This document shows positions 1-64,000 of a stretch of DNA of 64,000 nt, piece by piece. This DNA comes from a virus: positions 32,001-96,000 of IMG/VR virus record IMGVR_UViG_3300031419_000010. One strand, 5' to 3'. How positions within the stretch are numbered: the stretch's first letter is position 1; every line of letters begins with the position of its first letter. A model generated the notes under the pieces. It was not told the origin of the DNA, did not search any database, and saw only the letters and a list, made by a program, of their open reading frames with translations. Made by a program: the position numbers and the translations under genes.

Positions 1-46
1 CCAGCAATTTGATTTGAGTGTCTTTGCAAGTTTCGGTGAACTTCAT
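1..46 (-). CDS. 5' end of hypothetical protein (MKFTETCKDTQIKLL...), runs off the window
   Basis: ATG at 46 (alternative 55) with AGGA upstream, directly below promoter copy 1. Confidence 0.5.
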   Translation of the reverse strand, partial: MKFTETCKDTQIKLL

Positions 47-79
47 TGTAGTCATCCTGTTTTGTTTGGGTGAGCTTTA

Positions 80-136
80 ATAGTGATAGAAACCGCCGGG
101 AATATCCAGCGGTATTTTGGACAATGTTTTGCAGAG
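80..136 (-). promoter_or_regulatory. Conserved phage promoter, copy 1
   Basis: minus strand CTCTGCAAAACATTGTCCAAAATACCGCTG + 21 nt + CACTAT. Confidence 0.8.
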
Positions 137-159
137 TTATTCTGCTATGGTTTAAATAA

Positions 160-522
160 TCAGATCAGTTTATCAAGTTCAGCGTCACGTTCGATTTGAC
201 GTTCACGTTCACCGCGCATACGCAGCCAGACAAATAATCCCCACAGCGGATAAGTGAACGGAAGCGGTAGAACAATCAAAAACCAAAACGGCAACACTGC
301 GATAAAAACAAGCAGCGATCTAATCGACATGCTCCAGCTTAATTCAAACAGCTTTTGCCAAAGCGCTTTATAGCAAGTTGGAATTGCGTCGCAAACTAAC
401 GCAACACAATCTAAATAGTTTGGCTTGTAAGATCCTGCGCGAACCGTTCCATAAGGATTGTGGAAAAACTGATAGATTGTTGCGCGGCGTTGAATTTCTT
501 CAATCGTGTTTTCGTTTTTCAT
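160..522 (-). CDS. Hypothetical membrane protein
   Basis: 120 aa ORF with a hydrophobic C-terminal segment; 4-nt overlap with upstream gene. Confidence 0.7.
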   Translation of the reverse strand: MKNENTIEEIQRRATIYQFFHNPYGTVRAGSYKPNYLDCVALVCDAIPTCYKALWQKLFELSWSMSIRSLLVFIAVLPFWFLIVLPLPFTYPLWGLFVWLRMRGERERQIERDAELDKLI

Positions 523-1163
523 TTGAAACCACCTGTATCACGCATATGGTTAACAACAGCAGCGCGGAGTTGTGAAAGATTAAGAGAAGTTGGCGACAAT
601 TTCGGAATATTGATCATCACATATTCTTCCAGTTCTTCCAACGCCCACGCATGAGGATTGTTTGCGTAAGCCAACGTAACATGCTCAATGCAAAGCAGGA
701 TCATTTTATCACGATCCACTGTGCTATCAGGAGCAACAAGTTTATTCGCCAAACAATAAGCATCCAGTTTGCTTGTGCTCCACGTCGCAGGATTACGTTC
801 ATCAAATGGCGCTGTTGTTCCGGTTTCGGCCAGGCGAACAATTTCTTCGTCGGACAGATTCAGGTCATCCAGAACACGGCTCAAACTTAAACGAGGCCAA
901 TTTTTGGTTGCTTTGGTTTGCAGAAATGCAAAGCTAGAATGATCGGGCTGAAATACAATATAACCACGCTGGCGCATTTCGTGCATAAATTCCAGCAGCG
1001 CATTGGGAGCAATAAATCCATCAGCGTAACCGAACGCCTCAGAAACATTTTTAACACTAATGAGGTGGCGAGATAAAGAATCTCTGCCTTTGGCTTCTTT
1101 AGCGTAACGTTCAAGATTCATAACGATGAGAGAAGCAACGGCAGCAGCAGAACGAATTTTCAT
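519..1163 (-). CDS. Hypothetical protein with two C-terminal HEH/SAP-like motifs
   Basis: GGAG RBS before ATG 1163; WSTSKLDAYCLANKL..DRDKMI and WALEELEEYV..LSQLRAAV. Confidence 0.7.
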   Translation of the reverse strand: MKIRSAAAVASLIVMNLERYAKEAKGRDSLSRHLISVKNVSEAFGYADGFIAPNALLEFMHEMRQRGYIVFQPDHSSFAFLQTKATKNWPRLSLSRVLDDLNLSDEEIVRLAETGTTAPFDERNPATWSTSKLDAYCLANKLVAPDSTVDRDKMILLCIEHVTLAYANNPHAWALEELEEYVMINIPKLSPTSLNLSQLRAAVVNHMRDTGGFK

Positions 1164-1247
1164 AAAAATATCTCCGGAATGTAAAATGGGCGACCCGATT
1201 AAGGCCACCCAACTTTAAGCGTTAAATAACAGTTTCGAACTTAGCGA

Positions 1248-1895
1248 TTACTTTTCGTTTTCGCCTTCTTCTTCCTCTGCGTATTCTTCGCCTTCTTCGC
1301 TTTCTTCATCAATGCCGTCGATCTCTTCTTCCTCTTCCTCAGAGAAAGTTGGCATTAACTGTTCAGACGACCAATCCAGATGATACTGCGCATCTACGCC
1401 GTTACGCTCTTTGATGATATTGAAGCGGAACACTTCTGTTTCATCTTTTGGCAGGCGATTGAAAACCCAAAACGGATAATCATGCTCCACCATAACCCAC
1501 GAACCAAACCGCTCAGTAAGATCGATTGATTCACCCATCGTCTGATTAATTAGATCAAAGATGCGAGAGCGGCGCGTGTTTTTCATTCCCATCAAAGCAA
1601 GTTCGACTTGCTTACGATTGATTTTGATCACAGGCGTTTGCGCTATCGGGTTATTTGCTTCTTCCTGCGCTTTGAACGTTTCGAGAATCATTTCAACCAA
1701 GTTGAAAATACGATCCTCATCGCGGAGTTTAGGAACCGTGTCAGTTTTTGCCACAGTACCAACCGGACGAACAGAAGCGGGGCCACGCGATTGCTTACGC
1801 TTTTTGTCTTTACGCTTAGCAGCAGAAATCGCGTCAAGTTCACGCTGAACAGATTTAGGAGGCGTGGTCTTAGTTGGCTTTTTAGAAGTAGTCAT
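1248..1895 (-). CDS. Hypothetical protein, basic N-terminus and acidic C-terminus (paralog family A)
   Basis: 215 aa; first gene after promoter copy 2; shares a core with 3381..4226. Confidence 0.75.
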   Translation of the reverse strand: MTTSKKPTKTTPPKSVQRELDAISAAKRKDKKRKQSRGPASVRPVGTVAKTDTVPKLRDEDRIFNLVEMILETFKAQEEANNPIAQTPVIKINRKQVELALMGMKNTRRSRIFDLINQTMGESIDLTERFGSWVMVEHDYPFWVFNRLPKDETEVFRFNIIKERNGVDAQYHLDWSSEQLMPTFSEEEEEEIDGIDEESEEGEEYAEEEEGENEK

Positions 1896-1993
1896 TTGTT
1901 GTTTCCTTTGTGGGATTTAAGATGAAAGCGCATAAGGTGAAAACCCCGTAAATCCGTATACGCTTGTTTAGGGCAGAGCGCCCTAGAGACTTA

Positions 1994-2050
1994 ATATTGC
2001 AAAATCTAGCGGCTAAAAACAACCGCTATTTTGGACACTGTTTTGCAGAG
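1994..2050 (-). promoter_or_regulatory. Conserved phage promoter, copy 2
   Basis: CTCTGCAAAACAGTGTCCAAAATAGCGGTT + 21 nt + CAATAT. Confidence 0.8.
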
Positions 2051-2051
2051 G

Positions 2052-2417
2052 TTATTCGCCGGATTCCTCTTCAATGTTCACGATAGAGATTTGCTTGTCG
2101 TCCAGCAGCACAGCTACGCTACCACTCATCAGGTCTTTGGCCTTATTCGCAAAGTCCGGATCGGCTTTTTCCAGAACATAGGTCACATCGCTGGTGCGGC
2201 CCAAACGCGCAAAGTCTTCAACGTCATGCGCAACATGAGCGCGGTAAATATACACGTTGCGGATCTTGTCACTGGCAACGATTGGTTCCCAAATCAGCGG
2301 AGGGCAAAACAGAATGTTCAGAAACTGCTTTGACTGTTCTTCGGTTCGCGCAAGTTCGCGATTCAAAGTTAACGTGTTCAGTTGGCTTGTACCAAAATGG
2401 AATTTAATCTCTTTCAT
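2052..2417 (-). CDS. Hypothetical protein
   Basis: 121 aa ORF with AGGAG RBS. Confidence 0.7.
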   Translation of the reverse strand: MKEIKFHFGTSQLNTLTLNRELARTEEQSKQFLNILFCPPLIWEPIVASDKIRNVYIYRAHVAHDVEDFARLGRTSDVTYVLEKADPDFANKAKDLMSGSVAVLLDDKQISIVNIEEESGE

Positions 2418-2444
2418 AACATTTACTCCTTGTCGGTTGATGAG

Positions 2445-2529
2445 AACTTTTTATATCGCCTCGCAAAGAAATATAAAAAGTTGGCCTAATAACGATTCAC
2501 GTTCCTTCGCAAAACTAATTATTAGGCCA
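2445..2529. repeat. Two abutting perfect inverted repeats (12 bp and 11 bp arms)
   Basis: AACTTTTTATAT 2445-2456 / ATATAAAAAGTT 2471-2482; TGGCCTAATAA 2482-2492 / TTATTAGGCCA 2519-2529; both loops contain TCGCAAA. Confidence 0.85.
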
Positions 2530-2564
2530 TGAGCAAATTGCCCTAAACGCACAAATCAAATTTG

Positions 2565-3368
2565 TTACTCGTCGTCTTCCTCTTCTTCCTCTTCCTCTTC
2601 GCGGTTAAAAGGAAGGTTGACTGTCTCTTCGATTGCGTCACCGTCAAATTCTTCGGTGAAGGTTTCTGCTTCACTTTCGAAATCAAAATCAGGCTCGTCA
2701 TCATCGAACGACAAAGATTCATCAACGCGCTTTTTATTTTCCATGTAGAAAATCGCGTCACTTGCCATGTTGGTTAACGTGGCATCGTTTTTCATATCAA
2801 GTTCAGCTTCGATAAAGCGCTGTTCCCACGTACGGCGCGGAACTTCCATAATCTGATCCGCATGGTCTTCTACTTCTTCGCCGCCCTGAATAGGCAGGCC
2901 AAGAAACTTAACCAGCGCACGGACGGAACTAAGTTCCACGTCGCAGATCATTTCATACAGCGATTGCTTTTCGATTTCGTCGCGCTGCTCAAGCAGGAAG
3001 TTTTCCAGCTTCGTGCTGTCCTGAATTTCAACTTTAGTTACTGCGCGGTTGTCCGGTTTGACTACGCAACGCAGAGCGATGAGCGGAACTTCTGCAAAGG
3101 ATTTGCCGATGTTCATCAAAATACACATATCAACAAAGCGCTCAGATTCGTGAACGGCATCACCTTGCACAACACAGCGCATCACAGCACGATCAAAAAT
3201 CTCTTCGCCATTAGAGCAAGTGATTTTGATTGGCAGTGCATCGCCATACATTTTCGCAACGGCCTGAGAAAGCAAAAGCCCCGGCACATGCGCAGCAAGA
3301 AGTTTGCCGTCGCGCAGGAAAGAAAACGTGATACCACCAAAGCCAGTTTTACGTTGTACGGTTAACAT
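2565..3368 (-). CDS. Hypothetical acidic protein with HEH-like motif
   Basis: GGAG RBS; poly-Glu C-terminus. Confidence 0.75.
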   Translation of the reverse strand: MLTVQRKTGFGGITFSFLRDGKLLAAHVPGLLLSQAVAKMYGDALPIKITCSNGEEIFDRAVMRCVVQGDAVHESERFVDMCILMNIGKSFAEVPLIALRCVVKPDNRAVTKVEIQDSTKLENFLLEQRDEIEKQSLYEMICDVELSSVRALVKFLGLPIQGGEEVEDHADQIMEVPRRTWEQRFIEAELDMKNDATLTNMASDAIFYMENKKRVDESLSFDDDEPDFDFESEAETFTEEFDGDAIEETVNLPFNREEEEEEEEDDE

Positions 3369-3380
3369 GATTATCTCCAA

Positions 3381-4226
3381 TTATTTAGACTGATTGATTA
3401 GGAATTCAAGCAAAGCTGCATCGGCATTGTTTCGAGCTTTCAAAGTTATGCCCATGTTTTCTGCCGCATCGACAACCGTTGGAAAATCCAGATACTCCAA
3501 GATCTCGTTTACGGCGTTTTGAACAGGGGCATCAACTTCACCAATGTTCAGAGTTTCAGCAAGTTCTTTAAGCGTGTCTATCGGCAACGAAAGCAGCAAG
3601 AATTTTAATTGCTGATATGTGCCAGAGGCTTCACGTCTTTCTTCCGGTGAAAGTTTTTCCGCTTTTACGCGGCGGCGCTTGTTGTCTAACAACGTTGCAG
3701 GCGCACGTTCTACAGCTTCATGCTGAACTTCTTCTTCCACTTGCTTTTTACTTTCTGTAGGTTTAACCACTTCCTTTTTATTCTTCGGTGGCGTTTCTTT
3801 TGCCTTCACAGGTTTTGCTACAATCGGTGCAGGCTTTTCTGTTTCACCAAAAGACTCGTCTCCGAGTTCAATCAAATTTCCCTTATACCCTTTTTCAGAA
3901 AAAGTAATTCCTACGATACTTGTTGCGCTATGAGGCAACTCAATCAAAGTAAAATCTGGAGCGTCGTGTTTTACCAGCGCCCAATCGCCGTGTATTGCGC
4001 GAAAGTTAAAATCGGCAAGAACGTTCTCAACTAACTTTGGCAGTTTGCGACGTGAAGTGTTTTCAATACTGCGGTGAAGATCAACAACAGAGATACGAAT
4101 AAAGTTGTCGTTAAACAACTCACCCTTTTCGTAAAGTCTACGGCGAGTCACTTCGTTTTCTTCGAAGATGCTTACCAGTGCTGAACGTACCGCTTCAAAA
4201 TCACTCTGACTATTTTCAGCAGACAT
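3381..4226 (-). CDS. Hypothetical protein (paralog family A) with C-terminal HEH-like motifs
   Basis: 281 aa; LPIDTLKELAETLNI motif. Confidence 0.75.
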   Translation of the reverse strand: MSAENSQSDFEAVRSALVSIFEENEVTRRRLYEKGELFNDNFIRISVVDLHRSIENTSRRKLPKLVENVLADFNFRAIHGDWALVKHDAPDFTLIELPHSATSIVGITFSEKGYKGNLIELGDESFGETEKPAPIVAKPVKAKETPPKNKKEVVKPTESKKQVEEEVQHEAVERAPATLLDNKRRRVKAEKLSPEERREASGTYQQLKFLLLSLPIDTLKELAETLNIGEVDAPVQNAVNEILEYLDFPTVVDAAENMGITLKARNNADAALLEFLINQSK

Positions 4227-4228
4227 AA

Positions 4229-4639
4229 TTAGGATTCCATTATTTCAAGAAACGAAAGTACAGGACTTTCAGGAATGAAAACTAACGTCGGGCCAGTTGG
4301 CAGATCCTTTTTCAAGGTGACGTGAGTCTTTAAAAAATTGGTTCCATCTGCAACCATCCAGCCGCCATAGAAGTTATGGAACTTTGGATAGGCCAGCAGT
4401 TCGACGATAGTTCCGATCACCTCAAGATACGAATACTCTTGAATGGTGTGCGCACCGAAAGGATGATCATCAGGCAACTGCGATTGATAGCCATGAATTT
4501 GCTCAAGCGGAACACTGAAAGCAATAGTGCCACGATCCTGCATAAAATGATCGACGCGTCCAAAAATATCATCAAGCGCCAACGCACACACTGCTTTGCA
4601 CACATTCTGATTTTGTTTGTTGCCGTTAAAAATCTGCAT
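4229..4639 (-). CDS. Hypothetical protein (distant family A)
   Basis: 136 aa; tightly packed in operon. Confidence 0.7.
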   Translation of the reverse strand: MQIFNGNKQNQNVCKAVCALALDDIFGRVDHFMQDRGTIAFSVPLEQIHGYQSQLPDDHPFGAHTIQEYSYLEVIGTIVELLAYPKFHNFYGGWMVADGTNFLKTHVTLKKDLPTGPTLVFIPESPVLSFLEIMES

Positions 4640-4648
4640 AAGGATTCC

Positions 4649-4831
4649 TTAGTGCGAAGTTTGTTTAACACGGTAACGAACAACCGTGCGCGATGTTGTT
4701 TCAATAACTGACTTAGAAAAATCAATGCCACGCATACGTGCAGCAAACTCGAAATCGTTTAAATCAATTCCCGTAGGAAACACAACCTTGCCAGCGGTCT
4801 GCAACTCAGCAAGTTTTTGTGCAATGCTCAT
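4649..4831 (-). CDS. Small hypothetical protein (MSIAQKLAELQ...)
   Basis: ATG 4831 with AAGG upstream. Confidence 0.55.
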   Translation of the reverse strand: MSIAQKLAELQTAGKVVFPTGIDLNDFEFAARMRGIDFSKSVIETTSRTVVRYRVKQTSH

Positions 4832-5438
4832 TAACGTATGCCTTCTTAAACTTTGGGTTGAAGACGTGCCAAGCAAACTTGCGCACATAATAAAGAACAG
4901 AATGCGAAGCGCTGAACACATCAACACGGAAACTTTCTGGAGCCATGTTATATTTAACTTTGCCCCAAACGATAGCGCTCACAATGTCTTCCAACATCAG
5001 TTCAGTTGTGAACATCGGAAGAATGGAACGCTCTAAAAAGATTCGCGCCGGACGAGAAATGCCAGAAAGAATGTTTTCACCGTCATGCGTTAAACGAATT
5101 GCATCAGCGAAATTAAACTCACCCGGTACGAAAAAGGGAATCCACTTTCCGGTCATTGAGATTTTGAAAGGGGAAATAATTGTTTTCAGGAAACTGTCAC
5201 TGTTGCGCAGATACTGACGCAAGAAATGCAGGCGCATGTTCTGTTCATCAATTCCCTGATAACCGTCAATCTCAACCGGAACTTTTACCATTGTCCACTT
5301 GTGCGAAAACAGATCCATATTCGAAGAGTAACCTTTCGAAATACGGAAATCTTTGCAGGTGCCTAACGCGACTTTCAGAACTTCGGATTGCAGAGCGATC
5401 AGGTTATTCAGGTCAACGGCGGTTTTGATAGCGAACAT
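4806..5438 (-). CDS. Hypothetical protein (paralog family B)
   Basis: 210 aa; AGGAG RBS; first gene after promoter copy 3. Confidence 0.75.
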   Translation of the reverse strand: MFAIKTAVDLNNLIALQSEVLKVALGTCKDFRISKGYSSNMDLFSHKWTMVKVPVEIDGYQGIDEQNMRLHFLRQYLRNSDSFLKTIISPFKISMTGKWIPFFVPGEFNFADAIRLTHDGENILSGISRPARIFLERSILPMFTTELMLEDIVSAIVWGKVKYNMAPESFRVDVFSASHSVLYYVRKFAWHVFNPKFKKAYVNEHCTKTC

Positions 5439-5493
5439 ATAGAACTCCTTTGCAGTCTATATTTGGGTTAAGTTGGATACTGCCTTCCTGTTT

Positions 5494-5550
5494 AGTTTAC
5501 CGAAAAGCAGTACCGAAAACCAGCGGTATTTTGGACACTTATTTGCAGAG
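5494..5550 (-). promoter_or_regulatory. Conserved phage promoter, copy 3
   Basis: CTCTGCAAATAAGTGTCCAAAATACCGCTG + 21 nt + TAAACT. Confidence 0.85.
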
Positions 5551-6153
5551 ATCGACCAGCTCCACAGTATAGAATCCGTCAACAGGTTCGTTTCTGCCGT
5601 CCTTGAATCGGGCAAAGAAAGGCAGCAGCTTGATTTCTTTGTTTAGCTGTTTTGCCAGCGCATCGGTAAACAACTTTTTACGTGCCAGCAGTTTTTGATA
5701 CGCAACTTCGTCGCCTTTCTCTTTGAAGTTGTGCAGACCGCGCTCCAGATTTTCCATGTGATTTGTGAAAAGCGAATACTCTAAATATTCGTCTGCGTTA
5801 GTCAGTGCTTCACAGTCACCGCCAAACTTTTCATAGAGCGCAGTAAAGAAACTGATTTTGCGATCAGCGCTATCGTCCATCTGACCGTAACTTGCTTTCG
5901 GATATTGATTGTGCGCCTGAACACCATCACATTCGAAAATAAAACCATCGTACTTTTTATCGTTCTCGTCGCCGTAATCACACGCAACTTTGTGGTGCTC
6001 TTTGCAAACGGCTTCGATAAATTTCACATCCACAATATCGACCGAAAGATCCGTTGTTGGATAAGAATGTGCTTTTTCGAGCGGAGTATTGCGGCCTTCA
6101 AATTTAAACTGAAAAGCAAAGAACACATATTTTTTGTCGAGTTCAAAACGCAT
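5539..6153 (-). CDS. Hypothetical protein
   Basis: 204 aa; its stop lies inside promoter copy 3. Confidence 0.75.
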   Translation of the reverse strand: MRFELDKKYVFFAFQFKFEGRNTPLEKAHSYPTTDLSVDIVDVKFIEAVCKEHHKVACDYGDENDKKYDGFIFECDGVQAHNQYPKASYGQMDDSADRKISFFTALYEKFGGDCEALTNADEYLEYSLFTNHMENLERGLHNFKEKGDEVAYQKLLARKKLFTDALAKQLNKEIKLLPFFARFKDGRNEPVDGFYTVELVDLCK

Positions 6154-6168
6154 GATAAAGTTTCCTGT

Positions 6169-6191
6169 AAGAGAAGCGCCCCGAAAGGCGC
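6169..6191 (-). terminator. Putative intrinsic terminator
   Basis: GCGCCT-TTCG-GGGCGC followed by TTCTCTT. Confidence 0.6.
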
Positions 6192-6197
6192 ATAAGA

Positions 6198-6599
6198 TTA
6201 TTTAGTCCAGTTGTAGTTTTGCAGTGCTGCGCGAATAACGCGGCTGCGAATGTCTGCCTGCGCTTTGCGTCCGTACGCTTTCCACAGCGAAGGCTTAACG
6301 GTTGTGTAATCCGTCATGCCGTCATTGAACAGTTGCATGTTTTCCTGCGCCTGACGAACCACCACAGCAACCAGACGCTTGATTGATTTGTTCAGCGTGG
6401 CTTTGATTTTCAGATTGCCTTTGTCGCTGGTACGAACCACAACACGCAAAAGCTGTTCGCTGCTTACAGGCAGAACAACCGGATAATCTTTCTCTTTCAA
6501 AGTCAGTTTAACTTTGGTTGTTTCCACGGACTGAGAAATATTCATCAAGCCGGTAATTGAGCGTTGCAGAAGAACATCATAAACAGATTTCTTACTCAT
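6198..6599 (-). CDS. Hypothetical basic protein
   Basis: 133 aa ORF. Confidence 0.7.
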   Translation of the reverse strand: MSKKSVYDVLLQRSITGLMNISQSVETTKVKLTLKEKDYPVVLPVSSEQLLRVVVRTSDKGNLKIKATLNKSIKRLVAVVVRQAQENMQLFNDGMTDYTTVKPSLWKAYGRKAQADIRSRVIRAALQNYNWTK

Positions 6600-6607
6600 A
6601 GTCGCCT

Positions 6608-6814
6608 TTAAACCTTTGTCACTTTCGGGTTAAGATTGAAATTCTTTTGAACATACAAAGCGCCTTTACCTGCGGCAACTTTGAATTCCAGTACCTGACC
6701 GGAATCTTCAAAAGGATGTACGCCCTGCGGAAGATCGGTAACGATGATAACTTTATCCGGGCCGTCACCTGTCAGAACTTCAACGCGTTTGATTCTCAGA
6801 TTAAAGTTTTCCAT
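6608..6814 (-). CDS. Hypothetical protein
   Basis: 68 aa; GAGG RBS. Confidence 0.65.
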   Translation of the reverse strand: MENFNLRIKRVEVLTGDGPDKVIIVTDLPQGVHPFEDSGQVLEFKVAAGKGALYVQKNFNLNPKVTKV

Positions 6815-6816
6815 CG

Positions 6817-7275
6817 TTAGTCCTCAAGTTCGATACTGACCAGACAGACAAAGAAATCATCACAAGGCAGCACAACAAAGTTGACGACGCTTAACATGCT
6901 GTCTGCGCCTGCTTTGAAACTTGCCACGTAACAATCAGTGTCTGAGGTATTTGTTTGCTGCATGAAAATTTCTTTCAACAGCATTTTGTATTCGGGATCT
7001 TTCGGCGTAAATTCCTCACGCGTGTAGCCAAGCATTTCCAGCAGGACGCGAGTCTTGACGCGATAGCCGCCTTTCGAAAGCGCATACACAAACTTGATCG
7101 GAAGATGCGTTTTGTTTGTGCCGTGAATTTCGTTGTAGCGCAAAACAAAACCGCTTTCTACCTGACGAAAGAAACGCTCAGTGCCGACCCACAGTTTATG
7201 TTGAAGCCTGACAGGACGTGTGCGCAACTCGTGTCCGTTGACTTGCATAGCGCCGGAATTAATATCGAGTTTCAT
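6817..7275 (-). CDS. Hypothetical protein
   Basis: start MKLDINSG with AAGGGG RBS. Confidence 0.65.
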   Translation of the reverse strand: MKLDINSGAMQVNGHELRTRPVRLQHKLWVGTERFFRQVESGFVLRYNEIHGTNKTHLPIKFVYALSKGGYRVKTRVLLEMLGYTREEFTPKDPEYKMLLKEIFMQQTNTSDTDCYVASFKAGADSMLSVVNFVVLPCDDFFVCLVSIELED

Positions 7276-7825
7276 TCGGTTCCCCTTTAGGCTGGATAGG
7301 CCAGCTTTTTCTGTTTCGTTTTGCCCGGAGAGTTTTGTACCACGCGCCCTCAATATGTCCTGAGAACTTTCCAACAGGTTCGTTTTCCATTTGGTGAAGC
7401 CCGATCAGAGAGGCACACAAATGGTTTGAATCAAACCCAACAAATCGACACGCTTTATCAATCATGGTGCGATAGTTGTCATTCAAACGAATGATAATGG
7501 TGCCTGACTTGAGATCAAGTTTCGAATAAAAAGGAGTAAGAGAATGCGAGTAGACCGGAACACAAAAAGGCAAAACGCCGCGCTGGTATTTACCAGTTGA
7601 AGTAACCACCATCTGCGAAAAGAAGTGCAGATGTTCAAAGTAGTTTTTCATCACGACGTTTTCAAAGTAGTTGCCGCCTTTGTTATGCACGTTAACTTTA
7701 ATCAGGAACACGCGGTAATTCACCGGACGATGATTAAGCATATTGCGCTCAATTGCGAAACTACAAAGTTCGTTCTGCAATTTGGCGACTTGCTCAATGT
7801 CTTTCAGAGAATCAATTCGGAACAT
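7259..7825 (-). CDS. Hypothetical protein (paralog family B)
   Basis: aligns by eye with 4806..5438. Confidence 0.7.
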   Translation of the reverse strand: MFRIDSLKDIEQVAKLQNELCSFAIERNMLNHRPVNYRVFLIKVNVHNKGGNYFENVVMKNYFEHLHFFSQMVVTSTGKYQRGVLPFCVPVYSHSLTPFYSKLDLKSGTIIIRLNDNYRTMIDKACRFVGFDSNHLCASLIGLHQMENEPVGKFSGHIEGAWYKTLRAKRNRKSWPIQPKGEPNETRY

Positions 7826-7843
7826 AATACCGTCCTTTGAGGT

Positions 7844-8530
7844 TTAGCGAATGCTATGGATGTAATCCAGCATTTCACTTTTATGCGAGATAATGTATCG
7901 ATCAAAAAGTTTCTTTGCCTGCGGCGTATTGAATTGCAGCGCACGTAAGAAATCAATTCGGTCATACACAAAGTTAATCAGACTGTCACCTGACTTGTAC
8001 TGCGGCATTTGCTTTATAAGTTCGCCCCGCAAACCCTCAACAATTGTCACAGCGCGGCCAGGCATAACGCCCCACAGAATATCAGAGTCACGCAGAACTT
8101 TTTCATAAACCGTTTCAGGCTTACGCTTTTCAGTATACGGATACTCAGTTATATAAATCAGCTTTTCAATTTCAGGAAGAAGCCGTTTAAAATCTGAATC
8201 CGGTTTCGAGGCCCACGTCCAATCGCGAAGTGCTGCAATCGCATTTTGAATGTTCACGTAATCTTCGTATTCGCCTAGTGTGTGATCCATATCATGAATC
8301 AACGCAGCAGCAAGCAAACAGAAAACTTCGTCACGGTTTTGTTGCGCCTCTTCTGGAAGCAGAGACATACACAGCAGCGCCACGCCATCCATGTGAAGAT
8401 TGGAATGATAAAATGCGGTGCTGCGAACAACGTTGTTTTTCTGAATCCATTCGCGGTACTCAACTAAATTGTACTCGCTACAAAAACCGTTTAGTCTTGC
8501 CTCAAACTCTACACCTGTTAAGAGTTCCAT
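7844..8530 (-). CDS. HD-domain phosphohydrolase, class I PDE-like motif spacing
   Basis: YHSNLH ... AALIHDMDH ... LRDSD metal-binding motifs. Confidence 0.8.
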   Translation of the reverse strand: MELLTGVEFEARLNGFCSEYNLVEYREWIQKNNVVRSTAFYHSNLHMDGVALLCMSLLPEEAQQNRDEVFCLLAAALIHDMDHTLGEYEDYVNIQNAIAALRDWTWASKPDSDFKRLLPEIEKLIYITEYPYTEKRKPETVYEKVLRDSDILWGVMPGRAVTIVEGLRGELIKQMPQYKSGDSLINFVYDRIDFLRALQFNTPQAKKLFDRYIISHKSEMLDYIHSIR

Positions 8531-8572
8531 TTTATTCTCCTAGCAGTGAGACTCTTTACTGCTCACCGCCGA

Positions 8573-8713
8573 TCACTTTTTATGATCGAGACTGCTTGCC
8601 TTCCCTTGCCAGCCTTCCCACATTGCTTCGCGAATAACAAAGATCATTTCTTTGCCGAGTTTCTTTTCCATGTTTTCCGCGAACCATTTTTCAAATTCTT
8701 CCCGCTCTGTCAT
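8573..8713 (-). CDS. Small hypothetical protein, 46 aa (MTEREEFEKWF...), not in ORF track
   Basis: AAGGAG RBS; fills the gap. Confidence 0.6.
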   Translation of the reverse strand: MTEREEFEKWFAENMEKKLGKEMIFVIREAMWEGWQGKASSLDHKK

Positions 8714-8723
8714 TTTAATCTCC

Positions 8724-9251
8724 TTATGCAGCAGTTGGAAAAATATAACGCCACATATTAACTACAATGTTTGCGTCAGATTTCTTTTTGCGATGAATTA
8801 CAACAGGTGCATTTCCTGCAAAGAAGCCGCGCAAAATACCCGCGCTAACTTCTTCGATATGCAGGCGCTCATAAGCCTCTGGCGCACCGGAGCCGATTTC
8901 GTCCAACGTGCTTACATGCAGCGGAACACGTTTCAGATAATACTCCAGCACTTCCAGAAATTGCGGAGTAAGTGCAATGTTGCTTTCTCCACTTTCGAAA
9001 ACGTAATCTCTGACTGTCTCTGTGTTTGAAACAGGAATGATCAGCGGAAGCGCATCAACAGGACGCGTATTCGCGTACTTGTCGTAAAGAGAAAATACAT
9101 GCGGAAAACGATACTGAATTTCAGTACAGAAATCGACGACAGTTTCTTGCTCAATATCTTTCACGATTAACGACAGTAGTGCAAATTCTTGAGTCGGAGC
9201 GAAAGGCTTTAACAGTTCGATTTGCAAATCAAGTAAAGCGTTTACGTTCAT
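8724..9251 (-). CDS. Hypothetical protein (possible distant family B)
   Basis: 175 aa; N-terminal LLDLQIELLK. Confidence 0.7.
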   Translation of the reverse strand: MNVNALLDLQIELLKPFAPTQEFALLSLIVKDIEQETVVDFCTEIQYRFPHVFSLYDKYANTRPVDALPLIIPVSNTETVRDYVFESGESNIALTPQFLEVLEYYLKRVPLHVSTLDEIGSGAPEAYERLHIEEVSAGILRGFFAGNAPVVIHRKKKSDANIVVNMWRYIFPTAA

Positions 9252-9262
9252 AATTCAATTCC

Positions 9263-9559
9263 TTATTTTTTGTTGAGGATGCGTACAACTTCTCCCGCAT
9301 GATTGCGAAGTTTGTTAAAGATTAAAGCGTGTTGTTCGCTTTTGGTTTTGTAGCAGTCGATCACTTCCATGATCTGATCACCCAATTCACGGGCAACTTT
9401 ATAACGATGGTTCAGAATAGCCCGATACATCGCACAAGTTTTGTCGGCAACTAGCGAGATAATGTCGCAACTACAAGATCTTCTTTCGAGTTCAAGTTTA
9501 AACGCGATAAAGTCGAGAGCAAGTTTTCGCGCTAGTGCCTGAGTCCGTAAACTGTCCAT
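9263..9559 (-). CDS. Hypothetical protein
   Basis: 98 aa; first gene after promoter copy 4. Confidence 0.65.
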   Translation of the reverse strand: MDSLRTQALARKLALDFIAFKLELERRSCSCDIISLVADKTCAMYRAILNHRYKVARELGDQIMEVIDCYKTKSEQHALIFNKLRNHAGEVVRILNKK

Positions 9560-9607
9560 CTTTGTATTCCCTATATCCGAGTTGAATGGTTGAGTGGCCT
9601 GACCTTT

Positions 9608-9664
9608 AGTTTATCTTAAAATTTGCGTTAATTCTACTGGTATTTTGGACACAAATTTGCAGAG
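9608..9664 (-). promoter_or_regulatory. Conserved phage promoter, copy 4
   Basis: CTCTGCAAATTTGTGTCCAAAATACCAGTA + 21 nt + TAAACT. Confidence 0.8.
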
Positions 9665-9716
9665 ATAAATGGAAAAGGGAACCTATAGTTTTCGTCCATA
9701 GATTCCCTTGAGCATG

Positions 9717-10286
9717 TTAAGTTGTGCGGCGATACTGCTTCATAACTTTTGCGTAATACTGCGGAGATCTTGCGCCGCGCTTGTATGCCGTTTTGCCTAC
9801 GTTGTAAGAATGCACAATGCACCTAACATTGTTTCGGCAGCCAGCTTTCAAGTCGGCAACAATCTCTGCGGCCTTATCCACATTTTTGCGATAGTTCATC
9901 ATCTGTGCGCGGGTAGTGCCGTGGTATTTTGGAACCACCTGACACATTCCAATCGCGCCACGATTGACGACACGTTTTCGGAAATGAGATTCGGTCACGC
10001 ATAACGAAACCAGAAGTTTTTGATCAATGCCGTGGCGTTTTGCCGCCGAGTCGAACACTGCACCAAGATCATCTGGCTGCGGTAAATGCGAGTATAACTT
10101 TTGCAACCGACGAGTCGCCGTCTTTTTGACTGCCGGATGCGAAGAAGTTTTTTCTCCTTTGTACTGAGTTTCAGAAGAAACAGAAGCATCTACTGTGAAG
10201 GGAATAACGAGAGTTAGGATCAGTCCCATGCAAATCATATTGGCACGGGAAACTCTTTTGATCACCTCGAAAAAGTTAACGTTCAT
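9717..10286 (-). CDS. Lytic transglycosylase (SLT domain) with N-terminal signal or anchor
   Basis: catalytic ES(H)F, GAIGMCQV and SYNVG motifs; hydrophobic N-terminal segment. Confidence 0.88.
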   Translation of the reverse strand: MNVNFFEVIKRVSRANMICMGLILTLVIPFTVDASVSSETQYKGEKTSSHPAVKKTATRRLQKLYSHLPQPDDLGAVFDSAAKRHGIDQKLLVSLCVTESHFRKRVVNRGAIGMCQVVPKYHGTTRAQMMNYRKNVDKAAEIVADLKAGCRNNVRCIVHSYNVGKTAYKRGARSPQYYAKVMKQYRRTT

Positions 10287-10326
10287 TGAAAGGAAATTTT
10301 CTCCTAGTTGTGTTGTCGCTAGGCCG

Positions 10327-10608
10327 TCATAATATCAGACCGTAAAGGTTTTTGAATTGTACTGTTCCCCTCCTATCTCTTACCAAACAATCATAGTTGT
10401 ATGGATCGATCCAAATCACTTGCCATCGACCTGCTTGATAGAGATATAAGCGACCTAAGATAAATCTTTCACTGCGCATTTTACGCAATGCCTTTTCACA
10501 ATGCAGACGAAAAAATTTCTCGTTCGCTTCGTACTCATTTCGCGCCAAATATAACAGAACAGCCCGAAGATTTTTAAGAGGCGTGTCTCGTTTCATAAAG
10601 CGACCCAT
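10327..10608 (-). CDS. Hypothetical protein
   Basis: 93 aa ORF. Confidence 0.55.
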   Translation of the reverse strand: MGRFMKRDTPLKNLRAVLLYLARNEYEANEKFFRLHCEKALRKMRSERFILGRLYLYQAGRWQVIWIDPYNYDCLVRDRRGTVQFKNLYGLIL

Positions 10609-10625
10609 ACGTTAAAATTACTTGC

Positions 10626-11192
10626 TTATTTGTCAGTGCTTCCGAAACCACCCACACCGCGCACTGTTTCAGATAATTCCGAAACGATGTTTGGAGTCAT
10701 GCGATTTGTGCGCACAAACAAAAGTTGACCCAGCGCAGTGCCGCGTTTAATTTCAAGTTCGGAAATTTTATAAACTTCCTGTTGCTTAAACTCATCGCCG
10801 TCCGGTGTTTTAATTTTAACGCCACGGATTTGATACTGAGTGACTTCATCGATCTTAGAACCGCCACCGTTCAACCATGCTGCCGCCATCCACGTTCCGC
10901 GATAGTCAGAATCGATCAGGCCAACAGTGTTAGCCAGCGCCAGACCAAACTTCGCGCCGCTGCCGCTACGAGGCAAAAGGATACACGCAAAGTCCGGATG
11001 AAACTCAGCGCGGAAACCGAGATCGATCATTTTGGTTTCGCGAGTGATAACCAGATCTTCCTGTGCGAAAACATCCAGCGCAGCACTGAACGGAGTGCCG
11101 TATGCAGGCACGATGAAATCAGGGTACTTATCCAGATCCGGACAAATGTTGAATGCTTTGATTTCGGTGCTCAGTTCAACTTGATTGGTCAT
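10626..11192 (-). CDS. dut: Trimeric dUTPase with an insertion
   Basis: SAALD, PRSG, GLIDSDYRG, GQL and RGVGGFGST motifs I-V. Confidence 0.95.
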   Translation of the reverse strand: MTNQVELSTEIKAFNICPDLDKYPDFIVPAYGTPFSAALDVFAQEDLVITRETKMIDLGFRAEFHPDFACILLPRSGSGAKFGLALANTVGLIDSDYRGTWMAAAWLNGGGSKIDEVTQYQIRGVKIKTPDGDEFKQQEVYKISELEIKRGTALGQLLFVRTNRMTPNIVSELSETVRGVGGFGSTDK

Positions 11193-11197
11193 GTTCT

Positions 11198-11521
11198 TTA
11201 CCTTTGCTTTATTGATAATGAAAGTTCAAACGTGAATGTTTCCACGCTCTTGTTAATCATGCACTGGACAGTTTTGCCTAAGTGCAGTTTGAATACCATG
11301 CTGTTGCATCCACAACGCGCCGCATGTTCTGCTATCGCAACATTTACGTCGCCAATAGATTTGACGATGCCGATATAGAAAGGCAATCCGAAAGTAGAAA
11401 GGTACGCATAAAACTCTTCACCTTGCTTTAAGCGATCAAGGAAATTGTTTGAGTGCGGTTTATCCTTTGCGACAATCGTATTCATTTTGCGGGAAGCGGC
11501 ACGAACGTTTGGCGCGGTCAT
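11198..11521 (-). CDS. Hypothetical protein
   Basis: 107 aa; overlaps upstream stop. Confidence 0.6.
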   Translation of the reverse strand: MTAPNVRAASRKMNTIVAKDKPHSNNFLDRLKQGEEFYAYLSTFGLPFYIGIVKSIGDVNVAIAEHAARCGCNSMVFKLHLGKTVQCMINKSVETFTFELSLSIKQR

Positions 11522-11967
11522 GCGCGTTCAACGCTGTAATGGCATTCGGTTGCGTTGATGATCTTGCCTTCCAAGAAACCCTCATCAATACGAATCAAGG
11601 TAAGTGGGCCTCGATCAAAAATCACGGTGCCGCGTACAACACGGCGCAGATTGCCGTGGAAAAATACTTGCACTGTTTTTCCTTCGTAACAATGCTTGCT
11701 AGTCACAGGCCCAAGAAAATCATAATGTTCCGGATGGTTTTTAAAACTCAACGAATCCATGTAGTGCGTGGTGTTGTCGTTAAACTGATCATCATCCAGA
11801 CGCACAATTTCACGATTCGGAGTTTCTGCATCGCTGCGAACGATCACGCCGCGCAGAGTTTTATCTGAACCGTCTGCCAGTTTGATAACGAAAGAAACTT
11901 GCTTATCCAGAGACTCAGGATTTTGAATTGGAAAGCGAATGAAGTTTACGGTAGAAACAGCGCCCAT
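11518..11967 (-). CDS. Hypothetical protein with two tandem SH3-like repeats
   Basis: KQVSFVI..LRGVIVRSD..IVRLDD vs KTVQVFF..VRGTVIFD..LIRIDE. Confidence 0.7.
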   Translation of the reverse strand: MGAVSTVNFIRFPIQNPESLDKQVSFVIKLADGSDKTLRGVIVRSDAETPNREIVRLDDDQFNDNTTHYMDSLSFKNHPEHYDFLGPVTSKHCYEGKTVQVFFHGNLRRVVRGTVIFDRGPLTLIRIDEGFLEGKIINATECHYSVERA

Positions 11968-12025
11968 TATTTTACCCTCAGACAAAAACAAGAAAAGCGC
12001 AGCAGATGCCACGCTTAGTTTTGGT

Positions 12026-12298
12026 TTACAGATTCACGACACACGTTTCATCATGAATCGGAAATTCGTTTGCATCAAGTTCACCAGAAAGGCGAATCAA
12101 GTGCATGTACATTTCGCCGTTGCCTGCGCTGTTGATCATAACCGCGTTCGCAACAAAACTGTTGTCGATTTTCTGAATAATGATTCCTTTCGAATCAAGA
12201 ATGCCAACCAAATCAGTTAACGAGTAAAGGCCGTTGGCATAAAGAGTGATTGCCTCAAGCGCAGGTTTTGGAATAATAAGTTCTTTCATTTCTTTCAC
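12026..12298 (-). CDS. Hypothetical protein
   Basis: 90 aa ORF. Confidence 0.6.
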   Translation of the reverse strand: MKEMKELIIPKPALEAITLYANGLYSLTDLVGILDSKGIIIQKIDNSFVANAVMINSAGNGEMYMHLIRLSGELDANEFPIHDETCVVNL

Positions 12299-12299
12299 C

Positions 12300-12596
12300 T
12301 TACATTGACTGCAAGAGTTTGAGATCTTCTTCGCTCATTAAATCGCGGAAAGAAGGTTGATTTGAATTTGCGGTACGTCCGATATGATGCAGACGAATTG
12401 CTGCACCAACAGCGTCGTCGATTGCGGTACGTGCATCAACGCCACTCATAATTTTTGCGATGATTTCTTCGCGGTGCGGAAACAAGGAAGTTGTGTTTAA
12501 TCCTTCTGCCTGCAAACGAATCATTACTTCGGTTTGCATAACTGCGTGAGTTTTTACCATCACGTCCATTGCTTTCTTGCGATTCAATTTTGCCAC
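12300..12596 (-). CDS. Hypothetical protein
   Basis: 98 aa ORF. Confidence 0.65.
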   Translation of the reverse strand: MAKLNRKKAMDVMVKTHAVMQTEVMIRLQAEGLNTTSLFPHREEIIAKIMSGVDARTAIDDAVGAAIRLHHIGRTANSNQPSFRDLMSEEDLKLLQSM

Positions 12597-12599
12597 AAC

Positions 12600-13061
12600 T
12601 TAATTCCCCGCCATTACTTCGTCATGGATAGCCGTCAGTGTATCAAGCAGGCTTTTCTGAGAGTTGTAATTATCCATGATGTTTTTGTTAAACGCGCCGA
12701 TCTCAAATGCGTTGTTGTCCGTGCTTACGAAATCGTAACGAATAGGTGACTTGTCTTTAAATGCAAAAACAATCGTTACGCCGTAGTCCGTGCTTTTAAC
12801 GCTGACACGTTCGGCCTTTTCAGCAACAGAACAAATCAGAGGCCACATCGGGCGCGTTTCATAAAGCGAGGAACTTACGTTGAAGTCGATCTCAGCAGTT
12901 TGCAGGAAATCAAAACCTTTGAAGGTTTCCTGACAGTGCTTGTTGACCTGTTGAGTCAGTGCAAGATCTTTCATTACGATCTTTGGCTCAGAATAACTAG
13001 CATTTGATTGCTGTACCGATGCAAACAAAATTGCAGATAACACGATGCTAGAGATTTTCAT
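12600..13061 (-). CDS. Secreted or periplasmic hypothetical protein
   Basis: signal peptide MKISSIVLSAILFASVQQSNA. Confidence 0.7.
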   Translation of the reverse strand: MKISSIVLSAILFASVQQSNASYSEPKIVMKDLALTQQVNKHCQETFKGFDFLQTAEIDFNVSSSLYETRPMWPLICSVAEKAERVSVKSTDYGVTIVFAFKDKSPIRYDFVSTDNNAFEIGAFNKNIMDNYNSQKSLLDTLTAIHDEVMAGN

Positions 13062-13073
13062 TACAATATTTCC

Positions 13074-13304
13074 TTATTGATGTTGTTTGGTTGTGAACAC
13101 GACGCGTTCAGAAAATTCGTTTAATACATTCCAATCAGTTTGCGATCCGCTTTTCATTTTAAGCAGACGTGCAACTTCAATTGCTTTTTCAGCAGTTGAG
13201 AAACTTGCAACCTGACCAGCCAATCCGATCTCATCCATGAATGGGCCGGAGTAACCTTCGCCTAAATAAACTACGTTAGCGTTTGCTACAGCATAGTGAG
13301 CCAT
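13074..13304 (-). CDS. Hypothetical protein
   Basis: 76 aa ORF. Confidence 0.6.
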   Translation of the reverse strand: MAHYAVANANVVYLGEGYSGPFMDEIGLAGQVASFSTAEKAIEVARLLKMKSGSQTDWNVLNEFSERVVFTTKQHQ

Positions 13305-13309
13305 GAGCG

Positions 13310-13480
13310 TTACCCTTCCTTTAAAATTGCTTGACGATAAATTTCGCTAAACGTTACTTTAGCGGAAGAAGCAGAATTTTGTTGAATCAGTTCTGCACGG
13401 CGTTTGTGCGACTCCTGTTCCTGATTCAACTGGTAAAACTTTACGGCCTCAACCGGAGTAACGCGCTGTGAGATTGTCAT
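13310..13480 (-). CDS. Small hypothetical protein, 56 aa (MTISQRVTPVEAV...), not in ORF track
   Basis: AGGAG RBS; first gene after promoter copy 5. Confidence 0.65.
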   Translation of the reverse strand: MTISQRVTPVEAVKFYQLNQEQESHKRRAELIQQNSASSAKVTFSEIYRQAILKEG

Positions 13481-13570
13481 GTAAAGCTCCTTTCTGAAAA
13501 CCTAAGTTTTAGGAAAGACGCCTCAGCAGCCCTTCCCGCCGGACAAGCCCAATTGCCTGCCCGTTGGTTT

Positions 13571-13627
13571 AGACTACCTGAACAATCGGGCCAAAACCAG
13601 CCCTATTTTAGACAGTTATTTGCAGAC
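13571..13627 (-). promoter_or_regulatory. Conserved phage promoter, copy 5
   Basis: GTCTGCAAATAACTGTCTAAAATAGGGCTG + 21 nt + TAGTCT. Confidence 0.75.
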
Positions 13628-14277
13628 TTCCTTGTGTCGAATTTCGCAGTATGGATGATGGTATCAACCATGCAATGTACGGTATCGCCGCCCAACATGC
13701 CATAGCCGTACTTTTTGGAATCTTCCGGTGCCAGAGTCATTCCCCAGCCGCCTTGCGATTCGTGGTACTCGTCAAAATACAGCGGCGAGTAGTGAACATC
13801 GTAGCCTTTAAATTTATAGCGACGGGCTACTTCGCAAATACGAACATACTGCATGTGGTAGGAAACATCCTCCAGTTCGTAACTTCCTTTGTCGATAATA
13901 CTCTGAACCCGAACTTGATCGGGAAATTCAAAGCGGCCTTTTTCAAAGTGTTCCATGATCGCGCACGTAATAAAATTGGCGCTCAGTTTAAAACTAGCCA
14001 GATACAAAATCAGCGGCGTTGGATTATTGTGGCGAGTAAGCGCACGAATGATTTTTGGATCAGGCAAATCTTTAGCAGGTATTGGTTTTTGAGGTTTGAT
14101 TCCATTCGCAAGGAACGGAAGAAAGGATTTGGTATCCGGATAGGATTGCAGGCTTTCGAGAAGTTGTTTAACTTTCTCTGCGCGGGTTTTTGCTTCGGTA
14201 TCGCAAAACACATTGTGAAGTGCCGAGATTTCTTTATCAGAAAATCCAGCCAGTTCTAAAATTTGTGCTTCCATCAA
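13603..14277 (-). CDS. Hypothetical protein
   Basis: 224 aa ORF. Confidence 0.7.
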   Translation of the reverse strand: MMEAQILELAGFSDKEISALHNVFCDTEAKTRAEKVKQLLESLQSYPDTKSFLPFLANGIKPQKPIPAKDLPDPKIIRALTRHNNPTPLILYLASFKLSANFITCAIMEHFEKGRFEFPDQVRVQSIIDKGSYELEDVSYHMQYVRICEVARRYKFKGYDVHYSPLYFDEYHESQGGWGMTLAPEDSKKYGYGMLGGDTVHCMVDTIIHTAKFDTRKSANNCLK

Positions 14278-14290
14278 ATTTTCACCCTTT

Positions 14291-14318
14291 AAAAGAAGTG
14301 GCCTGAATTAACAGGCCA
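14291..14318 (-). terminator. Putative intrinsic terminator
   Basis: TGGCCTG/CAGGCCA stem followed by CTTCTTTT. Confidence 0.6.
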
Positions 14319-14324
14319 GCTTTG

Positions 14325-16334
14325 TTATTTGTTTGCCATGCGCTCCATAGCGTTCATGAACATTTCAGCCAGACGCGGCGCACCGAGTTTCTTCAAACTG
14401 AGATCGCTGTATCCACGCGCTGCCAGTTCCTGAATCAGTTCCTGACGATTCAAAGCAGGAATCACATCACGAAAGTTTTCTTTCGTAACTTTCCCTTTAG
14501 CGGCAGGCGCAGGTTCAGGTTCAGGCTCAGATTCGTTTTCACGCTTAATTGCCATCAGTTCTGAATAGCTCATAGTCTGCGCACGGCTATAGCTAACCCA
14601 CTTGTTTGATACCACAAGTTCGATCAGGCTGGCATGTTCCGTAGAGATAGTAACTTCATCGCTGTCATCTTCGTCACTTTCAACTACAGTAGTCTGTTCA
14701 GATTCTGGAACAAATTCAGATGCAGCAGAATCAGGATCGATTAACGGTAGAGTATACTGTTCAGCCGTGGCATTGATCTTATCAGCGTACTCATAGAACT
14801 TATAAGGCTCGTCTGCATCTTCCACGATACATTCGATTTCTTCAAGAAGCTCACTGATAGAATACGTGTGAAGGTTATCAATAGAGACTAACGATCCAAG
14901 CAAGGTGCGCAGAACAGAACGACGGAAAGCAGAACCTTTGTGAAGATTTTTCTCCTGCCACTCAATGAATTTAGTGCGCAGCGTATCAGCAGGATCAACA
15001 TAATCATGGAAATCAATATCGGTCAGCTCGAAAAGTTTTTGCACAATTTCGTAGTGGCGAAGTTTTTTGATCTCGTCCATAGACACGATCTCACCGATGC
15101 CTTTCTGCAAAGTATAAAGCGCGTTGCCTAGTACCACGGTAGGCTGAAACTCAAGCTCCTTGAATACGTCAATACCGGCTCCGTCTTTAATGCGGCGCAT
15201 AATTTTTTCTTCAATCTCAGCAACAGAAAAAATAGGGTGTTCGCCTTCTTCCTGTTCGTCCTCGTCTTCCTCTTCTTCTTCGGAATCGGATTCTTCATCG
15301 TCGTCTTCTTCCACAGAATCATCGTCCGATTCATCATCCCAATCGTCGTCTTCGTCGTCTTCCTTTTCGTCGTCTTCCTCTTCGTCGTCTTCCTCTTCCC
15401 CTTCAATCTGGAGATAGACGTGAGTTGCAAACTCATCAAACGCGACAGACTGATTAGAATTGTTGATCGCATTAACGTCAATCATTTCTTGAGGGTCGCC
15501 TTTGTGTGCAGAAATACATGCAGCAACAAAACAATCGAAAAATTCTTCGAAGTCGGTATCGTTAAAATCTACCCAACGATTAAACGATTCTGCGGTGATA
15601 AAGTATTTATCGCGCAGACGTTTCAGAATTTCCTGCGGCCCAAGCAAAGCAAGGTTAGTTGCTAGTGTCGGAATGCGGGTAACTGTTTCCAGACCAATAA
15701 TGACAGCAAAGCGTTGAACCGTTTCAAAAGGGAAAACACTGCACAGGTGCCGGAATACGTCTTTCCCGATCTCACTGTTATCATCAACAATGGTTTCAGG
15801 ACTAATGCGAGAGCGCAGAGAAATCCAGTTAGAAGATTCGCCTGCCGCATCGAATGCGTAGCGCTGCGTAAAGAATTCATTCAGGCCAGCACATACCGGA
15901 AACACGCGGTAGAAGTTTCTCAGGTCAGCAAACAGATGCGCCAAAAATGCGCGACGATCTTTGCGGTCAAATGGAATATGACACAAAGCGGCCAGGCGAG
16001 AAAGTTCGTTGTTGTTCTCCACGCTCAGAAGATCGTTAACATCAAAACGGCGAGTCAGTTGCAGCGTGTCAGTCACAACGCTTTCAATTGTCATCACGTT
16101 AAGATTTGCAAACTCTTCTGGCAACTCATCGCCATTGAAAACCATACCGAGGAAACCAGAACACTCAGACGGGTTAAGATGCTTCTGCATAAACGCCAGC
16201 AGGGTTTGTTCCGGCGTCTGGTCAGCAACAACGTTTTGCTGATAGCTAAGAAGATTGTCAAAAGCCGCTGCAATCTCTTTCAGTGCGGTAGCGCGACGTG
16301 CAGGATCTTTAGGCAGATTGATATAATCAAACAT
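14325..16334 (-). CDS. Large acidic protein with central D/E tract and several HEH-like motifs
   Basis: about 670 aa; roughly 55-residue nearly pure D/E run; C-terminal LNRQELIQELAARGY. Confidence 0.8.
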   Translation of the reverse strand: MFDYINLPKDPARRATALKEIAAAFDNLLSYQQNVVADQTPEQTLLAFMQKHLNPSECSGFLGMVFNGDELPEEFANLNVMTIESVVTDTLQLTRRFDVNDLLSVENNNELSRLAALCHIPFDRKDRRAFLAHLFADLRNFYRVFPVCAGLNEFFTQRYAFDAAGESSNWISLRSRISPETIVDDNSEIGKDVFRHLCSVFPFETVQRFAVIIGLETVTRIPTLATNLALLGPQEILKRLRDKYFITAESFNRWVDFNDTDFEEFFDCFVAACISAHKGDPQEMIDVNAINNSNQSVAFDEFATHVYLQIEGEEEDDEEEDDEKEDDEDDDWDDESDDDSVEEDDDEESDSEEEEEDEDEQEEGEHPIFSVAEIEEKIMRRIKDGAGIDVFKELEFQPTVVLGNALYTLQKGIGEIVSMDEIKKLRHYEIVQKLFELTDIDFHDYVDPADTLRTKFIEWQEKNLHKGSAFRRSVLRTLLGSLVSIDNLHTYSISELLEEIECIVEDADEPYKFYEYADKINATAEQYTLPLIDPDSAASEFVPESEQTTVVESDEDDSDEVTISTEHASLIELVVSNKWVSYSRAQTMSYSELMAIKRENESEPEPEPAPAAKGKVTKENFRDVIPALNRQELIQELAARGYSDLSLKKLGAPRLAEMFMNAMERMANK

Positions 16335-16941
16335 TGGCTTCTTCCTCTTCAACGATGTTTGCGCCCATCAGAAACTCGATGATCGCGCCGTGTTCTGTTT
16401 TTACGTCGCTGTGTTCATCAGCGCCAGCAAGATAAGTTTGATACTCTTCAAGGAAATTCATTTCCTGAATTTTCGCCAGCAGATGCTCACGATTCATATC
16501 CTCTTCTGCCGGAAACTCATCGTTGATTACATACAGGCTGTGTAGCTGATCAAACGTCAGTGCATCCAGCACGAAATCTTTGTGAACCTTCGGATCGATT
16601 TTTGGATCGTACGTGCGAGAAAGCAGACGTTCCTGAACCAGTGATTCGCAATCGCCAAAGTTAAACCACAGTTCAGACTTGTGCGGCTGAATGTTGTTTG
16701 GCTCCAGAAAGTTTTTGTTGAAGAAGTTGCGAAGCGTGTCGATGTGCTTGCCGCTATCAGCCAGACGGTTAGACAGCAGATAAACAACACGCGTACGATC
16801 AGAACAATCGACGTTTGTGATTTCCATCGCTTCTAAAACATCGGTAAGCTGCTTGTCGTTGAACAGCGCCAGTGCATACCACCATTCGCCTTCTTCCAAC
16901 AAACGCGCAATAACCAGATCGCCATTAATTTGCTTGCTCAT
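16327..16941 (-). CDS. Hypothetical acidic protein with two HEH-like motifs
   Basis: FNDKQLTDVLEAMEI..DRTRVV and LTFDQLHSL..NREHLLAKI. Confidence 0.75.
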   Translation of the reverse strand: MSKQINGDLVIARLLEEGEWWYALALFNDKQLTDVLEAMEITNVDCSDRTRVVYLLSNRLADSGKHIDTLRNFFNKNFLEPNNIQPHKSELWFNFGDCESLVQERLLSRTYDPKIDPKVHKDFVLDALTFDQLHSLYVINDEFPAEEDMNREHLLAKIQEMNFLEEYQTYLAGADEHSDVKTEHGAIIEFLMGANIVEEEEANV

Positions 16942-16951
16942 CTTTTTACCC

Positions 16952-17770
16952 TTAAACAAAATCGTCTTTTAAGTCGGCACGAAAACCAGCAGCCAGTTCC
17001 GGCGTGATCTTTTCGTACGTGTAAGTTAATGCTTCGAACACCGCAAGAGTTTCGTCTTTCGGTTTCCAGTTCGACCAATCAACCCATTCAGCATTCGCTT
17101 TGTATGTTTCAATGCCTTCATAGATCATATCGGTAACGCTTTCTGCAAGCAGCGAATCTTCGTAGTCTTCATCAAAAATGTCTATGCCGATAGAAGCCAT
17201 CAAATCATCGCGCTGTGATTCTTTAAGCGCGTTGTTCAGGAAGTCCAAAATCTTTTGTTCCTGACGATGATAAACAACATAGTCCATCATCATTTTGAAA
17301 AGCTCAAGGCGCGTTTTATCTTCAAACACGCGAGGATCTTCTTCGGGCATCAGCGCGATAAGTTGCGGAACACTTAGCTTTGAAAGTTCCTCCGCACTAT
17401 CCTGCATGTTTTCTTTATCGACCAGAACATCAGCCGCACGACACGCCGCCACCAACTCAGTTGGATGCTGTGTCATCAGATACGCCTGAATGCGTTCGTC
17501 CATAATAAAGTCAGCAGGACGCGCAAACATCGGATGCTGCGTTGCCATACGAATCAGAGCGCCAACCATGATATGAATTTCATCACTCACTTTTGACAGT
17601 TCAAAAATCCGCTGCGAATAGTGCTCCAGTTCTTTTGGGTGCTGGCTCAGTTCTGCTTTTTCCAGCAACTGATAAAACTCAGGAGTGAACTTGTGTGAAC
17701 CTGAACGAGCAGCAGCATAGATAAAGCGCGTACCCGAAATTAATTCTGACAGACTTGCATGAGTTTTCAT
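16952..17770 (-). CDS. Hypothetical acidic protein
   Basis: 272 aa; GAGG RBS. Confidence 0.75.
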   Translation of the reverse strand: MKTHASLSELISGTRFIYAAARSGSHKFTPEFYQLLEKAELSQHPKELEHYSQRIFELSKVSDEIHIMVGALIRMATQHPMFARPADFIMDERIQAYLMTQHPTELVAACRAADVLVDKENMQDSAEELSKLSVPQLIALMPEEDPRVFEDKTRLELFKMMMDYVVYHRQEQKILDFLNNALKESQRDDLMASIGIDIFDEDYEDSLLAESVTDMIYEGIETYKANAEWVDWSNWKPKDETLAVFEALTYTYEKITPELAAGFRADLKDDFV

Positions 17771-17879
17771 AGACGCCTCAGTTTTTAGGTATCAGCTTAT
17801 CACACTGCTTGTTCAAGCGGCGCAAATGCCAACGGTTGATATAGGAACGAACAAAACGGGAAAACTTTTTAAAGGACAC

Positions 17880-18833
17880 TTACCGCCTCCGAAGAAGATC
17901 CGCTACTGCGAGGTTTTTAGCTTTTGATTCGCACATAATGTCGAAGTCCTCAAAAGACAACGCCCACGCATTAACTAATGGGTTATGAAAATAATCCGAG
18001 TGAGCACGTAGTTTTGTTTTCGGAAAAGGAATCTTGTTCTGATCCGGAAACTCGTCAGACGGAACATACTCAGGACGTGAAACAGAATAGTGCATTGTTG
18101 GGCGAACACCGCGCCAGCTTTCAATAACACGCTTAACGCGTTTATCGTTTGGCTTGATGTATTCGTTTGTCATTACCCAATGATGATGAATATCAAGAAC
18201 GACAGGAAGCAGATCGCTAAGCGTTAAACATTCTTCGACGCTGCTTGTCAGTTCGTCATTTTCAACAGTCAACATTCTGCGGCATTCAGGCGACAGCAAT
18301 TTAAAGTTGCGTCTAAATTCGCTGGCTCCAAGTTTGCCGCTCAGGTGAATGTTGATTTTGAAGTCTTGAAACTTTTTGCCGTAACCCATCAACGTTGCAA
18401 TCTCTGTGTGATACTCAAGATCACGCAAAGAGTTTTCTACAACGTGAGGCTTGTCACTCGCAAGCACGGTAAACTGACCGGGATGAAACGAAAGCCTAAC
18501 GCGATGCAAACGCGCAAGCTCACCGAGATCTTCCAGCAGCGTAACCATATTAGGCAACACATACTTGCGACTGATCTCTCTGAAACTTTCATGCGTGAAT
18601 AACGGTAGGAGTTCGCTTGTTATGCGCATCATGCGTTTCTGTTCCGGACGGATAGCCAACATTTTTGTCATAGCAATAACACTACGAATGTTTGACTGTC
18701 CAATCTCAACCAGCTTTGCAATTTGTTCACGCTTAGGCAAAAGAGATAAACGCGCAGCAGTAACAGTGCGCGAAGGGAAAGGCTGCTTGCCGTCAGCACT
18801 CATATATTTACAAGCGAATCCTACACGTTGCAT
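17880..18833 (-). CDS. uvsE: UV damage endonuclease (UvsE/UVDE)
   Basis: GFACK, RITSELLP, RLSFHPGQF, ENDE, LDIHHH, HYS, RAHSD and ESKAK motifs. Confidence 0.95.
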   Translation of the reverse strand: MQRVGFACKYMSADGKQPFPSRTVTAARLSLLPKREQIAKLVEIGQSNIRSVIAMTKMLAIRPEQKRMMRITSELLPLFTHESFREISRKYVLPNMVTLLEDLGELARLHRVRLSFHPGQFTVLASDKPHVVENSLRDLEYHTEIATLMGYGKKFQDFKINIHLSGKLGASEFRRNFKLLSPECRRMLTVENDELTSSVEECLTLSDLLPVVLDIHHHWVMTNEYIKPNDKRVKRVIESWRGVRPTMHYSVSRPEYVPSDEFPDQNKIPFPKTKLRAHSDYFHNPLVNAWALSFEDFDIMCESKAKNLAVADLLRRR

Positions 18834-18842
18834 TAATAGTCC

Positions 18843-19028
18843 TCAGAAAGAATCGTATTTCGGATCGGGCATTGTGTGGCTATCAGGAATGCCATTTTTA
18901 AGAGACTCTGGTATCTCTTTACAGATATTGGATTTTGAATCGCGCAGTGCTTTTGGCAGTTCGTGCGAATCGTGTACGCGGTTGCGCATCTTATCCGGAA
19001 TGCGTTTACCTATATCAGAATTTTTCAT
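18843..19028 (-). CDS. Small protein with short internal repeats
   Basis: IPDKMRN / LPKALRD / IPESLKN / IPDSH. Confidence 0.55.
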   Translation of the reverse strand: MKNSDIGKRIPDKMRNRVHDSHELPKALRDSKSNICKEIPESLKNGIPDSHTMPDPKYDSF

Positions 19029-19885
19029 TACTCAAATTCCTCTTTCGCTTTCAGATCCGCAATGCGCTGTTTCAGTTCTTTGCGCAGCTTAGGTAAAGCA
19101 AGATGCAAATTCACACCAGACTTGCGACCAAAAGAGACAACTTTTTTGCTTACGCGTGTCACTGACATGCCGAGACTGTTGCACCAATCAATTAATGGAT
19201 CGATACCCATCAGATCGATTTCGCTGTCAGTTGGATATTCAATATCGTCCTGATCTTCGTCTTCCGGTTCGTCGTCCGTGTTCTGCAAAATCTTTTGCTG
19301 TTCCTTTGCAGTCTCCAGCGATTTGATAAGCGTTTGGCGATCAACTTTACGCGCCATTGCTTCGTGAGGCATAAGGCCGTATGTCACAACAGCCGTATGC
19401 AGTTCGCTGTCTGTCTTTGCGTTCGGCCAGAAGTCATCAGGAATGTCCGGATAAGTTTCAGGTTCGTAGACAGGTTCCAGCGAAGCCCAAACCATCGAAC
19501 TACATGAGCGTTGATGAATGAATGTTGCTTCGCCCCAACCAACATCGATCAAGTTCTGGCGCAGTTCTTCAAACAGCGAAGGCGGCGCAACGCAATCAAT
19601 CGGACAAACTTCGACGTGAATCAAACCCGGTTTCAGTTTGAATTTTTCAACAGCGTAATCGTCGTTGAGAAACTTAACGTAATCGGCAACGTCTTTCGGA
19701 TATTCTTTGTGACGCCCGTAAAAAGGAGAAGGAGTTTCACCGCCAGCGATTTCAAGCAAGCAAGTATTGATGCGCTTGCCTGCTTCTGCCAGAAACTTTT
19801 CTTGCAGTTCGCGCTGTTCGTACCCAATATCACGAAATTGTTTTGGTGACATAACTTTGCTGCTTCTGGTTATTGAATTGTGCAT
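19028..19885 (-). CDS. Hypothetical protein with C-terminal HEH-like motifs
   Basis: start MHNSIT with GGGGA RBS. Confidence 0.7.
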   Translation of the reverse strand: MHNSITRSSKVMSPKQFRDIGYEQRELQEKFLAEAGKRINTCLLEIAGGETPSPFYGRHKEYPKDVADYVKFLNDDYAVEKFKLKPGLIHVEVCPIDCVAPPSLFEELRQNLIDVGWGEATFIHQRSCSSMVWASLEPVYEPETYPDIPDDFWPNAKTDSELHTAVVTYGLMPHEAMARKVDRQTLIKSLETAKEQQKILQNTDDEPEDEDQDDIEYPTDSEIDLMGIDPLIDWCNSLGMSVTRVSKKVVSFGRKSGVNLHLALPKLRKELKQRIADLKAKEEFE

Positions 19886-19886
19886 T

Positions 19887-20024
19887 TTAGTTTCCCCGTC
19901 CTTCGCGTTCACGTTGGTAGTAACAGTTATGGCAGAGATCATCCCACTCGCCGTAAACTTCACCTTCTTCCAAATCTTCGCCGCAATCCATACAATGCGC
20001 GTACGGTTCGTTTTCGTTTTCCAT
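19887..20024 (-). CDS. Small acidic C4 zinc-finger protein, 45 aa, not in ORF track
   Basis: MENENEPYAHCMDCGEDLEEGEVYGEWDDLCHNCYYQREREGRGN; GAGG RBS; fits exactly between neighbours. Confidence 0.7.
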   Translation of the reverse strand: MENENEPYAHCMDCGEDLEEGEVYGEWDDLCHNCYYQREREGRGN

Positions 20025-20026
20025 TT

Positions 20027-20284
20027 TTACCTCAACTGAGAATCTTTACTGCCGCGACGGTTGTAATATGCGTGGTGCGTTCCGTCATGTTCGGCTTGAT
20101 GTTCAATGCAGTATTTTGCGTTCGGCATAACTTTCAAACGCGCTTCTGGAATGCGGCAACCACACTCCAGACAGTGAGTAGATCCCTTACCTGATAATTG
20201 TGAACGAGCAAAATCAATTTCATTGTTGATGTTGCTTTCGATGGTATCGTTCACTCCGTCATCTTTAGTAAAGCCTACTGCCAT
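20027..20284 (-). CDS. DksA/TraR-family zinc-finger protein (YbiI-like)
   Basis: CLECGCRIPEARLKVMPNAKYCIEH; C-terminal YNRRGSKDSQLR as in YbiI. Confidence 0.9.
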   Translation of the reverse strand: MAVGFTKDDGVNDTIESNINNEIDFARSQLSGKGSTHCLECGCRIPEARLKVMPNAKYCIEHQAEHDGTHHAYYNRRGSKDSQLR

Positions 20285-20286
20285 AA

Positions 20287-21717
20287 TTACCCCTTAAAGT
20301 TACAGCTACCGACCACCGTGGTAAAAGAACAACGTTTGTCGTCCGTATTCTTTTTGCGTTTGCGAACAGTTACTTTTGGTTTAGCTGATTTAACCACTTT
20401 CGGCATTTTGGTTTGTGATTTGACTGTGCGCGGCTTGCGTACTTTCTTTGGCTCCGGAACCGGATCATTACGCGACCAATCAAAATAAAGTTCGCCGTCC
20501 ATGTGATACACCATTTCAGTGTATTCAGGTTCGACAGCGTTCGGTTCAAACGCGCTGGCTTTTAACCAAGCATACGAATGGTGCATTTCCGGACTGCGAT
20601 GAGTAAAGCACGATGCGCAAGCGTCCGTGTAAAAATCTTTTTCACGGCGATGCGTAAACAGCATATCGTGTTTATCCAGTGTCGGAACATCGCAGAACAC
20701 TTCGTCAAAGCAAAGAACAAGGAACGGTTTTTTCTGGATGCGCTTACGTGCTTCCTTTTCCTCTTTGATGCTGCCGCGAGTTGCATCACGCCACTTCAAA
20801 ACATTTTGACCATACTCACGCAGTTCGTTGTTTTCTTTTTCGTTGGAGTAGTCCACACGAAACACAACGTCCACCCACGGATTTTCTACCATGAATTGAT
20901 GCGCAAGATTCATTTCCTGTTCAATGCGCGGATAGTTTTCTTTGTTGATAACAAAGTTAATATGAAAACTAACTTTCTTACCGAGGCGATTACGAAAGCG
21001 AACCAGATCATCCAGTGTCCACGTATAGTTGACGCCCATGATCTTGTTTGCAACTTCGCGATCAAAGCTGTGCATACTGATATTCAAATGCGACAGCTTG
21101 CTTTCCAGTTCGTCGTTTGTGTTGAGATCCAGAAAGCCTAAAACGGAAGAAGTCTTTTCCAGAAAGAAACCGTTTGTTGTCAGGCCGACATTCTGAACAG
21201 GAGTTTCGCGCTGAATACGATCAATCGTCTCAAACAAAAACTTCATGCGCAGAGTAGGCTCACCGCCGCTAATCGAAACGTGATCGATAATGCCGCTGTG
21301 CTGCTTGATGTGTTTAATCAAACCGTCTTGCCACTCTTCCTGTTTGGCTTTGTGTTCCATTTCTTTCTCAGGACAGAAGTTGCACTTTGCATTACACGTT
21401 ACAGGAAGAATTGCAGTGAAGTTACGCAGCATATCAGGCATTGCTAAAACGCGCTTACCTGATTTCTTTTCAGCGAGACTGATTTCCCACTTTTCAAGTA
21501 AGGCACTGCGGTTGTGCGAAACAAATTCCAGACAAGAAGCAGGATAGCTTTGTTCCTGTTCGCCGTGGTTTTCAAGGAACAGCTTAACACTGCCATCATC
21601 GTTACGTGCGATCACAATGCCGCTACCGCCGAGCAAAGTTTCTTGTCCTTTCTCTTGCGGGTTAGGAGTAGCGATAACCAGATCAGCCAAGCGATACGGA
21701 TTCAATTTAAAAGTCAT
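20287..21717 (-). CDS. Radical SAM protein with extra N-terminal domain and K-rich, Cys-containing tail
   Basis: CNAKCNFC (CxxxCxxC), SISGGEP, TTNG, NISMHS. Confidence 0.9.
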   Translation of the reverse strand: MTFKLNPYRLADLVIATPNPQEKGQETLLGGSGIVIARNDDGSVKLFLENHGEQEQSYPASCLEFVSHNRSALLEKWEISLAEKKSGKRVLAMPDMLRNFTAILPVTCNAKCNFCPEKEMEHKAKQEEWQDGLIKHIKQHSGIIDHVSISGGEPTLRMKFLFETIDRIQRETPVQNVGLTTNGFFLEKTSSVLGFLDLNTNDELESKLSHLNISMHSFDREVANKIMGVNYTWTLDDLVRFRNRLGKKVSFHINFVINKENYPRIEQEMNLAHQFMVENPWVDVVFRVDYSNEKENNELREYGQNVLKWRDATRGSIKEEKEARKRIQKKPFLVLCFDEVFCDVPTLDKHDMLFTHRREKDFYTDACASCFTHRSPEMHHSYAWLKASAFEPNAVEPEYTEMVYHMDGELYFDWSRNDPVPEPKKVRKPRTVKSQTKMPKVVKSAKPKVTVRKRKKNTDDKRCSFTTVVGSCNFKG

Positions 21718-21719
21718 GG

Positions 21720-22100
21720 TTACGCCTTACCTGTAGAAAGTGGAATTTTTGAAGCCATGATGTTCTGATATTCAGCTTCGATAAACTCTGCAAACTCCGC
21801 GCTAGGATCAACGCCGTGCTGAGAAACAACATGAACATATTCACCAGACCAGAACCAGCCTTTGTAGTCATAGTCGCTAAACTCAACAGAGCGGCTGCAA
21901 TAAGGGCAAGTGCAAAGACCACGAACACGCATATAAAAACCGCCGCGCTGTGCAATCTCACACACAACAGAAAACTTGCGTACGAACTCGCGACGTTCCT
22001 GCGTCATTTCGTTTGACTCAGGAAGTTGATCGTTTTCGTAATTGCGAAACAGAGAAAAGTAGCGGCCTTCGATTTTAGTGTTTTCGTTTGAATGATTCAT
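21720..22100 (-). CDS. Hypothetical zinc-binding protein
   Basis: CPYC ... HVVSQH ... PSAEF. Confidence 0.7.
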   Translation of the reverse strand: MNHSNENTKIEGRYFSLFRNYENDQLPESNEMTQERREFVRKFSVVCEIAQRGGFYMRVRGLCTCPYCSRSVEFSDYDYKGWFWSGEYVHVVSQHGVDPSAEFAEFIEAEYQNIMASKIPLSTGKA

Positions 22101-22101
22101 C

Positions 22102-22332
22102 TTAGTACCCCATTGATTCGATTGCGTTACGCAGATCATATTCGTTACTTTCTGCGGTGATTGTTTCACACTTACGTGGAAGGTTTTGGCCCGATGCGAT
22201 GAATTGAAGTTTCATCACAACAAAGATTGCATAAAGGCGAGTTGTTTCTCTGCCTTCGTATGCAACCGCGACCATTCGAAGAAGTTTCAAGTCGTCTTTG
22301 CTAACGACAGGTTTTACTTTCGGAGTGCTCAT
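22102..22332 (-). CDS. Hypothetical protein
   Basis: 76 aa; translationally coupled. Confidence 0.6.
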   Translation of the reverse strand: MSTPKVKPVVSKDDLKLLRMVAVAYEGRETTRLYAIFVVMKLQFIASGQNLPRKCETITAESNEYDLRNAIESMGY

Positions 22333-22535
22333 TCTGAGTCCTCATCGCCAACAATGTTTACGTCAACCACACCAACTTCATCAAACGCGTGTCGTGCAAT
22401 AGCAACGATCATTTCTGCGCGTGTAATTTCGTTAGGGTTTGCTTGAAACTTTTCAATCGCTTCATCAATAGTTGAGCTAGTGATTAGCGCTTCAAGTTCA
22501 ACATCGCATTGGATTTCGAAATCTTCTTCTCTCAT
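22329..22535 (-). CDS. Small acidic hypothetical protein
   Basis: 68 aa; D/E rich. Confidence 0.65.
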   Translation of the reverse strand: MREEDFEIQCDVELEALITSSTIDEAIEKFQANPNEITRAEMIVAIARHAFDEVGVVDVNIVGDEDSE

Positions 22536-22936
22536 TATTTTTCACCTAACTGTTTTGGGTTTTTGTTTGTGGCGAAAAACATTGCCAACCATTTCCACGC
22601 AATTTTAGCTTGCGAGAATCTTTGCTTTGTAAAAAGCCCTGCAATTCTTTCCGCTTCATTTTCGTCTAACTGTTGCATCAGTTCCAACTGCTTTTCTGTT
22701 TCATCGTGCGCGTCCAAAAGACCAACACGAACAGGAAGAGTTGTATGCAGAATTGCGGTGATTTCTTTCTGGCTATTGGCTACCAGAAAAGAACAAAACT
22801 GAGTACCGAGGAAACGCATCATATCGTCGTTTGAAAGATTGTGCTTTTCGGCAACGTCAGCCATCGCATTGCCTAAGTCTTCGTAGGCGTCAGCCATAAA
22901 AGGCGGGAGTTTAACAGGCTTATCAAGTGGCAGCAT
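22535..22936 (-). CDS. Hypothetical protein
   Basis: 133 aa; first gene after promoter copy 6. Confidence 0.7.
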   Translation of the reverse strand: MLPLDKPVKLPPFMADAYEDLGNAMADVAEKHNLSNDDMMRFLGTQFCSFLVANSQKEITAILHTTLPVRVGLLDAHDETEKQLELMQQLDENEAERIAGLFTKQRFSQAKIAWKWLAMFFATNKNPKQLGEK

Positions 22937-22985
22937 AGTAAGTTCCTTATACGGGGGATTAGATACGACAAAAGGCCGTCCTCTA

Positions 22986-23042
22986 AGAATACAGGAAAGC
23001 CTTTCGGTTTAACAGCGGTATTTTGGACACTTATTTGCAGAG
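22986..23042 (-). promoter_or_regulatory. Conserved phage promoter, copy 6
   Basis: CTCTGCAAATAAGTGTCCAAAATACCGCTG + 21 nt + TATTCT. Confidence 0.85.
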
Positions 23043-23043
23043 A

Positions 23044-23583
23044 TTAAGGCTTTACCGCCGATACAAATTCAGGCGGTACAAAGTCAGTCAGCCAGACGCC
23101 GTTAGTTGTTTTCTGCAACTTGTGTCCGGCGTCGTGCATTTCTTTGGCCTTCACATAAAGAACACGGCACATTGCTTTACGTCGCGCCCCGACATTTTCA
23201 GCAGTAACCCAATCGAACGTCAGATGAACTTTGGTGCGCTGCATTGGTTTGATGCCTTCATTCAAAATCGTGTTGACGTTCTGAATTGCTGTTCCGTGAT
23301 AAAGAATTTCAGGCGGCACATGATCGCCATGATCAATTTTCACGCTTTCGAGTGAGTGACCTTGAATGCAACGAATCTTTTTCTTGTCCGGTGAAAATTC
23401 GAAGCGACCTTTTTCGTCATTGGTGACAACAGAAATAAGCTGATCCATATCCACCAGCTTATCGCATTTGTTCACCAAATCTTTTGCGTCAACCCAACCT
23501 TGATCATCCATAACCAAACCAATCTGGCCCGGATTATGTCGCAGGAAAAAAGTTAACGTTACGCCAATACTTCTGCCTCTCAT
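23044..23583 (-). CDS. kptA: RNA:NAD 2'-phosphotransferase (Tpt1/KptA)
   Basis: LRH, KGRF, IRCIQGHS, LYHGT, RTKVHL and NGVWL motifs. Confidence 0.93.
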   Translation of the reverse strand: MRGRSIGVTLTFFLRHNPGQIGLVMDDQGWVDAKDLVNKCDKLVDMDQLISVVTNDEKGRFEFSPDKKKIRCIQGHSLESVKIDHGDHVPPEILYHGTAIQNVNTILNEGIKPMQRTKVHLTFDWVTAENVGARRKAMCRVLYVKAKEMHDAGHKLQKTTNGVWLTDFVPPEFVSAVKP

Positions 23584-23587
23584 TTTA

Positions 23588-24247
23588 TTACCTTCTACTT
23601 TTACGTGGGAAAAGAGACATGAATGCAGGATTCGCTTTGCCTGATTTAATCTCTTCAATGTTTTTCATTGTATCTTGCATCAAATCTGCCATCGTTTGAT
23701 TTGAGATACCAAGATCATTCGGTGTAAGAATACCGAAAGGCGTAGCGTCCAAAAGAAACTGCATTCCCATCAAACTGTCATGGATACGCGTTACTTCTTT
23801 TCCTTTCTCTACATCACCGTTAAATGCGAATCGAGAAAAGATATGGCGCATTTTGTACGTGTGTATTAGCTGAATATGTGCGCTGTCCATTCCGCGATTA
23901 GCCATATACGACATTTGATATTGCAGACGCAGACTATCAAGAGTGATCTCAAGTTTGCGTAAACGCTGGCGGTATTCATCCAGCTTTGCCACTTCATCAG
24001 GCAGATTGGCTTCGCAAAAATCAAAGGCCACCATTTCCTTGTCGCCGCTTCCATAGCGACGGCTGGCGCGAACCTGTTTGAACGTGTGCGTGATAAAATA
24101 AATTTTGCGGCGCAGAGCGTGACACAAAGCATTTGTCGCCACACCGTGAAGCTGCAAACGTTCGCATGTTTCACCGTGGAATAAATCGTCAGTGTCTGCG
24201 CTTCGTGATTTGCGCTGGTAATGAGCGTTGGTGAAAAATCGAGACAT
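23588..24247 (-). CDS. Hypothetical protein
   Basis: 219 aa ORF. Confidence 0.7.
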   Translation of the reverse strand: MSRFFTNAHYQRKSRSADTDDLFHGETCERLQLHGVATNALCHALRRKIYFITHTFKQVRASRRYGSGDKEMVAFDFCEANLPDEVAKLDEYRQRLRKLEITLDSLRLQYQMSYMANRGMDSAHIQLIHTYKMRHIFSRFAFNGDVEKGKEVTRIHDSLMGMQFLLDATPFGILTPNDLGISNQTMADLMQDTMKNIEEIKSGKANPAFMSLFPRKSRR

Positions 24248-24993
24248 TAACTTTTCCTCGTCTTGAGTTTACGATAGACAGGTAGGATAGCATTCGCAAT
24301 TTCATCCAGCGCAGGAATGTATCCGTCTGATTTTTCTTTACAGAATGCTTCAAACATTTTGTTTGCATCAGAATCGCTAGGAATCTTTGCACGAAAAGTC
24401 AGATCCCATGCCTCACTAAATTCGTTGCGGATTCGATTCTTGAAATCAGAGCTACCCGAAAAGATTTCTGGATTTAAAAAATACTCCGGAAAATCTCTTC
24501 TCAGAATATCCAGACTCTCGCGAACGAAATCAACCAGACCCATTATTGCCACACGCGTTTCAGGCGAACCGGGAATAATGTGAATGCGCGTTGCACCGTG
24601 ACAGCTTTGAATGTGCAGATAGCCTTCTTTGTTTTCCGGATTGTATTCGGCATAAAGCGCAGACGTGTATTCCATTTCGTTAACGTCCAGCAATCTGCGT
24701 CGAGCAAAAGCTGTCTCACTGCGCAGCGCATCTTGAAAATCGCGAAGGAACAGCAACAGGTTTTGCAGCTTTTCTTCAAAGCTATTTAACACAATGCCTG
24801 GCTTGTTGTGCAGGCTGATAGCTTTGTTGCCGTGGTGAATGAGAAGTTCCGTCTGAACCGTAGGCGGGAGAGTTTCATTTTCCGGATTAAGAACTTCTTT
24901 CGCGTAAAAGCCGATAGCGCTAACAGAGCTAGATTCGGACGGATAGAGCCAGCGACGAAAGCTAACTGATTTGAAATCTTTTTTATCAGACAT
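24247..24993 (-). CDS. Hypothetical protein with a tandemly duplicated domain
   Basis: FRRWL..SAI..LLIHHGNKAISLH vs ARRRLL..SAL..LHIQSCHGATRIH. Confidence 0.7.
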   Translation of the reverse strand: MSDKKDFKSVSFRRWLYPSESSSVSAIGFYAKEVLNPENETLPPTVQTELLIHHGNKAISLHNKPGIVLNSFEEKLQNLLLFLRDFQDALRSETAFARRRLLDVNEMEYTSALYAEYNPENKEGYLHIQSCHGATRIHIIPGSPETRVAIMGLVDFVRESLDILRRDFPEYFLNPEIFSGSSDFKNRIRNEFSEAWDLTFRAKIPSDSDANKMFEAFCKEKSDGYIPALDEIANAILPVYRKLKTRKS

Positions 24994-25198
24994 TGTTATT
25001 TTTCTCACTATCCCGTTTGAAGTTGTGGCGAATCTTCTTAACCTGCACAACAATCAAAAACAAAAAGCCTGTCCAGATTGCTATATAACGCATCGTGAAT
25101 GCAGGCGGGTTATCGTCCAGTACGTCAAAAAAGAAATAGGCTGTGATAGCAAGGCAGATAGACCACAGCACTGCGATGATAAAATATTTGTTGTGCAT
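24986..25198 (-). CDS. Small two-TM membrane protein
   Basis: two hydrophobic helices; GGAG RBS. Confidence 0.65.
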   Translation of the reverse strand: MHNKYFIIAVLWSICLAITAYFFFDVLDDNPPAFTMRYIAIWTGFLFLIVVQVKKIRHNFKRDSEKNNNV

Positions 25199-25248
25199 AT
25201 TTATCTCCGTTTTGATTTTCGAGATCTACGTTCCAGAACTAAATTTCC

Positions 25249-25446
25249 TTAACGGCGTTTGGGTGGATTGCGCAGACGACGGCGAAGTTTCTCAAGCGGT
25301 GTCTTCGCCTTCGCAATTTTCTCGCGGCGCTTCTGGCGCATTTCAGAGATCTTCAAAATGTTTTTGAGGAACCCCGCCAGATGCGCCAAAATGCCAAACG
25401 AGGCGATAACATAAAACACTGTCTCACTCGTTTGGTGTATGTTCAT
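25249..25446 (-). CDS. Small membrane protein with basic tail
   Basis: one TM plus K/R tail. Confidence 0.55.
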   Translation of the reverse strand: MNIHQTSETVFYVIASFGILAHLAGFLKNILKISEMRQKRREKIAKAKTPLEKLRRRLRNPPKRR

Positions 25447-26145
25447 TTAGATTTTACCTTCCTGATAAAGTTTAAACAGCTTTAACATTCCCACAGGCAC
25501 GGTTTCCGATTCTGTGTTCAGCATTTCCATACAGGTTAAAGGCCAGATCTCCAGAGGGCGACCGTCAGTAAAAGGTAATGACAAGACGCCTTCTAAAATG
25601 CTTTTGCGAATCTCGTTCCACGACTTGCCTTCTTCGTTTGTGTTGATTGCTTCCCAACACTCAGGAGTAAGCTGATCAAGAAACGTAGAATGAATCCGCG
25701 TGTCTTCCAGCTTAGCGTTCGGTTGCTTTCTGTGTTGCAGTAAGCGCAGGTGTTCCGGATAGTCCGTCCATTCGATCTTTATCGGAAGAAGAAAACTTTC
25801 TTCCGGTTTAGCATCGCGCACATTTTCCAGCGTTGCCAGATACGCATTGGCTGTCCGGCCAGGCAGAAGGTTTTCAGGATCAAACTGGTTATGGTTAAAG
25901 CGAACATAGCCCAAGTTGGCAACAAACTGAAACTCTTCAAAGCGAGAACGAATCACAGGAAGAATATAACTGTGATTGATAAAGCGATAGCCTTTCACTT
26001 CCGGATCGATTTTTACTGGAAGACGAAAACCTTTTTTATCTTTGGTGTTCAGTTCCATCCAGTAGATATACTGACGATGAATGATGCCGTTAATTGAAAA
26101 GTGTGCCTCGCCAAACTGTTCAGTTTTGAAATGTTCAAGACGCAT
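25447..26145 (-). CDS. Hypothetical protein
   Basis: 232 aa; GGAGG RBS. Confidence 0.7.
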   Translation of the reverse strand: MRLEHFKTEQFGEAHFSINGIIHRQYIYWMELNTKDKKGFRLPVKIDPEVKGYRFINHSYILPVIRSRFEEFQFVANLGYVRFNHNQFDPENLLPGRTANAYLATLENVRDAKPEESFLLPIKIEWTDYPEHLRLLQHRKQPNAKLEDTRIHSTFLDQLTPECWEAINTNEEGKSWNEIRKSILEGVLSLPFTDGRPLEIWPLTCMEMLNTESETVPVGMLKLFKLYQEGKI

Positions 26146-26840
26146 CAGTTTTCCTCCACGTCACAATCACAGGAACCGCGACCGCAATTTTCGCAGTCAG
26201 GTAAGCACTGGCAGGATTCAGAGTGGCAGTGAGAGCAAATATCTTCTTCGTCACAATCCTCTTCGCTTTCGCAGTCGCAGTCATCGCCAATCTGACCGCC
26301 GCAAGTGTCACACCACTGAGTTTCTTCTTCCTTGTACATATCTTCGTACGCGTGATCGGTGGCGTCGATGATTGCAGGACTCAGACCCGTAAAGCGCGAC
26401 ACACAATCACGCGCATAATCGAGCATCTGCTCTTTGGTGTACGCCGGATAACTATGATCCGCAAACGTCGCTTTGGGTTTAGGCAGCGACACGTAACCAG
26501 TTGGCAAAGTTTTCGCGGCTTGTTCGTCTTCCGGATCAAGGCGAACATCCAGACGGTACAAAGCAAAACTTAATGCACTACGCGCATCGCGAATAATGAT
26601 TTCAGAATCGAAAAGATTTGTGCAAACGATCACAATGTCTTTGCCGTCATTCTCACTGCACAAAGTTACAGTGCCGTTGTCGTTGTCCAGCGTGATTTGC
26701 TGAGGCTCAACTTTAACGTTAAGAGAATCGCCGTGATAAAGAACATCGCGATATGCAGCAGAATGATCGCCAGTACCCATAACCAGAGAAAGAAGGCTTC
26801 CGAAATTTGTCATGATGAGTTTCCTTATTTGCTGATCCAC
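26145..26840 (-). CDS. Hypothetical protein (family C) with 13-Cys acidic tail
   Basis: three CxxC..CxC units at the C-terminus. Confidence 0.75.
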   Translation of the reverse strand: MDQQIRKLIMTNFGSLLSLVMGTGDHSAAYRDVLYHGDSLNVKVEPQQITLDNDNGTVTLCSENDGKDIVIVCTNLFDSEIIIRDARSALSFALYRLDVRLDPEDEQAAKTLPTGYVSLPKPKATFADHSYPAYTKEQMLDYARDCVSRFTGLSPAIIDATDHAYEDMYKEEETQWCDTCGGQIGDDCDCESEEDCDEEDICSHCHSESCQCLPDCENCGRGSCDCDVEEN

Positions 26841-27577
26841 GCACGAATGCGAGAAATTTTCGATGTGCTTTCGTACGCCATAACATGCAAGGCACGATCC
26901 AGAGAACCAAAGATGCCAGTTGTTTCATTCAACTTAGCTGGCAAGTCGCCTTCATATTTCAGCGCCACAGCAACAATAGCTTCCTGCTCCAGAGCCGCAA
27001 GATCTTTTATAATCTCTGAAAGCTCTTTGCTTGTGATACCAAATTCTTTGCGCAATAACGGACGCAGATAAATAGATTTTTTGTGTTGATGTACCCACGC
27101 ATGGGCGCATTCAATCAAAGGACGATCAGTTGGCTCTTTGATTTCCGGCTCAGGAATATCAAATGACTTTTCACCCGGTGTAGGAACAGTATGTGCGCCC
27201 CAGCTTTCGTCTATTGCGTTGTTTGATTGCGTGTCCTCAATGTCACGGTTGTTTGCGCAGTCCAAAACAAAATGCAGCGCGTGAGTAGCTTCGGCAAAAA
27301 CAACGTTGCGGTAAATTGGATCTTCGCATTCGTGCGCAACGGCGCGAACCATAATGTTTTTACCGTGGGAGAAAATAGAAAACGTCAGGTTCACGTCTTC
27401 GGAGAAATCAAGCACGGTAATGTTGATTGAGTTTTTATTGATTGTGGCTGAAAAACCTTCGTCAGCCAGCATTGCGCGAATGGTAACAGCGGCGATGTTG
27501 TTCGTTGATTGGCGACCAAACGCTTCAACAAAAATTGCAGCAATCAAAGTCAATTTATCGTTCATTACTTGATCCAT
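26825..27577 (-). CDS. Hypothetical protein (family C)
   Basis: 250 aa ORF. Confidence 0.7.
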   Translation of the reverse strand: MDQVMNDKLTLIAAIFVEAFGRQSTNNIAAVTIRAMLADEGFSATINKNSINITVLDFSEDVNLTFSIFSHGKNIMVRAVAHECEDPIYRNVVFAEATHALHFVLDCANNRDIEDTQSNNAIDESWGAHTVPTPGEKSFDIPEPEIKEPTDRPLIECAHAWVHQHKKSIYLRPLLRKEFGITSKELSEIIKDLAALEQEAIVAVALKYEGDLPAKLNETTGIFGSLDRALHVMAYESTSKISRIRAWISK

Positions 27578-28512
27578 CCTGTCATGCGTTTGATAAGAGA
27601 TCTTTTGTTTCGTGCGGCTAAGCGGTACGCCTGAACTTCACCAAGCAGCAGCGTTAAGACGGCAAACATATCATAGGTATCGTCTTCGATTTCGTCGCGA
27701 TCCGTATACGCCATATATGCTTCTTCAACTTCTTCTGTTTCAAGATTGCCAATATCTCCAACAACCAAAGAGAACGGACGGTTTTTTGTTTCGACACAGA
27801 GCATACTCAATGTCTCTTCAAAAAATTCATTATCCTTGTTTTGGCAATACCAAATCACCGCTTGCGCTTTGAGGCGAATGCGCATTTCGTGAGATTCGTT
27901 TTCAAACTCGCGTGAATTTATCGCAATGTGGTCAAGAGACGAGAAAGGTTCAGCCATATAAAATTCGGCGTGTTGAACCAGATCCTGAACTTCTTTAGAC
28001 AGAGGTTTTGACGAGTCACCTTCAAGAAATTCTTTTAATTCGCCAACACTGAGTTTGCGTGAAGTGTCTTCTTCATCGAAATCTTCGTTGCCATCCCACT
28101 CTTCGCTGTCATCTGACTCTTCGTAGGTTGGGTTTTCGAAACGATACCAGAGCGGTTTTAATTCACCTGTTGGTTCGATAACTTTTTCTTCCACAGCGCA
28201 AAGGACAATCCACTTAACAGCCTGCTCGATGGTTTCAAAACGAGCGGTTGCTTTGTGGTAATGATCATTGAACTCATCGGTCAAAATAACTTTCAGGTTA
28301 TTTGAATGAGGGAAAATTTCAGCTTCAATGTCGTGGTTGGAAAAGCCGCGAGTAAGTTTCGCAGAGAGTTTGCCTTGATCCGATTTGGTATAAACTTGAG
28401 CGCGAGTAAGTTTGCTGAACTCGCGAAGTGTAAGAACGATTCCGCTATCGGTGTCACGTCCAGAATGCGCTTCGACGATTTGAGAGAAGAGTTGGTTAAG
28501 TTTGCTGTTCAT
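27565..28512 (-). CDS. Hypothetical acidic protein (family C)
   Basis: 315 aa ORF. Confidence 0.75.
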   Translation of the reverse strand: MNSKLNQLFSQIVEAHSGRDTDSGIVLTLREFSKLTRAQVYTKSDQGKLSAKLTRGFSNHDIEAEIFPHSNNLKVILTDEFNDHYHKATARFETIEQAVKWIVLCAVEEKVIEPTGELKPLWYRFENPTYEESDDSEEWDGNEDFDEEDTSRKLSVGELKEFLEGDSSKPLSKEVQDLVQHAEFYMAEPFSSLDHIAINSREFENESHEMRIRLKAQAVIWYCQNKDNEFFEETLSMLCVETKNRPFSLVVGDIGNLETEEVEEAYMAYTDRDEIEDDTYDMFAVLTLLLGEVQAYRLAARNKRSLIKRMTGWIK

Positions 28513-28539
28513 AGCAATTCCTTAGTAAGAGAGGTTTTA

Positions 28540-28833
28540 TTACAGACGGTTTTGATGTGCGAACACACCGTTTTCTTCGTACTTGATTAAAGAGAAATGG
28601 TTATCCCAAACAGGTGAAGCGAGATCGTAAACTTCGGTAACGTCAGGAGAACCGCCAACAGCTTTTAAAAATTGTTGCGCATCAGTTTCACAGTCAAAGA
28701 AAGCAAAAACACTACGCGCCATATCCAAACGATCAGGAAGAGGAACAAACCAGAACCGACAACAGTGAGTGCTTGTTTCTTTGCGAGTCAAAGAACCGTT
28801 ATGCTTTTCGAGTGCCAGAATAGCTTGAGTCAT
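28540..28833 (-). CDS. Hypothetical protein
   Basis: 97 aa ORF. Confidence 0.65.
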   Translation of the reverse strand: MTQAILALEKHNGSLTRKETSTHCCRFWFVPLPDRLDMARSVFAFFDCETDAQQFLKAVGGSPDVTEVYDLASPVWDNHFSLIKYEENGVFAHQNRL

Positions 28834-28850
28834 TTTGTTTTCCCTAGTGC

Positions 28851-28875
28851 AAAGAAGCCGCTCATTTTGGGCGGC
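28851..28875 (-). terminator. Putative intrinsic terminator
   Basis: GCCGCCCA/TGAGCGGC stem followed by TTCTTT. Confidence 0.55.
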
Positions 28876-28883
28876 AGAAAGTT

Positions 28884-29330
28884 TTAGCCTCTAGCGGGCT
28901 GGCCTGTATGACGTACGATGATTTCCGGATATTCGAAATCGCCGTTACGACGAGTTACGCGCTGATAGTATTGCTCACGCGGATAACCTTTCGGCGCTGC
29001 GAAGATTGCAGGCTCATCCCCAAAGTTCAGATAGGGATCGATGTATTCCTCCATATCGAGAAATTCCGACATTGGCGCACTGCCAACATAATCGAAAAGA
29101 GGAATCCACTCAGACGTGGTGCGAATGTAACGCCACTTTGTTTCGCCAAAGCCGGGAACCTTTATGAGATCCTCCAGCAGCATGTGCGAAGTCTGAACAA
29201 CCGACTCAACTTTAACGCCGTTGATGTTTGGCGCAATGAAACTCAAACTAGGTGAGTCTTTCAGATCCAGTTCATTTACGATCTGATTCAGCGTGTACAC
29301 GTTACGGCTAACAGGAAAACGTTTTTTCAT
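28884..29330 (-). CDS. Hypothetical protein
   Basis: start MKKRF with GGAG RBS. Confidence 0.7.
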   Translation of the reverse strand: MKKRFPVSRNVYTLNQIVNELDLKDSPSLSFIAPNINGVKVESVVQTSHMLLEDLIKVPGFGETKWRYIRTTSEWIPLFDYVGSAPMSEFLDMEEYIDPYLNFGDEPAIFAAPKGYPREQYYQRVTRRNGDFEYPEIIVRHTGQPARG

Positions 29331-29416
29331 TTTTACTTTCTCCAAATGCCCGGACAAATTCCGGTGCGTAGTAGGAACATTTCAAAGGACACTCTTTCGA
29401 ATGCCCTTCACAATGT

Positions 29417-29803
29417 TTAAATCAGATCCAGCAAATCAAGAATCGGTTTTCCAACCGGAACCGGAACGATGTAGAAATCGAAACGCGGCTGAGTTTCTTC
29501 GTCGGCGTTGTAAACAACATCGTAAACGCCGTGAACATTTATGATGCGATTGTCTGCCAGCACAACGCGCATTTGTTCGATCATGTTCGCGCTGTCGCTT
29601 TCGGCTAACTTGCCTTGCGATGCAGGAAGACGATTTGAAAGCGCTTTCGGGTTTGTGGTTCCCAAAACGTTGAAACCGATGTTTACGCCAGTTGTTTTCT
29701 GTTTGATGATCGCCGCTTCCAGCAAGCGAAGCATTGCTTCATAACGTACGTGGCTGGCTGAGTTACCGAACATCTGAATAGAAGGCGCTTTAGTCTGTTG
29801 CAT
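29417..29803 (-). CDS. Hypothetical protein
   Basis: 128 aa; first gene after promoter copy 7. Confidence 0.7.
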   Translation of the reverse strand: MQQTKAPSIQMFGNSASHVRYEAMLRLLEAAIIKQKTTGVNIGFNVLGTTNPKALSNRLPASQGKLAESDSANMIEQMRVVLADNRIINVHGVYDVVYNADEETQPRFDFYIVPVPVGKPILDLLDLI

Positions 29804-29848
29804 GGTTTGTCTCTTTGTTGTGGTAAGCTAGGATTGGCCTACGCTTAT

Positions 29849-29905
29849 ATTTTGCCGGAAAAAGCCGTCCAAATCGAGCGGTATTTTGGACACAGATTTG
29901 TAGGG
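29849..29905 (-). promoter_or_regulatory. Conserved phage promoter, copy 7
   Basis: CCCTACAAATCTGTGTCCAAAATACCGCTC + 21 nt + CAAAAT. Confidence 0.8.
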
Positions 29906-29910
29906 TTAGC

Positions 29911-30249
29911 TTATTTCCATTTGTCGAAGCCGTTCTCATCTTGCAGAATCAAAAGAGCGGTCGATGTGTGACGATGCCCTACTAACGAATCGTGCAAATC
30001 TTCATTTGGAACTTCTTTTAAATGTTCACACGATGCGTAAAAGATTTGGGCCGAAATGTTATCATTGAAACACCAGCGGTAAGTAAAACTTTGAATACGT
30101 CCGATGCCAACACAAACCGACATTGAAAATGCAAGACGCAATAAACCGATCCAGCTTCCATCAGGAAGTTTACGAGTCTGAATAAAACCTTGACTCAAAA
30201 TAAACTGTTCAATCTCTGCATCTGTCATGCCTTCGAAACCGTCGCGCAT
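29911..30249 (-). CDS. Hypothetical phage protein
   Basis: AAGGAGG RBS before MRDGFEG. Confidence 0.7.
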   Translation of the reverse strand: MRDGFEGMTDAEIEQFILSQGFIQTRKLPDGSWIGLLRLAFSMSVCVGIGRIQSFTYRWCFNDNISAQIFYASCEHLKEVPNEDLHDSLVGHRHTSTALLILQDENGFDKWK

Positions 30250-30268
30250 AAAATTCCTCCTTAAACGT

Positions 30269-30298
30269 AAGAAGGGATGAACCGCGAAGCCCATCCCT
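30269..30298 (-). terminator. Putative intrinsic terminator
   Basis: AGGGATG..CATCCCT stem with TTCG in the loop, followed by TCTT. Confidence 0.55.
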
Positions 30299-30306
30299 GT
30301 TTTTGA

Positions 30307-30558
30307 TTATTGCTTTTTCATCTGCTCAACTACATCGCCCAAACCCATCGCTTGAAGCAGCGTTGCAGGATCATGTTGAGCAACATCCCAGCCGACACCC
30401 AAACGAATTTCTCCGCTTTCTACACGGTCAACTGTTTGCATAAAATCGGCAAACGCATTGCGATAATCAGTTTCAGATTCGTTTTCGTTTGGCATACGAA
30501 AGCCGCGTTGTTGTGCGCGACGTTTCAGGCTGTCCATATCAGGGAATGACATTGGCAT
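30307..30558 (-). CDS. Hypothetical phage protein
   Basis: 83 aa ORF. Confidence 0.7.
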   Translation of the reverse strand: MPMSFPDMDSLKRRAQQRGFRMPNENESETDYRNAFADFMQTVDRVESGEIRLGVGWDVAQHDPATLLQAMGLGDVVEQMKKQ

Positions 30559-30923
30559 TATTTTTTATCCTTGTGTTCAAGAGCGATGCGATAAGATGTG
30601 CCGTGGAAGCCAGCAGAATAAAACGTGCCGCGTTCGATAGACGCAGTTTTCCAGCCGTGCGTTAACACCAAACGCTTTTCGACTTCACGCATATCTTCAT
30701 GCGTAACCTTGCTCAGAATTTTGAAGTCCGGAACAAGGATCTGCATACCGCGTTTACCATCAGGCAGAGTTTCGTGCGTTACGCCTGCGACAACCGGGAA
30801 CCCGACGCCTGCAAGCACCGCAAACTGAACAACGCAATAAAGCGTGTCTGCTTCGCTCAGTTCAGATCTGAAATCGTGCTGCTTTAAAACAAGCTCACGA
30901 AAAACACCGCTATCAATCTGCAT
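30558..30923 (-). CDS. Hypothetical protein
   Basis: start MQIDSG; coupled to neighbours. Confidence 0.6.
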   Translation of the reverse strand: MQIDSGVFRELVLKQHDFRSELSEADTLYCVVQFAVLAGVGFPVVAGVTHETLPDGKRGMQILVPDFKILSKVTHEDMREVEKRLVLTHGWKTASIERGTFYSAGFHGTSYRIALEHKDKK

Positions 30924-31296
30924 ATTCACCCTGCAAGCTGTTTGGAACCTGAACCGGCACACTACCCAAAGAAGTAGCGATGAAAGTTTTCAGAACCGCA
31001 TGAGAGATAGTTTCAGCCGAGTAGCTGAATACGCCATCCGAAGAAACAACATGCCACTTTTCATTTTTATGCTCCAGTGAAAAGTGTTTGTCTTCGATCA
31101 GATTAATAATGGAATCTGCCGAGTCTTCGCGGAAAGTAACGTAATGTACTACGCCTGTAATGATACCCTCATTAGATTCTTTGTAGCGACTTGAAATACG
31201 CGGAACGTTGTTGCGTAGGATTACCTGCGCAAGCCAGTTTGCCGACTCAACAGTAAGTTGATCAATCGACACGGTTACTGTACTTATTTTTGTCAT
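30913..31296 (-). CDS. NinX/DUF2591-like phage protein
   Basis: C-terminal LIEDKHFSL..W..ETISHAVLKTFIATSLG..VQVPNSL resembles the NinX family pattern. Confidence 0.55.
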   Translation of the reverse strand: MTKISTVTVSIDQLTVESANWLAQVILRNNVPRISSRYKESNEGIITGVVHYVTFREDSADSIINLIEDKHFSLEHKNEKWHVVSSDGVFSYSAETISHAVLKTFIATSLGSVPVQVPNSLQGEYAD

Positions 31297-31303
31297 GTGC
31301 GCC

Positions 31304-31642
31304 TCATACTATATAAATGCAATGGTTGTCGTTTGTCCAAATCCACGGACGAGTCGCGTTATCGCGAACATCAACAACCTGTTTGATAAATTTTTCATCA
31401 GCAATCTGGCTGAGAGACACGCTAACAATATCCAGTTCAGTATCGTTAGTGTGAGAGTTTTCGAATTTCAGAAAGTCTTTGAACTTCTGATAATTCTCTT
31501 TTGTTTCGAGATACACAAAACCATCAGGACGCTTTGCAAGGCCGCGTTGCTTTTCCTGCATCTGACAGACGATAAACACGTTAGGAATTCCATTTGCCTC
31601 ACGTAACTCTTTCCCGGTATTCGGGCAGAAGTGCTGAGTCAT
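31304..31642 (-). CDS. Hypothetical protein
   Basis: 112 aa; GGAG RBS. Confidence 0.65.
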   Translation of the reverse strand: MTQHFCPNTGKELREANGIPNVFIVCQMQEKQRGLAKRPDGFVYLETKENYQKFKDFLKFENSHTNDTELDIVSVSLSQIADEKFIKQVVDVRDNATRPWIWTNDNHCIYIV

Positions 31643-31674
31643 GATAATCTCCCATGCGGTATACGCATAAAAAT

Positions 31675-31887
31675 TTAGTATCGCCGGTACACCCGTGGAA
31701 ACGCTGCACGGGCCATGCTGTGCAACGCTGCGCTGTACGCGATGATAACAATGTTGCGAACCAAGTCGCTGAATGCTTCTTTATAAATTCCGTAGTAACA
31801 GAATATTCCATAAAGCACGTTTAGGATTAAAAACGAGTAACGTGATCTCTTTACAGTTCCGAACATGAAATGCTTTATCTTGTTCAT
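31675..31887 (-). CDS. Small two-TM membrane protein
   Basis: two hydrophobic segments. Confidence 0.6.
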   Translation of the reverse strand: MNKIKHFMFGTVKRSRYSFLILNVLYGIFCYYGIYKEAFSDLVRNIVIIAYSAALHSMARAAFPRVYRRY

Positions 31888-32081
31888 TGCTTTTTCCTGC
31901 GACGAATTTTTACAGCAGCCATGATCGCAAACAAAATGCTGTATGCGACCACGACACTTATTTTTCCAGTAGTGGAATAGTCAAACATGAAAGTTGAAAT
32001 TCCGAACAGGACGAAACTTATTACCGATACGGTTTCAATAAAAGCAAAGAACTCCGGACATAGATAAAACTTTTCGTCCAT
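31884..32081 (-). CDS. Small two-TM membrane protein
   Basis: two hydrophobic segments plus basic tail. Confidence 0.65.
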   Translation of the reverse strand: MDEKFYLCPEFFAFIETVSVISFVLFGISTFMFDYSTTGKISVVVAYSILFAIMAAVKIRRRKKQ

Positions 32082-32089
32082 GTGCTTTC

Positions 32090-32833
32090 CTAGCGTGGGT
32101 TAAGAAGGTCTGAGACAAACGAGTAAAACGATTCTTTATCGAAAGCGATAATCTTGTTGCTGATCATTGCTTCGTGCTTTTTCAAAAGCTCCTGCACAAG
32201 TTTGTCTTCGTGCTTGAGAAGTTTCGGCAAGCGATCTGCAATCGGGCCATCACCACTCAGAATGAAATTGGCTTTGTCTGCCAGTTCCTTCGGATCATTT
32301 GTGGCCTGCGAGAAAATCAGTTCGCCGTCGATATACAAAATAATCGTTACCAGCGAACTTTCTTTTTTCAGAAAGTGTAATTCGGTGCGCTCTTTGTTTT
32401 GCAGTACACGAATGATAATCCGGTCAACGCAGTTAACAACGCGGAACTTGTCAGGATCATCCTGCATCAAAGCAAATGCACTAGCAGCAGCAAAGATTGC
32501 AGACGGCGTTTGATCCCGCGTTGCCAGATAACGATAGATTGCATCCAGTGCCTGCTCCAGAGTTGTAGCGCAAGTGCTGTCTGCAAAATCGCCCTGCTTA
32601 ACCAGAATGGAAACGTAGTGCATTTCGCTACGCATCACAGTGATTTCGCGAAAGTCCTGCGTTTCTTTTTCTTCATCCCATTTCATAGGACGAACGATAA
32701 GAACAAATTGAAGTGGCGTTACTTGTTTGATTGAAGCAATGCGCTGAATGTCCTGAACCTGCACACAAGGATTCGGATTAAAGAACATTTCGCGAAGATG
32801 TTCGAACAGGTTTGTTTTGATTTTGTTTTTCAT
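32090..32833 (-). CDS. Hypothetical protein (possible family C)
   Basis: start MKNKIK follows the stop of 32835..33173. Confidence 0.7.
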   Translation of the reverse strand: MKNKIKTNLFEHLREMFFNPNPCVQVQDIQRIASIKQVTPLQFVLIVRPMKWDEEKETQDFREITVMRSEMHYVSILVKQGDFADSTCATTLEQALDAIYRYLATRDQTPSAIFAAASAFALMQDDPDKFRVVNCVDRIIIRVLQNKERTELHFLKKESSLVTIILYIDGELIFSQATNDPKELADKANFILSGDGPIADRLPKLLKHEDKLVQELLKKHEAMISNKIIAFDKESFYSFVSDLLNPR

Positions 32834-32834
32834 T

Positions 32835-33173
32835 TTAGTAGCATTCCTCGTCGTCTTCATCGTCTTCAACATCTTCTTCGTTGTCACACTCAGATTCTTG
32901 TTCATCATCGGATTCTTGCGCGTCAGCAATAGAACCTTCGTAGCCGGGATTGCGATCCTGAAAGTCGCGAAGTTGTTCCTGCGCCGCTTCGTCAGCTTCG
33001 CTATCCATATCTTCTTGCGCCGCTTGTGCAATGTCATCGATCATTTGATTGCGGTCAGGAAGGTCTGCGTCATCCGAAAGGTGATCATAGAGGCCGTATT
33101 TGTCAGCCAGTTCTTGAAGACGAACATCGTCGAGGCAAGCCAGTTGGCCTTTATCAGTATTCCAGTAGCTCAT
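32835..33173 (-). CDS. Small, very acidic protein with HEH-like motif
   Basis: LDDVRLQELADKYGL..DRNQMIDDI plus D/E tail. Confidence 0.75.
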   Translation of the reverse strand: MSYWNTDKGQLACLDDVRLQELADKYGLYDHLSDDADLPDRNQMIDDIAQAAQEDMDSEADEAAQEQLRDFQDRNPGYEGSIADAQESDDEQESECDNEEDVEDDEDDEECY

Positions 33174-33201
33174 AAAATCATTCCTTGTTTAGTTGTTGCT
33201 G

Positions 33202-33612
33202 TTAACGAAACTTTTGGATACGTGCAACGTCCAGTGCGAATTGATCGCGGTTGCATGTATTGAAACTTGTCTGCCAGAAACCGTTGATGTAACTCATACG
33301 GCGATCAGCAAACTCCCGAACTTCTTCGCCGCCTAAAAAGCGGAACGTTAAGCGATAACCACGCAGCCGCGCAAAACAGTAACCGATATACTTGATCACG
33401 AATTCAATATCGTGCATCGGAAACTTTTCAAACGTCAGAATAATGGTTCCGCGTTCTACTTGTGCGCTTACCGTTGCATCTTCCAGTTCAAGCGGCAGTT
33501 GGTTAAAGATGCGATGCGGTGCCTTTCCCATTTCCCGCACAACCATTCGCGCCGTTCCTGCGGCAACATAAAACTGAGTGTCAGGCACTAAGGCTTTTCT
33601 TTCCATAGTCAT
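33202..33612 (-). CDS. Hypothetical protein
   Basis: 136 aa ORF. Confidence 0.65.
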   Translation of the reverse strand: MTMERKALVPDTQFYVAAGTARMVVREMGKAPHRIFNQLPLELEDATVSAQVERGTIILTFEKFPMHDIEFVIKYIGYCFARLRGYRLTFRFLGGEEVREFADRRMSYINGFWQTSFNTCNRDQFALDVARIQKFR

Positions 33613-34124
33613 TTGAATTTATCCGGATCAATGTTGAAGAAAGGATATTGTGACACCAGCTTGTCAGCAGGCAGCAACTTGTAGTAAGTACCAATGTTAA
33701 GCGGCGTATCGCCAAACGCTTCAAATCCAAGATTGGTGAGATACTTCCGGAATTTTTCTTCCAACGGATTTTCTACACCAAGAATAATGTTGCGCTGTTC
33801 GCATTCGTACATCAGAGAAAACAGCAGAGCACTAAACAATCCCTTGCCTTGTTCTTTGTGCGCCACGTTCACGTTAGAGATACAAATATAACTGTGACCA
33901 AACCGACCGTAGCGATTTGCGCCATAGCGAACATAAATGTCGAACGGTTTGATTTTTGGATGAACATACTCAGAAGATGTAGGCAGAGTCTTCTGTGAAA
34001 TATTCTCCAGACGATTCAGAATGTGATCCACCAGCGAACTAATTACTTCGCCGTGCGTTTCCAGCACACGCTCAAAACGGTTTTGATATTGAGCGGGAAC
34101 ACTTGCTAAAAGTTTGTCAGTCAT
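33609..34124 (-). CDS. GNAT-family N-acetyltransferase
   Basis: motif A ISNVNVAHKEQGKGLFSALL; C-terminal YLTNLGF. Confidence 0.75.
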   Translation of the reverse strand: MTDKLLASVPAQYQNRFERVLETHGEVISSLVDHILNRLENISQKTLPTSSEYVHPKIKPFDIYVRYGANRYGRFGHSYICISNVNVAHKEQGKGLFSALLFSLMYECEQRNIILGVENPLEEKFRKYLTNLGFEAFGDTPLNIGTYYKLLPADKLVSQYPFFNIDPDKFK

Positions 34125-34654
34125 TACTGCATCCTCATATAAAGTTGATAGAGTTTTTCGGATTCTTGTTTTGATACCTGCTCCATGTAGGAAACGCGAT
34201 CATCGACTCCGAGATTTTCATCAAGGAAAATTGCAATACATTCGCTTTCCGTTACGTCCGGATCTTTTACAAGAGGACGGCCCGAACTTTCAACAACGAT
34301 TTCGTGCTCAAGGGAAGAAAGATTGCCGACCATGCGAGTGACTTCGCGCAACAGATCGCCGCGTGTCAGTTTTAACGTGCTTCGCTGGTTAAGCAAAACT
34401 TGCTGCATCAAATCTGTTTCTAAGTTTCGAGTCAGCAAATCCTTTAAGCTATCGTAAGAATGAACGTTAATAGAAGAAACGTTGCAGCCGTCGCAGGTAA
34501 CAGTGTAGCGATAATCATCGTAGACCATGAATACCGCAAAGCTGTCAGAGTCTCCAATTCTTTGGAACGATAACTCTGTCAGCAACTGCGGTTCAGGAAT
34601 GCGACGGGCAATCACTAAGGCGATTGTCTGGAACATGCGGAGATCATAAGGCAT
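34124..34654 (-). CDS. Hypothetical protein (family D)
   Basis: tandem paralog of 34644..35126. Confidence 0.65.
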   Translation of the reverse strand: MPYDLRMFQTIALVIARRIPEPQLLTELSFQRIGDSDSFAVFMVYDDYRYTVTCDGCNVSSINVHSYDSLKDLLTRNLETDLMQQVLLNQRSTLKLTRGDLLREVTRMVGNLSSLEHEIVVESSGRPLVKDPDVTESECIAIFLDENLGVDDRVSYMEQVSKQESEKLYQLYMRMQ

Positions 34655-35126
34655 AAGCAAATTTCCTTTCTGCATCGAGGCCAAAGAACAGGCCAATCAG
34701 TTCGCGCATTTCTTGACGACTTTTCTTGTCACTCAAAATGTATTCCAACACAGCAGCGCGAAGTTCACCGCTTTCGCCTTCGTCCGGTTCGCCTACGCCG
34801 ATCAGAAATTCCTGAATGTCATTCAGCGTTGCCTCAAGAACCATAGGGCGAACAACTTTCGCCAAATCTTCCTGCGTTGTTTCCAGTGTGTTGCGTTCGC
34901 CGCGAATCATTTCCTGCATCTTTCGCGCTTCGAAGCAACTGCACAACATGCCGCCTTCAACTTTCTCAACCATCAGATGCTCAGACACGCGATAACGATT
35001 GCCGTCGCTGTAATTGAAGTACGCGTAAAAGTTTCCGTGACGCTCAACCAGATCAAGATTCGTTACATCCGATGGATCGATAAGGTTAGTCATCATGGAT
35101 TGAATAATGTGAGATAACTTTTTCAT
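34644..35126 (-). CDS. Hypothetical protein (family D)
   Basis: 160 aa; AAGGA RBS. Confidence 0.7.
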   Translation of the reverse strand: MKKLSHIIQSMMTNLIDPSDVTNLDLVERHGNFYAYFNYSDGNRYRVSEHLMVEKVEGGMLCSCFEARKMQEMIRGERNTLETTQEDLAKVVRPMVLEATLNDIQEFLIGVGEPDEGESGELRAAVLEYILSDKKSRQEMRELIGLFFGLDAERKFAYAL

Positions 35127-35158
35127 GGCTCATTTCCTTGTGCAGATTTTTGTGTGTT

Positions 35159-35190
35159 TAAACAAGAAGCGCCCAACCAATGTTGAGCGC
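35159..35190 (-). terminator. Putative intrinsic terminator
   Basis: GCGCTCAAC/GTTGGGCGC stem followed by TTCTTGTTT. Confidence 0.6.
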
Positions 35191-35200
35191 GATAGAATTT

Positions 35201-35524
35201 TTACCAGTGAGAATGTTTTGCTGATTTCTCTTCCATCGTTTTCATTACTTCATGATAACGACCAACGCGCAGATGTTCTTTCGAAAAACTTTCAATCGCG
35301 TTCCATTCACCAACCAGATCGTAGGAAGTTTCTTTCCCTTCCTGAACCGAAACCTGAACAACAACGTCGTTCTCTTCCAGTTCCGTATCGGTAACGTCTG
35401 CCATATCACGCTCAGTTAACGCGATACGATATTCAGGTTCAGCAGAGATAGCGCCGAACATTACCTTTACAGGCTCCTGCGGATGTGAGGCGGCAAGCAG
35501 TGCAACGATAGCTAAGATGTTCAT
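35201..35524 (-). CDS. Secreted or membrane-anchored hypothetical protein
   Basis: hydrophobic N-terminus; sole gene between promoter copy 8 and a terminator. Confidence 0.7.
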   Translation of the reverse strand: MNILAIVALLAASHPQEPVKVMFGAISAEPEYRIALTERDMADVTDTELEENDVVVQVSVQEGKETSYDLVGEWNAIESFSKEHLRVGRYHEVMKTMEEKSAKHSHW

Positions 35525-35573
35525 GCAAATTTCCTTTTCGGAAGGTTGAGGCCGGTAGTGGCCCTGAGTCCTA

Positions 35574-35630
35574 ATTGTACCTGAGAGTTTTGGCTAAAAC
35601 GAGCGGGATTTTGGACACTTATTTGCTGAG
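35574..35630 (-). promoter_or_regulatory. Conserved phage promoter, copy 8
   Basis: CTCAGCAAATAAGTGTCCAAAATCCCGCTC + 21 nt + TACAAT. Confidence 0.85.
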
Positions 35631-35679
35631 TTGGCCAGGCAGAGGGATAGGAGATTTTCAGGCAGTCCGTTGCCTGTAA

Positions 35680-36924
35680 TTAGTGCGAAGGCTGATAGTG
35701 CTTTTTGAAACTTTTGGCTATGCGACGTTTAGCCAGATCGTAATGTTCGTGACCTATGCCAATCAAATGACGATTTAGTTTGGCGCACACAATGCCGATT
35801 CGACCTTTGCCTATGTTTGGAGAAAATACAGTCTGCCCTTCTGTTGTGTTCGACAGAATAAGCTCAGTTAATTCTTCGACTGAAAGTTTTCTATCCAAGA
35901 CAAAAGCAGAACCGCTATCAGATTTGATACGCGAGATTTCTGATAAGGGAAGATCGTATTTTTCCACCAGCACCAAATCGGCACTTCCTTTTTTGACGCG
36001 ACGAATCTTTTTAGCAGAATCGAAAAGCACCAGAGGATTCTTTTTCTTTTCTGCGTACCGGGCAATAATTCCTGCGACACGTTCCGGCATAAGTTTGGCG
36101 TAGTCAGGATTCAATTCACAAAGAATTGCGTTGCGGTTTAAATATTTTGCAACGCCTGCGGTTGTTCCGCTTCCACCAAACGGATCGATAACCGTATCAC
36201 CTTCACGCGATCCGGAAAGTATGCAGGGCAAAATCAAGTCAGGTGGATATGCAGCAAAGTGACCGCCTTTGAATGGCTGGCTTGCCAATGTCCAAACGCT
36301 GCGCTTGTTTGCTTTAGCATATTTTTCTTTGTCGCTCTTAACCGGAGTTTTAATTGACTCGTTATCAAAATAATACTTCGGCTTTTTGCTCAACAGAAAA
36401 ACATATTCGTGCGAACGTGTGCAGCGATCACGAACACTTTCAGGCATAGGCGATGTTTTCTGCCAGATAATATCTTGCCGCAAATGCCAGCCGTCATCGC
36501 GTAATGCCATTGCTAACATCCACGGAATGCCGATCATATCTTTTTCTTTCAGACCTTCCAGCTTTTGCCCGCGCTTAGATTGGCGCGTGTCCTTTGGCAA
36601 GCCTCGCTGCTTTGTTCCGGTACGCTCACCGCCGAAACTGTGTGCCGGATTATCCTGCTTGCATCCGGGCCGATAGTTGTAATAACTGTCAGCAATGTTA
36701 AGCCACAAAACGCCATCAGGTTTTAATGTGCGTTTCACTTCCCGGAAAACTTCTACCAGCGCATTGATATATTCAGCAGGCGTTTTCTCCAAACCGATCT
36801 GCTCGTTGTTTCCATAATCGCGCAGACCGTAATAAGGAGGACTCGTTACACACATTTGAACACTGGCATCCGGTATCTTTTTTAATGTTGTGCGCGAGTC
36901 TCCTATCAGTACGCGAATAGTCAT
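35680..36924 (-). CDS. Beta-class N4-C/N6-A DNA methyltransferase fused to a degenerate MTase module
   Basis: CVTSPPY (motif IV) precedes DPFGGSGTT (motif I); extra roughly 120 aa C-terminal MTase-like module. Confidence 0.93.
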   Translation of the reverse strand: MTIRVLIGDSRTTLKKIPDASVQMCVTSPPYYGLRDYGNNEQIGLEKTPAEYINALVEVFREVKRTLKPDGVLWLNIADSYYNYRPGCKQDNPAHSFGGERTGTKQRGLPKDTRQSKRGQKLEGLKEKDMIGIPWMLAMALRDDGWHLRQDIIWQKTSPMPESVRDRCTRSHEYVFLLSKKPKYYFDNESIKTPVKSDKEKYAKANKRSVWTLASQPFKGGHFAAYPPDLILPCILSGSREGDTVIDPFGGSGTTAGVAKYLNRNAILCELNPDYAKLMPERVAGIIARYAEKKKNPLVLFDSAKKIRRVKKGSADLVLVEKYDLPLSEISRIKSDSGSAFVLDRKLSVEELTELILSNTTEGQTVFSPNIGKGRIGIVCAKLNRHLIGIGHEHYDLAKRRIAKSFKKHYQPSH

Positions 36925-37067
36925 GATTGAAGTCTATCCTTGCGCACCAACTCTAAAAGTTTTTCGTCTGAGATTCCCCAGCCATGCCAATAGTGCTCAG
37001 TGGCAAGTGCAATCTGACCGCGATAAAGCAACGTGCTTATCGCTCTCGCTAATAAAGTTTTATTCAT
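36921..37067 (-). CDS. Small hypothetical protein (48 aa) between the two MTases
   Basis: AAGGA RBS; overlaps both neighbours. Confidence 0.55.
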   Translation of the reverse strand: MNKTLLARAISTLLYRGQIALATEHYWHGWGISDEKLLELVRKDRLQS

Positions 37068-38247
37068 TTGCTTTCCTTTCTTTCGCAAACCGTTTGTACG
37101 CTTCGACAATATAGCTTTTGCAGATAGCGTAATAAAGATCCTGTTCCTCGATCCCTATGTATTTCAAATTCATCTGCGCACAAAGATAACCGCTGTGACC
37201 GCGCAGCATGTAAGGATCAAGAACAACAGAATTTGCATTCGTGTTTTCTTCAATTATCGTTCGCATAGTCTGAGGCGAGAACCTGTGACCAAACGTTGAA
37301 ACGATGATTCCTTTTTCAGTGCGCACACGTTGAAACTCTGCAAACAAATCAGCCATAGAAGTTGGATCGTTCCAGCGCTTGTTAACGCTACTGAAAATAA
37401 CCAAGTCCACGCTGTTATCCGGAATCGTGCGTAACTTTTCCAGAGTGTTACCGTGCATGAGTTTGATTTGCTGTTTCATTCTGTTCGGTTCCTGAGTGAA
37501 GTCGGCTAAAACATCCTCGCAAATAATCGAAGTGTTTTTCCAATCTTCTTTGTATTCAGCAGTGTCAACGCCAATGCCCGGCGTCAACTCAATACCAGTA
37601 TCTTTATGAAAGTTGATATACTTTTTGCATTCAACTTCCTGATAGTGTCTTGTTTGGGAATACTTAAACGGCGAACTTTGCTGCGGGATAATAAACGATC
37701 CGTAACGGGCAACCTGTGACGCACGTTCAATGATTCTAAACTCAAAATCTTTACCGCGATATTTTCCCATGTGATCGGATGTTTTCAAATATCCAAACGG
37801 AGGATTACTGATCGCGTTATCAAACTTCATGTTCGGATCAAGGTACTGCAAAACATCGTGTGTCAGTGCATCATCGTTTACCCATATTGCTTCGGGCAAA
37901 AGGCGTTTACCTATATCACAATATTCTTTGTTGAGTTCCACGCAAACAATAATCGGCTTCACGTTGGGATGATAGTATTTCATCCGGTGCATGTAGCAGA
38001 AACTCAAAATGCCCGTGCCTGCACACAGGTCAACGAGCGATCCATATCCTTGAATGTCTAATTCAAAATCCCACGCGTACGAAAGAGGTGTATGAAAACT
38101 GCCAAGCAAACGCACGTCACTTGTTGCGCTTTCAAAATAGTTTTCATATACGAAAATCTTTTGATCAAACGTCAGCGGTTTATCGCTGTTGATCAGCTCC
38201 ATCGCTTTTTGGTGACGCGCACTGTCAGCCTTTGTTAGTTTCCCCAT
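37060..38247 (-). CDS. Gamma-type amino-methyltransferase fused to a degenerate beta-class MTase module
   Basis: VDLCAGTG (motif I) followed by ISNPPFG (motif IV); C-terminal HGNTLEKLRTIPDNSVDLV...VVLDPY...YIGIE. Confidence 0.88.
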   Translation of the reverse strand: MGKLTKADSARHQKAMELINSDKPLTFDQKIFVYENYFESATSDVRLLGSFHTPLSYAWDFELDIQGYGSLVDLCAGTGILSFCYMHRMKYYHPNVKPIIVCVELNKEYCDIGKRLLPEAIWVNDDALTHDVLQYLDPNMKFDNAISNPPFGYLKTSDHMGKYRGKDFEFRIIERASQVARYGSFIIPQQSSPFKYSQTRHYQEVECKKYINFHKDTGIELTPGIGVDTAEYKEDWKNTSIICEDVLADFTQEPNRMKQQIKLMHGNTLEKLRTIPDNSVDLVIFSSVNKRWNDPTSMADLFAEFQRVRTEKGIIVSTFGHRFSPQTMRTIIEENTNANSVVLDPYMLRGHSGYLCAQMNLKYIGIEEQDLYYAICKSYIVEAYKRFAKERKANE

Positions 38248-38554
38248 TTGACGCGTCCATAATAATCGTAAAGTCAGTGCCGGGAATAGCGAAAGTATAA
38301 CGCCACAGGTTTTCACCGATGCGCTCAAACTGTTTCAGTTTCCAGCTAAAGCGAATCTGTTTTAAAACCTTTGAGATTGGAAAGATTGCATAAGGTGCGC
38401 CTGCAATAAATCCGGGAATGTGCTGCACAACATGTTTTGCTTTAACGAAAAATTCTTTCTTTTCGTGATCGGCAGAAATAGATTTTATGTAGTGCATCCC
38501 GCCGCGACCGCCGCCTTTATAAAGCAGCGCCAGATACGGCCTGTCATTTGTCAT
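38225..38554 (-). CDS. Hypothetical protein
   Basis: 109 aa ORF. Confidence 0.6.
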   Translation of the reverse strand: MTNDRPYLALLYKGGGRGGMHYIKSISADHEKKEFFVKAKHVVQHIPGFIAGAPYAIFPISKVLKQIRFSWKLKQFERIGENLWRYTFAIPGTDFTIIMDASNGETNKG

Positions 38555-39191
38555 CTAAAATTTCCTTTCGCTGCTCGTCATTCATTGAAAGCAGACTTGC
38601 AAGTTGATGCGGCTGGATCAGGATAGGACAATTCAAACTTCCCAAACCGTTTGCAGCATGATCGTCTTCCCAAATCCAGTAGTCCTTTTTAAGAACGGCA
38701 CGATGTGAAGCAAGCTCACTCTCAATATTGCGAATCGACATATCTTTAATATCAAGATGCGCAGTGTAATCGCGCACACGTTCCAGAATGCGATCACCAA
38801 AGCGAATGCCGGAGCGCAGAGAACGGGAATCAGCAGCAAGTTTAGTTGTGTGTTCCTGAACATACGCTGCATAGCCTTGATTCATTGCTTCACGTAAAAG
38901 ATCGGCATCAAACATTCCCGTTCCCGGAAACGTGGCAACAACATTCGTACGAGGCTCAAAGCGCAGATAAAAATCGTGCCCGTTATAATCAAGCTGCGCA
39001 ACGTTGACGATATGAAGCGAAAACTTTTCAGTATCCCATTCGTGCGGAGTAATGATCACCAGCGCCTGAAAATCTTCTGTTTTGAGTTTGTCGGCAAGCA
39101 CAACAGGAATGCGAACCGTGTTCAAACCAAACTCAACTTTTGAAGCGAATACGATCAGAGTGCGTTGACGATAGCGAGTATTGCGTGACAT
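38544..39191 (-). CDS. Hypothetical protein
   Basis: 215 aa ORF. Confidence 0.7.
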   Translation of the reverse strand: MSRNTRYRQRTLIVFASKVEFGLNTVRIPVVLADKLKTEDFQALVIITPHEWDTEKFSLHIVNVAQLDYNGHDFYLRFEPRTNVVATFPGTGMFDADLLREAMNQGYAAYVQEHTTKLAADSRSLRSGIRFGDRILERVRDYTAHLDIKDMSIRNIESELASHRAVLKKDYWIWEDDHAANGLGSLNCPILIQPHQLASLLSMNDEQRKEILDDK

Positions 39192-39205
39192 AAATTTTTC
39201 CTAAG

Positions 39206-39850
39206 TTAGATAACCCATTGTTCGTACCAAGAGGGCGTGTTTTGTAGCATCAACGCCATTCCGATACAGAAGCCATGCCCGAATTTTTTATCAGGATTGT
39301 TTAACGCTTGAAGAAAAGGATGACGCTCACCCGCTTTGTATTTGTAGGCTTTGAATGCGTCGTAAGTATCGTAATCACGAATCACAATGTTCGCGCCGCT
39401 GTTGAATTGTTTTTTCAGCTTGCGGAACTTTGGAGTCTGCAACATCAGCTTTGAATATTCCGGAACGTAGATCTGCTTTCGTGCTGCAACATAACTCAAG
39501 CGAAGATTTCCCCACTTAGAAAAATCTGCTTTCCTGCCTTTACCCATCGGATAGCGAAAGCCACGTTTGGTTCGTGCTCCGCTCAGGTGCCACATAAACC
39601 ATTCGCTATTTATTTCTCCGCACAGCAAATCAGAATCAAACTGCATGTGCTCACGATAAACTTTGCTGTACTGCCAAAGGTTTTCGAAGTTGAGAAACAT
39701 AACGCCGTCCGGAGTTCGACACGGCCCCAAATGAAACGGGCTAAGCTGGCTCCATTCGTCGTCGGTTGAAACAGGCGTAATGTCGAGATCAACATTTTTA
39801 GGTGCCTTGTCTTTTAAGCTCAGCACCGTAACTGTTCCCATCTTTTTCAT
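39206..39850 (-). CDS. NADAR-like (DUF6939-type) protein, putative ADP-ribosyl hydrolase
   Basis: DIT..WSQLSPF..FENLWQYSKV..LSYVAARKQIYVPEY..FGH pattern. Confidence 0.6.
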   Translation of the reverse strand: MKKMGTVTVLSLKDKAPKNVDLDITPVSTDDEWSQLSPFHLGPCRTPDGVMFLNFENLWQYSKVYREHMQFDSDLLCGEINSEWFMWHLSGARTKRGFRYPMGKGRKADFSKWGNLRLSYVAARKQIYVPEYSKLMLQTPKFRKLKKQFNSGANIVIRDYDTYDAFKAYKYKAGERHPFLQALNNPDKKFGHGFCIGMALMLQNTPSWYEQWVI

Positions 39851-39863
39851 AGACGATTTCCGT

Positions 39864-40088
39864 TTAAGCGTAATGCCAGAACACCACGTAAAGGAGATAC
39901 GAAACAGCGGCAATAGTTGCTATTACGTTTGTGCTTTGATTCATTGCCTCAGCAACTTTTTTACCAAAGACAACTTCCAGACTAATACCGAATCTTCTGA
40001 GACGCGTATGCAACACAAGTGCAATCGCGCCTTGCAGAAACATCAAACAGAAAATTGCATAAAAGAAACATGCAAGAAAAGCACACAT
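39864..40088 (-). CDS. Small membrane protein
   Basis: two hydrophobic segments. Confidence 0.55.
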   Translation of the reverse strand: MCAFLACFFYAIFCLMFLQGAIALVLHTRLRRFGISLEVVFGKKVAEAMNQSTNVIATIAAVSYLLYVVFWHYA

Positions 40089-40090
40089 AA

Positions 40091-40642
40091 TTAGCTCTCA
40101 GTGTTTTCGCTTTTCAAACTCACCTGCACATCATAGCCGCGACGAACCAGTTCTTTCGTGATCTCGTTTACGGTTGCATTGCGCAAAAATGGATTTGTCA
40201 CGCGAGGAAATTTTGCTACACCGCTTTTGGGTTTAGCGGATTCCGGATCGGTATAGAAGCGTTGGCAGTGCGGCATCTGCACACTGAAATGAGAATCAAG
40301 AGAAGCAAAGCCGTAGCCTGCATCCAGACCTGAATCAGAATTCAGATACTCAGTGATTTCATTGCGTACGGTTCCGGGCATTTGTGCAAAGGTCAACGCT
40401 TCCGGTTTCTCGCTCCACTGAATCGTATAAGGACGATCAGTTTTGCCGTTGTTTGGAATGTTGCGAAAATAATAAACATCACGCAGCAAAAAGAATTCGT
40501 AGGTGCCCGCGTCCTCAACTGCCAAAACAATTGCGCTTGCTTTTACCATACGCGCCTTGATGCGCAGATAACTGAAAATACGATTTTGCTCAAGCTGGAG
40601 TTTGGAACATTTGATAACCAGCGCTTTAATATCCCATGACAT
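40091..40642 (-). CDS. Hypothetical protein
   Basis: start MSWDIK with AGGAG RBS. Confidence 0.7.
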   Translation of the reverse strand: MSWDIKALVIKCSKLQLEQNRIFSYLRIKARMVKASAIVLAVEDAGTYEFFLLRDVYYFRNIPNNGKTDRPYTIQWSEKPEALTFAQMPGTVRNEITEYLNSDSGLDAGYGFASLDSHFSVQMPHCQRFYTDPESAKPKSGVAKFPRVTNPFLRNATVNEITKELVRRGYDVQVSLKSENTES

Positions 40643-40699
40643 TTGAAATTTACTCCTGAAAATGAAAAAGGGAATGAGCATAAGCCCACTCCCTATTAT

Positions 40700-42523
40700 T
40701 TACAGTTTCCGGATGATGTTAGCGCCCATCAAGATTTGATCGCGTACGTCCTCACTATTGCAGGTAATGCGATAGTTGTTTGGTGCCGCACGGTTGATGA
40801 TCGCAGTGCCGTTAGAATCTAACAGCGGTTGTTTGAAACTTCCCTGATACAGCATATCTACCGCCGCCGGGTTCCCGGTAAGGAAGATTCCAGTTTTGGT
40901 ACAGCGAATATCAACGTTGTTTGTTTTGGCGTGAAGCGTACCAGTTCCCGGAGTAAACGGACGACCGTCTGCCAGTGAATACTTTTTGCTACTCGCTTTC
41001 ACAACTGCGTCGATTGTGGATTTGAGTGCGCGAACAAACTTGCTAATGTTTTTAGCAACGCTTGAATCAACCGTTGTGTAATTGGCTTCGTTCAGATTAA
41101 AACTATAGCCTTTGTTTCGGTTGTATCGAATCAGAACAGGCAGAGAGATTCCAGTTTCAGGCATCCGGTAAGACATATTCCAAACCAGATTATCGTCGTT
41201 GGTTTCTTTCGCGTTGTGAACTTCATCAAACAGTTTCAGGCCGCTGCTTGCCAGTGCGCTTAGCATATCCTGTTTGTATTTCAGCATCAGGTTATCTGTC
41301 ACGCCGTGAGTTTTCTCTTTACGTGCAGCGCGTTTGCGATCCGCTTCAAACATATCTTTCAAAGTTTGAATCACGTAACCCGCATCGTAGTTCTGTCCAA
41401 TATCAACGGTTTTGTGAACGCGTTTGTATGGAGTGAGTAACCAACGAGCATCGCCAAATTTCAGCGTACCAAATTCTTCCTGACCCATGATCAATTCCAA
41501 ACCGCGTGGAAGCAGTTTAGTTTTCAGTCCGGTAATGTTGCGCTTGAGGTTATCGCCAATCGCTTTAACGTGATCAACATACTTCTCAAACTTTTTATCC
41601 AGAGTCTGAGGCAGCACATCAGAGATTTCATCCACCAGCACGGTTTCAGATTTATGATCGTCTTTCGCTTTGCCTTTTCCGAACGCCGGAATAAATGCGT
41701 TTGCGTTGGTTGGGTTTTCTGTTTCGATAAAGTGAATCAGACGCGACACAGCTTTGCGCAGATTGGTTTCACTGCCGTACGTTTTGCCTTTGGAATCTTT
41801 CGAATAAACGCCGTAGCTGAAAGTTCCGTCTTTGTGAACCATTACAGCATACGCCAGATCTTCGCGAGGGTTGTTTGTGACTTTCGGATACACACGAACC
41901 TGATAGCCGCCTACAACTTTGTTTTGCAGAACATCATGATCCTGCAACGGATAACCCGCGTTGCCAAACGTGGCGATAACGTCATTAACCACTTTGCCGA
42001 ACTTTGTATCATCGTTCGCTTTGTTTTGATGATCAGGAATCTGCGGAGTACCAGCAGGCGTATTGGATTTAACTTCTTCGCCAACTTTCAGAACAGGTTT
42101 TTCCGCTGGCGCAGGTTTAGCTTTGCGCTCTTTGGTTTTCGGAACAGGCTTCGCAACTTTTGCGCTGTCGGTTTTAGCGCCTGCGGTATGCCACTTGCTA
42201 GACACTTTGATCATCTTGAATGCTTTCAGACTTGCATCAAGAGTTTTGGCTTTTGCCAGATCCTGAACCGCTTTGATTGTGGCTTTGCCTGAAACGGTTG
42301 AACGGAAACGAATGATCTCATCGTCTTCTGCATCACGCAGCATCAGCATCAGGCCGCGTAAATGCGGAGACAGCACAAGTTTAGATTTAGCGAGAGTTTC
42401 AATGTTCGCCAGAATCTTTTCTGAGTTTTTACCGAAGAGATAGTTTGCTGCTTCTTTCTGCGCTTTGGTTGCAGAAACTGAAACAACATTTTGATCCAAA
42501 TTCGGTAAGGATACGGTTGTCAT
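40700..42523 (-). CDS. Large K/A-rich hypothetical protein, possibly virion-associated
   Basis: about 607 aa; GAGG RBS; K/P/A-rich linker. Confidence 0.75.
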   Translation of the reverse strand: MTTVSLPNLDQNVVSVSATKAQKEAANYLFGKNSEKILANIETLAKSKLVLSPHLRGLMLMLRDAEDDEIIRFRSTVSGKATIKAVQDLAKAKTLDASLKAFKMIKVSSKWHTAGAKTDSAKVAKPVPKTKERKAKPAPAEKPVLKVGEEVKSNTPAGTPQIPDHQNKANDDTKFGKVVNDVIATFGNAGYPLQDHDVLQNKVVGGYQVRVYPKVTNNPREDLAYAVMVHKDGTFSYGVYSKDSKGKTYGSETNLRKAVSRLIHFIETENPTNANAFIPAFGKGKAKDDHKSETVLVDEISDVLPQTLDKKFEKYVDHVKAIGDNLKRNITGLKTKLLPRGLELIMGQEEFGTLKFGDARWLLTPYKRVHKTVDIGQNYDAGYVIQTLKDMFEADRKRAARKEKTHGVTDNLMLKYKQDMLSALASSGLKLFDEVHNAKETNDDNLVWNMSYRMPETGISLPVLIRYNRNKGYSFNLNEANYTTVDSSVAKNISKFVRALKSTIDAVVKASSKKYSLADGRPFTPGTGTLHAKTNNVDIRCTKTGIFLTGNPAAVDMLYQGSFKQPLLDSNGTAIINRAAPNNYRITCNSEDVRDQILMGANIIRKL

Positions 42524-42541
42524 AAAATCCTCACAGGAAAT

Positions 42542-42577
42542 AAAAAAGGCCACCTTCTCTTTCGAAAAAGCAGCCTT
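42542..42577 (-). terminator. Putative intrinsic terminator
   Basis: AAGGCTGC..GTGGCCTT followed by TTTT. Confidence 0.5.
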
Positions 42578-42581
42578 GTGT

Positions 42582-42824
42582 TTACATCAGAAGTTGAAAC
42601 AGAGTTTCGTCTTCCACCCACATCGCACGACCAATAAACTCTTTCTCACGATAGTAAGAAATTACGGTGTTATCTGCGGAACGGAAAGATTCACACTCTT
42701 TTGTGCGTTGGACAAACATATCTAAATCGACGTGCTCAAGTTTCTGAATGAGAAAAGGCTCATTCGAAAACCATTGCAAACGACGGTCATTATATGCAAG
42801 CCTGATAGTGCCACGATTTGCCAT
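42582..42824 (-). CDS. Hypothetical protein
   Basis: start MANRGT with GAGG RBS. Confidence 0.6.
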   Translation of the reverse strand: MANRGTIRLAYNDRRLQWFSNEPFLIQKLEHVDLDMFVQRTKECESFRSADNTVISYYREKEFIGRAMWVEDETLFQLLM

Positions 42825-42890
42825 GACTCGTCCTCTTTCTTTTTGTAATAGCAATTCTATGCTACACAATTAAATTAGGGACGAACTTGA

Positions 42891-43649
42891 TTAATCAATG
42901 GTTGCACGGAAAATAATAGAAACAAGTTCTGGCGTCATCAGAATACGAACTTTTCTTTGTTTTGATTGGGCGTAGTCGATGGCGTATTGTTTTAGTTCCA
43001 GAACAAAGTTGGGTTCCATCAACGCAAGTGAATCACCGAAAGAAATGTCGATGGTTTCTGCGTCGATAAGTTTTTCGATATTCGTTTTAATATGCTGTTT
43101 CCAACTTTCAGGATCAGCGGTCATTTCCGGATGTTGAGTAAACGGAAAGTTTGAAATAAGATTTTTGAACGGAAGCGAAGTGCCGAGACTAGGAGCGCAA
43201 GTATAAATGCTCTCCGACATTTGCCAGCGATGCAGATATGATTCTTTCAGTCCTTCATACAGATAACGATTGCCAACAAAGTTAACTCTCATAACGTGAG
43301 GGCTAAGAATCTCAGTCAGTTCGCCAAAGAATTCATTGCGAAGTTTTGCATCCATGTACTCAATTGAATCAGTTGCGTACACAATCAGGTCTTCATTCAG
43401 ATTTGAAGAGTGTTTAGCAACATAGTTAAGGGACGCGCGATCTGTTACGCCTACCAGATGAATTCGATCTACAGCAGCGCCACGTATGCCGAGCACAGAA
43501 TAAAAATGCCCTTCAACAGCGTCTTTGGTTATGCCGATCATCAGCATGTCAATCCGGCCTGCGTTTTTGAAATCAGAATTTTCGCGACGGACGCCATGCA
43601 CCAAAGATTTTGCTAAATCTGGAGTAACATCAATATGACTAAATTTCAT
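42891..43649 (-). CDS. Hypothetical protein (family E)
   Basis: 252 aa; resembles 45004..45783. Confidence 0.7.
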   Translation of the reverse strand: MKFSHIDVTPDLAKSLVHGVRRENSDFKNAGRIDMLMIGITKDAVEGHFYSVLGIRGAAVDRIHLVGVTDRASLNYVAKHSSNLNEDLIVYATDSIEYMDAKLRNEFFGELTEILSPHVMRVNFVGNRYLYEGLKESYLHRWQMSESIYTCAPSLGTSLPFKNLISNFPFTQHPEMTADPESWKQHIKTNIEKLIDAETIDISFGDSLALMEPNFVLELKQYAIDYAQSKQRKVRILMTPELVSIIFRATID

Positions 43650-43719
43650 TGCTTATTTCCTCATTGGAGGTTTTATTAAAAAGCCGTCACCCCATTGATG
43701 TACGGCTTTCAGGTTTAAC

Positions 43720-44268
43720 TTACAGGCGCATTAAATCCTGTAAGGTTTTGATATGCGAACGAACAATCTTCTTCACGGCGTCTTTCATTTCGTCGTAAGG
43801 AGGAATTGATTCATCGCTTGCACGAATCAAATCAACAACAGCACGTTCGTGAGAATCCAGAATCAAACTTTCTGCTTCCAGTTCCTGCTCTGCCTTCACG
43901 CGCTTTTTCAGTTCGGCTTCTTCTGCTTTTTCTTCGGCAGAAAGTTCACCTTCCTGTTTCGCCAGCACTTCAAGGCGAACCGAAACAACATCGGTATATG
44001 CAGAAGTGGGAGAGTTTCTATAGCGCGACAAATCAAGCACACGCAGAATGTGAAAACCATGCGGGAACTTTTCTTTCAGTTCAACATGATTATCGACCAC
44101 CGCCGGACGATCTGAAAATTCTTCACGCGGTAGCAAAAATTTCACGCCAGTGATATAGCCTTCTTCCGGATTGCTGTAGTCCGGTGTGCCGCCCAGCGGT
44201 ATCAGCACCTGAGAGATCAAATCCTCAACAAGATTTTTGTCAGACTGTGTGGCATTGAGATTGTTCAT
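43720..44268 (-). CDS. Hypothetical protein
   Basis: start MNNLNAT with GGAG RBS. Confidence 0.7.
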   Translation of the reverse strand: MNNLNATQSDKNLVEDLISQVLIPLGGTPDYSNPEEGYITGVKFLLPREEFSDRPAVVDNHVELKEKFPHGFHILRVLDLSRYRNSPTSAYTDVVSVRLEVLAKQEGELSAEEKAEEAELKKRVKAEQELEAESLILDSHERAVVDLIRASDESIPPYDEMKDAVKKIVRSHIKTLQDLMRL

Positions 44269-45007
44269 CTTTGGCTCCAAAGAAATCATTGATTGCGTAA
44301 TCGAGTGCGCCAGTTCCGAGATCTTTGTGCTCTCCGTAAGTTGGCGCGTCGAACAGAACGTGAATCGTTTTGTCTTTTGGACAAACAGTGTATTCGTACA
44401 AACCATCTTTCACAGTAAAGTGAGAGTAGTCTTTGCTGAGTGTGAAGCCACAGTTTTGACCGCGACCGCTCAGACGATACTGGAAAACATTTTGTTCAAT
44501 TGATTCGCGAACAAAGTTTTCATAACGCGCATCCTGCATCAGTTCCAAATCAACCTGACTTAAAACTTCTGAATACGCATACATGACCAGTTGCATTACC
44601 GAAAGCGGAAGAGTTACAAAACCTTCCTGCATCGCCACAACGTAACACGGATTGAAAATAAAACCGCTTGCGTGTGGAGTACATACAGAAAACTTGTTAC
44701 GTGCAATCACAACCTGATCTTCAAGTTGCATTTGCTCAAGAATCGCCGCGCTCTCACCGATGTTGTCGCCGGGAAAAGTGTGCCAGTGACGTTCGATCTT
44801 TTCTTCCATTTCGCGGCTGTCGCAGAACACAGTTAAGCCGATACGGAAATCATCAGGTTCATGAACGTTAACCAGATTGATTTTGTTTGGAAGCAGTGCC
44901 GGATCAATTTTATCTGGATGGCGGGGCGTAACACCAATTTCTGCTTTGCGTTGAATGCTGCTCAAAATTTTTGGCTTACGTGCAAGATCGTGCAGTGACT
45001 TTTTCAT
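44240..45007 (-). CDS. Hypothetical protein
   Basis: 255 aa; AGGAG RBS. Confidence 0.7.
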   Translation of the reverse strand: MKKSLHDLARKPKILSSIQRKAEIGVTPRHPDKIDPALLPNKINLVNVHEPDDFRIGLTVFCDSREMEEKIERHWHTFPGDNIGESAAILEQMQLEDQVVIARNKFSVCTPHASGFIFNPCYVVAMQEGFVTLPLSVMQLVMYAYSEVLSQVDLELMQDARYENFVRESIEQNVFQYRLSGRGQNCGFTLSKDYSHFTVKDGLYEYTVCPKDKTIHVLFDAPTYGEHKDLGTGALDYAINDFFGAKDEQSQCHTV

Positions 45008-45783
45008 GCGATAGCTCCTGACGAGCGGTAGAATTTTGAAAGCACATAGGCAGAGTAACGCGGCTTAGAAAGGTAAAGCGTTGCGTCACTCACACGCATA
45101 AAGTTTTCCAGACGACTAATCATGCGATCCGAAAACGCATTTTCCCATGCAGGATCGATCGAGAAAGAATCATACTCAATCTTCTTAGGTGCGTCGGTAA
45201 ACATTTCCATCAAGGATTCCGGGGAAAGCTCACGCGGAACAATGTTGTTGTCTCCGAGAATCCCGATGCCGCCAGACTGAGGACGAGAAAGAGACTCTTC
45301 CACAATCCAAGATTTCATACTCGCTTCGAATTTTTCGCTGAACTCGACCGGAACATAAACACGCGTCGGATGCTCAGCAGTAGAAGCAGTGCGAATTGAG
45401 CGGAACATTTCCGCAAGGGATCTTGAAAGTTCGGTTGCGTTGATAACCTGCAAACTTTCAGACATAACAATGTTGATGCCGTTAAACGTATTGCCGCGCA
45501 GATGCGCAGATGCACTGTGAATGCCTACGGCTTTGATGCCGATAGGATCGCGGCGCAGTTTTGCAAACAGTGCAGACTCTGCCGCTTTTTCAGTTACGTC
45601 CACATAAACGAACGGACGCGTTTGCAAAAGGCTTTTGAACTCATTAAACGTTTCAGTATGATTCAGCTTTCGGGCTTCGCGCATTTTGTCAGTCGCTTCT
45701 TTATTGCGATGATGCGCACCGTGAATCAAACCATCAATAACGAAACCATCACGAACAACGATCACTTCGATTAACTTTGACAT
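45004..45783 (-). CDS. Hypothetical protein (family E)
   Basis: AGGAG RBS. Confidence 0.7.
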   Translation of the reverse strand: MSKLIEVIVVRDGFVIDGLIHGAHHRNKEATDKMREARKLNHTETFNEFKSLLQTRPFVYVDVTEKAAESALFAKLRRDPIGIKAVGIHSASAHLRGNTFNGINIVMSESLQVINATELSRSLAEMFRSIRTASTAEHPTRVYVPVEFSEKFEASMKSWIVEESLSRPQSGGIGILGDNNIVPRELSPESLMEMFTDAPKKIEYDSFSIDPAWENAFSDRMISRLENFMRVSDATLYLSKPRYSAYVLSKFYRSSGAIA

Positions 45784-45814
45784 ACATATCTCCTGCCGCA
45801 TTGGGCTATTAGAG

Positions 45815-45843
45815 AAAAAATAAGGGAACTAAAAAGTTCCCTT
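45815..45843 (-). terminator. Putative intrinsic terminator
   Basis: AAGGGAACT/AGTTCCCTT perfect 9-bp stem followed by a T tract. Confidence 0.65.
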
Positions 45844-45900
45844 TGCTCAACATGAGCGATAAGACTACACACAGCAATGTGTTCTTTACTTGTCTACCGT

Positions 45901-46311
45901 TTACAGTTTTGGTGTGAAATCTTTTCCACACTGGTAGACAGGGCGATACATAGATCCGAGCCATTGGAATACCACAGCACAGACCGCAAATTCATTCAGG
46001 GAAGGCCAACGAATAACAGAACTTCCAAAGATTACGCCAACAAGATTTTCGTTTCCGGGAATTTGAATATCATCCAGATACTGACTGAAAGTTTCAGCAA
46101 CCATTCCAGTGCTGTAATCTTTGATCGCATCAGCAACAGAGTTGCCAACACAAAAAGCAATAAAGCAGGCGCTGGACGGTTTATACATTTCTGCATCACA
46201 TTTAATCGGAAGCAAAGCAATCGGAGTAAATGGAATGTTCGCTTTTTCTTCTGGTGAAGCAAGATGAGAACCGGAATAAATTTGAGTAGGGAGAATATAA
46301 TCTCGCATCAT
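45901..46311 (-). CDS. Hypothetical protein
   Basis: 136 aa ORF. Confidence 0.6.
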   Translation of the reverse strand: MMRDYILPTQIYSGSHLASPEEKANIPFTPIALLPIKCDAEMYKPSSACFIAFCVGNSVADAIKDYSTGMVAETFSQYLDDIQIPGNENLVGVIFGSSVIRWPSLNEFAVCAVVFQWLGSMYRPVYQCGKDFTPKL

Positions 46312-46344
46312 TACCTACAAAGGCGGGTTTCCCCGCCGTGTAAA

Positions 46345-47865
46345 TTAATCGTCGTCGTTATCATCGTTATCGGTAGACTTACCTTTAGCGATAATACTGG
46401 CACGAAGAAGATCGCGACCTTTAGGCGATTGCAGGAACTTGAAACACCAAGCGCGTAAGCTGTTAGGTTTGACACCCATCTTTTTACAAACTTTGGTGAT
46501 CTGTTCTTTGTTGCCGTTGATCAGTGTGCGGAACTCCTGCCAATCAATTGCGTTTTTGCTTGCAAGAGGACAAGGATCATTGAACTTGATACGGTTACGC
46601 GTACCAGAGATCAGGCCGATAGTTTTCATATAGTGCCATGTATCGAACACTGGATCAAAACCACGCGCTTCACCTTTGCCGTCAGATTCCCACAAACGAA
46701 CCCACGTTGTTTGGTTTGGAATACCACCCATTTTATTTTTAACCGTACGAATCGCGATAAAGCGATAACGGTCAATGCCGCCCGGAACGGTAACGCTGTC
46801 TTCACCAACGATCCCCGGCGCATCTTTCAGAACAGTCCAACCTTGCGGAACTGCACGGCTTGCCATACGCAGACGAACGTCACTATAGAATTTCAGTGCA
46901 TCGCCGCACGGTTCATATTCAGGACTACCAAACATTGTCGCAGGTTTCTGACGCAACTGGTTGATACCAATAATCGTCATCATCTTACGACGCATACCGC
47001 CACGGAAACGTTTGATACCGTCCGAGAACATACGCGCTTGAAGCGCCATTGCTTTTGAACCTTCGTCATCGTCAACTTGATCCGGCATCATTGCAGGATA
47101 AGAGTCAACGAGCGTAAGGCTTTGCATGTGCGCATCAGGTGCCGGAACTTTGAATTGGTTATGACTGCTAAACCATTTCTTGTCGTAGTGATTGCCGACG
47201 AACTTTTTATTCTCTTTGGTATTCTCGAAAATAAAGAATGCGCGACCGTCTTTTTCAACAACCTTATCAGGAAGACGGCGACGAACACTCGACATATAAT
47301 CGAAGAACTTCTCGCCGTTGTCTGGTGCGTAGTAACGAATACGTGGGCGAACTAACCACTCATCGGTTTCCGTATCTTTAACACCAAAGATTTCTTTCGG
47401 ATCGATTTTAACGCCAAGCGTCTTCAACTGGTTAGCGGCGTATTGTTCATCTGCCGAACCTTCGTAGTCAAAGTAACTTGTGGTGCCACGGAAGTTTTGT
47501 TTGATCAGCGCAGCAGCGATACACATCGCGAGAGTTGATTTACAACTTTGTTCACCGCCTGCAAACGTATACCAGCCGCCCGGAACGATACCGCCATCCA
47601 GATACATATCCAGCGCCAGAATCCCGGTACTGATACGCTCCGCATAACGCATCATGTTTTGCGAACTGATTTTCGTTTTCTTCTCAACCGCGTCGATTAC
47701 GCCGTCAAGGTAAGCGTTCATGTCAATGCCAAATGCTTTCGGTTCGATTGCATCGATCACTGACTTCGCCGCTTTCTTCACAACTAAATCAGATCCCTCA
47801 ACCGCTTTGGTTTTGGAAACTTTTTTAGCTGGTTTTTCTTTCTCTTTGGTTTTGGTTTTAGCCAT
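46345..47865 (-). CDS. recA: RecA/UvsX-like recombinase
   Basis: ISTGILALD..GG, Walker A GGEQSCKST, DYEGS, Walker B LVDS, QARMFS, INQLR, GDALKFYSDVR, VKNK. Confidence 0.93.
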   Translation of the reverse strand: MAKTKTKEKEKPAKKVSKTKAVEGSDLVVKKAAKSVIDAIEPKAFGIDMNAYLDGVIDAVEKKTKISSQNMMRYAERISTGILALDMYLDGGIVPGGWYTFAGGEQSCKSTLAMCIAAALIKQNFRGTTSYFDYEGSADEQYAANQLKTLGVKIDPKEIFGVKDTETDEWLVRPRIRYYAPDNGEKFFDYMSSVRRRLPDKVVEKDGRAFFIFENTKENKKFVGNHYDKKWFSSHNQFKVPAPDAHMQSLTLVDSYPAMMPDQVDDDEGSKAMALQARMFSDGIKRFRGGMRRKMMTIIGINQLRQKPATMFGSPEYEPCGDALKFYSDVRLRMASRAVPQGWTVLKDAPGIVGEDSVTVPGGIDRYRFIAIRTVKNKMGGIPNQTTWVRLWESDGKGEARGFDPVFDTWHYMKTIGLISGTRNRIKFNDPCPLASKNAIDWQEFRTLINGNKEQITKVCKKMGVKPNSLRAWCFKFLQSPKGRDLLRASIIAKGKSTDNDDNDDD

Positions 47866-47883
47866 TACTATAGGATTCCTGAG

Positions 47884-47909
47884 AAAAGAAAAGGCGACCG
47901 AAGCCGCCT
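47884..47909 (-). terminator. Intrinsic terminator with UUCG loop
   Basis: AGGCGGC-TTCG-GTCGCCT followed by TTTCTTTT. Confidence 0.75.
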
Positions 47910-47924
47910 CTTGAGATTACCTAC

Positions 47925-49163
47925 TTACTTCTTTTTCTTTTTGGATTTCTTGTCATCAGAAGATGATTTCTTTTTCTTCTTAGACTTTTTGGAATCCTCT
48001 TCATCCTCATCGTCGTCATCCGACTTTTTGGATTTCTTTTTCTTCGAAGACTTGTCAGAAGACTTCGACGACTTAGAAGATTTGGAAGAAGATTTCTTTT
48101 TCTTCTTCTTGCTGTCTTCTTCGTCTTCGTCATCCTCATCGTCCTCATCGTCGTCTAACAGCTTACGCGATTTGGATTTTTTGGATTTCTTCTTAGACTT
48201 TGAATCGTCTTCATCTTCATCGTCTTCGTCGTCATCCTCATCCTCATCCTCGTCGTCATCCAGCTTGCGACGTTTCTTGTCGGACTTTTTATCCTTGCCT
48301 TTCTTTTTCTTGCCGAGCGACATTGAATCATCATCGTCGTCTTCGTCATCATCGCCATCAGCAACTTCGCTACCGCCGATAATGTCCATGCGTTTGAATT
48401 CAGTCAGCGCGTCTTTCTCGCTCAGACGGCCCAACGCGTCATAAATCTTTTCCCAATCTTCAAAGTTCCAAGTCAGATATTCTGACTCTTCCTCAGTGAT
48501 CGGACGATGCTTGCCGCGCTCAACAGTGTATTTGTTCGCAGCCGCTGCTTTGGCGTCGTATTTGATCTCAACGTCACAGCCATATTTCGGATGGTTGATC
48601 GGGAATGCCTGTTCGACTTTCTTCCCGGTTTTCTTATCCTTCACTTTATGGAAGTTACGTTCGCCAAGCTGTTTGATTTTGTTCGCAAGGCTGTTAGTGA
48701 TTGGAACCACAACAACCGGAGTCCACGAATCAGAATCTTTATCTTTCTTACCAGTTTTTTCTTCCTGCTTTGAATGCTTAGGAAGTTTGCGCGGTTTCGA
48801 TTCTTGCTCGTCGCGAGAAATCGCCTGAACGAACCATTTGAAATCGAACTGCGCTGGCGCACCAGATTTATCATCACCATGCTCAAGCGCACAGAAAGGA
48901 CATTTCATTCCACGCAGAGGATCGCGGCTATCCGGATCGAAACTCACACACATCATCGGGATCTTGAACAGCTTGTCCTTTTCTTTCCCGCCCATGATGC
49001 GCACCCAATGCTTTTTGATTGGTAAGAAATCGAGTGCGAGAATACGAATAGTTGTCCACTGTCCTGCCGCTTTTTTCGCAAGCGGGAAGATTTCCCACAA
49101 ATCAGTTTCGCGAAGATTGTCGCGACTGGAATTGTCAGAAACGGCATCAAAACCACGGGCCAT
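47925..49163 (-). CDS. Putative ssDNA-binding protein (gp32-like) with long D/E-K polyampholyte tail
   Basis: TIRIL..HW..C..CPFC..YGCDVEIK..KYTV gp32-type pattern; adjacent to recA. Confidence 0.7.
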   Translation of the reverse strand: MARGFDAVSDNSSRDNLRETDLWEIFPLAKKAAGQWTTIRILALDFLPIKKHWVRIMGGKEKDKLFKIPMMCVSFDPDSRDPLRGMKCPFCALEHGDDKSGAPAQFDFKWFVQAISRDEQESKPRKLPKHSKQEEKTGKKDKDSDSWTPVVVVPITNSLANKIKQLGERNFHKVKDKKTGKKVEQAFPINHPKYGCDVEIKYDAKAAAANKYTVERGKHRPITEEESEYLTWNFEDWEKIYDALGRLSEKDALTEFKRMDIIGGSEVADGDDDEDDDDDSMSLGKKKKGKDKKSDKKRRKLDDDEDEDEDDDEDDEDEDDSKSKKKSKKSKSRKLLDDDEDDEDDEDEEDSKKKKKKSSSKSSKSSKSSDKSSKKKKSKKSDDDDEDEEDSKKSKKKKKSSSDDKKSKKKKK

Positions 49164-49206
49164 GTTAAGTCCTCAAAATTTGGAGTGAATCGGTATACAC
49201 AGTATG

Positions 49207-49213
49207 TTTACAG
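49207..49213 (-). promoter_or_regulatory. CTGTAAA motif upstream of SSB gene
   Basis: intergenic, about 44 nt before ATG; same motif upstream of four other core genes. Confidence 0.5.
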
Positions 49214-49226
49214 ATTCTGTTTTTAA

Positions 49227-50270
49227 TTACGACAAGTCCTGTCGGCGCATGTACGATCTCATGAAGTCTAATTCTTCTTTTTCGAATGCTTCCCTTATAT
49301 CCATCGTAAGTCGAGCAATACCGAACGGATCAACACGTTTTACCAACAGTCCTAATTTTTCTGCCTGTCTGGTTCCATTCACAGAGTCTTCAAGGTTATC
49401 CCCACCGACTCTGAAATGCAGAGAGGAATCCGCGCCTTCTGATCCTTCGTCAGAATCATTCGGGTTTGTATCCAGACTCACAGAAAAGTTAACGGATGAA
49501 GTGTCCTCTTTTGTTGCGAGGCGTTTTTTCTGAGTCTGCGGAATAATGTAGGCAATCCCATATTCGTGATCGCTGCTACTACAAGTCTGCGCATTCAGAA
49601 TCCACCACTTCACGTACGAAACAATAGCGCCCTTCGCACTATCATATTTGTTTATTGCGATTAGAACATTGCGCAAGAAGTTTTGATTAACGTCCTTGCT
49701 GTCATACTGTTTGCCTTTGTTCGTGTCGATATAAAACTTCGCATGTTTCTGGCACAGGCGATAAAAATCAGCAACGACAGAATGAAAGTAATCCTTAAAC
49801 AAAGGCAGCATGTCATTCAAACGTACCAGCGCTACAAAAAGTTTTGAACGCGAACTCGCACCAGTAGCAGTAACAATCGCATCCAAACGTTTTGCATATA
49901 TCTTTCGCTTATCGCTATCCGTTGTTGAAATGAACAAACGATACAAATCAACATAGGTGCGATAATATTTGTTTAGAACGTTTTCCAAGAAGATATAGAT
50001 AAAGTTCCGTTCCATCTTCACTTCGACCAGATACTGCATTCGCATGTCACGCGGCGTAGTCAAAGTTTTGATAACCAGACTGATCGCACGTTCACGCGTT
50101 TCTGCATTATAAGGCTTACGCTTTTTATTCGAAGTGACCAGACTCAGGAGATAAATCAACTGCACATCAAACAAGTCTGTGTTTTCCACAATCTCGCGCA
50201 ATGAATCATAAAGCAGCGTATCTAAAACATCCTCAGTCTGACCGCCCGTAAGATTGGACTTGTCTGACAT
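49227..50270 (-). CDS. Phage sigma70-like RNA polymerase sigma factor
   Basis: region 2 signature DVNQNFLRNVLIAINKYDSAKGAIVSYVKWWILNA; later SVSLD as in region 3. Confidence 0.75.
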   Translation of the reverse strand: MSDKSNLTGGQTEDVLDTLLYDSLREIVENTDLFDVQLIYLLSLVTSNKKRKPYNAETRERAISLVIKTLTTPRDMRMQYLVEVKMERNFIYIFLENVLNKYYRTYVDLYRLFISTTDSDKRKIYAKRLDAIVTATGASSRSKLFVALVRLNDMLPLFKDYFHSVVADFYRLCQKHAKFYIDTNKGKQYDSKDVNQNFLRNVLIAINKYDSAKGAIVSYVKWWILNAQTCSSSDHEYGIAYIIPQTQKKRLATKEDTSSVNFSVSLDTNPNDSDEGSEGADSSLHFRVGGDNLEDSVNGTRQAEKLGLLVKRVDPFGIARLTMDIREAFEKEELDFMRSYMRRQDLS

Positions 50271-50307
50271 TTATCGCACCCACAGAATAGTTGACCCTAC
50301 CTTACCT

Positions 50308-50595
50308 TTACAGTTTTCGCGTAGTTTCACGATCAACATACTCTAATTGTTGTTCCAAAGTTTCAAACTTTTCAGGCTTGAACTTTCCGAGATCAGACGG
50401 CGCAGGAGGATTGTCTTGTGCAGCTTTTTCTTTCTGCAATTTTTCATCCTCTTCTTCCTTTTTGCGAATTTCTTCCGGCGAGGTTTCGTCGTTGTATTCG
50501 CGGAAACGTTCACGTTCCTTTTTGTGGTCTTCTGCGCGTTGTGCGTTGTCTGAAAGTTGTGGGCCGTCTTGTGCAAGATCGATTTCTACTTTCAT
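50308..50595 (-). CDS. Small charged hypothetical protein
   Basis: start MKVEIDL overlaps upstream stop. Confidence 0.65.
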   Translation of the reverse strand: MKVEIDLAQDGPQLSDNAQRAEDHKKERERFREYNDETSPEEIRKKEEEDEKLQKEKAAQDNPPAPSDLGKFKPEKFETLEQQLEYVDRETTRKL

Positions 50596-51029
50596 TTCGC
50601 CTTTTCCCTTGTTTGGTTGCCAAGCGTAATGCGGAGCAAAGGAATGTGAGGTGACATAATGATGTTGTGCAAACATTCCAATTCAGCCTCAGAACTATTT
50701 TTCGTAATAGTGATATGAGGGCGATAAGGAATGTGATCAAAGTTCACGTTAGGGTTTGCGTGGATTCGCGCATGTTCCGCTTGAAGATCTTCCGATTCCA
50801 AAGTCAGAACCAGAATGTTATCGTCTGGCCCGAACAATTCAACGCCTGCAATAACGGCTTCGAAAGTTCCGGTGCTTAGAGGAATGTCGTTGTCCGGATT
50901 GCGATTATCAAATGCAATCGTAACGTGCAGGTTATCCAAATCTTCCGGAGCGGCGACTGCGCTGCAAATCGCTTTGATCATTTGAGACGATTTTTCGTCA
51001 GGATGTAATTTCCACAAGCCGGGAGTCAC
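50592..51029 (-). CDS. 2H phosphoesterase, Acb1 (T4 gp57B)-like
   Basis: two HxT motifs LHVTIAF and PHITIT; LVLTLESEDL..H; GGAG RBS before GTG. Confidence 0.8.
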   Translation of the reverse strand: MTPGLWKLHPDEKSSQMIKAICSAVAAPEDLDNLHVTIAFDNRNPDNDIPLSTGTFEAVIAGVELFGPDDNILVLTLESEDLQAEHARIHANPNVNFDHIPYRPHITITKNSSEAELECLHNIIMSPHIPLLRITLGNQTREKAK

Positions 51030-51519
51030 AGGGTTTAATCTCCAGTGGATGAAACTCACCAAACGTCACAGCGGTTTTGCAGATCGGACAAGGCGAACGG
51101 CCTTCCGCGTGAGTAATGTATTCCGGATGAATCGTACAGGGGAAATCACTGTTGTAGAAAACACGGAACACATAACCGCGAACAGTTTTGTCATCCATAA
51201 AACGAAACGGACGAACATGAAAACCATTCGGCATCAAATGAGTTTTGATGTAATCAAAGATAAGGCGATACTCATATTCAATATCGCCGCCAAAGTTTTC
51301 AGGCAGTCTAGTAAAAATAACATCCACAACTGGCTTGATAAACTTTTGATCGGTATTTTTGAACGGATGCAGATAACGGCAAACTTTGTTGTCTTTCAAC
51401 AACTCAACCGGATAGCAAAAAGAGTCTCTGAAAAGAACATTGTGCCAGCGGTCTTTTTGAGCCGCCAGCTTTTTAATGAAATCTACAAAAGCCTGTTCAT
51501 GCTGTTTTCTGTTTTGCAT
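50998..51519 (-). CDS. Hypothetical protein with C-terminal zinc finger
   Basis: CTIH...CPIC. Confidence 0.65.
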   Translation of the reverse strand: MQNRKQHEQAFVDFIKKLAAQKDRWHNVLFRDSFCYPVELLKDNKVCRYLHPFKNTDQKFIKPVVDVIFTRLPENFGGDIEYEYRLIFDYIKTHLMPNGFHVRPFRFMDDKTVRGYVFRVFYNSDFPCTIHPEYITHAEGRSPCPICKTAVTFGEFHPLEIKPCDSRLVEITS

Positions 51520-51523
51520 AAAT

Positions 51524-51742
51524 TTATTCCGTTGTGTATTCGCAATTACATGGTTGTTCTACTGTATCCGCGAAGCCAGAAGGTTCAGAAACTTTTCCGC
51601 ATTTGGTGCAAGTCCGTACCCAACCGTGCGGAGACAAACGCGCTGCGCTCATCGTGTTGCTGATTGGTGTGGGATCAGGCATCGCTAAAGTTTTCCCTAG
51701 TGTTAATCTGCGCCGCCTGTTACCACAAGTAGCGCATCCCAT
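51524..51742 (-). CDS. Small Cys-rich protein
   Basis: MGCATCG..CTKC..CNC; GGAG RBS. Confidence 0.65.
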   Translation of the reverse strand: MGCATCGNRRRRLTLGKTLAMPDPTPISNTMSAARLSPHGWVRTCTKCGKVSEPSGFADTVEQPCNCEYTTE

Positions 51743-52060
51743 TTAAAACTCCAGTTCGATATGAATTTTGTTTTCAACCGTCGCGGTTGAAACTGTTTTG
51801 GCAGTACGCCCAATCAAACCGTCAATTTGTTCCTGCGTCATTTTACGCAACAGATGAGGACGCAAAAACTCTACGATCTCAGTGCTGAGTAAAACATCGT
51901 GGCGCACAAAGTTTGAAGGCGATTCTTTTGCCTTAGTCTTTGCAGCAGACCAGCATTGTTCTGAATGCTTTTCGATCTCACGCATGATAATGCCGCGAGT
52001 GAATCCGTCAATGACAGAACCGTTTTGCATTGGAAGAACAAAGCGAGAACAAGTGATCAT
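51743..52060 (-). CDS. Hypothetical protein
   Basis: 105 aa ORF. Confidence 0.6.
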   Translation of the reverse strand: MITCSRFVLPMQNGSVIDGFTRGIIMREIEKHSEQCWSAAKTKAKESPSNFVRHDVLLSTEIVEFLRPHLLRKMTQEQIDGLIGRTAKTVSTATVENKIHIELEF

Positions 52061-52341
52061 ACGAAATTTTCCTTGTGTGATTCAAAAGATGGATTGCGTG
52101 GTAACGCGCTGAACACGAAACTCACGTCAGGTTGTTTGCCGCACGACATTCCTAACTTTAGTCCAGAAATGTACATCCCTTTATATTTTTCGATTGTGCT
52201 ACAAAATGGAGACAGCAGATCAATCGTTTCCTTGTCCACGAAAATATCGGCCATAAGATCTTTGTTTTTATTTTCCAGCTTGCTCCAAATATCAAGCAGA
52301 CCAGAAACGGGATGTACAGAGGTACTGGACATTGCGCTCAC
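52057..52341 (-). CDS. Hypothetical protein
   Basis: 94 aa ORF. Confidence 0.6.
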   Translation of the reverse strand: MSAMSSTSVHPVSGLLDIWSKLENKNKDLMADIFVDKETIDLLSPFCSTIEKYKGMYISGLKLGMSCGKQPDVSFVFSALPRNPSFESHKENFV

Positions 52342-52343
52342 CT

Positions 52344-52499
52344 TTAGAAAAGAGTAACCACTTTTTGCCGTCTTGAATCGGTGCGGCGCATTTCGCGAGT
52401 GCGACCGCGTGGTTTAGATTGGAAAACTTCACGAACAACTTCTTTCAGTTGTTTTTCTTCTTCCTTGCCAAGATCAAATCCTGAATATGCGAAACGCAT
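52344..52499 (-). CDS. Small basic protein, 51 aa (MRFAYSGFDL...), not in ORF track
   Basis: fills the gap exactly. Confidence 0.5.
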   Translation of the reverse strand: MRFAYSGFDLGKEEEKQLKEVVREVFQSKPRGRTREMRRTDSRRQKVVTLF

Positions 52500-52500
52500 T

Positions 52501-53160
52501 TTAATCACCGTTAGTTTTAATTCGTTTGGCTAGAGCCATTGCATGTTTACACAGTGCCGGAACATGCGCGGGGTTTGTGTAATCAGGCGGCTCCCCGTTG
52601 CCATAAATAATTCGACCTGCGCCGTGTTCAGCATTCGCGTACTCCCACATAAACACGTAGTTAGCACACGGACAACTTACCATGACACGTTTTTGTTTTG
52701 AGATAGGTTTGTTTGGATCGTCCAGACCAACAAACATAACTTCATATTCACGAACTTCTTTCGAAGGACGCAAAGGATCTTTATGGCGAACTTTTGCCAT
52801 AACAACAGGAAGTGCTTTTCCTGTTTTGGTTTTCTTATAACCGCGCACATAACACTCATCGCCATTTTCACGCATCAAGCGCGGAGTGTTTTTGATCAGC
52901 AATGTAAGGCTTACGCCTTTATCCATCTTTGCAGTGCGTGGCGGTTGCGGAACTTGCTTAGGTGTAAAAGGAGTGGCGGTTGCAATACGCTTTTCACCAC
53001 TTGTCATACGTCGCGACTTATCGCTAGACGCACTTAAAGTTTTTACACCCTTCGCATACTTCCCGCTGGAAACTTGCTTCAAAGCCTTCTGTCGCTGCTC
53101 CGCTTGTTTGGCAGCAGGACTTTTCTTTGTGGGCTTTGCGAGTGACTTGTATTTAGCCAT
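52501..53160 (-). CDS. SWIM zinc-finger protein
   Basis: VSCPC...LCKH. Confidence 0.75.
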   Translation of the reverse strand: MAKYKSLAKPTKKSPAAKQAEQRQKALKQVSSGKYAKGVKTLSASSDKSRRMTSGEKRIATATPFTPKQVPQPPRTAKMDKGVSLTLLIKNTPRLMRENGDECYVRGYKKTKTGKALPVVMAKVRHKDPLRPSKEVREYEVMFVGLDDPNKPISKQKRVMVSCPCANYVFMWEYANAEHGAGRIIYGNGEPPDYTNPAHVPALCKHAMALAKRIKTNGD

Positions 53161-53597
53161 TCGAAAATGATCTCCTTTGGTACAAAGAAATGTTGATCGG
53201 ACGTAGTGCGAATGTGGCTCAACTTTTCTATCGTGTCATCCATGTGATTTGGAATACGCGTATAGCGAAAGTGAGTCGCACCACGATCAAGATTTCTGTT
53301 TGAGCAAATGCCGATCAATTCTGAACAAAATCCTTTATCCAAAATAACAGGAATCAGATCATGCGCAATTGCGACAGATTCAACAGTTCGCATAAGCCAC
53401 GAAAGATTTTGAACAGCGCCTTCGGAAGAACGCAAACGTATTTGATCGGCGGGCTTGCCATTAAACCAAATACTTTCGATAACAAGAAAGTTATTTTTTC
53501 TGGTCAGTTTGAAACTACAACGAGGAGTTACAGGACTCGTTTTCATAAGTGTGTCGATTGCGATCAAACAATCAACCAGCGATTGACTATCGCCCAT
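53079..53597 (-). CDS. Hypothetical protein (start uncertain)
   Basis: the ORF-track 5' extension overlaps the acidic gene 53626..54057. Confidence 0.55.
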   Translation of the reverse strand: MGDSQSLVDCLIAIDTLMKTSPVTPRCSFKLTRKNNFLVIESIWFNGKPADQIRLRSSEGAVQNLSWLMRTVESVAIAHDLIPVILDKGFCSELIGICSNRNLDRGATHFRYTRIPNHMDDTIEKLSHIRTTSDQHFFVPKEIIFEWLNTSHSQSPQRKVLLPNKRSSDRRL

Positions 53598-53625
53598 GCC
53601 TTCATGAAAACATGCAAGTTCTGTT

Positions 53626-54057
53626 TTATTCTTCGTCGTCTCCAAAGTCATCGTCAGAGTCTCCAGACTCATCACCCGCGTCTTCGGATTCTTCATCCTC
53701 TTCTTTTCCACCAGATTTTTTGTTCTTTCCTTTACCTGCGCCGCCTGCATTATCGGAGTCGTCGTCGGAAGCATCATCGTCAGATCCAAAGTCATTTGAG
53801 TCATCATCACCGAAACCCTCGTCATCATCTTTCGAATCATCCGTGGCTGCGGCACCCTTCTTATCTTTTACAGATTTCTTAGGTGCTGCTTTTTCTGCAA
53901 CTTTCTCCTTTGCTTTCTCTTCTTCATGCTGGCGTAAACGCTTCTCCAGCGCTGAAAATTCTGAAAGATCCGTACGCGTTGTTGAAGACTCAGGAGAATC
54001 CAAAGTGCTTCGCCCTTTGTCGCTAGTGTTTGCACTCAGCGAGATTAAAACTTTCAT
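53626..54057 (-). CDS. Acidic low-complexity protein
   Basis: GAGG RBS; D/G-rich tail. Confidence 0.7.
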   Translation of the reverse strand: MKVLISLSANTSDKGRSTLDSPESSTTRTDLSEFSALEKRLRQHEEEKAKEKVAEKAAPKKSVKDKKGAAATDDSKDDDEGFGDDDSNDFGSDDDASDDDSDNAGGAGKGKNKKSGGKEEDEESEDAGDESGDSDDDFGDDEE

Positions 54058-54064
54058 AGTGACC

Positions 54065-55144
54065 TCAAAGTTCAAATTGTTTTACGATACGCTTTTCCGG
54101 TTTGCCTTTCTTTTTCGGCATCAAACCGCCTTGATCTTTCTTTACGGCAGAAGGATTTGATTTCACAACCTCAGCGTAAGAAAGAGTAGGATCAGCCATA
54201 ATACGTTTTTCCATTTGCTCAAGAAAGTCTACGATGCGCGAAGTGATAAAACAGTGATCAACAAACGGGCAAGTTTCGTAACCATGAAATTCATCCCAAT
54301 AGTATTCAGGAGACTTGCAAGGTTTCTTCTTGATAGCAGCGGTAGGATCTTTTTCACGAACAGAAGCGATAACGGAATCCCATGCGCGAATCTGCTTCAT
54401 CATAAACTTGTAAGCGATCTGCGATTCTTCTTCGTCGAACTTAAAACTTTTCTCAACGAACTTTTTGGGATTGTCGCGAGGCACATACACCAACGTGTAA
54501 TCAACGATGTTGTATCCGTAACGCTTTTTCAGAATGTAGGCGTAGGTTGCGATTTGATAGCGATGGTACTTAACAAAGAAAGTTCCATCTGACGCTTTAG
54601 TGATCGTGGTACTTTTCAAGTCGATCAAACTATACGTGCCGTCAAGGTTATCAATCAAACCATCAACAAAGCCTTTCAAACTTTTGTACAGCACACGCAG
54701 TTCGCAATAGTCCATTGCCTTTTTGCACTTCGGGCAAATGTTGTCGCACGAATGTTTGCGCGTGTACTTTCCTTTTTTAATACGCTTGCCATTTTCATAC
54801 ACGCTTTTTGTTTTCGCGTACTCAGGGCAATCTGTGTTTGTGCATTTCCAGTGACCAACCATCTGACCACTGTAGCCCAAAGCGTTCTGCAAACTTTCGT
54901 GCATCCCCGTACCGGCTTTTGCAAAAATGTTTAGCATCGTTCCGTTTTCGCCGCTCAGAAATTTGTTATGCTTTTCGTAAATACGTTTGGCATATTCCTG
55001 AATGCTGCAAATTGGAAACATACTCGGACTAACACGCTTTTTGGGCCAACGCTTTTCCGGAACAGTTACATCAAGTGCGGAGTCAATCAAACGACCAACG
55101 CGAGAGAGCGTTCTCGTTTCATATAAGTTTCGGATTTGTCGCAC
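54065..55144 (-). CDS. Cas4/RecB-like PD-(D/E)xK exonuclease with zinc-ribbon insertion
   Basis: SPS..C, GTGMH, E..GFVDG..IDLKS, QIATY, C..CPFVDHC; inserted CTNTDC..CPKC. Confidence 0.85.
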   Translation of the reverse strand: MRQIRNLYETRTLSRVGRLIDSALDVTVPEKRWPKKRVSPSMFPICSIQEYAKRIYEKHNKFLSGENGTMLNIFAKAGTGMHESLQNALGYSGQMVGHWKCTNTDCPEYAKTKSVYENGKRIKKGKYTRKHSCDNICPKCKKAMDYCELRVLYKSLKGFVDGLIDNLDGTYSLIDLKSTTITKASDGTFFVKYHRYQIATYAYILKKRYGYNIVDYTLVYVPRDNPKKFVEKSFKFDEEESQIAYKFMMKQIRAWDSVIASVREKDPTAAIKKKPCKSPEYYWDEFHGYETCPFVDHCFITSRIVDFLEQMEKRIMADPTLSYAEVVKSNPSAVKKDQGGLMPKKKGKPEKRIVKQFEL

Positions 55145-55451
55145 TGTTCACCTCAATAGAAATGTTCTTTTCGAACAAATATACATCGTAGAAATAAGAT
55201 CCATTTTTCACTACTAAATGTTCTACGGGATCGGTTTCACGACTCACAATCTGCATAAACTTGAAACGGTCTTCAAGTTCCGCACGAAATTCAGGAGTGT
55301 ATTCAGAAACAGGAATAGACAAGCCTCGCATGTTGCTGTCTTTGAATACGGCGTATGTTCTTGCGTCTAACTCTGTAGATTTACAGAATCGCATCCAATG
55401 TGCGGGATATAAACGATGAACAATGTTTGATGCGTATGATGTAGTATTCAT
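55119..55451 (-). CDS. Hypothetical protein
   Basis: 110 aa ORF. Confidence 0.6.
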   Translation of the reverse strand: MNTTSYASNIVHRLYPAHWMRFCKSTELDARTYAVFKDSNMRGLSIPVSEYTPEFRAELEDRFKFMQIVSRETDPVEHLVVKNGSYFYDVYLFEKNISIEVNSATNPKLI

Positions 55452-55462
55452 GGCATTAAAAT

Positions 55463-55470
55463 CTGTAAAT
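55463..55470 (+). promoter_or_regulatory. CTGTAAAT motif upstream of primase gene
   Basis: intergenic, about 50 nt before ATG. Confidence 0.5.
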
Positions 55471-55519
55471 TCGAGTTAATAGGTACAGAAAAATTAGTAT
55501 TTCAAACAGGTGTTATTCT

Positions 55520-56560
55520 ATGAGTGACGTTCATCAGGTAGTTATGGAAGAGATCGGGAAACTTCCCGGCGATAAAAAGTTTGCAGCAGAATCCATTATT
55601 GTTTGCTGTCCGTTCCACGACGACAGATCACCAAGTTGCGGAATCTACACAGCAGTAGGAATGGAAATTCCATTAGGTTACTTTCACTGTTTCGGTTGCG
55701 GTGAAAAAGGAAGTTGGAATGATCTTGCGCGTAAGGCAGGATTGCAGGAAATAAAAGAATGGCGCATGAAAGACGCAGGCGAAAACTCGCTTAGCGCATT
55801 GCTCCAGACTTACGACAAGATGGATAAGAAAGTTGGCACGTATGCAACTGTTGCGCTTTTGATGAAAGCGTTAAAGCGCGATAGTTATATGGAATGGCCG
55901 GAAGATGTGGAGTGGCGAACTTATCCGGGATCGTTAGTTCGTGCGGCAGGTGGATTGTTGAATGCGCAGCGTACCGGAACAAACATTTGTTTCTTTCCGT
56001 GCAAGGTAGGATCAAAATACATTGGCGGCGTTGCGGCGTATCTTACCAAACAATTAACCGGAACAAGTTACGTTAACTCTAATGGTGATTGGGCCAAAAC
56101 AAAAGGTCTGTTTCCGACTCAACTTGTGCGCGACTGTTTGAAAAAATACAAACTGAAATATGTTGTGTTGGTTGAAGGGCCACGCGATGCGCTTGCGCTT
56201 CTCAGTTATGGAATCCCGGCGCTGGCGGTATTAGGTGCGCAGCAGTTTGGATCTGAGAAAAGAAGGCTGGTTGAAATGTTAGGTGTGACTACGGTCTACA
56301 CAATGACAGATAACGATGACGGCGGGAAACTTTTGAGGGATAAGATTTTCAAGGAGTTCTCAACCAATTCGCTTATGCGTGTTAAGCATTTCAAATTGCC
56401 GCGTGAGAAGGACGAGAAAGGAAAGCTGATTAAACTTGATCCGGACAATGCGCCAATCAAGATCATCAAAGAAGTGAAGGCACTGTTGAAAGACGTGCAA
56501 GGCGAGAAGTGTTTTATCCCAGCAAAGAAGTTAGGCTGGAAACGCGAGAAGAAAAAATAA
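55520..56560 (+). CDS. DnaG-type DNA primase (CHC2 zinc finger plus TOPRIM)
   Basis: CPFHDDRSPS..FHCFGCG; VEGPRD; TDNDDGG; LDP. Confidence 0.92.
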   Translation: MSDVHQVVMEEIGKLPGDKKFAAESIIVCCPFHDDRSPSCGIYTAVGMEIPLGYFHCFGCGEKGSWNDLARKAGLQEIKEWRMKDAGENSLSALLQTYDKMDKKVGTYATVALLMKALKRDSYMEWPEDVEWRTYPGSLVRAAGGLLNAQRTGTNICFFPCKVGSKYIGGVAAYLTKQLTGTSYVNSNGDWAKTKGLFPTQLVRDCLKKYKLKYVVLVEGPRDALALLSYGIPALAVLGAQQFGSEKRRLVEMLGVTTVYTMTDNDDGGKLLRDKIFKEFSTNSLMRVKHFKLPREKDEKGKLIKLDPDNAPIKIIKEVKALLKDVQGEKCFIPAKKLGWKREKKK

Positions 56561-56572
56561 CTGCACCAAAAC

Positions 56573-56604
56573 AAAAGGGGAAGCCGCAATGGTTTCCCCT
56601 TTTT
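56573..56604. terminator. Bidirectional intrinsic terminator between convergent genes
   Basis: AAAAGGGGAAGCC-GCAAT-GGTTTCCCCTTTTT. Confidence 0.8.
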
Positions 56605-56622
56605 CATTTCACCAACGAATTT

Positions 56623-57279
56623 TTATTCGTCGTCTTCCTCTTCTTCTTCATCGTTCATGCGATCTTGAATCGCTTCCAGAATCAGCTCAGTCAGAGGGCC
56701 GCTCTTGATTGATTTGCGCAGACGTTCCAGATCGTCAAACGTCAGGCTGTGGGCGCGAGTCATGAATTCACGTTGCAGAGACTCATCATCTTCGTCTTCT
56801 TCTGCGCGGTCGATCATGGCTTCGATGAAATCGTTGTTCGGAGAATTTTTCTGCTTCTTAGCGATCTTACGTGCCTTAGCAGAAGTTTCGCCAGAATCCA
56901 GATCGATCTCTTCGTGGTCTTCGCTATCGTCGGTAATGGTATCAACGATTTTGTTGATGCGCTGATATTCAGATTTTGCGCGAGGTGTAGAAAGATATTT
57001 TTCTGCATCTTCGGCGCGAACGATAACGAGTTGCTTTTTGGTAAGAATCTGACGCAGCGTTGAACTGCGCAGCAGATTTTCCAGCGGTGCCATCGTGGTA
57101 AGATCAATCGGGATAAAGGTCGCCGGGATCAGTACCGGAATAGTGACGTTAAGTTCGTTGATACAGTTGAAAGCGATGTTCCCGTTTGGGTTCGAACGGT
57201 TCAACACGTACAAGGACGCGACAGGATCGTTGCCGAATTCTTTGTTAAACTGCGTCAGAGAGATGGGGGTGATTTTCAT
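56623..57279 (-). CDS. Hypothetical protein sharing its N-terminal domain with the Ig-repeat protein
   Basis: IDLTTMAPLENLLRSSTLRQ vs VDLTEYAPLQNLLASAELRQ. Confidence 0.8.
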   Translation of the reverse strand: MKITPISLTQFNKEFGNDPVASLYVLNRSNPNGNIAFNCINELNVTIPVLIPATFIPIDLTTMAPLENLLRSSTLRQILTKKQLVIVRAEDAEKYLSTPRAKSEYQRINKIVDTITDDSEDHEEIDLDSGETSAKARKIAKKQKNSPNNDFIEAMIDRAEEDEDDESLQREFMTRAHSLTFDDLERLRKSIKSGPLTELILEAIQDRMNDEEEEEDDE

Positions 57280-57391
57280 TTAAATGTTACTCCAAGATTT
57301 AGCGAATTTGTTTTCAGTACCCGCACGTCCATGTGCAGAAAGATTTGAGCTAGTTAAACATTACCAAGTTCAGATCTATTACATGAAAAAG

Positions 57392-59383
57392 TTACTCAGC
57401 AGCTTTGGCGGCAACGGTATAAGTGAAACTGGAGTTTGCGAAACCACGTTTTGCGAAACCAATTTCAATTTCCTGTGCGGCAGCGGCGGCGGATTTGAGA
57501 TTCAGAGTAAAGCTACCTGCGTCGTCAGCTTCAACAGAAGCAGAAGCATCAGCACAAGTTACCAGAGCGTGAGGCTCCGTGGTTGCCGTTACGGTGGTGT
57601 CACCTTCTGTAATGGTCAACGCTGGTTCAACGAAATTACTAAGCGCGGTAGGAGTTACCGTTAAAGTTTTATCTGCGTAATGCAGTTTCTTAAACGTTAA
57701 AGTTTCTGCGCTGTTCATCGCCGGGCCAGACAGTTCGAAATTACCATCGGACTCAACAGTGCCAACTTTATTACCTTCGATGAAAATTTCTGCATCAGGT
57801 TCTGCGGTGCCGTTGATTTCAGTTTCACCAACATAAATAGTTTGATAAGTTGGTGCAGCCTGAACACTCAGCGCTTTGACTGCAAGCACTAAAGTTTTAT
57901 CAGCGTAGTTTGTTTTCTGGAACAGAACGTTGGTGTTGCCTGCGCTCAGTGCATCAACGGTCAGACTAAATGATCCATCAGCAGAAGCGACAACAGATTT
58001 ATCCGCAACAGAAACTTTCGTTCCTTCCAGAGTTGTACCAGTGATAACAGTGTCACCTGCGTACGCATCGTTAAGCGTTGGTGCTGGCAGATCTTTTCCG
58101 AGAATATCTACTTCGGCTGCTTTCGAGTTGTAGTATTCGCTGGTGAAAGTAATGATCGCTTCGCCTGCATCCAATGCGTCAGTTGCAAAACTAAATGCGC
58201 CGTCGTTACCAACAGCAACGTCGTAAGTTTTCGCGTCCGTTACCAGTTCAGCTTTAACATCGGTTGAACCAGCTTTCAGAACAACTTTACCTTTCACAAC
58301 TTTTTCTTCCGCGTGAACGGCGTCAACAGTTACTGCGCCAAACTCGTTTTTCTCAGGAGTGCGAGAGAACGTAGTTTCTTTGTAGCCAGTAGATTTGACA
58401 GTTGCTTTAACGTCGCCCTGAATAGGATTGCAGTTAGCGTTGTATTCAGTTTCGTTTGCCGGAACAGTGACGTTAATCAGTGCCTGGCCAGCGATCTCAA
58501 TTTCAACGCCAAACGGCAACGGCTGTGCCGGATTGATGTTTAACAGAACAGCGTCATCCAGATATTTCGGAGTGATCATTGTTACGTTAACTTCGCGCTG
58601 TTGTGCAGCAGGCGTCACAGTCAGATCGGTGTAGCCTTCATGCGAGAAAAGAATTTCCAGAGTGCCGTGAGGATACGGAACGTCCAGAGCAAATTTTCCA
58701 TCGCTACCAGCAGTCGCAACGTCAGCGCTATTGCCGTCATTCAGAAGAATAACAGTTGCGCCTTCGAGTGTGGTGCCGGTGATCTGCGAGTCAAAGTTGG
58801 TGAAGGTGTTCACAGTTGGCTGCGGATAAACCTGCTTCGGTTTTTCCTGAACAGTCACAGCGACGTTTTTAGTTTCAAATTTTTCTTTCATGAAACTAAC
58901 GTTAAACTGTTGACCAGCAACAAGCAAATCAATCACAGGCAGAGAAAAGTTTTTACCTTCTCCGACGATTGTTGCAGAAACTTTACCGCCAATCACAGAT
59001 TGAACTTGAGTTCCTTCCGGTGCGCTTCCGGAAATCGCGGTGTCGCCTTCGGTAACAGGAACATCAACCAGCGTGTAAGCCGGGAACTTTTGATCATTTG
59101 GCTCAGGCATATCCTGCGGGTTAACCAAGCGCAGTTGCTTTGAAGCAAACACTTGACGCAGTTCGGCACTTGCCAAAAGGTTTTGTAGCGGCGCATATTC
59201 GGTAAGGTCAACGGCGCTTCCCGTGATCGGAATGATAATGTCGCGCATACGAAAATCGCTACCAAGCACACTGAAAGAAATCTGACCGCGAGGGAAACTT
59301 GCGTTGCGAACCCACATCTTTGGATCAGTAAGAACATTCGTTTTCAGAATTTGTTCAAACTGTTCAAGAGTAATCGTACTCAT
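57392..59383 (-). CDS. Ig-like repeat protein, likely virion surface or capsid decoration
   Basis: about 7 repeats of roughly 75-80 aa (ISGSAPEG, ITGTTLEG x2, INGTAEPD, VTATTEPH; DGxFxL). Confidence 0.8.
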   Translation of the reverse strand: MSTITLEQFEQILKTNVLTDPKMWVRNASFPRGQISFSVLGSDFRMRDIIIPITGSAVDLTEYAPLQNLLASAELRQVFASKQLRLVNPQDMPEPNDQKFPAYTLVDVPVTEGDTAISGSAPEGTQVQSVIGGKVSATIVGEGKNFSLPVIDLLVAGQQFNVSFMKEKFETKNVAVTVQEKPKQVYPQPTVNTFTNFDSQITGTTLEGATVILLNDGNSADVATAGSDGKFALDVPYPHGTLEILFSHEGYTDLTVTPAAQQREVNVTMITPKYLDDAVLLNINPAQPLPFGVEIEIAGQALINVTVPANETEYNANCNPIQGDVKATVKSTGYKETTFSRTPEKNEFGAVTVDAVHAEEKVVKGKVVLKAGSTDVKAELVTDAKTYDVAVGNDGAFSFATDALDAGEAIITFTSEYYNSKAAEVDILGKDLPAPTLNDAYAGDTVITGTTLEGTKVSVADKSVVASADGSFSLTVDALSAGNTNVLFQKTNYADKTLVLAVKALSVQAAPTYQTIYVGETEINGTAEPDAEIFIEGNKVGTVESDGNFELSGPAMNSAETLTFKKLHYADKTLTVTPTALSNFVEPALTITEGDTTVTATTEPHALVTCADASASVEADDAGSFTLNLKSAAAAAQEIEIGFAKRGFANSSFTYTVAAKAAE

Positions 59384-60000
59384 TTAATTTTCTCCAGAAG
59401 AGAGTTTAAGGCGAAACAGAAGATCTGATACTTTTTCGGAGTCAGGCCAAGCGCGGTGCCTAGCGCAAACTCCGTGTTAGTAAGAGTTGAAGTTACTTCT
59501 GCAAAACGCGCTTCGTCGCCCATGTACTGCAACATCCAGATTTGATATTCCGGAAAAGTTTCTTGCAGGAATCCATGAACGCCGTCAACAGATGGAACGG
59601 TTCCAACGTTGTATGAGAAATTTCTTTCCGTTGCAGTGAGATCAAGTTTGTGAATAAAAGTGCTCAGACAAATTGCAAGACGCGCACGGTTCTGTGAGCG
59701 ACGAACAGTTGCCTCAAGTTGCTTTTGATCAAACTCACCAAGTTCGGGGAACAATCCCTTTTTGTAGTAAGCGATTTCTTTACTGCTAATCGGACGGTCA
59801 GAACTTTCTTTTCTGTCCAGCGCAAGACAGCCAGTTTCAGTTGCGGTTGTGCAATACTGGCAGCGCGACATTGGACACATGCCACGAAAGCGAAAAGGAT
59901 GGTTCGACTCTTCCAATTCAGGACAAAGATTGATCGGACGCGTATCAACTTTAATCGGAATGTTTTTCTGTTTGCGTTTTGCTCTTACTGCGGTTGCCAT
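59380..60000 (-). CDS. Hypothetical protein with N-terminal Cys cluster
   Basis: C..CPMSRCQYC..C. Confidence 0.7.
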   Translation of the reverse strand: MATAVRAKRKQKNIPIKVDTRPINLCPELEESNHPFRFRGMCPMSRCQYCTTATETGCLALDRKESSDRPISSKEIAYYKKGLFPELGEFDQKQLEATVRRSQNRARLAICLSTFIHKLDLTATERNFSYNVGTVPSVDGVHGFLQETFPEYQIWMLQYMGDEARFAEVTSTLTNTEFALGTALGLTPKKYQIFCFALNSLLEKIK

Positions 60001-60059
60001 CTTTTGAATTCCTGTATACAGATTTTATTTTCTATTACAGTACATTTACAGCTTTTGTT

Positions 60060-60746
60060 TCAAAAGTTTGGAAATTCCACACAATATTCCAAAACAGTCA
60101 AGCTGGAATTTGGTGCTGTATCCAGATGATCTGCGCATGACAAAATTAAAATTCGTGGACGCTGCTTAAACGGCAACGTGTGTTTCGAAACCATTTTGGT
60201 AACGTTGTCTACAAGCTCGTTTAAGTTTTTCCAGTTGAATGATGCACGGGCAAGATCTTCAACTTGATGCTTGTTGAAAAGCTCAAGGTATTTTTCGTGC
60301 GTGATCATTTCAGTGCCAACGCCTACAGTTTCAAACATGCTGCGAATCACATCACACGTTCGGAACATAGGAAGCGAAACAGGCGCAAGCGGATCGATAG
60401 GTTGGTCAACATTGAATCCACGAGGACAAACAGAGAAAACAAACGTGGTAAAGTTTTTGCCTTCGGTCTGGATCGTTTCAATTTCGCGATAATAAATATC
60501 GCAGCCGAGATCCGGATCAACCGTTGGGAAAACTTTACTGCCAACAAAATGCTGAATATCTTTTATCAGCTTGTTGTAAGTGATCCAAGTAGATTTAAAT
60601 TCAAACTGCTCAAGCAGATTGCCTTTGGTATCCCGCGCCGCCTGCCCCGGAAGAAGAATGTGAAGGTCTGCTTCGAACAGCGCTTCCATTAAAGACTGAA
60701 TCAGCACGTCAGTTTGAAAATTGTTGGTTTGCATATTAACGGTCAT
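60060..60746 (-). CDS. Hypothetical protein
   Basis: 228 aa; coupled to the RuvC-like gene. Confidence 0.7.
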   Translation of the reverse strand: MTVNMQTNNFQTDVLIQSLMEALFEADLHILLPGQAARDTKGNLLEQFEFKSTWITYNKLIKDIQHFVGSKVFPTVDPDLGCDIYYREIETIQTEGKNFTTFVFSVCPRGFNVDQPIDPLAPVSLPMFRTCDVIRSMFETVGVGTEMITHEKYLELFNKHQVEDLARASFNWKNLNELVDNVTKMVSKHTLPFKQRPRILILSCADHLDTAPNSSLTVLEYCVEFPNF

Positions 60747-61312
60747 GTTTTAAATTCCAAAAGTTTGGGCGAATTGAGGAAGCGATCAATTAGTTTGTAG
60801 ATCGTCTTCTGAATTCCCGCAAAGGGTTTGAGATTGTTCATTTTATAGAACGTATAAACTCCAATCAACATGGAGTCGAATTCGTGAATTGCTTTCTTAC
60901 TCTTTTTCGAAGTAAGTTTAAACTCATCGTAAAGATCTTTGAGTTTTGGTTCGCACTCACGGTTGAAAGCATTCTTCCATTGCGAAGCAGTGATCGCAAA
61001 GAAGGGAATTTTTTTCTTATGGCAGTAAAAAGCCATAACGCCAATCATGATACTGATTGCTTCGATGGTGTTTCCACCTAACCCGCGTGACTGAAAGCGT
61101 TCAAAACACATTGCGTCAAACGGGCCATACTTTTTGTCGATTGCAGTGATCTCGTCAAGAAACTTTTTCGTTACTGCGCCAAGATCACCAGTAAGATCTT
61201 GAATCGGACTGCCAAACATTCGCGTTCCGATAATGTCCAACTTCTTTTTCTCAAAGTTGATAACGGTAAGCGCAAAGTTCACTTTTCCGGGATCACCAGA
61301 TAAAATGCGCAT
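60743..61312 (-). CDS. ruvC: RuvC-like Holliday junction resolvase
   Basis: ILSGDPG, CFER, ASQWK and HEFDS RNase H-fold motifs. Confidence 0.85.
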   Translation of the reverse strand: MRILSGDPGKVNFALTVINFEKKKLDIIGTRMFGSPIQDLTGDLGAVTKKFLDEITAIDKKYGPFDAMCFERFQSRGLGGNTIEAISIMIGVMAFYCHKKKIPFFAITASQWKNAFNRECEPKLKDLYDEFKLTSKKSKKAIHEFDSMLIGVYTFYKMNNLKPFAGIQKTIYKLIDRFLNSPKLLEFKT

Positions 61313-61447
61313 AGAAAGCTCCTTTTATTTGTCTATATAAATAATCATTCGTGCGCCTCAAGGTAGAATAAAATTTTATCAGTAATTTTTCTAAGTAAAG
61401 GATTGCTGTGAGAAGGTGTACCATAACGGGCTATTAGAGGCGACACT

Positions 61448-62563
61448 ATGAGTTGGATCAATTCTGGAAAAAGCCGCACCACTTACAAACGACACAAAAC
61501 TTATGAAGGTGAAAGAGTCCAAAAAAGATTGGACAGCATCATCGAAGTTGTGCAGTCGAAAGTTGAGCAAGCTCTTGCTGTTGATAGCACAAAAGTTATC
61601 ATCTTTAAAAAAGCAAAGTTTGGTTTGGTGTGCAGTTGTAACCGCGTCGAAAATGATTTCGAAGATCTTTTAGAAGGCGGGATGAAAAGCGTTGTGCGCG
61701 AAAATGATGGCGAGTCGCGAGGCGCAGGAGTTTCAATTAAAAGTTCCGGCTCCACGATGTTTGGTGGAAAAGGAAAAGGCGCAATTGCGTTAGATGATAT
61801 GATCAGTTCCAGTGCGCAGGCCACGCTTGACGCTGCGGATATGATGAGTGACGGCGGCGAAGAAGATATTCGCTATGACGGAGGCAACAACGTTAACTGC
61901 GGTATCTGTTATCGTCAGGGTGTGCAGCCGGGCTATCAGTCAACAGGTTATATCTATAACGTAATGACGCATCACCACACGCAAAAACTTTCCGGATACA
62001 ATGAGGATCAGTCAACAGCGCCAACAACTTTCAAAGCAGTTAAGAAAGGGGCGTACGTTGATTTTGAAACCTTAGTACCGAAATATTTTAAGTCGGCAAA
62101 ATACAGCATTCGCATAAACGAGATTGTGTTGCCGCCTAGCGTGAAAATGTTTGCTGTGATCAACGGCAAAGAAACCGCGCTCACTCTTGATCTTCTGAAC
62201 AAAAAGAAAGGTCAGAATATTATTGTGCGCGTCAAAGATGTTGAGGTGTTCACTCACGCCATTTTGATTTTTGATTTGGGTGTGGCTGACGTTAACTGCA
62301 ATATCAGCGAAGAACAAAACACGTTGAACTACGATCAAGAACTCACAGTTGGTAATATCACTGTAGTGCTTCCTGCTCGTGTTGGAATGATTGAGCCGGA
62401 AGATATTCTTGTTCTGCCGTTCAAACGTTATGTTCTGAAAGTTACTGAGGCACCAAAGAAACGCACTGCAAAAAATCAGTCGTGGGAATGGGTTGTCACA
62501 ACACGTCCAGTACAGCGAAAGGAATTGCAGTACAACATCAACAAAGGTTTTGACTTGAGGTAA
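61448..62563 (+). CDS. Hypothetical protein, possibly virion neck or head-completion
   Basis: 371 aa; CSC..CGIC split zinc site; C-terminal beta-barrel-like EPEDILV..YVLKV; GAGG RBS. Confidence 0.6.
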   Translation: MSWINSGKSRTTYKRHKTYEGERVQKRLDSIIEVVQSKVEQALAVDSTKVIIFKKAKFGLVCSCNRVENDFEDLLEGGMKSVVRENDGESRGAGVSIKSSGSTMFGGKGKGAIALDDMISSSAQATLDAADMMSDGGEEDIRYDGGNNVNCGICYRQGVQPGYQSTGYIYNVMTHHHTQKLSGYNEDQSTAPTTFKAVKKGAYVDFETLVPKYFKSAKYSIRINEIVLPPSVKMFAVINGKETALTLDLLNKKKGQNIIVRVKDVEVFTHAILIFDLGVADVNCNISEEQNTLNYDQELTVGNITVVLPARVGMIEPEDILVLPFKRYVLKVTEAPKKRTAKNQSWEWVVTTRPVQRKELQYNINKGFDLR

Positions 62564-62565
62564 TC

Positions 62566-63126
62566 ATGCAGACAGAAATTATTCTAGGTCGCAATCCCGA
62601 TCAGGTTGCAGATATTCCACAAAGCGGAGACGCGCAAAACACGATCACTGGCGAGAAGCTAACAGAGGATGCGCCGCGCACTGATTCAACGATCACGATG
62701 CGCGACAACGCACCAGTTGTTAAGCAGGCCGAAGCTGTTGACGTTCGTCCGACGAGCATCAAAGCGGTGGCGTGTGACGATCCCGGCTACGAAGATTATC
62801 TTAAACGTTTGTACAACGTTCCGGAAGGCGGCGAAGTGTCAGGCATTCAAAGAATCTTTGCAGGTCTGGCGCAAGAACTTCACGACATTACTCAGGGATC
62901 AATTGATCGCAAATACAATGTTGTTGGCGGTGTGAGTGAGTCGCGATCTAAATCGGCAAATGCGCGAAGCAAAATGCTGAAAATGATCATGCCGGAATTG
63001 AGTCGTGACATGGGCGATAAACTGTCGAAAGCCGTTGGAGACAACGATGGAGACGCTGTTGCTATGCTTATGGCGCAGATCGGCAGGAAGTTGCAGAAAA
63101 AGCTCAACATGAAAAATCGAAAGTGA
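62566..63126 (+). CDS. Hypothetical protein
   Basis: 186 aa; GAGG RBS. Confidence 0.7.
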   Translation: MQTEIILGRNPDQVADIPQSGDAQNTITGEKLTEDAPRTDSTITMRDNAPVVKQAEAVDVRPTSIKAVACDDPGYEDYLKRLYNVPEGGEVSGIQRIFAGLAQELHDITQGSIDRKYNVVGGVSESRSKSANARSKMLKMIMPELSRDMGDKLSKAVGDNDGDAVAMLMAQIGRKLQKKLNMKNRK

Positions 63127-63149
63127 GTAGAATCGCATTCTAAGGGCTT

Positions 63150-63186
63150 AAAACGCAAATCTACGCGATATTGAAATTTGCGTTTT
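63150..63186. repeat. 11-bp inverted repeat (terminator or operator)
   Basis: AAAACGCAAAT 63150-63160 / ATTTGCGTTTT 63176-63186. Confidence 0.65.
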
Positions 63187-63571
63187 TTATTAAATCCCTT
63201 TTTACTCTTACATATCAATGACTTACAGAATGAGCCAAATATTTTACACGTATTTCGGAAATGAAACTTTCGCTATCCTTTGAGTATTTGCCTATATCCA
63301 TTGAGTATAGGTAGGGCTAGGTAGGGTATAGCTAGATCGTATGGTGATACCTATAGCGGAGCGCAATGCCGAACGGACGCAGCCCAGGCCCAGGCCGCCC
63401 CAGGCGTAAACCAGCGTAGCGTATGCGTGTATAGCTTTTTAAAATAGATAAGGTCACAAAGAATTTTATCTTGAAGACAAGAGCTAAAAATAAAAGGGAT
63501 CTTTGGGCAGGTGGATCGGAAAAATTCTGTAAAGATCAAATGTGTTTCGATAAATCATGTTTAGGTATGTT

Positions 63572-64000
63572 ATGGATACTTTTATCATTAAGAATCCTGC
63601 GTATCAAGAGCATTTCACAGTCGAATGGGTTCGAAAGAATGTTATCTTTGCGTGTCCGTACGATGGCCCGGAAGATCGCGAGTGGGAATTTAGAGAACAA
63701 GTTTCCACCTTCTTCTGGCACATTGTGCATTGCACACTTTATAACAGCAAGTTTAAAAACGTTAAGCGTCTTCCGTCTATTCCTTTCGCTTGGGTCTTTG
63801 GTATTCAAAAACTGCCTATGGTTTTTGGATCGGCAGGTAGCCACGGATCAAGTTCAAGATACTCGGAAAAATCGAGAACGAAGTTTTCACGCGCACTAGA
63901 ATGGCTAAAAGAAAATGTTCTGGATGTGTCAGGCTATAAATATGGCGCAGCGGGATCGGCGTGTCGTGAGTTCAGGATCAAACGTGCGGTATTTGATGGC
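63572..64000 (+). CDS. 5' part of hypothetical protein (MDTFIIKNPAYQEHF...), open to the window end
   Basis: translated by hand, no stop to 64000; AGGT RBS; CTGTAAA 38 nt upstream. Confidence 0.7.
   Translation, partial: MDTFIIKNPAYQEHFTVEWVRKNVIFACPYDGPEDREWEFREQVSTFFWHIVHCTLYNSKFKNVKRLPSIPFAWVFGIQKLPMVFGSAGSHGSSSRYSEKSRTKFSRALEWLKENVLDVSGYKYGAAGSACREFRIKRAVFDG

Follow-up and report, generated by a model that had tools for sequence, protein, structure and literature searches.

Why should two neighbouring phage DNA methyltransferases (MTases), with catalytic domains of different classes, both end in a degenerate beta-class MTase core? Could these tails be decaying remnants, or have they been kept for a task of their own? 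We analysed a 64,000-nucleotide stretch of viral DNA (the window; positions 32,001 to 96,000 of IMG/VR record IMGVR_UViG_3300031419_000010), in which a first-pass annotation had drawn attention to this pair.

Gene organization of the locus

Three overlapping genes on the minus strand encode a gamma-type MTase, a 48-aa protein and a beta-class MTase. The features of the locus are as follows.

37060-38247, minus strand: P0002, gamma-type orphan DNA MTase with relic module 2; 395 aa, catalytic domain 1-255, relic 256-395 (ORF, phrog_3820, four orthologues)
36921-37067, minus strand: P0003, 48-aa basic protein without family match, predicted to be coupled translationally to both MTase genes
35680-36924, minus strand: P0001, beta-class orphan DNA MTase with relic module 1; 414 aa, catalytic domain 1-290, relic 294-414 (PF01555, seven orthologues)
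35169-35190, minus strand: terminator-like hairpin, from a consensus scan only
40669-40694: matching terminator-like hairpin, from the same consensus scan

The longest ORF of P0002 begins with TTG at 38328; the ATG at 38247 is the start in all orthologues. The P0003 ORF overlaps the stop of P0002 by 8 nt (ATGAATAA) and the start of P0001 by 4 nt (ATGA), and its Shine-Dalgarno sequence is GAAAGGAAAG. These overlaps agree with the earlier suggestion that the 48-aa ORF is coupled between the two MTase genes, and all three genes are predicted to be translationally coupled. The hairpin at 35169-35190 probably closes the minus-strand transcription unit of the MTase genes. P0003 has no match in Pfam, PHROG or NCBIfam, is confined to the Salmondvirus-like clade, and is kept at 40–44% identity in JA29, JA11 and JA13 with a dN/dS of about 0.33. 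The source phage of the window is a giant Dickeya-type phage, and its clade is Salmondvirus-like.

Two intact methyltransferases of different class

37483-38247, minus strand: catalytic domain of P0002, in gamma order: DLCAGTG (motif I), NPPF (motif IV) and a TRD at the C-terminus
36055-36924, minus strand: catalytic domain of P0001, with SPPY, DPFGGSG and the region of the canonical beta-class dimer motif (A.R..GW...W...HEYVFLL.K...SVW)

PF01555 spans residues 22-278 of P0001 (profile positions 1-218 of 221, E 3e-58), and motif IV (SPPY), motif I (DPFGGSG) and the acidic residue after beta2 of a beta-class enzyme are all present. Its PDB relatives are TTHA0409, N4CMT and CcrM. The domain is 54–65% identical to hundreds of stand-alone IMG/VR 'dam' genes and, among phage records, also matches cyanophage 'dam' genes at 54–65% identity. 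In P0002, DLCAGTG lies at residues 73-79 and NPPF at 148-151, which is the motif order of the gamma class; phrog_3820 'DNA methyltransferase' spans residues 1-260 (E 6.5e-91), accompanied by weak matches of the catalytic domain to MTS, Eco57I and PrmC. This domain occurs alone, as a protein of about 240–290 aa, in T4-like phages such as Citrobacter phage Miller (48–50% identity). An AF2 model of full-length P0002, built from only four sequences, reached a pLDDT of 42, too low for use. The ORFs, PF01555 and phrog_3820 agree with the first description of the locus as two adjacent MTases, one beta and one gamma. Judged by their sequences, P0001 and P0002 are both intact orphan enzymes, DNA amino-methyltransferases whose catalytic domains are unrelated.

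The tails are truncated beta-class cores

37060-37482, minus strand: relic module 2, about 140 aa, in which beta3-alphaC-beta4-alphaD-beta5 runs straight on into alphaZ-beta1-alphaA-beta2-alphaB
35683-36045, minus strand: relic module 1, 121 aa, with a pI of about 10 and a core truncated like that of module 2

Are the two tails related, and from what kind of protein do they derive? They are homologous far beyond chance (BLASTP E 2e-12) at an identity of only 25%. Module 2 alone clears the gathering score of PF01555 (33.4 versus 26.7 bits), and module 1 is a separate, fragmentary match to the same family (E 1.1e-6). Against ordinary beta MTases of 250 aa the module profile matches in two pieces, positions 2-64 corresponding to the N-terminus of the full enzymes and 73-127 to their C-terminus; each module combines the N-terminal and C-terminal parts of a small beta-class MTase like DpnA or YhdJ. 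The multiple alignment shows no counterpart of the middle in either. The DPPY loop, the beta6-beta7 hairpin, the TRD and HPTQKP are deleted, and the joint from beta5 to alphaZ measures 6–8 residues, compared to about 100 in full MTases. A tblastn alignment had suggested that module 1 corresponds, in collinear order, to the C-terminal half of a DpnA-like MTase. This is ruled out, because profile matches, multiple alignment and fold all place its N-terminal part in the beta3-beta5 region.

The AF2 model of module 2 has a pLDDT of 93.6 and a pTM of 0.89, a high confidence that rests on an input alignment made up mostly of full-length MTases. Searched with VIA, the model matches 11 beta-class MTases in the top 11 places (Z 9.9–14.3), the next fold following at Z 6.9; with Foldseek, the best 38 matches are all beta-class MTases. 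Independent BFVD models of both modules superpose on it, that of the JA11 orthologue of module 1 over 133 contiguous columns (TM 0.78, rmsd 2.1 Å). A search of the ESM Atlas returned ordinary PF01555 clusters only. As modelled, the relic is a compact five-stranded Rossmann-like domain, a DpnA/YhdJ-like beta-class core after internal deletion. The mutual BLASTP match, the PF01555 matches and the module 2 model bear out the view of the first-pass annotation that both tails keep the beta-class scaffold in truncated form. The residues common to modules 1 and 2 are those common to all beta-class cores, and no module-specific surface common to the two is visible among these shared residues.

Loss of catalytic and SAM-binding residues

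The multiple alignment also confirms that the tails have no (D/S)PPY, a degraded motif I and no TRD. In module 2, FSSVNKRW replaces TDPPY, so that motif IV (D/S/N)PP(Y/F/W) is absent, and LDPYMLRGHSG replaces LDPFMGSGTTG. Module 1 lacks DPPY and has LVEKY at the aligned motif IV position; FSPNIGKGRIG stands in place of motif I, and IGIG in place of IGIE. Mutagenesis of M1.HpyAVI has defined residues needed for SAM binding, including F195 and G197 of the motif I FxGxG, E216, the acidic residue at the end of beta2, and D8 of the GD in beta3 (PMC5173035). In the numbering of that enzyme, D29 of DPPY is lost in both modules and the H168 region is deleted. Module 2 has Leu for G197, Arg for S198 and Tyr for F195, and keeps E216; module 1 has Asn for F195 and Gly for E216, has lost D8, and keeps GxG. 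Both modules are predicted to be catalytically dead, no longer able to methylate, and the substitutions indicate that they are almost certainly unable to bind SAM. A role as SAM sensors was ruled out by the same loss of key SAM-binding residues.

Conservation and origin of the modules

A survey of relatives for signs of decay found the tails conserved. The module is fused in frame in all four orthologues of P0002 (71–83% identity) and all seven of P0001 (69–80%), without a single indel, frameshift or stop, at 61–82% amino-acid identity of the modules. Unlike the modules, the TRD of P0001 varies by large indels among orthologues. The modules evolve with a pN of 0.16–0.25 against a pS of about 0.7, and their dN/dS of 0.09–0.13 (about 0.1), compared to 0.05–0.07 for the catalytic domains, is approximate, as dS is saturated. 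Conservation of module 1 equals that of the adjoining catalytic domain. These substitution patterns indicate that both modules are under purifying selection in every member of the narrow Salmondvirus-like clade, where both MTase genes are present in 5/5 complete genomes.

How far do the modules extend beyond this clade? Among 1.84 billion representatives searched, one cluster was found per module type. The sequences of 80 close relatives of the P0001 catalytic domain stop within 21 residues of the domain end, without a module. JGI metagenome contigs scanned with module 1 contained no relative. Across the collections searched, the modules appear limited to the Salmondvirus-like clade. Two candidate relatives were discarded: P0016, at first taken for a stand-alone module, is a fragment of a P0001 orthologue, and P0017 is a low-complexity artefact. 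Metagenomes do contain a scatter of stand-alone mini-ORFs that have undergone an internal deletion of the same kind; each is nested by itself among MTases of full length.

In the tree, modules 1 and 2 are sisters (SH-aLRT 88), a grouping that may reflect long-branch attraction. We infer that the relic arose once and was later duplicated onto the second enzyme. Nor did module 1 arise by tandem duplication of the catalytic domain beside it: the match of that domain to the module profile is at i-E 4–74 only, and the tree, in which the domain lies outside the DpnA-like group, also contradicts such an origin.

Possible functions of the modules

What, then, might a dead core do at the end of two unrelated methylases? 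The best explanation that we can offer, and one that we hold only tentatively, as somewhat short of probable, is that the locus encodes two MTases with paralogous relic domains acting in homotypic association. In the mechanism that we infer, the relic would be a non-catalytic accessory domain, chiefly for homotypic protein-protein association, which would proceed not through the canonical beta-class interface, but through surfaces bared by the deletion, for example the free beta5 edge. The two co-translated methylases could in this way join in one assembly or form oligomers, and the phage DNA would receive both methylation patterns at once, leading to evasion of host restriction. Of the candidate ideas, putative module-module pairing is the most economical. 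Its more specific form is doubtful: that the relics bind each other, perhaps with the 48-aa protein, through a new interface created by the deletion, making of the beta and gamma methylases one hetero-oligomer of two specificities.

The evidence for association is circumstantial. Two catalytic domains that are unrelated carry paralogous modules; the genes lie side by side, are joined by overlaps with the 48-aa ORF and occur together in all five complete genomes; and the modules are sisters in the tree. The first-pass annotation had proposed that the modules form dimers like those of beta-class MTases, or stand in for a partner subunit, on the model of METTL14. Homology does not uphold this. 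The canonical beta-class dimer motif, N..T..A.R.FS..H..W..Y.F.L..R..NP..NVW, sits between beta5 and the TRD, where M1.HpyAVI has R86, D93 and E96 (PMC5173035). This region is present in the P0001 catalytic domain and falls in the segment deleted from both modules; homology therefore provides no interface for them.

Against association, the strongly basic character of module 1 fits DNA binding at least equally. Could the relics instead be non-specific DNA tethers, each holding its own enzyme and raising processivity like the C-terminal domain of CcrM, without contact between the enzymes? We regard this as a serious rival, though on balance improbable. In 7/7 orthologues module 1, at about 121 aa, has a pI of 9.6–10.2 and carries a net charge of +8 to +15; the pI of module 2 is 8.5–9.4 versus 5.5 for its own acidic catalytic domain, so that the basic surface is supplied by the tail. 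CcrM offers a precedent: in this beta-class MTase an additional C-terminal domain binds DNA non-specifically (PMC6787082). However, a basic pI is typical of full-length beta MTases (median 8.8), so the charge of the modules may be inherited. In solved complexes, moreover, the DNA contacts are made by the post-DPPY loop, the TRD and added domains (PMC7544214), and the modules lack the first two. Nor is the parallel with CcrM one of structure: the module fold is unrelated to its C-terminal domain, because alignments cover CcrM residues 3-260 only.

PRMT7 is a single-chain pseudo-dimer. By analogy, each relic might pack in cis on its own catalytic domain as a stabiliser or allosteric lid, and its presence on both enzymes would reflect mere descent from fusions with a neighbouring MTase gene. 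The very short linkers, about 8–10 residues between the last catalytic-domain helix and beta3 of the module, are consistent with such packing, and an evolutionary route exists in tandem fusions of complete beta-class MTases (P0018, P0021 and P0040, with two PF01555 domains each). In Rhizobium phage RHph_TM3_3_14B the gene of a full beta-class MTase and that of a phrog_3820-type MTase overlap. Yet the beta and gamma catalytic domains are unrelated, so that a relic of one kind would have to dock in two different ways; among close relatives of the two domains, hundreds do without any tail; and the canonical interface for a pseudo-dimer with a beta-class domain is deleted. We consider packing in cis rather unlikely.

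A reading of the tails as leftovers of fused MTase genes, without function and in the course of being lost, is very improbable: the metagenomic mini-ORFs do look like sporadic deletion products, but the pN and pS values, the intact reading frames of all orthologues and the conservation of module 1 at the level of the adjoining catalytic domain contradict it.

Just as improbable is a separate, 139-aa form of module 2 acting in trans as a small regulator or partner. The candidate start is the following.

37479-37477, minus strand: internal ATG (Met257), with AGGA at 37493-37490, 10 nt upstream; possible separate start

The internal ATG reported in the first-pass annotation is real, and Met257 is conserved, preceded in JA29 and JA11 by AAGGAG (spacing 9–10 nt across the window, JA29 and JA11). 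Its reading as a ribosome-binding context stands on less firm ground: the AGGA is weak evidence for an internal start because it is encoded by a conserved K/Q-E dipeptide, and the spacing is among the longest of functional spacings. No stand-alone orthologue of module 2, furthermore, turned up among the 1.84 billion representatives searched.

Relation to known systems

Fold and order of elements are shared with the small beta-class MTases DpnA, M1.HpyAVI and YhdJ (PF01555; PDB 5HEK, 1G60, 6PBD, 2ZIE), which match module 2 at VIA Z 13–14 with an rmsd of 2.3–2.8 Å over 119–132 residues; residues 173-227 of M1.HpyAVI align to module 2 residues 324-378 (E 3.5e-6). Unlike these enzymes, the modules lack about 100 central residues (post-DPPY loop, alphaE, beta6-beta7, TRD and HPTQKP), have lost motif IV, carry replacements at key SAM-binding residues, and are fused behind an intact MTase.

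METTL14 (with METTL3) and MTA9 (with MTA1) are, like the modules, derived from the beta class, eroded in motif IV and placed beside an active MTase, but they keep the whole MTase fold and the dimer arrangement of the family, and are separate polypeptides (PMC7544214). In the modules the interface segment is deleted, so homology does not uphold the METTL14 analogy drawn earlier; the fusion is in cis and one of the host enzymes is not of the beta class. METTL3, METTL14 and MTA1 resemble the module in structure only at Z 5.7–6.1.

DNMT3L, a truncated and inactive MTase-like regulator of DNMT3A/3B, has lost its motifs, TRD and cofactor binding. The likeness lies in an MTase fold stripped of motifs and TRD and retained as a non-catalytic partner; DNMT3L, however, belongs to the C5-MTase lineage and is a separate eukaryotic protein with a known interface with DNMT3A. 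The non-catalytic MTase-like partners METTL14, MTA9 and DNMT3L are important eukaryotic regulators. Tandem multi-MTase fusions of phages and bacteria, for example P0018, P0021 and P0040, also have two MTase-derived domains per chain, an architecture that is a likely evolutionary precursor, but both of their PF01555 domains are full length, whereas here the second is a 120–140-aa core without catalytic residues.

Our literature search, which included a comparative review of jumbo phages, returned no report of inactive or degenerate MTase domains in phages, and no counterpart of an orphan phage methylase with an MTase relic of this kind in the same chain. An assembling or tethering role of the relics would reveal how several anti-restriction methylations can be coordinated by a phage, and that a beta-class core minus hairpin and TRD is a stable, reusable domain. 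Should the relics bind each other, they would be a case, in a phage, of a pseudoenzyme domain put to new use as an assembly module. The case is confined to one narrow jumbo-phage clade, and its general reach is accordingly modest.

Dickeya phages JA11, JA13, JA29 and JA33 (Salmondvirus; gp235-gp237 in JA29) have the same architecture, gene order and small ORF, at 69–86% protein identity. The paper on these phages lists the methylases in its gene table only and does not describe the relic domains (PMC6143709). The Salmondvirus orthologues are annotated just as 'DNA methyltransferase' or 'putative methyltransferase'; in proteins of the P0001 and P0002 type, a terminal PF01555 match should not be taken for a second active methylase.

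Results

The window derives from a jumbo phage akin to the Salmondvirus phages JA11, JA13, JA29 and JA33 of Dickeya; across the locus, nucleotide identity is about 79%. It lies in a record of 110,870 nt, and identical proteins are also encoded on a 256,283-nt contig. The features of the locus are:

40694-40669, minus: terminator-like hairpin (consensus scan only)
37060-38247, minus: P0002, 395 aa, gamma-type methyltransferase (MTase) with module 2 (residues 256-395) at its C-terminus
36921-37067, minus: P0003, 48 aa, small ORF
35680-36924, minus: P0001, 414 aa, beta-class MTase with module 1 (residues 294-414) at its C-terminus
35190-35169, minus: terminator-like hairpin (consensus scan only)

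The stop of P0002 overlaps the start of P0003 in ATGAATAA, with the Shine-Dalgarno sequence GAAAGGAAAG ahead of the latter, and the stop of P0003 overlaps the start of P0001 in ATGA; these overlaps bear out the coupling proposed in the first-pass annotation. An upstream 109-aa gene without a Pfam hit (38225-38554, minus) overlaps the P0002 start (38247) by 23 nt, and counting it, the coupled block may be four genes long. The hairpins, called by consensus scan only, suggest a single minus-strand transcription unit between them. A neighbouring gene at window 39206-39850 (minus) matches Pfam DUF6939 (PF22075) at E 6e-8, above the gathering score, and gave no match to a NADAR family in the Pfam scan.

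As first annotated, a complete beta-class MTase stands beside a gamma-type enzyme. Residues 1-290 of P0001 carry SPPY and DPFGGSG, match PF01555 at E 3e-58 and form a complete beta-class amino-MTase, with TTHA0409, N4CMT and CcrM as solved relatives. Hundreds of stand-alone 'dam' genes from IMG/VR contigs are 54-65% identical to this domain, and cyanophage 'dam' genes in phage records likewise. Residues 1-255 of P0002 show the gamma order (DLCAGTG, then NPPF), match phrog_3820 at E 6.5e-91 and have stand-alone counterparts, 48-50% identical, in T4-like phages, Citrobacter phage Miller among them. A PF01555 scan of the whole 110,870-nt record returned no match besides those in P0001 and P0002. 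Two indels, reciprocal and about 19-35 residues long (columns 85-119 and 201-225 of the alignment of P0001 orthologues, A2), distinguish the target-recognition domain (TRD)/loop region of P0001 (window about 36280-36700, residues about 85-215) in the window phage from that of the JA phages, which suggests that target specificity differs or shifts between them.

In Rhizobium phage RHph_TM3_3_14B, a complete 265-aa beta-class MTase gene (1704-2501) overlaps the start of a phrog_3820-type gene (2501-3340) whose product shares 42% identity with the catalytic domain of P0002. The pairing therefore recurs outside the Salmondvirus clade, there unfused and untruncated.

Are the C-terminal tails MTases at all? 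Modules 1 and 2 match each other at E 2e-12 (25% identity); module 2 alone passes the PF01555 gathering score, and module 1 is a separate match to that family. A profile built from six modules (alignment A4) was run over 1.84 billion representative proteins. Ordinary MTases of 250 aa matched it in two stretches, positions 2-64 with their N-terminus and 73-127 with their C-terminus; only Salmondvirus-like clusters gave a single full-length match at E < 1e-30. In a 60-sequence alignment the modules retain beta3 (the 'hhhGD' strand), alphaC, beta4, alphaD and beta5, followed after 6-8 residues by alphaZ, beta1 (formerly motif I), alphaA, beta2 and alphaB. Missing are about 100 residues comprising the post-DPPY loop, alphaE, beta6-beta7, the TRD and HPTQKP, so the target-recognition region is indeed lost.

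AlphaFold2 modelled module 2 from this alignment (pLDDT 93.6, pTM 0.89) with the elements ordered exactly as aligned, albeit from an input of mostly full-length MTases that biases the model towards the MTase fold. The best 38 Foldseek matches in the PDB are all beta-class amino-MTases. Among 48,161 representative chains, the eleven that VIA-align scored highest are beta-class MTases: Z runs from 9.9 to 14.3 and rmsd from 2.3 to 3.0 A, with 119-137 of the 140 residues aligned, whereas the best other fold reaches Z 6.9. The orthologues in JA29 and JA11 have independent BFVD models, and these superpose on the module 2 model over 133 contiguous columns (TM 0.88 for module 2, 0.78 for module 1). 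By sequence and predicted fold, the modules are real, truncated beta-class MTase cores, and the scaffold recognized at first reading is retained in both.

When M1.HpyAVI was mutagenised, D29 and E216, the latter at the end of beta2, proved indispensable to AdoMet binding, and G197, which is the first Gly of FxGxG, proved crucial; there are contributions from D8, H168, S198 and T200, and the adenine is stacked upon by F195 (PMC5173035).

Module residues at M1.HpyAVI positions, read from alignments of the modules against M1.HpyAVI
D29 (DPPY): module 2, Ser; module 1, lost
G197: module 2, Leu; module 1, Gly (GxG kept)
S198: module 2, Arg; module 1, Lys
F195: module 2, Tyr; module 1, Asn
E216: module 2, kept; module 1, Gly
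D8: module 2, Asn in the window, Asp or Glu in relatives; module 1, lost
H168: deleted in both

The catalytic (D/S)PPY is absent and FxGxG degraded, as had been noticed. Judged by homology at these residues, catalysis by either module is excluded and SAM binding very unlikely.

The modules are not remnants in decay. Tails are in frame in 4/4 P0002-type and 7/7 P0001-type orthologues, with no frameshift or absence, and module 1 has no internal indel, in contrast to the TRD region of P0001. Against JA29 and JA11, Nei-Gojobori dN/dS is 0.09-0.13 for the modules, 0.05-0.07 for the catalytic domains and 0.33 for P0003, ratios that are approximate as dS is saturated (pS ~0.7); module pN (0.16-0.25) is far below pS. 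These values indicate that the modules are under selection.

No family in Pfam, PHROGs or NCBIfam matches P0003, which is conserved (40-44% identity, pattern W-H...ISDE..L..V...KDR) in this clade only. Its 66-aa JA29 orthologue, gp236 (4143-4343 of that locus), is named 'putative methyltransferase' in RefSeq; this looks like carry-over from its neighbours, because the family has no MTase similarity in those three databases. The first-pass annotation pointed to AGGA ahead of the module 2 ATG; AGGA or AAGGAG does lie 9-10 nt upstream of this conserved Met257 of P0002, but separate translation of module 2, though possible, is unsupported, since conserved K/Q-E codons encode the motif.

Discussion

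The modules are best described as non-catalytic, MTase-derived accessory domains confined to one jumbo-phage clade. What might they do? Beta-class MTases act as dimers, and inactive partners serve as scaffolds (PMC7544214). The first-pass annotation drew on this analogy; it was right that the modules are dead, and they are under selection, but the analogy does not carry over to them. The motif reported for the beta-class dimer interface (N..T..A.R.FS..H..W..Y.F.L..R..NP..NVW; R86, D93 and E96 in M1.HpyAVI; PMC5173035) sits between beta5 and the TRD, in the segment deleted from both, so any contact that the relics make must be non-canonical. The P0001 catalytic domain keeps this region (A.R..GW...W...HEYVFLL.K...SVW) and so, like its relatives, may form homodimers.

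Of three readings we rank first, tentatively and on circumstantial grounds, homotypic association via surfaces that the deletion exposes: the paralogous modules are carried by unrelated enzymes, and the two genes lie side by side, are coupled and are inherited together. That they bridge P0001 and P0002 specifically seems improbable. Somewhat unlikely is a role as non-specific DNA tethers, which the charge of module 1 (pI about 10, +8 to +15) and the basic character of module 2, attached to an acidic catalytic domain, would suit. Stabilisation of each enzyme in cis, to which the very short linkers point, we consider doubtful. What the two modules share in sequence, all beta-class cores share as well; hence no new site common to both favours any of the three.

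Eighty proteins from IMG/VR that are related to the catalytic domain of P0001 stop 0-21 residues past that domain, and neither modules nor P0002 homologues lie within 4 kb of them; the tails are specific to the Salmondvirus-like clade. The modules resemble DpnA/YhdJ-like small MTases rather than P0001's own catalytic domain, whose matches to the module profile reach no better than i-E 4-74. A maximum-likelihood tree (122 columns) makes modules 1 and 2 sisters (SH-aLRT 88), both on long branches, so that long-branch attraction is possible. Complete beta-class MTases fused in tandem occur elsewhere. Given these observations and the RHph_TM3_3_14B overlap, it is plausible that an adjoining DpnA-like MTase gene became joined to one of the two enzymes, that internal deletion then reduced it to a relic, and that the relic was subsequently copied onto the second enzyme.

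Similar deletions are found in stand-alone metagenomic mini beta-class ORFs of 106-151 aa (P0081, P0065, P0087, P0124, P0046, P0026), with boundaries about those of the modules; P0065, P0087 and P0026 keep DPPY and GSG, and P0081 has lost both. In the tree these ORFs each lie alone among full-length MTases, the pattern shown by eight stand-alone mini-ORFs, 106-152 aa long, that have lost a similar internal segment; such deletions therefore recur, and their product stays ORF-compatible.
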